The notes under the pieces: model-generated
Database searches by the model: none
Seen by the model: only the letters and a program-made list of their open reading frames with translations
Told to the model about the DNA's origin: nothing
Translations under genes and position numbers: made by a program
NCBI GenBank assembly: GCA_021786105.1
Contig: JAJYNW010000024.1
Span: 1-10,240 of the forward strand
Source: a bacterium
GTDB lineage: Bacteria; Patescibacteriota; Microgenomatia; Daviesbacterales; UBA10151
Length of the DNA stretch: 10,240 nucleotides
Direction of reading: 5' to 3'
In this document: one piece after another, positions 1 to 10,240 of the stretch
How the letters are laid out: each line of letters begins with the position of its first letter
Position numbering within the stretch: position 1 is the stretch's first letter

Positions 1-89
1 AACTGTTTAGCTATATGGGTCTTAGGAACTTCCTGCTCATAGAGTTCCCAGGCAATCGTAATTTTAGTTAATTGATTCACTTCTTCCAT
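1..89 (-). CDS. 5' part of a probable IS transposase with N-terminal HTH (runs off the left edge; family uncertain, IS481-like possible)
   Basis: Manual translation from ATG at 89: MEEVNQLTKITIAWELYEQEVPKTHIAKQ..., resembling the 'ELY.QG.....IA..L' HTH start of IS transposases. Only 29 codons are visible and no catalytic domain is in the window. Confidence 0.55.
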   Translation of the reverse strand, partial: MEEVNQLTKITIAWELYEQEVPKTHIAKQ

Positions 90-182
90 TTTACTGGAAG
101 TGTCGGATTTCTATGGAGAATACTTCGTTCCCTTGATTCTTTACCGCGTTAAGGTATACATTTAAATAAGGAGGTGAGGATT

Positions 183-377
183 TTGAAACTGAATAGTTTT
201 CTTCAACTGATTGGTTTTATCCTTGCGGCTAAAGTTGTTTTTGGGATATTTTATCTGCTCTTAGGTTGGCAGGTTGCTATTTCAGGCTGGGTGCTGCCAA
301 GCTGGTTAATGGTGGTGGCAGTGGTGGTGGATGCACTGTTGGCTGCTGCCGCATTTAATTTTGTAAAGAAAAAGTAG
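183..377 (+). CDS. small two-TM membrane protein
   Basis: Two hydrophobic stretches and a KKK tail. AGGAGGTG at ~169-176 is best read as the SD, making in-frame TTG at 183 a likelier start than GTG at 174. Confidence 0.75.
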   Translation: MKLNSFLQLIGFILAAKVVFGIFYLLLGWQVAISGWVLPSWLMVVAVVVDALLAAAAFNFVKKK

Positions 378-382
378 GCTCC

Positions 383-913
383 TTACCGGAAACGCACCGG
401 GATGATTATTTGCCTGCTGTTTTGGGGTAAGCCTGAGGGATTGGCGTTTTGCAAGACTAACTGACCCACATCCGTAGGCGGGGTGGAGAAGTTTAATACT
501 CCGGCAAAAGGGACAAAATCCGGTGTTTGCCAGTTTCTTTCTGCCCGAATACTTCCTTGGGCGATTACCTGACCATTTCCGTCAAACAATTGAACCGGCG
601 CTTCGGCTTCGAAAAACCAGGGGCCTCTGGCTTGCCCGGAAATTGTTAGGGGACTATTGACTGCCTGGTTAGGCAAGGGACTGGCTATACTAATCAGATC
701 TGAAATATTGGAAGTCAAAGTCGGGGCGGGACTGGAGGTAGGGGCAGGAATAAAAACCGGTGTGACTGTGGGGGTGGGTGCAGGGGTAGGGACAGGAGTG
801 GGTTGGAGGATGAACACCTGTTGGACGGATCTTCTTGATAAAACTGCAGCCAAAAGCAATCCCACGAGGACAATTGCCAGCACTATTAGATAAATGCCCC
901 GCCTTCTGTTCAT
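383..913 (-). CDS. membrane-anchored Gmad2-type Ig-like domain protein with Pro/Thr linker
   Basis: N-terminal basic segment plus TM, PT repeats, then IASPLPNQAVNSPLTISGQARGPWFFEA...DGNG...NPSGLP, typical of Gmad2 domains. Confidence 0.85.
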   Translation of the reverse strand: MNRRRGIYLIVLAIVLVGLLLAAVLSRRSVQQVFILQPTPVPTPAPTPTVTPVFIPAPTSSPAPTLTSNISDLISIASPLPNQAVNSPLTISGQARGPWFFEAEAPVQLFDGNGQVIAQGSIRAERNWQTPDFVPFAGVLNFSTPPTDVGQLVLQNANPSGLPQNSRQIIIPVRFR

Positions 914-1003
914 ATAAACTTACTATAGTGCATTTGTATTAAGCTAATAATAAATTGAGGTGATAAAAAGGTAAGATTTACGTTATTCTGTTAATATAGA
1001 ATT

Positions 1004-1171
1004 ATGCCTGCGAAATTGATGGTCTTTATATGGATGACTATTGGGTCAATTATAGGGGGTTATATACCCGTTCTTTTTGGAGCAGGAGTGTTTTCTTATT
1101 CCTCGGTACTGTTCAGCGGCCTAGGAGCAATCGCCGGGGTCTGGATAGGGTATAAGTTAAGCAACTTTTGA
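1004..1171 (+). CDS. small 55-aa Gly-rich two-TM membrane protein (below ORF-track cutoff)
   Basis: Manual translation MPAKLMVFIWMTIGSIIGGYIPVLFGAGVFSYSSVLFSGLGAIAGVWIGYKLSNF*. It fills the intergenic gap, and TGnTAATAT (989-997) ends 6 nt before the ATG. Confidence 0.8.
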   Translation: MPAKLMVFIWMTIGSIIGGYIPVLFGAGVFSYSSVLFSGLGAIAGVWIGYKLSNF

Positions 1172-1201
1172 TTTAAGTCAGTAATTGATTTGCTGGATAC
1201 T

Positions 1202-1813
1202 TTAGTATTTTTCTCCGTCGGATTTCTCTTCTGATTTCTCTTTGGAGCGGTCTTTTTTGGTCTCTTTTCTGATATCGTGAGCAAAACTTACTCCTCTTTC
1301 TATTTGTACCGTAGATACGCTAGGTCCAAGGAGTAAGAGCGTAACTCCGCTGATTAATAGCTGGAGTCCCAGGAATAATCCGATGATAAACAACCCGGTA
1401 GCCGGTAAGCCCAGGAAAACTAAAACTCCGAAAAGTAAAGTTAAAGCCCCGCCGGCGATATTCCATCCGCGGTTCCTTACGGAGGAAAAGCCAACATAGA
1501 GACGGTAAATGCCAAGGACAACTAAGGCTAGGGAAATGATTAAGGTGAGAGTGATGGCAGAGGCGCCAGGGAAAAATACTAAAATACCTCCCAAGACTAA
1601 GTTGATGAGCCCGCCCAGAATTCTATAAAAGGTGGATCCGCCCCTTTCCCGGTAATATCCATGGGCAATTTCTAAAATCCCCCCTATGATTAAAGCCACT
1701 CCCAAAAGAAATACTGACGCTAAAGTAGTAAATACCATCGCTCCTAAAACTATTATGCCTAAAACAATCAAGAGTATTCCTAAAGTTGTATTGGTCTGTC
1801 TATTAGATTCCAT
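1202..1813 (-). CDS. HdeD/DUF308-family membrane protein
   Basis: About six Gly-rich TM helices with duplicated 'G...I.GG...I' and 'W....G.L.L..G' patterns, followed by a charged C-terminal tail. Confidence 0.8.
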   Translation of the reverse strand: MESNRQTNTTLGILLIVLGIIVLGAMVFTTLASVFLLGVALIIGGILEIAHGYYRERGGSTFYRILGGLINLVLGGILVFFPGASAITLTLIISLALVVLGIYRLYVGFSSVRNRGWNIAGGALTLLFGVLVFLGLPATGLFIIGLFLGLQLLISGVTLLLLGPSVSTVQIERGVSFAHDIRKETKKDRSKEKSEEKSDGEKY

Positions 1814-1876
1814 GATGACATATTACCTAAATAAATTAATTTTGTTGTGAGGGATAGGTAAAAACTTAGTAATAAT

Positions 1877-2179
1877 TTATTCAAAACCGCCGTTTGCTTT
1901 TATGGAGTTATAAGTTAGAGTTAATTTTTCCTTAGCTTTGTCTCTGTTGTCTGCTGTAGCTATATCCATACGCTGCTTTTTATACTTCAGCCATTCCTCT
2001 TCCGTAATTTTATTGGCGGATTTAATTACAGCACTGTCTAAGGTTCCGGATTCCCAGCTGATTATTTTAACTACTATTTTAAAGGCTGACTCTCTGGCCT
2101 TTTGGGCTTTTAAAGCAGCTAATTTTCGTTCGTCTTTAATTAGTAGAGAACTTGGCTGTTGCAATTTAGTATCCGGCAT
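1877..2179 (-). CDS. hypothetical Lys-rich protein, third gene of the helicase-RRM operon
   Basis: 100-aa ORF starting 5 nt after the RRM stop on the same strand. No recognisable motif. Confidence 0.65.
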   Translation of the reverse strand: MPDTKLQQPSSLLIKDERKLAALKAQKARESAFKIVVKIISWESGTLDSAVIKSANKITEEEWLKYKKQRMDIATADNRDKAKEKLTLTYNSIKANGGFE

Positions 2180-2184
2180 AATAT

Positions 2185-2487
2185 TTACCTTCTTCCTCGA
2201 TGATAATAATCTCTATTATTATCTCTATAATTTGGTTTTTCTTCTCTTGGTCTGGCTACTGAAACATTCAGTCTTCTGCCTTCCAGGTCTGAACCGTCTA
2301 ATTTTTGAATAGCTTCTTTAGCGCTTGTATCATCTGCCATCTCTACAAAACCAAAACCTTTGCTCTGGCTAGTATATTTGTCAGTAATGACATTTGCAGA
2401 AATAACTTGTCCGAAAGCGGCAAAAATTTCATTTAACTTTTGGCTGTCTATTGTATAGGGTAGACCACCCACAAATAATTTTGTCAT
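2185..2487 (-). CDS. single-RRM RNA-binding protein
   Basis: RNP2 KLFVGGL, RNP1 KGFGFVEM, C-terminal RRLNVSVARPRE. SD AGGAGGA at 2493-2499 (minus strand). Confidence 0.95.
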   Translation of the reverse strand: MTKLFVGGLPYTIDSQKLNEIFAAFGQVISANVITDKYTSQSKGFGFVEMADDTSAKEAIQKLDGSDLEGRRLNVSVARPREEKPNYRDNNRDYYHRGRR

Positions 2488-2516
2488 TTTAATCCTCCTC
2501 TCTAAAAATATTTCTA

Positions 2517-3728
2517 TTATTCGATAAACGTTAAAGCAGTACCGGCTTTGCCGGCTCTGCCCGTACGGCCAATTCTGTGAATATAGTCTTCATAAGTTTG
2601 AGGAAGGTCGTAATTGATAACGTGGGTAACATTGTTTATATCCAAACCCCGGGAAGCTACATCTGTGGCCAAAAGTATTTGAATTTCGTCATTCTTAAAG
2701 CTTTCCAGGATCCTTCTTCTTTGGCTTTGTTTTTTATTGCCGTGAAGGGCGCCGGTTTTAAATCCCCTAAAGGTTAATTCTTTATTGAGTTTTTCAATTC
2801 CGTGTTTAGTCCGGCCGAATACCAAAACTTTGTCAAATCCATCCTGAATTAACAGGTCATGCAGGTGATCTACCTTTTTGGCAGGATTTTGAATTCTTAT
2901 CACATCCTGGTTAACACTTTCAGCGGTATCTTGTACTTTTAGGGATACGGTCACTGGGTTTTGGACAAAAGATTGCAGGATTTCTTTTATTTTTGGAGAA
3001 ATGGTGGCGGAGAAAAAAAGCGACTGCCGGACTTGGGGTAAAAACGAAAGAAAGTATTTGATATCGTTAATAAACCCAATATCCACCATTAAATCTACTT
3101 CATCCAAAACAAATGTTTGAAAATCATTTAAGCGAAGCTCTCTTCTGTCGATTAAATCCTTAAGTCTTCCCGGTGTGCCGATAATAACTCCGGGATTTCT
3201 TCTTAAATCCTTAATTTGTCTGTGCATATTAGACCCGCCGATCAGCAAAGCAGAATAAATGCTCATGTTTTCCGTCAAAGACCTCAGCTCGTCATTGATT
3301 TGAACCGCCAGTTCCCGGGTTGGGGTAATAATGAAAGCTTTTTGAGTTTTGTCTTTAAAGATTTTATTAACAATGGGAATTAAAAAAGCAGCAGTTTTAC
3401 CGGTGCCGGTATTAGCCAGCCCGATTAAATCCCGGCCTTCTAAAATTGCCGGAATAGCTTGAATCTGTATTGGGGTGGGGGTTTGGTAACCTTTATTTTG
3501 AATATTTACTTTTAAATAATCTGCAATATTAAAATCGGAGAAAGTTTTGAAAGTTTCTTGAAGCGGCTCTGCAACTTGAGAAGCTTTTTTGATGAACATG
3601 TTTATATCAGCTCCTTGAAGCTGGCTTTGGAATCTGCCCCTGTTGCCGGAAGAGTTTCTTGGTCTTTGGAATTGACCATTTTGGGATGTTTTTTTAAACC
3701 TAAAATTTCGTGATCTGGTAAACGTCAT
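2517..3728 (-). CDS. DEAD-box RNA helicase (minimal core, DEVD variant)
   Basis: Q-motif PTPIQ, ANTGTGKT, PTRELA, TPGRL, DEVD, SAT, ATDVASRGLD, YIHRIGRTGRAG. ATG at 3728 preferred, because the ORF-track start at 3746 lies inside a hairpin. Confidence 0.97.
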   Translation of the reverse strand: MTFTRSRNFRFKKTSQNGQFQRPRNSSGNRGRFQSQLQGADINMFIKKASQVAEPLQETFKTFSDFNIADYLKVNIQNKGYQTPTPIQIQAIPAILEGRDLIGLANTGTGKTAAFLIPIVNKIFKDKTQKAFIITPTRELAVQINDELRSLTENMSIYSALLIGGSNMHRQIKDLRRNPGVIIGTPGRLKDLIDRRELRLNDFQTFVLDEVDLMVDIGFINDIKYFLSFLPQVRQSLFFSATISPKIKEILQSFVQNPVTVSLKVQDTAESVNQDVIRIQNPAKKVDHLHDLLIQDGFDKVLVFGRTKHGIEKLNKELTFRGFKTGALHGNKKQSQRRRILESFKNDEIQILLATDVASRGLDINNVTHVINYDLPQTYEDYIHRIGRTGRAGKAGTALTFIE

Positions 3729-3920
3729 ATAAAAAGAAGGTTCCACGCTTGCATGCGTTCGCGTGGAGTACTTCTAAACATTGAAGAAAAAATATTAGGC
3801 AAAAAGCCTGGGAGCTAATAAAGAGATAAAACCCGCTAACCTGGTAGCAATGCTGCGTATATATGCAGAATTTGAAGGGAAGAATTGCTTTGTAGCTCGA
3901 ATTCTTAAATCAACAATATT

Positions 3921-3949
3921 AGTATACCATACAATCCGTCTTAAAGCAA
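3921..3949 (-). promoter_or_regulatory. sigma70-type promoter of the helicase operon
   Basis: Minus strand: TTGCTT (3949-3944), 17 nt, TATACT (3926-3921), with an extended -10 TG. Confidence 0.65.
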
Positions 3950-3974
3950 ATTATGGGCTTTTTATCAGAACCAA

Positions 3975-4005
3975 AGCAGATAGCCCGTAAGCTATCTGCT
4001 CTTTT
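3975..4005. terminator. probable intrinsic terminator hairpin downstream of the 35-aa ORF
   Basis: Perfect 10-bp stem AGCAGATAGC (3975-3984) / GCTATCTGCT (3991-4000), 6-nt loop, short U-rich tails on both strands. Confidence 0.65.
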
Positions 4006-4028
4006 GCCTAAGACTGGCAGAGATGCGC

Positions 4029-4136
4029 TTACCTGCCCATCATTCCACCCATCATTCCGCCTCGGTTGACCTTTTTCATAGGGCTTTGTTGACTTTGCCC
4101 GGTTTTTCGGCCCTTTTTCATTTGACCTTTTGCCAT
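4029..4136 (-). CDS. 35-aa basic Gly/Met/Lys-rich small protein (unannotated)
   Basis: MAKGQMKKGRKTGQSQQSPMKKVNRGGMMGGMMGR*. Strong SD GGAGGTGA (4151-4144) lies 7 nt upstream and a hairpin lies downstream. Confidence 0.7.
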   Translation of the reverse strand: MAKGQMKKGRKTGQSQQSPMKKVNRGGMMGGMMGR

Positions 4137-4294
4137 AATTTACTCACCTCCATTTTCTTGTATATTTAACCATCTTCATATTAAAACTGACCTAGAAAAC
4201 GGTAAGACTTTGTAAAGAAAAAATAGTAAAATATATTGAATTTCTACTAAAAAATTGCTTCAATAAGAGTAGGCGAAGTTTTAGGAATTAAGAT

Positions 4295-6556
4295 ATGTTT
4301 TTAGTATCTAAATTAAGAATACTGTTTATTCTCATCATTGTTTTGGGATTTTTCAGCACACCGATTACGCAAAAGGCATTGGCTAGTGCTGATTGGCTTG
4401 ACGCAAGCTGGAGTTATAGAAGAAAGATAACTATTGATTACACCAAGGTTGGAGGAGGTTTGGAAGATGAATCAAATTTTCCGGTTTTGATTTCGCTTAC
4501 TGGCTTATCGAATATAAATACCAATGGGACGGACATACGATTTACCAGCTCTGACGGAACGACCCAATTGCCAAGAGAAATTGAATCTTATTCATCAGGT
4601 GCTCTTGTGGCGTGGGTTAAAATTCCAACCTTATCTTACACTACGGATACGGTGATCTACGTGTACTATGGCAACTCTTCTGCTACAGAACCGGCTGCCA
4701 ACTCTACTTATGGAAGCCAGAATGTGTGGACAAACAATTTCGCCGGAGTGTGGCACTTGAAGGAAACGGGAAGCGGTGCTGCAGGTGATTACAAAGATTC
4801 AACTTCAAACTCCAACAATAGCACCAATACCGCCAACCAGCCGACTGTCACTTCATCGGGACAGATTGGTAGTGCCGAGAGTTTTAACGGAACCAGCAAT
4901 TATATCAGCGTTGGAAATGGATCTACACTCAATCCAGCTCAATTTACAGCTGATTTTTGGGTTAATACGAGCACTTACGGTGTCAATTGGAACGTTTTTT
5001 TGGCCAAAGAACTTTGGAATACAGCCAAAGGCTGGTTTTTTTATAGAGCGGCTAATGGTGATTTGGTGTTTACCAGGGGTGGACACGATACTCCGGCACC
5101 TGATATCCAGACAGCTATTACCAATGGTTGGCACCATGTTGTTGGAACATATGATGGGACAACTCTTCAGCTTTGGGTTGATGGTTCTTCCGGCGGTACG
5201 GCGACAGTGCCGCTTGGTGTGGCTGATACGGTTCCGCTTTTCTTCGGTTCGAGGCATCAAAATGATGGCAGTGCTGGTAATCTTGATTATGGGAACGGTG
5301 TAATAGATGAAGTGAACCTTTCTTCTACTGCGCGATCTGCTGGCTGGATTACTACCGAATACAATAACCAAAACTCGCCGTCTACATTTATATCTGCGGC
5401 TGACCAGGAAACATATGTTGCTCCAACACCCACCCCGACTCCAACCTCTTCTTCAAGTAGTTCTTCCTCTTCATCAACCGGCACCGTCAGTGCTCCTTCC
5501 TGTAATGATAGTGCACCTATTGGCATACTAGATCTATTTCAAATTGATGCCGCAGAAGATAAGGCAACTTTGCACTTTACAACAGTAACTGGTGCAAGCG
5601 GATATCAAATTTCTTATGGCTTAAATCCAGACGCTTCTTCTTATGGTGATAAATTTGATTACCAAGGATCTCTGTGGACTTTAGAGCGTACCATCAATAA
5701 TTTAGCCCCCAATACGACTTACTATTTTAAAGTTCAAGCAGTCAATGGCTGCAATGGTGGAGGTTTTTCCAAAACAGCCTCGACTACAACCGGAGGTGGA
5801 CAAAAAACTATAAACCAAACTAACCAGACTCCTGAAACCCCGGCTAAGGTTAATCTTAGAATAACCGCCCAAACCGTTTCCCAGATCCCAGTGGTGGGAA
5901 ATGTGGTGGATAAAAAAATTGAAGTTAAAAAGTCAGAAATTACTTCCAAACCAAATTTTATTTCTTATGTAGTTCAGCAGGGTGATAATCTTTGGTCCAT
6001 AGCTACTAACTTCTTTGGACAAGGAGCGAAATTCACTGACATTATTGCCCAAAATAAAAAAGAGTACCCCAGCTTGGAAAACTCCCCGGATCTTACAGTA
6101 GGTTGGAAACTCAATATTGATACATCAAAAATTGCACCGGAAGAAATTGCTAAACTTTTTCCCGAAGAAGCTCCTAAAAAACCAAGTTACGAAAAACCAG
6201 GTTATAACTTGGATGTGAAGGTTTTGGCTGATAGCGGTGCTCCTCTTTCGGGAGTCAAAGTTACCCTCCACTCAACACCCACAGAATCAATCACTAACCA
6301 GGATGGCATTGCCCATTTCAGCGGGGTAGCAGGGGGTAAGCATCAAGTTTTCCTTAGCTTTAATGGGTACAATGGCGGAGGCCAGGCAATTAATGTAACC
6401 GGGGATAATAAAAATATTCAACTGACCATGCAAATTCAGCTAACAAATGGATTCTCTTCACCTAAAGTGTTGATTGTGATAGGCGGAATGGGAGCAGTCA
6501 TCTTGGTTCTTCTTTTCATTATTCTGAGGCGAAAAAAACGTTTTCTTGTTATATAA
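4295..6556 (+). CDS. multidomain cell-surface protein: signal peptide, DUF2341, LamG/ConA-like, Ser/Pro/Thr linker, FN3, LysM, carboxypeptidase-regulatory-like domain, C-terminal TM anchor
   Basis: WSYRRKITID/DIRFT/WVKIPTLS/YVYYGN (DUF2341); WHHVVGTYDG...GVIDEV (LamG); INNLAPNTTYYFKVQAVN (FN3); YVVQQGDNLWSIA (LysM); PLSGVKVTL...TNQDG (CarboxypepD_reg-like); TM followed by RRKKR. Confidence 0.88.
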   Translation: MFLVSKLRILFILIIVLGFFSTPITQKALASADWLDASWSYRRKITIDYTKVGGGLEDESNFPVLISLTGLSNINTNGTDIRFTSSDGTTQLPREIESYSSGALVAWVKIPTLSYTTDTVIYVYYGNSSATEPAANSTYGSQNVWTNNFAGVWHLKETGSGAAGDYKDSTSNSNNSTNTANQPTVTSSGQIGSAESFNGTSNYISVGNGSTLNPAQFTADFWVNTSTYGVNWNVFLAKELWNTAKGWFFYRAANGDLVFTRGGHDTPAPDIQTAITNGWHHVVGTYDGTTLQLWVDGSSGGTATVPLGVADTVPLFFGSRHQNDGSAGNLDYGNGVIDEVNLSSTARSAGWITTEYNNQNSPSTFISAADQETYVAPTPTPTPTSSSSSSSSSSTGTVSAPSCNDSAPIGILDLFQIDAAEDKATLHFTTVTGASGYQISYGLNPDASSYGDKFDYQGSLWTLERTINNLAPNTTYYFKVQAVNGCNGGGFSKTASTTTGGGQKTINQTNQTPETPAKVNLRITAQTVSQIPVVGNVVDKKIEVKKSEITSKPNFISYVVQQGDNLWSIATNFFGQGAKFTDIIAQNKKEYPSLENSPDLTVGWKLNIDTSKIAPEEIAKLFPEEAPKKPSYEKPGYNLDVKVLADSGAPLSGVKVTLHSTPTESITNQDGIAHFSGVAGGKHQVFLSFNGYNGGGQAINVTGDNKNIQLTMQIQLTNGFSSPKVLIVIGGMGAVILVLLFIILRRKKRFLVI

Positions 6557-6648
6557 TCAATTTATACTATATCTCGTTGTAATTTCTTCCGATCTCCTCA
6601 ATTGTGTTGAGTGAAATCGAAGTGTAAAATTTACTTCTTATCCAAAAC

Positions 6649-7422
6649 TTATGGTTTTTTGCCTGTATAAAGGCCGTAGCTCATATAGGACATCAAACTT
6701 ATAGTGTCCCAAAGAAGTCCTTTGTTAAAAAATATGGACCGGAGGTCAGAATCGGCAATCATATGGTATACACTGGCTAAATATTTCCTTGGGCCGTCAA
6801 TTTTTAAATGGCTTAGAAGTTGCTTCCAGTAATTAAGTTTATGGACAATTGAAGTCACCTCATCAAATCCTGCTTCCTCAAAAAGATGTCGCCATTCATT
6901 TTCAGATAATATTTGTACTTTGGAAGGGTAGAATTGTGTAAGTGATTCAATTGATTTGGCGGGAGGAGATCCAACCACTGTAACCTCGTTTACTCCAAAA
7001 ACTCCGCCGGGTTTTAAAACCCTGAGCATTTCACGAGCAGATTGTAAGGGATCAGTAAAAACAAGTACCGATTCTGCCAATACAACATTGTAAGTATTGT
7101 CTTTAAAGGGGAGATTTTGAACATCAGCAAGTTGTGTTTTAACCTTAGCTCCTACACCTTCTTTGATAATTCTTTCTCTGGTAAGTTCCAGCATCCGGGG
7201 ATCAATATCAGTGGCCATCACAAAATCGTTATATTCTTTTGCCAAAAGTACCGGAGTGTAGCCCGTGCCGCAACCAATAATCAAAATGTCTTGCAGCGGC
7301 CAGATCCCGCAACGCTTAATTAATTCTTCGGTAGCAAAGTAACCGCCATAATGTTCAGTGATACCAAAACGTTTCCAAATATCACCAGCATAAATTTGCG
7401 GCTTGTCTGGTTTTCTCTCCAT
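6649..7422 (-). CDS. class I SAM-dependent methyltransferase (Methyltransf_11-like)
   Basis: Motif I LIIGCGTG, motif II ATDID, ADVQNLPFKDNTYNVV, REMLRVLKPGG. Substrate unknown. Confidence 0.9.
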   Translation of the reverse strand: MERKPDKPQIYAGDIWKRFGITEHYGGYFATEELIKRCGIWPLQDILIIGCGTGYTPVLLAKEYNDFVMATDIDPRMLELTRERIIKEGVGAKVKTQLADVQNLPFKDNTYNVVLAESVLVFTDPLQSAREMLRVLKPGGVFGVNEVTVVGSPPAKSIESLTQFYPSKVQILSENEWRHLFEEAGFDEVTSIVHKLNYWKQLLSHLKIDGPRKYLASVYHMIADSDLRSIFFNKGLLWDTISLMSYMSYGLYTGKKP

Positions 7423-7540
7423 CTAATTTTATTTACATCTAAGGTTACCTCAGGAAGTTTAAATATAAGTAAAGTTTAGGTTAGTATTGGGAAAGAGAAA
7501 AATCTAAATTTCCCAAAGCTGCAGGTTTAGGTGCGTTACA

Positions 7541-7568
7541 ACAGTGAGCTTGTCGAACTGCTCACAGT
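7541..7568. repeat. REP-like palindromic element
   Basis: ACAGTGAGCTTGTCGAACTGCTCACAGT with stem GTGAGC (7544-7549) / GCTCAC (7560-7565). The core resembles the TGAGCTTGTCGAA REP-type repeat. Single copy in this window. Confidence 0.45.
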
Positions 7569-7574
7569 TATAGG

Positions 7575-7603
7575 TTGCCATAAGTTTGCTGAAGGTGTAA
7601 AAT
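7575..7603 (+). promoter_or_regulatory. sigma70-type promoter, probably giving a leaderless transcript
   Basis: TTGCCA (7575-7580), 17 nt, TAAAAT (7598-7603); ATG at 7611 follows 7 nt later with no SD. Confidence 0.6.
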
Positions 7604-7610
7604 CTGCTTC

Positions 7611-7898
7611 ATGTCAGAAAGAGCAGAAATAGAGCTAGGGCTAGGACCATTAATGACCTATGAAGCCCAACTTGGTTGCCCGATAACAAGGCAAAGTGCA
7701 CGAGCCCTATTTTGCCCGTATGCTAATGAATGCGAGTTGCCCGTAATCCAGATAAAAGCAGAGGATCATGAGCAGGCTCAAAGACTCGTAGGAAATGAAG
7801 CCTTTACCGATCCAATACCGGATTGTTTGTTGGGAAAACCTTATCTGACTAAAGTCTCTGGGAACCTAATGCTATTACGGCGAGTGGATGCAGCTTAA
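7611..7898 (+). CDS. hypothetical protein (95 aa, four Cys)
   Basis: Only sizeable ORF in the gap, with a well-placed promoter. No family recognised. Confidence 0.65.
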   Translation: MSERAEIELGLGPLMTYEAQLGCPITRQSARALFCPYANECELPVIQIKAEDHEQAQRLVGNEAFTDPIPDCLLGKPYLTKVSGNLMLLRRVDAA

Positions 7899-7936
7899 TT
7901 TCCCCAAAAGCAGTAATGCCTTTGTCTCATAGTTAT

Positions 7937-7965
7937 TTGACATATTTACTGAATAATGTTATAAA
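7937..7965 (+). promoter_or_regulatory. strong sigma70 promoter driving attenuator cassette 1
   Basis: TTGACA (7937-7942), 17 nt, TATAAA (7960-7965), with an extended -10 TG at 7957-7958. Confidence 0.75.
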
Positions 7966-7975
7966 TTATTAGGAT

Positions 7976-8056
7976 ATGAAAAATATTTTAATTTTAAATT
8001 TGCATAACACCTATTACACCGCCTTAATCTTTGGCGGTGTTCATCGTAGAGTTTAA
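7976..8056 (+). CDS. putative attenuator leader peptide 1 (26 aa)
   Basis: MKNILILNLHNTYYTALIFGGVHRRV*. Starts just after the predicted TSS, overlaps hairpin 8016-8040 and ends ~30 nt before a terminator. Confidence 0.65.
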   Translation: MKNILILNLHNTYYTALIFGGVHRRV

Positions 8057-8086
8057 AGCTATTTATAAAAGATATCCCACTTAATG

Positions 8087-8110
8087 AACCCGCCAAGAGG
8101 CGGGTTTTTT
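8087..8110 (+). terminator. intrinsic terminator of attenuator 1
   Basis: AACCCGCC-AAGA-GGCGGGTT followed by TTTT, located upstream of the 8216 gene. Confidence 0.8.
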
Positions 8111-8215
8111 AGTGGGTTAAAGTCGTAAATCGACATTAATGGGATAACTACAAACTAATCCGCGTACAGCGGGTGATTTTAATTCTGTGTTATCCCAGGA
8201 AAGGAGGTGATAAAA

Positions 8216-8707
8216 ATGAATAGAGAAATACAAACAGTTGGTATTGGAGAAGTATTTTTACCTGTATCAAGATCGGGTGATATCGATTTTCAGATATTTG
8301 GTAAGAATATAGTGGGTAGATTTGAGCTTAATATTGCGGAATTAGGACGCAGAAGCTCTATCCCTTTTGTGGTAGGACTTAACTCGGGAGTTAAGGATGA
8401 TCGGAGCGGGCTTTTACACAGACTCCATGTTGAGTCGGATCGAAAGCGGCTTACACAAAGGCAATTAATTGAAGTCCGCGAGAGAGATTTTTTGGGCCTT
8501 AAATGGCAGAAGGGACTTTTCTTTCCGGAGGTTTTGGCAGTGGCACAGCGGCTACGTTTGCACCTGATGCGACCAGAAGGAAGGTTAGAACATGAGCCTG
8601 ATGAGGAGGCACTGAAAAAAGGCGCAATAGAGTTTTCCCCGAGGCCTGCTGTTGAAGATACGGGAGCGTTGGTGATGGTCAGGTGGAGGTTTATCCTGGC
8701 CGACTAA
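8216..8707 (+). CDS. hypothetical protein (163 aa) behind attenuator 1
   Basis: SD AAGGAGGTGA (8201-8210) points to in-frame ATG 8216; the ORF-track GTG at 8207 is part of the SD. No family recognised. Confidence 0.75.
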   Translation: MNREIQTVGIGEVFLPVSRSGDIDFQIFGKNIVGRFELNIAELGRRSSIPFVVGLNSGVKDDRSGLLHRLHVESDRKRLTQRQLIEVRERDFLGLKWQKGLFFPEVLAVAQRLRLHLMRPEGRLEHEPDEEALKKGAIEFSPRPAVEDTGALVMVRWRFILAD

Positions 8708-8758
8708 AAGAATTCAATGGGATGGCTAGGGACGTGCTAGCCATCTCAAATTATAAAT

Positions 8759-8839
8759 ATGAAAAATAAATTTTTACAACTGAATAACTATGCTTATTTT
8801 AGCCTACCGAAAGGGGGTGCATTTTTAGTGGTTAAATAA
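8759..8839 (+). CDS. putative attenuator leader peptide 2 (26 aa)
   Basis: MKNKFLQLNNYAYFSLPKGGAFLVVK*. Same length and layout as leader 1, ending ~27 nt before a terminator. Confidence 0.6.
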   Translation: MKNKFLQLNNYAYFSLPKGGAFLVVK

Positions 8840-8866
8840 CTTTTTAAAGCTTTACCAACTAGATTT

Positions 8867-8892
8867 AAGCCCCCGCAAAGGGGGCTTTTTTT
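8867..8892 (+). terminator. intrinsic terminator of attenuator 2
   Basis: AAGCCCCC-GCAAA-GGGGGCTT followed by TTTTT. Confidence 0.8.
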
Positions 8893-8903
8893 ATGCAAAT
8901 TTT

Positions 8904-8926
8904 GAAAGGAGGTGATAAAAATGAAT
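8904..8926 (+). repeat. 23-nt exact direct repeat (SD plus start block), other copy at 8199-8221
   Basis: GAAAGGAGGTGATAAAAATGAAT is present at both 8199-8221 and 8904-8926. Confidence 0.9.
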
Positions 8927-8964
8927 CTTGAAATGAACAAAGATTAGCTCCTCGTGAGTTAAGA

Positions 8965-9201
8965 ATGGTGCAAAAAAGACAGTGGACTGCCGGTGAGCTG
9001 GAGAGGGAGGTGATTAGGTGTGGATTTGAAATTGTCCCAGGGGGAAGACACGCTCATCATGTTGTCCGTATCGATCCTGAAACAGGCAGGAGAGGTTTTA
9101 TTGGTTGTTTGCCTGGGCACCGGGGAAAAAACGTTCCCATTGGTACAGCCCGTGACCTGATCAACCGATTAAGGCAGGCCATGATGGAAGAAAGGAGTTA
9201 A
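8965..9201 (+). CDS. HicA-like type II toxin (mRNA interferase fold), divergent
   Basis: 78 aa with the HicA pattern: ELERE...GFE, G-x-H (GGRH), LPGH and VPIGTARDL. Confidence 0.65.
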   Translation: MVQKRQWTAGELEREVIRCGFEIVPGGRHAHHVVRIDPETGRRGFIGCLPGHRGKNVPIGTARDLINRLRQAMMEERS

Positions 9202-9327
9202 TCTTATGTATCGGCTAGTGCAAAAATCCAGGCTGAAAAGTAAATCCGAGTAAGCCTGGATTATGCCAGGAACTCCCTAAAAGTCATAATTGCCTTGAGC
9301 TTACAGAAGGGATAAAATTTGTTCAAA

Positions 9328-9909
9328 ATGAACCTAGAAAATCATGTGCTTGTTTTACCTGGTTTAAGTGGTGATAGTGAAAGGGTTAAAGCTCTATTAA
9401 AAAACCTAAATAGTCCCCAGCTTAATTTTCACCTAAGTACTGCGGCAAATTGGAATAATTTCTCCGAAGATATTCAAGCCAAGATTAACAGGATAGAAAG
9501 TGAAGTTGATGAATTATCAGAGCAGGGGAAAGTATCAATTATCGGTATCAGTGGTAGCGGGAGTTTGGCAGGTCTTGTCTATTTAGAAAGGGAAGGGGAA
9601 GTAGAGAGGGTAATCAATGTTTGTGGTCGTTTAAGACCGAGAGGTATTCCGCCTCTTTGGTTGACTTCTTTAAGAAACCCTACCTTCAAGAAATCTGTAT
9701 TGGCATTCCAGGAAAGGGAGCCGGAACTAACTGAAAGTGATAGAAGAAAATTCTTAATCTTTCAGGCAAAATTTGATGAGTTGGTGCCCGGGTCAACCAG
9801 CTATTTAAAGGGCGCCCAAATAATTCACCTTTCTGCTGTTGGGCACATGTGTGCCATAAAAAGTGCATTTTTGGAACACGGCAACCAGATGATAGATTTT
9901 TTGAGATGA
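9328..9909 (+). CDS. alpha/beta-fold hydrolase
   Basis: VLVLPGL oxyanion loop, IIGISGSG nucleophile elbow, DELVP acid, GH catalytic His. TTGCCT-17-TAAAAT (9290-9318) favours ATG 9328 over TTG 9319. Confidence 0.75.
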   Translation: MNLENHVLVLPGLSGDSERVKALLKNLNSPQLNFHLSTAANWNNFSEDIQAKINRIESEVDELSEQGKVSIIGISGSGSLAGLVYLEREGEVERVINVCGRLRPRGIPPLWLTSLRNPTFKKSVLAFQEREPELTESDRRKFLIFQAKFDELVPGSTSYLKGAQIIHLSAVGHMCAIKSAFLEHGNQMIDFLR

Positions 9910-9955
9910 ATAAAAAGTCCGAGCAGGAATTGTATGAATTAAGTGTACAAAAAAC

Positions 9956-10084
9956 TTATTTCTTTTTATAAAGCTGCCAGGTAAAGGCCAGGGCTGAGAG
10001 GCTGGCGGTCAAAAACAGCAGACTCAAGAAGTTTGATGATATTTCCAGCTTAAGAAAACGGCTGGTATCATAAAAAACATAATT
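9956..10084 (-). pseudogene. possible 3' fragment of a membrane-protein gene cut by the IS200/IS605 insertion
   Basis: Open minus-strand frame NYVFYDTSRFLKLEISSNFLSLLFLTASLSALAFTWQLYKKK* (TM plus basic tail). No ATG/GTG start was found before it meets the IS end. Confidence 0.4.
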
Positions 10085-10240
10085 AACCGCTGGTAACTCC
10101 GCCCTTTTAGGGCGGGGCGGAAAGCGGTAAGCACAAAACTGGTAGGGTAAAATATCTAGGTGGGATTAAAAAAGTACAATCATTCAGTTGGTGAGTATAT
10201 CTATCACTTTACCTTCATACCAAAATATCGAAAGAGAAGG
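10085..10240 (+). mobile_element. IS200/IS605-family element, left end (continues beyond the window)
   Basis: Subterminal hairpin CTCCGCCCT-TTT-AGGGCGGGG (10097-10117) nested in ACCGCT/AGCGGT (10086-10091/10123-10128), directly followed by a TnpA N-terminus. The exact boundary is uncertain by a few nt. Confidence 0.8.
10160..10240 (+). CDS. tnpA: IS200-family Y1 (HUH) transposase, 5' part
   Basis: GTG start, MGLKKYNHSVGEYIYHFTFIPKYRKRR, matching the H-S-V...Y-H-h-h-h-h-P-K-Y-R N-terminal signature of IS200 TnpA. Confidence 0.85.
   Translation, partial: MGLKKYNHSVGEYIYHFTFIPKYRKRR

Follow-up and report, generated by a model that had tools for sequence, protein, structure and literature searches.

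Two leader units in front of non-biosynthetic genes

The window, by which we mean the whole 10,240-nt stretch of DNA that was analysed, carries two units between 7937 and 8947, each with a short upstream ORF (uORF), an intrinsic terminator, a Shine-Dalgarno (SD) block and a start codon. All features described here lie on the forward (+) strand. An earlier note on this DNA had reported a 26-aa uORF in each unit, and we confirmed both as ATG ORFs of 26 codons plus a stop codon (uORF1 at 7976..8056 and uORF2 at 8759..8839).

Unit 1 opens with a predicted promoter (7937..7965), in which TTGACA at 7937-7942 and TATAAA at 7960-7965 are separated by 17 nt. The ATG of uORF1, which has no SD, lies 10 nt past the -10 box, and in a scan of the own genome this promoter/uORF geometry was the sole match on its contig. 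The Tyr-Tyr codons of uORF1 (8012-8017) abut or overlap region 1 of a hairpin, P1 (8016..8040, -14.6 kcal/mol by RNAfold), which is built from region 1, ACACCGCC (8016-8023), and region 2, GGCGGTGT (8033-8040). An intrinsic terminator, T1 (8086..8110), starts 30 nt past the uORF1 stop codon and comprises a stem (8086-8094/8099-8107), the loop AAGA and T6 at 8105-8110 (-17.1 kcal/mol by RNAfold). A predicted antiterminator (8031..8096) pairs 8031-8044 with 8084-8096 over 13 bp with one bulge (-17.8 kcal/mol by RNAfold of 8030-8097; -20.5 for the duplex by RNAduplex), and both P1 and T1 are mutually exclusive with it. Compared with shuffled sequences, the fold of this unit has z = -6.61. As judged from these features, unit 1 is intact, except for a structured repeat inserted in its 5' UTR.

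This repeat copy of about 90 nt (8113..8201) lies between the U-tract of T1 (ending in TTTTTTAGTGG) and the SD. A covariance model finds six copies in the own genome, and in an alignment of 19 copies compensatory changes occur in 13 of the 24 consensus pairs. Insertion sites of the repeat lie behind U-tracts with a terminal GTGG and in contexts that resemble a tRNA D-loop. Two relatives (L012 and L016) carry a repeat of this type at the same place, after the attenuator terminator. Rfam returned no match for the repeat, and a consensus scan found no promoter within it.

Unit 2 follows the first downstream gene, which encodes a 163-aa protein and behind which lies a 12-bp hairpin (8718..8748), an inverted repeat lacking a U-tract. 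This hairpin is probably an inefficient terminator, so that unit 2 may be reached by read-through. uORF2 has no SD, and a promoter search gave no candidate at the right distance. Its Tyr codons (8789-8791 and 8795-8797) and Phe codon (8798-8800) all lie just 5' of region 1. The P1 hairpin of this unit (8802..8818, GCCUACC-GAAA-GGGGGU) is weak, with an A·G mismatch and -5.6 kcal/mol by RNAfold, and the predicted antiterminator (8813..8874) joins GGGGGU at 8813-8818 to GCCCCC at 8869-8874 and includes an inner helix (-20.3 kcal/mol by RNAfold). The intrinsic terminator T2 (8867..8892), which starts 28 nt past the uORF2 stop codon, reads AAGCCCCC-GCAAA-GGGGGCTT and continues into T7 at 8886-8892 (-16.2 kcal/mol); a consensus terminator scan listed T2 and missed T1. 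Because only 12 nt lie between the U-tract and the SD, there is too little room for a promoter between them. The fold of unit 2 is no better than that of shuffled sequences (z = -1.18). The second SD block with ATG 8921 (8904..8947) opens, in the assembled allele, an 8-codon ORF that stops at 8945-8947. One low-depth DNA contig (run X4) has an extra C behind 8932, and with this base ATG 8921 would join the frame of the HicA-like ORF described below. Altogether, unit 2 appears weakened, with its weak P1, the lack of a recognisable promoter and the frameshifted start of the HicA-like gene in the assembled allele.

The earlier note had read the two units as paralogous on the basis of shared words and architecture. 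Its GC-rich terminators about 30 nt past each stop codon are present; in both uORFs codon 13 encodes Tyr, and codon 14 encodes an aromatic residue (Y in uORF1, F in uORF2). Both uORFs do begin with ATGAAAAAT, which gives the MKN start, and TTTAAAGCT does recur at 8052-8060 and 8843-8851, overlapping the stop codon in unit 1 and lying after it in unit 2, but neither word is distinctive, since the genome contains ATGAAAAAT 52 times and TTTAAAGCT 49 times. A Gly-Gly pair is found at codons 20-21 of uORF1 and 19-20 of uORF2; as a peptide feature, however, it is a by-product of the G-run of region 2, which is translated in three different frames among relatives. For this reason we discarded a double-glycine bacteriocin leader as an explanation. 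We also discarded the idea that uORF1 is a relic of a hydrolase gene start, since it has only 22 nt in common with C21. The identical 23-nt SD/ATG block, GAAAGGAGGTGATAAAAATGAAT, is indeed found at just two places in the genome of 1.04 Mb, namely 8199 and 8904, but part of this identity is a shared strong SD, because its first 13 nt are a perfect complement of the 3' tail of the own 16S rRNA and GAAAGGAGGTGA occurs nine times in the genome. Paralogy of the two units was not demonstrable at the sequence level, and MAFFT paired T1 with the first hairpin of unit 2. The unit pair by itself is weak evidence beyond chance, and significance comes from the family-level tests.

The SD block at 8199-8211 serves the gene of the 163-aa protein (8199..8707; ATG 8216, stop codon 8705-8707). 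This protein has almost no relatives and no Pfam family. An exhaustive search returned two other proteins, whose loci were not found in two metagenome scans; its only homologue is 47% identical and has 0/158 Tyr. In a search of 61 relatives the protein was confined to its own genome, a two-row profile found it only in the own genome among 401 class genomes, and a word-index search retrieved only the protein itself. Its structural models are poor (Atlas pLDDT 0.33, with neighbours below the bar; AF2 pLDDT 41). The second gene (8965..9201) encodes 78 aa from ATG 8965, in a frame that is open from 8932, and its product matches Pfam HicA_toxin (PF07927) with 23.4 bits and E 6.4e-5, under the 27-bit cut-off. 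Its AF2 model (pLDDT 83.7) has a helix-strand-strand-strand-helix order (H9-18, E22-25, E30-36, E43-50, H59-76), and the top Foldseek matches are the HicA chains 6g26, 1whz and 6hpb_A. For 6g26_E/F, TM by target is 0.74-0.75 with probability 1.00 and E 0.023, and no match reached E <= 0.001. The predicted model thus has the dsRBD-like fold of solved HicA structures. A word-index search with the HicA-like protein returned only itself, and its only PDB sequence match, to a repeat protein, was discarded as spurious. No HicB family was detected by Pfam among the neighbours of this gene. An orthologue of either window gene together with its leader was not found among relatives, class genomes or metagenome scans.

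Recurrence of the layout among Microgenomates relatives

The earlier note had proposed a search for the uORF/terminator/SD layout in the own genome and in other Microgenomates, and this layout does recur in relatives. Junctions, in which a terminator is followed by an SD and a start codon, were gathered blind to uORFs, by BLAST matches to 8794-8950 and by a terminator/SD pattern that fixes a CCTCCC/GGGAGG stem. The pattern gave 23 sites in 21 of 96 genomes of the order, was found in 19 of 401 genomes of the class, and matched 59 stretches in a collection of 185,579 species, while reversed-pattern controls gave 0 matches. In 48 of 51 junctions we found an ATG ORF with 12 or more codons whose end lies -62 to -38 nt from the U-tract, compared with 5.6±2.4 in dinucleotide shuffles (maximum 14 in 200), 6 in the reverse complement and 0-1 in neighbouring windows. 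A second junction set had such a uORF in 26 of 30 cases. These cassettes were drawn from related genomes, and their independence is incomplete.

The family layout comprises a promoter, a start codon, an ORF of 14-42 codons, P1, a terminator that sits 10-35 nt 5' of a near-perfect SD, and a small gene without a family match. A TTGACA-like box and a -10 box were found in 34 of 49 leaders, and in 29 of these 34 the start codon lies 6-13 nt past the -10 box of the predicted promoter; an SD-like motif before the leader start was found in only 2. The stop codons of the window uORFs, at -51 nt (uORF1) and -49 nt (uORF2) from their U-tracts, fall in the family range of -41 to -59. The gated proteins are mostly small (52-163 aa without a family match, plus one HicA-like toxin): 48 of 49 have no Pfam family and the remaining one is HicA-like. 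Searches of the downstream proteins against NCBIfam, PHROGs and PADLOC gave nothing credible.

Complementarity between region 2 and the terminator is specific to each leader. The duplex of region 2 with the 5' arm of the terminator and its flank had -13.33 kcal/mol for a leader's own partner and -12.21 kcal/mol for swapped partners, a difference reached in 0 of 5000 permutations. In some leaders, L080, L050- and L065 among them, the 2:3 duplex reaches 12-13 bp beyond the terminator stem. Across genera, Leu-type leaders have MSK.I.IDLKRVENL in common, with synonymous differences, and their inner hairpin varies by compensatory substitutions that change the peptide (VLLAGA vs VLITRT). Among relatives, the leader frame shifts relative to the RNA motifs, while the ORF and the position of its stop codon stay. 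In RNAalifold of 14 Leu-type leaders, compensatory changes were found in only 2 of 15 pairs, since the core stems hardly vary, and for the alignment A3 it returned no helices other than the terminator and the outer stem of P1. P1 is out of register in the MAFFT alignments (A3 and A5), and we therefore relied on per-sequence folding and duplex permutation.

In agreement with the earlier note, which knew of no named family, the comparison with Rfam gave no family at threshold for the units. The window matched Trp_leader with 26.9 bits against a gathering threshold of 41, in an alignment anchored on T1, and Phe_leader was matched three times among relatives, with 32.6-35.6 bits against 55. These sub-threshold matches point to the right kind of family. 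A snR87 match in the window (34.4 bits, a eukaryotic snoRNA) was set aside as chance. A text search of the literature found no published account of such a leader family.

Residue runs in the leaders and composition of the gated proteins

The leader peptides contain runs of single residues. If any 7 residues of which at least 4 are identical count as a run, 36 of 49 leaders have one in frame, compared with 14 and 11 for the remaining two frames. The in-frame runs fall into the classes L (19), F (12), I (8), T (3) and C (2), and they overlap region 1, with a median of -11 nt and considerable noise. The window leaders, with YY in uORF1 and YAYF in uORF2, have two Tyr codons each and are the weakest run-bearers of the set; the top 7-residue segment of uORF1 is in fact one for Leu, and the downstream 163-aa protein is Leu-rich (20/163).

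The residue of a leader's run is depleted in the protein encoded downstream. Over the 42 of 46 cassettes that were used, it occurred at 0.41x background, compared with 0.98±0.10 when leaders and proteins were permuted (0/10000), and 15 of 46 downstream proteins contain none of it. The depletion was 0.60 vs 0.96±0.15 in a replication set (n = 21; 12/5000). When one cassette was taken per cluster (48 clusters), it was 0.50-0.56 vs approximately 1.0, with 0/1000 in 20 of 20 picks. Broken down by residue over 68 cassettes from which the window was excluded, cognate downstream proteins have 0.5% vs 3.0% F, 4.3% vs 8.4% L, 3.6% vs 6.4% I and 0.5% vs 2.4% Y (p = 0.004), while leader clusters of K, V, N and S in the same 68 cassettes are accompanied by no downstream depletion. 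Some cassettes are undepleted, namely L050+ (8/98), L068- (6/62) and L131 (20/148) for Leu, L088 (9/103) and the C5 cassette of the own genome (7/99) for Ile, and also L016, whose gene encodes 322 aa.

Both downstream proteins of the window are free of Tyr (0/163 and 0/78). Tyr-free ORFs make up 7 of 166 ORFs of 140-190 aa in the genome and 108 of 391 ORFs of 70-100 aa, many of which are spurious, so that zero Tyr in 78 aa is not rare. On the basis of these comparisons, the family seems to switch on small proteins built without the amino acid that its leader monitors, and the window leaders would be of the Tyr type, gating a Tyr-free 163-aa protein and a Tyr-free, putative HicA-like RNase toxin.

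Ribosome-mediated attenuation as the likely mechanism

We consider it likely that both cassettes are transcription attenuators of the ribosome-mediated (leader-peptide) type and belong to a family that extends across Microgenomates. In this mechanism, a sigma-70-type promoter would start the transcript at or within a few bases of the leader start codon, so that translation would begin leaderless or nearly so, without an SD. The leader of 14-42 codons would cross P1 (regions 1:2) and stop about 50 nt before the U-tract of the terminator (regions 3:4). When the monitored aminoacyl-tRNA is plentiful, the ribosome would reach the stop codon, or P1 would form, and the terminator would then form and end transcription. 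When it is scarce, the ribosome would stall where the cognate codons cluster at region 1, leaving region 2 free to pair with the 5' arm of the terminator, and RNA polymerase would read into the gene. Different members would monitor Leu, Phe, Ile, Tyr, Thr or Cys. A gated protein that is purged of the sensed residue could still be made during starvation for that residue. The proposal of the earlier note that leader-peptide attenuators are reused before non-biosynthetic genes and report nutrient status gains support from comparative data, all of them computational, namely the conserved uORF and stop position, the leader-specific 2:3 complementarity, the residue runs and the depleted downstream proteins.

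The same switches could instead respond to translation stress in general, with any stalling, through ribosome-targeting antibiotics or global starvation, opening the gene. The downstream genes are non-biosynthetic, the window leaders have two Tyr codons only, and uORF/terminator switches are known before resistance genes and a toxin-antitoxin operon. However, the leaders form classes that are each specific for one residue, precisely this residue is depleted in the gated protein, and K, V, N and S clusters have no such effect. A generic sensor would not predict the link between leader and protein composition, and we regard this reading as unlikely. It is also rather improbable that the window units, above all unit 2, are decaying relics without regulation, with leaky or constitutive terminators. 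Such decay would fit the P1 of unit 2 with its -5.6 kcal/mol, the absence of a promoter and an SD there, the z of -1.18, the 8-codon ORF behind a strong SD and the repeat inserted in the 5' UTR of unit 1. Yet unit 1 has every feature of the family, including the 13-bp antiterminator and the canonical promoter distance, and the same repeat is found in otherwise canonical cassettes of relatives. Moreover, both stop codons keep the family spacing, and both downstream proteins are Tyr-free.

The short ORFs might also be genes in their own right, each encoding a small and in part hydrophobic protein and ending in a terminator of its own. The genes behind them would then be separate units, and the likeness to attenuators would be incidental; Leu-type leaders do resemble single-pass membrane peptides, and their N-terminus is conserved across genera. 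We find this highly improbable, given that a promoter would not fit between U-tract and SD, that the 2:3 complementarity is leader-specific and that compensation in the inner hairpin overrides the peptide. This reading also leaves the composition link unexplained, and neither uORF peptide has a Pfam family. A type I toxin likewise found no support, and the peptide varies where the RNA stem covaries. Finally, an untranslated structured RNA, riboswitch-like or protein-binding, might control the terminator, with the ORFs present by chance. The own genome does contain the same terminator/SD junction behind a long, uORF-less, T-box-like leader (C22). But an ORF in 48 of 51 junctions against 5.6 expected, residue runs that are in-frame, conserved N-termini that differ synonymously, and frames that shift against the RNA motifs with the ORF and stop position kept make this explanation barely credible. 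Leader-peptide attenuation is the reading that we carry forward.

The leader peptides trpL, pheL, leuL, thrL, ilvL and hisL are the classical ones of amino-acid operons in Proteobacteria. The Microgenomates units resemble such leaders (Trp_leader RF00513, Phe_leader RF01859) in their short ORF with cognate codons clustered at region 1, in the alternative 1:2, 2:3 and 3:4 pairings, in the intrinsic terminator before the first gene and in having Phe, Leu, Thr and Ile classes. They differ in gating small family-less proteins and a HicA-like toxin rather than biosynthetic operons, in a leaderless-like start without an SD, in their CPR lineage, in a gated protein purged of the sensed residue, and in Rfam scores under gathering both in the window and in relatives. 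With the T-box (RF00230) they would share the sensing of tRNA charging and a terminator/antiterminator switch. Unlike the window units, a T-box has no leader ORF and binds tRNA directly, and Rfam gave no T-box match in the window units. The T-box-like leader C22 of the own genome, with 28.7 bits against a gathering threshold of 93, shares the U-tract-GTGCAAATTTTGAAAGGAGGTG junction.

The leaders of erm/cat and vmlR are antibiotic-sensing uORF attenuators. The msrD-type leader is reported as another and precedes a non-biosynthetic gene. In E. coli, a uORF is reported ahead of the toxin-antitoxin operon TopAI-YjhQ (PMC12121999), and the whiB7 uORF is linked with alanine starvation (10.1101/2023.06.02.543512). 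Attenuators with a uORF before non-biosynthetic genes are thus already known elsewhere. The Microgenomates units are like the drug-sensing and TopAI-YjhQ uORFs in that stalling on a uORF would alter how genes outside amino-acid synthesis are expressed, a toxin gene among them. They are unlike these and whiB7, which reportedly respond to drugs or a single signal, in forming a residue-specific set with composition-matched targets.

A related concept is that of the mycobacterial 'Cys ribulon' (Canestrari et al., bioRxiv 10.1101/834739). According to that preprint, leaderless polycysteine short ORFs act as a sensory first cistron, with stalling on the run, and many independent copies form a ribosome-directed regulon. 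There, stalling unmasks a sequestered ribosome-binding site and control is translational. The Microgenomates units would follow a similar plan in their predicted leaderless-like start, in stalling on a run and in their many separate copies, and leaders with Cys runs also occur among their cassettes (L084, L085 and L114). In contrast to the mycobacterial system, the Microgenomates units put an intrinsic terminator with a U-tract before a free SD, their leaders would monitor at least six residues, and their targets are small family-less proteins.

Microgenomates cannot make amino acids, and no RelA/SpoT domain was found in the own genome. With the former as premise, we tentatively propose, as a reading whose chances we put slightly below even, that Microgenomates run a 'ribulon' of many independent leaderless attenuators, each responding to a single amino acid (Leu, Phe, Ile, Tyr, Thr, Cys and perhaps Lys) and each gating a small protein purged of that residue, which would be made only, and still, when the residue runs out. 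The gated proteins, including the apparently partner-less HicA-like RNase, would then be the effectors of starvation for one residue each, with a role in arresting growth or in the interaction with the host. If true, this way of responding to starvation would be one that has not been described in any bacterium.

CPR bacteria are uncultured and host-dependent, and few of their regulators are known. With nothing more than a promoter, some 100 nt of RNA and the ribosome, the family would let them read the supply of charged tRNA directly, one residue at a time. It would also place a putative HicA-type toxin, without an antitoxin among its Pfam-scanned neighbours, under amino-acid control. The composition rule would serve as an internal signature that predicts the ligand of each switch from sequence only, and it implies that dozens of small family-less proteins are real genes under selection. 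By marking the gated proteins as starvation-response proteins, it may offer a handle on the 'dark matter' of CPR genomes.

A leader cassette recurring across Microgenomates

A DNA search with positions 7600-9330 of the window as query against 96 genomes of the same family matched 55 of them (the window's own counted), with all matches confined to two query segments, 8113-8201 and 8794-8950, the latter comprising the end of uORF2 followed by its terminator (T2) and the Shine-Dalgarno (SD) sequence. We found that the window's two units are members of a predicted family with a recurring layout. It begins with TTGACA-17-TAnnnT and a start codon a few bases on; it continues with a 14-42-codon ORF, in which lies a hairpin with the 3' arm GGGAGG, then a spacer of ~30 nt (often with a small hairpin) and the terminator GCCUCCC-N4-GGGAGG-U7; and it ends with RTGG and A-rich sequence leading to GAAAGGAGGTG and to the ATG that opens a small gene of 52-148 aa.

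Using a collection pattern of the terminator and SD alone, we obtained 23 sites in 21 of 96 genomes of the order and sites in 19 of 401 genomes of the class, spanning six families, with no hit for the reversed pattern in either set. A collection of 185,579 species yielded 59 stretches, a count made without the reversed-pattern control, under titles of Daviesbacteria, Levybacteria, Curtissbacteria, Roizmanbacteria, Gottesmanbacteria and “Patescibacteria group”. Other matching records are labelled “Gammaproteobacteria” (many being MAGs named “uncultured Gammaproteobacteria”), a label that looks wrong and that we distrust. The same layout recurs across Microgenomates groups, and the earlier note's placement of the genome in Microgenomates fits. 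The window comprises the whole of contig C2 (10,240 nt) of the genome G000 (1.04 Mb, 40% G+C, 26 contigs, 92% complete). This genome carries a third canonical cassette at C5:136-330 (with its gene to 630), in which TTGACA-18-TATAGT, the Ile-type leader MNTQRLATITAIIITSPAGGS, a terminator and the SD AAAGGGGGT precede the gene of a Cys-bearing protein of 99 aa, for which no relatives were recognised.

The cassettes are mutually related and were gathered through a fixed stem sequence. The junctions were picked blind to ORFs. At 48 of 51 junctions there was an ATG ORF with 12 or more codons and a stop at -62 to -38 nt from the U-tract, compared with 5.6±2.4 in dinucleotide shuffles, 6 in the reverse complement and 0-1 in other windows; a second junction set gave 26 of 30. 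Among 49 leaders, 34 had a -35/-10 pair, with the start codon 6-13 nt past the -10 box in 29 of these 34, and an SD-like motif before the leader start was seen in 2 only. These promoters are consensus matches, the folding energies are model values, and the whole case is built on sequence. The duplex formed by the 3' part of the ORF with the terminator's 5' arm and flank was stronger when both partners came from one leader than when partners were exchanged between leaders (0 of 5000 permutations), and in several leaders this antiterminator extends well past the terminator stem.

Clusters of at least four identical residues within seven occurred in frame in 36 of the 49 leaders, whereas the two alternative frames gave 14 and 11. 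These clusters define Leu, Phe, Ile, Thr and Cys classes of leader, and the residue runs overlap region 1, the 5' arm of the first hairpin (P1), although this measure is noisy. Four genomes from different genera have Leu-type leaders in which a common N-terminus is encoded with synonymous differences and the inner hairpin shows compensatory substitutions that change the peptide. Taken together, these two patterns indicate that ORF and RNA constraints act on the same sequence.

Leader residues and downstream protein composition

The protein behind a leader is depleted in that leader's run residue. In the first set (42 of 46 cassettes used), the observed-to-background ratio was 0.41, compared with 0.98±0.10 for permuted pairings, none of 10000 of which fell at or below the observed value. 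The second set, of 21 loci from the species collection, gave 0.60 (permuted 0.96±0.15; 12 of 5000 at or below), and taking one cassette from each of 48 clusters gave 0.50-0.56 (permuted ~1.0; 0 of 1000 in all 20 of 20 picks). Fifteen of the 46 proteins in the first set lack the run residue altogether, examples being proteins of 84 aa without Leu, of 137 aa without Phe and of 131 aa without Lys.

A per-residue test on 68 cassettes, with the window excluded, resolved this link further. Behind leaders with the respective cluster, Phe made up 0.5% of the downstream protein (3.0% in other cassettes), Leu 4.3% (8.4%), Ile 3.6% (6.4%) and, for the six Tyr-clustered leaders, Tyr 0.5% (2.4%; p=0.004). 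Clusters of Lys, Val, Asn and Ser, used as controls, showed no downstream depletion in these 68 cassettes. Undepleted exceptions are the cassettes L050+, L068-, L088 and L131 of relatives, the C5 cassette (Ile 7/99) and the 322-aa gene of L016.

Such depletion is expected if the leader senses the charged tRNA of its run residue and the protein is needed during scarcity; the gated protein would then be made while that residue is scarce. In addition, the composition link shows that the predicted small ORFs behind the leaders are real genes.

The two units of the window

The earlier note gave the correct positions for both 26-codon ORFs, both terminators and the 23-nt SD/ATG block that is identical in the two units. 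The further features that it listed as shared between the units are likewise present, but some are weak as likeness: the genome contains the word ATGAAAAAT 52 times and TTTAAAGCT 49 times, the SD block starts with 13 nt perfectly complementary to the 16S 3' tail on contig C8, and MAFFT pairs the unit 1 terminator (T1) with the first hairpin of unit 2 rather than with T2. An Rfam search of the window gave no match at threshold, the Trp_leader alignment on 8026-8113 reaching 26.9 bits against a gathering value of 41.

Unit 1 is a complete predicted cassette. Its promoter geometry (TTGACA, 17 nt, TATAAA, 10 nt, ATG) matches the leaderless-like pattern, and its antiterminator (8031-8044 with 8084-8096; 13 bp, -17.8 kcal/mol) compares with -14.6 for P1 and -17.1 for T1. 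For uORF2, neither the leaderless-like geometry nor a recognisable promoter or SD was found; the unit 2 antiterminator has -20.3, T2 -16.2 and the weak P1 -5.6 kcal/mol. Unit 2 may default to read-through, or may be decaying. It may also be reached by read-through from unit 1, since the hairpin at 8718-8748 lacks a U-tract. The stop codons lie at -51 (uORF1) and -49 (uORF2) relative to the U-tract.

With only two Tyr codons per leader, the Tyr clusters lie immediately 5' of region 1 in both units, at codons 13-14 of uORF1 (8012-8017) and codons 11 and 13 of uORF2. Tyr is absent from both downstream proteins (0/163 in unit 1, 0/78 in the HicA-like protein of unit 2), the former containing 10 Phe; Tyr-free ORFs of 140-190 aa number 7 of 166 in this genome. 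A Tyr-only relative has the leader ...NYSYS and a 136-aa protein with 0 Tyr and 8 Phe. Given these clusters, the Tyr-free proteins and this relative, we read both units as putative Tyr sensors.

Both predicted downstream genes are nearly unique. The 163-aa protein (ATG 8216, + strand) has no Pfam family and, outside its own genome, no match among 61 or among 401 genomes searched; 1.84 billion representatives held two weak relatives, and its only real homologue (47% identity) has 0 Tyr in 158 aa. A 470-aa protein, P0004, consists of six or more tandem repeats that are each similar to the segment 114-144 (...RLEHEPDEEA...) of the 163-aa protein. The HicA-like protein scores 23.4 bits against Pfam HicA, under the 27-bit cut-off; its single-sequence AF2 model (pLDDT 83.7) has a helix-strand-strand-strand-helix order, and the best Foldseek matches are HicA chains from HicAB complexes (E 0.02-0.16, probability 0.97-1.00). 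The second SD/ATG (8921) opens 8 codons only, in a frame other than that of the HicA-like ORF (8965-9201, + strand; open from 8932). In sequencing run X4, a single DNA contig (128 nt, depth 2.8) carries an additional C behind 8932, with which ATG 8921 and the HicA-like ORF would share one frame, whereas the main allele (run X1, depth 22.5) lacks it and leaves ATG 8921 out of frame. The variant may be a natural frameshift polymorphism of the toxin gene or, at that depth, a contig error.

Unit 1 also carries a structured ~90-nt repeat at 8113-8201, placed precisely between ...TTTTTTAGTGG and AAAGGAGGTG, a site that in canonical cassettes is taken by a short A-rich spacer. A covariance model finds six copies in this genome, the others at C14:67523-67632, C20:51239-51348, C20:15543-15653, C22:55610-55720 and C7:9189-9296; strict filters leave it in 2 of 151 genomes of the class, and BLAST detects it in several of the family's genera. 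Its three helices comprise 24 pairs, 13 with compensatory changes across 19 copies, and no Rfam family matches. It occupies the equivalent cassette position in two genomes of the same genus and also follows an ordinary rplL terminator. Its sites are of two types, either right after terminator U-tracts ending (G)TGG or at the D-loop position of partial tRNA duplicates (first ~30 nt, the 5' third), which in this genome lie directly upstream of intact tRNA-Val-TAC, -Lys-CTT and -Lys-TTT. Possible identities of the repeat are a mobile element and a functional RNA module. Nearly all cassettes from L024 to L147 have RTGG directly after the terminator U-tract (TTTTTTTGTGG or TTTTTTTATGG); this GTGG, the insertion point of the repeat, resembles the tRNA D-loop AGTGG.

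Several neighbouring features were also observed. The 22 nt at 7975-7996, including the first seven codons of uORF1, equal C21:58910-58931, the start of a hydrolase-like gene (MKNILILHGAGNN...), and the similarity ends there; it may have arisen by chance, the sequence being AT-rich, or be a small relic of recombination. Within 7575-7898, a promoter-like TTGCCA-17-TAAAAT ends 7 nt 5' of ATG 7611, which opens an ORF of 95 aa that matches no Pfam family; this shared leaderless-like geometry suggests that leaderless mRNAs may be common here. An ORF at 10160-10240, running off the contig end, starts MGLKKYNHSVGEYIYHFTFIPKYRKRR, which we take to resemble IS200/IS605-type TnpA, and a mobile element may adjoin the island of small genes. 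Elsewhere in the genome, at C22:16900-17400 (minus strand), a ~290-nt structured leader without a uORF lies 5' of a MazG/HisE-like gene; its T-box match is weak (28.7 bits against a gathering value of 93), and its end has the U-tract-GTGCAAATTTTGAAAGGAGGTG junction also seen in unit 2. In a relative (L031, G078:C1), a homologous leader is followed by a small gene and then hisE-, hisI- and hisS-like genes.

Relation to known attenuators and to starvation

The proposed mechanism is classical attenuation. Four elements are new, namely the lineage, leaders with a leaderless-like start, the range of residues that a single architecture would monitor and the targets, which are small proteins without a family match whose composition is matched to the leader: no Pfam family was assigned to 48 of 49, and no credible match came from NCBIfam, PHROGs or PADLOC. 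The closest precedents come from mycobacteria, whose polycysteine leaderless short ORFs are reported to act on translation and on cysteine-metabolic loci (bioRxiv 10.1101/834739), and from uORF switches reported to precede resistance genes, whiB7 (10.1101/2023.06.02.543512) and the TopAI-YjhQ toxin-antitoxin operon (PMC12121999). In a literature search that covered subscription journals incompletely, we found no report on attenuation or leader peptides in CPR or Patescibacteria, and among the matches listed for leader peptides in Microgenomates no title concerned attenuation.

A search for RelA_SpoT (PF04607) found none in the 92%-complete genome, the control search being positive in 11 of 14 named genomes. 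This result fits, without proving it, a bolder reading in which the cassettes form a residue-specific starvation “ribulon”, where each leader would gate a small protein purged of the residue that it monitors.

Follow-up and report, generated by a model that had tools for sequence, protein, structure and literature searches.

A short reading frame with tandem tyrosine codons, followed by an intrinsic terminator and then by an orphan ORF, raises the question of whether the terminator is switched by the ribosome that translates the frame and, if so, which amino acid is sensed and for which gene. The locus lies in a genome of the Microgenomatia (Patescibacteriota; Daviesbacterales), in a window of 10,240 nucleotides, by which we mean the whole stretch of DNA that was analysed (contig JAJYNW010000024.1 of assembly GCA_021786105.1, forward strand). 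Leader-peptide attenuation is textbook in Proteobacteria and is known in Actinobacteria. For this locus, here called cassette 1, an earlier note had proposed a trpL-like switch built of three mutually exclusive helices, in which a ribosome paused at the Tyr codons would permit read-through. Our analysis leads us to put at about 0.7 the probability that transcription through positions 7937–8112 is controlled by ribosome-mediated (leader-peptide) attenuation, on an mRNA that is nearly leaderless; our confidence in its Tyr specificity is lower.

Anatomy of the leader

The promoter of cassette 1, as read from the sequence, lies at 7937–7965 on the forward strand and comprises a −35 hexamer TTGACA (7937–7942), a 17-nt spacer, a TG dinucleotide (7957–7958) and a −10 hexamer TATAAA (7960–7965). 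It is near-consensus, and its −10 hexamer ends 10 nt ahead of the ATG at 7976. The predicted transcript start is therefore at approximately 7971–7973, which leaves the short ORF a 5′ UTR of only ~3–5 nt. The promoter is absent from the list produced by our promoter scan because that scan accepted only −10 hexamers that end in T.

Directly behind the promoter, on the same strand, is a short ORF (MKNILILNLHNTYYTALIFGGVHRRV; 7976–8056) that runs for 26 codons before its TAA stop. Its codons 13 and 14, TAT TAC (8012–8017), are the proposed Tyr-sensing codons and lie at the 5′ edge of segment 1 (ACACCGCC, 8016–8023), which pairs over 8 bp with GGCGGTGT (8033–8040) with a duplex energy of −16.0 kcal/mol. 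Segment 2 (TTGGCGG-T-GTTCAT, 8031–8044) carries the Gly-Gly codons GGC GGT (8033–8038; codons 20–21 of the ORF) and has segment 1 or segment 3 as alternative partners. Segment 3 (ATGAAC-CCGCCAA, 8084–8096) serves both structures: it pairs with segment 2 in the antiterminator and provides the 5′ arm of the terminator stem. The 2:3 helix (8031–8044 with 8084–8096) has 13 bp with T8038 bulged and a duplex energy of −20.2 kcal/mol. The intrinsic terminator, at 8087–8110, consists of AACCCGCC (8087–8094), a loop AAGA, GGCGGGTT (8099–8106) and a T run (8105–8110), with an energy of −14.9 kcal/mol. The helix coordinates, the U tract and the in-frame TAT-TAC that the earlier note had given all proved exact.

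The predicted short ORF thus has both its start and its stop inside the predicted leader transcript, and the 1:2, 2:3 and 3:4 helices are mutually exclusive, the last being the terminator with its U tract. The stop codon, TAA at 8054–8056, sits 10 nt beyond segment 2. If the usual ribosome footprint is assumed, which is established knowledge, a stall at the Tyr codons would hide segment 1 and spare segment 2, while a ribosome at the stop codon would hide segment 2. The same leader, with zero differences, is present in DNA contigs of four sequencing runs; a search of public runs listed no RNA run containing the locus.

Folding and switching

The 166-nt region 7960–8125 folds at −50.1 kcal/mol, compared with −27.6 ± 3.3 kcal/mol in 200 dinucleotide shuffles of the same region (z = −6.77), none of which was as good. 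Within cassette 1 the helix energies are −14.6 (1:2), −14.9 (3:4) and −16.3 kcal/mol (2:3). The earlier note had argued that a ribosome masking segment 1 would leave segment 2 free to form the antiterminator, and co-transcriptional folding bore this out: with 7972–8030 held unpaired and the transcript ending at 8096–8100, the minimum free energy (MFE) structure is the 2:3 helix, at −17.0 to −17.8 kcal/mol. In transcripts of the same length folded without a ribosome, the 1:2 helix forms and segment 3 is free. Masking of the RNA up to 8069, to mimic a ribosome that has reached the stop codon, leaves the terminator as the only structure formed.

The preference for the antiterminator is a kinetic one. 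In the full-length RNA with segment 1 masked, equilibrium folding keeps the terminator (−24.3 kcal/mol, versus −17.8 kcal/mol with the 2:3 helix enforced), and segment 2 takes an alternative partner near 8071–8080. The switch can therefore work only kinetically, as in classical cases, with the 2:3 helix forming before segment 4 has been made.

A family of attenuators in the order

Cassette 1 belongs to a family. A search pattern was derived from two loci of a 90-nt structured element that also lies downstream of cassette 1 (L011 and L015), where short ORFs ending in GG have Gly-Gly codons that match the terminator following them; both loci adjoin a recJ-like gene. The pattern reads GGNGGT, 35–60 nt, CCNCC, 3–6 nt, GGNGG, N, TTTT, and was run over 96 genomes of the order. 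It returned 92 rows, 89 of them unique, in 61 of the 96 genomes. A reversed pattern returned 6 rows, and a first gap of 75–100 nt in the otherwise unchanged pattern gave 12 rows in 12 genomes, which puts the enrichment at ~7-fold over this distance-shifted control. The junction of terminator and 90-nt element, tried as an alternative means of collecting leaders, matched in only 5 of the 96 genomes and was useless for the purpose.

An ATG-initiated short ORF spans the GGNGGT in 85 of the 89 matches (16–54 codons, median 28); of the remaining four, two lie at contig ends and two within ordinary genes. In all but one of the 85 leaders the stop codon falls 1–24 nt past GGNGGT, most often at 9 nt (n = 42), and the exception lies at −1. 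Promoters scoring at least 9/12 were found within 40 nt in 67 of the 85, and in 52 of these 67 the −10 hexamer ends 3–13 nt before the ATG. A Shine–Dalgarno-like motif was seen in only 7 of the 85. Folding with all sequence upstream of segment 2 masked, in transcripts that stop short of segment 4, gave the 2:3 helix as the MFE structure for 80 of 85 leaders. Only 19 of the 85, cassette 1 among them, have a predicted 1:2 helix; in most members the freeing of segment 3 would therefore depend on a ribosome that has reached the stop codon. Equilibrium folding was discarded as a test of switching since it proved uninformative: the free, masked and ribosome-at-stop folds all gave the terminator in 34 of the 85 leaders, including cassette 1, and a flip from terminator to antiterminator upon masking occurred in only 18.

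Cassette 1 has every feature of this family, namely the promoter next to the ATG, the short ORF across GGNGGT, a stop codon 15 nt past GGCGGT, a complementary CCNCC arm at a 51-nt gap and the U tract. It is the ‘textbook’ extreme of the family. It differs from most members in its GGCGG/CCGCC pairing, where 67 of the 89 matches have GGAGG/CCTCC, and in the unusual strength of its 1:2 helix. It is also one of only three attenuator loci, with L011 and L015, that carry the 90-nt element between terminator and gene.

Conservation of segment 2 at the RNA level

The motif that encodes Gly-Gly in cassette 1 is read in all three frames across the family. In the 85 short ORFs, GGNGGT falls in frame 0, where it encodes Gly-Gly, in 60 cases; another 11 ORFs have it in frame 1, with peptide ends like ..REVC, and 14 have it in frame 2, with ends like ..LGRSF. 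The middle bases of GGNGG and of the terminator CCNCC are complementary in 86 of the 89 matches (A:T 67, G:T 9, C:G 4, T:G 3, G:C 2 and T:A 1), and in 67 of the 89 the helix is extended by at least two pairs on its 3′ side. These pairs were counted by script and not through a covariance model, because MAFFT alignments, both of cassette 1 with the neighbouring cassette 2 and of four leaders, mis-registered segment 2.

Since GGNGGT encodes Gly-Gly in only 60 of 85 ORFs and the middle base is complementary in 86 of 89, RNA pairing is the constraint. The guess in the earlier note, that the Gly-Gly codons are kept for pairing and not for glycine sensing, is upheld by both the use of three reading frames and the middle-base complementarity. 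More generally, the family offers a clean natural test of a conserved ‘Gly-Gly’ as an RNA constraint, in that identical nucleotides are kept in three different frames.

Leader codon content and the downstream gene

The first downstream ORFs of all 85 leaders were scanned against Pfam, with codon-class thresholds set after the data had been seen; counts are given without a P value because related genomes are not independent. Twenty leaders have at least five Phe, Tyr or Trp codons among the 12 codons before segment 2, and their first ORFs comprise eight DAHP synthases (DAHP_synth_1), two prephenate dehydratases (PDT) and ten ORFs without a family. A DAHP synthase or prephenate dehydratase is the first ORF behind none of the other 65 leaders; all ten such genes stand behind aromatic leaders. 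Six leaders are Ile-rich, one of which precedes an HMGL-like enzyme and another a RidA-like protein (Ribonuc_L-PSP). The W-Y-H-H type of leader precedes a class I/II aminotransferase (Aminotran_1_2) in four of four cases. Behind five Thr-rich and 35 Leu-rich hydrophobic leaders lie, with two exceptions, ORFs without a family. In the relatives, the downstream genes of the aromatic, Ile and aminotransferase classes belong to a pathway cognate to the leader codons.

A genome of the same genus (G001) carries an aromatic leader, a terminator, the 90-nt element and then a gene for a 322-residue protein. Pfam, NCBIfam, a PDB sequence search and BLASTP gave no support for this protein as a DAHP synthase; its Atlas model resembles DAHP synthase with TM scores of 0.66–0.86. 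From the structural comparison alone, a DAHP-synthase-like fold for this protein is a lead. Taken with membership of a family of 85 leaders in 61 of 96 genomes at ~7-fold enrichment, the match between codon content and first downstream gene supports the trpL-like reading that had been proposed for cassette 1.

Relationship to the aminotransferase leaders

Among these classes cassette 1 is closest to the aminotransferase leaders, with which it aligns at 74% mean column identity over four leaders; no Aminotran_1_2 gene lies directly behind it. All five share GGYGGTGT, a CCGCC/GGCGG terminator, TTTTTTAGTGG and a five-codon tail before the stop, and the distance of 15 nt from GGCGGT to the stop codon is equal in the four. 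The TAT TAC ACC GCC of cassette 1 aligns with CAT CAC ACT TCC, TAT CAC TAC ACC TCC and similar strings, such that its Tyr-Tyr occupies the position of the His/Tyr cluster found at the 5′ edge of segment 1 in the aminotransferase leaders. The three helices are predicted in all of them, at −8.4 to −15.5 (1:2), −16.5 to −20.3 (2:3) and −13.4 to −15.9 kcal/mol (3:4). In the distal half of the 2:3 helix cassette 1 has GTTCAT/ATGAAC where the aminotransferase class has GTGTGG/ACACAC, and pairing is kept. By descent, cassette 1 thus appears to be an orphaned copy of an aminotransferase leader of the kind found in four related genera, re-attached to another gene.

No orthologue of cassette 1 was found. 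BLAST of 7930–8215 against 60 relatives gave strong matches only to the 90-nt element, and matches to the leader part extended over 19–31 nt, with E values of 7e-5 to 0.01.

Cassette 1 has only two Tyr codons, and the 12 codons that lead up to segment 2 include three aromatic ones, compared with five to eight in the aromatic class. Tyr codons 13–14 are a plausible sensing position, judging from their alignment and their placement at segment 1, with the comparison to the aminotransferase leaders as the strongest argument for it. In Corynebacterium glutamicum, as described in PMC11802643, the Phe-Tyr-Phe leader of aroR responds to Phe but is unaffected by the supply of Tyr; Tyr codons alone are therefore no proof of Tyr sensing.

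The region downstream

Between the terminator and the ribosome-binding site of the next gene lies the structured element of ~90 nt (8114–8199, forward strand), which comprises a hairpin P1, an invariant helix GGGATAAC/GTTATCCC (8141–8148 with 8189–8196) and an inner hairpin. Four other copies are present in the genome and further copies in relatives. In an alignment of 19 sequences, 10 of the 24 predicted pairs show compensatory changes. No Rfam family matched the element when the window and four element loci were scanned.

The gene behind the attenuator consists of a Shine–Dalgarno sequence GGAGGTG (8203–8209) and an ORF of 163 residues (8216–8707; the whole at 8203–8707, forward strand). It is an orphan: it has no Pfam or NCBIfam family, and neither 60 relatives nor a search of 5.8 billion proteins yielded a homologue other than itself. 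Its ESM Atlas model is poor (pLDDT 0.33), and nothing usable on orthologues was found there. The attenuator thus has no cognate pathway to regulate, and the reading frame itself may be spurious. The scan requiring T at the sixth −10 base found no promoter-like site in 8113–8215, and expression of the ORF would therefore depend on read-through. The cognate relation between codons and gene that is seen in relatives is thus not found at cassette 1.

Nor were a DAHP synthase, a prephenate dehydratase or an aminotransferase of the class found behind the related leaders detected in this genome, which is 92% complete. One weak aminotransferase match, beside an asd-like gene, was considered as the class enzyme and set aside, as its sequence reads as that of a probably different enzyme. 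The near-leaderless mRNA, the 90-nt structured element and the orphan target in a genome without found aromatic synthesis genes had been overlooked in the earlier note.

A looser scan of the genome brought up three more attenuators: an Ile/Thr-rich one on contig C5 (178–240), an aromatic one on contig C7 (20005–20085) that precedes three small Cys-rich ORFs, and a hydrophobic one on the other strand of contig C7 (19846–19935). Together with the context of cassette 1, they indicate that the device fronts genes that are not recognisably biosynthetic in this organism. In the neighbouring cassette 2 the 1:2 helix is weak, and the reading frame behind that cassette is interrupted in the assembly.

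Proposed mechanism and alternatives

On our reading, RNA polymerase would begin transcription ~4 nt upstream of the ATG at 7976, and the 26-codon ORF would then be translated. With plentiful charged tRNA-Tyr, the ribosome would reach the TAA at 8054–8056 and cover the 3′ part of segment 2; segments 3 and 4 would then pair, and transcription would end at the T run 8105–8110. With a ribosome stalled so that Tyr codon 13 or 14 is in the A site, segment 1 (8016–8023) would be covered and segment 2 free, the 13-bp 2:3 helix would form before segment 4 is made, and polymerase would read through past the 90-nt element into the ORF 8216–8707. With no ribosome at all, the 1:2 helix would form and the terminator would act.

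The rival that survives best, which we hold to be unlikely without dismissing it, is that cassette 1 is a relic: descended from a working attenuator, it would now be a fixed leaky terminator or insulator without a selected response to any amino acid. The failure to find cognate enzymes in the genome, the orphan downstream gene, the mere two Tyr codons that are left and the state of cassette 2, with its weak 1:2 helix and broken downstream frame in the assembly, all point this way. Against this, cassette 1 retains a complete short ORF with start and stop codons as well as all three helices, and these are stronger than their counterparts in most members of the family; a 1:2 helix in particular is predicted for no more than 19 of 85 leaders, including this one. 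Moreover, 2:3 pairing has been maintained through two-sided differences from the nearest relatives, and the three further intact attenuators before non-biosynthetic genes in the same genome suggest that the device is still in use.

A second alternative concerns the signal and not the switch. The leader could sense ribosome stalling in general, as caused by translation stress, antibiotics or an overall shortage of amino acids, and not tyrosine specifically. Such a role would sit well with the several codon classes of leaders that precede unrelated orphan ORFs, and with the mixture of His, Asn, Thr and Tyr codons just upstream of segment 1. It would not explain why codon content tracks the recognisable first genes (DAHP synthase or prephenate dehydratase in 10 of 10 cases, aminotransferase in four of four, and two genes of the Ile pathway), nor why codons 13–14 alone are placed for a stall that hides segment 1 and spares segment 2. 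We regard it as distinctly improbable.

Still less probable, in our judgement very much so, is that the unit 7972–8110 serves chiefly as an independent gene, for a trans-acting small RNA or for the 26-residue peptide, with control of the ORF secondary. A strong promoter, a strong terminator and a 90-nt element that separates the unit from the ORF are what such a gene would have, and the products of Sinorhizobium trp attenuators offer a precedent, as reported in PMC6614838 and PMC7298713. Against this, the peptide is not conserved and segment 2 is read in three frames across the family, while the want of a promoter-like site in 8113–8215 makes the ORF dependent on read-through; and a trans-acting product would in any case be compatible with attenuation. 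That a short ORF and helices came together by chance in an AT-rich spacer has nothing beyond the absence of an orthologue to commend it and is negligible in view of the folding energy (z = −6.77, 0 of 200 shuffles as good), the ~7-fold enrichment of the pattern over the spacing control and the alignment of cassette 1 with four leaders of other genera.

We thus favour ribosome-mediated attenuation, and we offer a broader suggestion, tentatively and with more doubt than conviction. Largely auxotrophic ultra-small bacteria might keep leaderless attenuators as portable starvation sensors, which, after loss of the biosynthetic genes, become re-attached to fast-changing orphan genes, partly by way of a mobile 90-nt element that brings a new ribosome-binding site. 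If so, the target of cassette 2 would be a HicA-like toxin gene, and a shortage of host-supplied tyrosine, or of other amino acids, would switch on accessory or growth-arrest functions and not synthesis. Apart from this suggestion, attenuation of this kind is kept even where the matching pathway was not found in the genome. It provides a concrete, testable handle on how host-dependent bacteria sense their amino-acid supply, and flags unknown genes that they would switch on in response.

Comparison with known systems

No riboswitch, T-box or other leader family of Rfam was found in the window at E ≤ 1, apart from Trp_leader (RF00513) over 8026–8113, whose 26.9 bits (E = 0.048) lie below the gathering score of 41. 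Full-text searches of the literature listed no paper in which leader-peptide attenuation is linked to the Candidate Phyla Radiation, to Patescibacteria, or to Daviesbacteria or Microgenomates.

The enterobacterial trpL and pheL attenuators, as described in PMC11802643 and PMC3082878, share with cassette 1 the codons for the sensed amino acid in a short ORF, the exclusive 1:2, 2:3 and 3:4 helices, the intrinsic terminator and a stop codon at which segment 2 is blocked. Unlike them, cassette 1 is nearly leaderless, is without a usable Shine–Dalgarno sequence and has an orphan behind it instead of a biosynthetic operon. Another parallel, described in PMC11802643, is aroR–aroF of C. glutamicum, where a DAHP synthase operon follows a leader peptide with Phe-Tyr-Phe. 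Relatives of the present genome have aromatic leaders in front of DAHP synthase that resemble it, a comparison of design only. Cassette 1 and the C. glutamicum system differ in that aroR–aroF belongs to another phylum and that no DAHP synthase lies behind cassette 1.

In the leaderless design, the closest counterparts are short ORFs of Actinobacteria, including the mycobacterial polycysteine peptides, which start at or near the 5′ end of the transcript and, according to 10.1101/834739 and PMC1262725, act as amino-acid-responsive attenuators of the genes behind them. These peptides differ from cassette 1 in their Cys codons and in their sulfur-related targets. Cassette 1 and its ~85 relatives indicate that bacteria with tiny genomes use the device widely, in the form of leaderless mini-genes. 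The kind of switch is already known; what is of interest in this member is the lineage, the leaderless design, the RNA constraint behind the Gly-Gly codons and the re-use before an orphan gene.

A structured element beside cassette 1

Window positions 8114–8199 hold a structured RNA element of about 90 nt, made up of a hairpin (P1), an invariant helix that pairs GGGATAAC with GTTATCCC, and an inner hairpin. Compensatory changes occur at 10 of its 24 predicted pairs in an alignment of 19 sequences, and Rfam scans of the window and of four element loci returned no family match for it. The window's genome contains five copies, the others lying at C14:67537–67625, C20:51253–51341, C20:15557–15648 and C22:55643–55704, and many relatives also carry copies.

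At several loci (L002–L004, L014, L016, L020, L022 and L034), the element is nested in an incomplete copy of the 5′ end (D-loop) of a tRNA, with the full tRNA immediately downstream; at its other loci it stands after a promoter or a terminator. In L038 and L018, where the leader lacks an ORF and consists of a promoter, a small hairpin and the terminator AAAACTCGCC..GCGAGTTTTTTT, the element abuts the terminator and is followed by a tRNA or another structured RNA. In the aminotransferase-class leaders, which align with cassette 1, TTTTTTAGTGG continues directly into the start region with no such element between them. Because of this uninterrupted junction, the element looks, on sequence comparison, like an insertion.

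Start module and cassette 2

In many loci of relatives (L044–L064 and others) the 3′ arm of the terminator, GGGAGG, together with the U tract and an ATG, doubles as the ribosome-binding and start region of the following gene, and the hairpin could therefore block translation as well as transcription. A conserved GAAAGGAGGTG module precedes many otherwise unrelated first ORFs, whose N-termini read M-E-R-E, M-N-R-E or M-x-E-R. The related site in the window is the 23-nt ribosome-binding/start module of cassette 1 (8199–8221), which recurs in cassette 2 at 8904–8926.

Cassette 2 (8759–9201) comprises a short ORF at 8759–8839, encoding MKNKFLQLNNYAYFSLPKGGAFLVVK, a terminator at 8867–8887 and a downstream frame that is broken in this assembly. 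Only eight codons are open from the ATG at 8921, and a HicA-like frame, open at 8932–9201, lies one base out of register with it. This frame scored 23.4 bits against Pfam HicA_toxin, under the cutoff of 27. One contig of run X4, at low depth, has an extra C after 8932 that would unite the ATG with the HicA-like frame.

Leader classes and their downstream genes

The most frequent leader type is hydrophobic (35 of 85), with a conserved peptide of about 33 residues ending in ..LGGLFR, the nucleotides of which are also read in another frame as ..LGRSF. Examples include L050:1500, L063, L087:254 and L116 in relatives. The first ORFs behind these leaders are nearly all unrelated singletons of 50–150 aa, and the class may act as a Leu-type attenuator, or as a sensor of membrane insertion, ahead of a hypervariable gene slot. 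Thr/Cys-rich leaders (e.g. ..CSTTTTTLNKGGFVV; L080, L092, L060, L081 and L107) form another class; the protein encoded behind them is conserved, about 260 aa long, and without a family in a Pfam scan.

The window's own genome has three further short-ORF attenuators, at C5:178–240 (MNTQRLATITAIIITSPAGGS) and, in divergent arrangement, at C7:20005–20085 (aromatic; MKSHQPTFSFYFTYFWFTSRKGGWLMS) and C7:19846–19935 (minus strand, of the hydrophobic class above; MNLILIESLLVLVTLLTVLLRGACLGGLFR). Downstream of the aromatic leader lie three small Cys-rich ORFs and then a gene that we take, from our own reading of the sequence, to be aminoacyl-tRNA-synthetase-like. The same divergent layout is found in a same-genus relative (locus L015), where an aromatic leader and the 90-nt element are followed by a 322-aa protein (L015:533–1501, minus strand). 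Pfam, NCBIfam and PDB sequence searches gave no matches to this protein; its Atlas model is similar to DAHP synthase (TM 0.66–0.86), a modelled fold that may mark the protein as a divergent DAHP-synthase-like enzyme.
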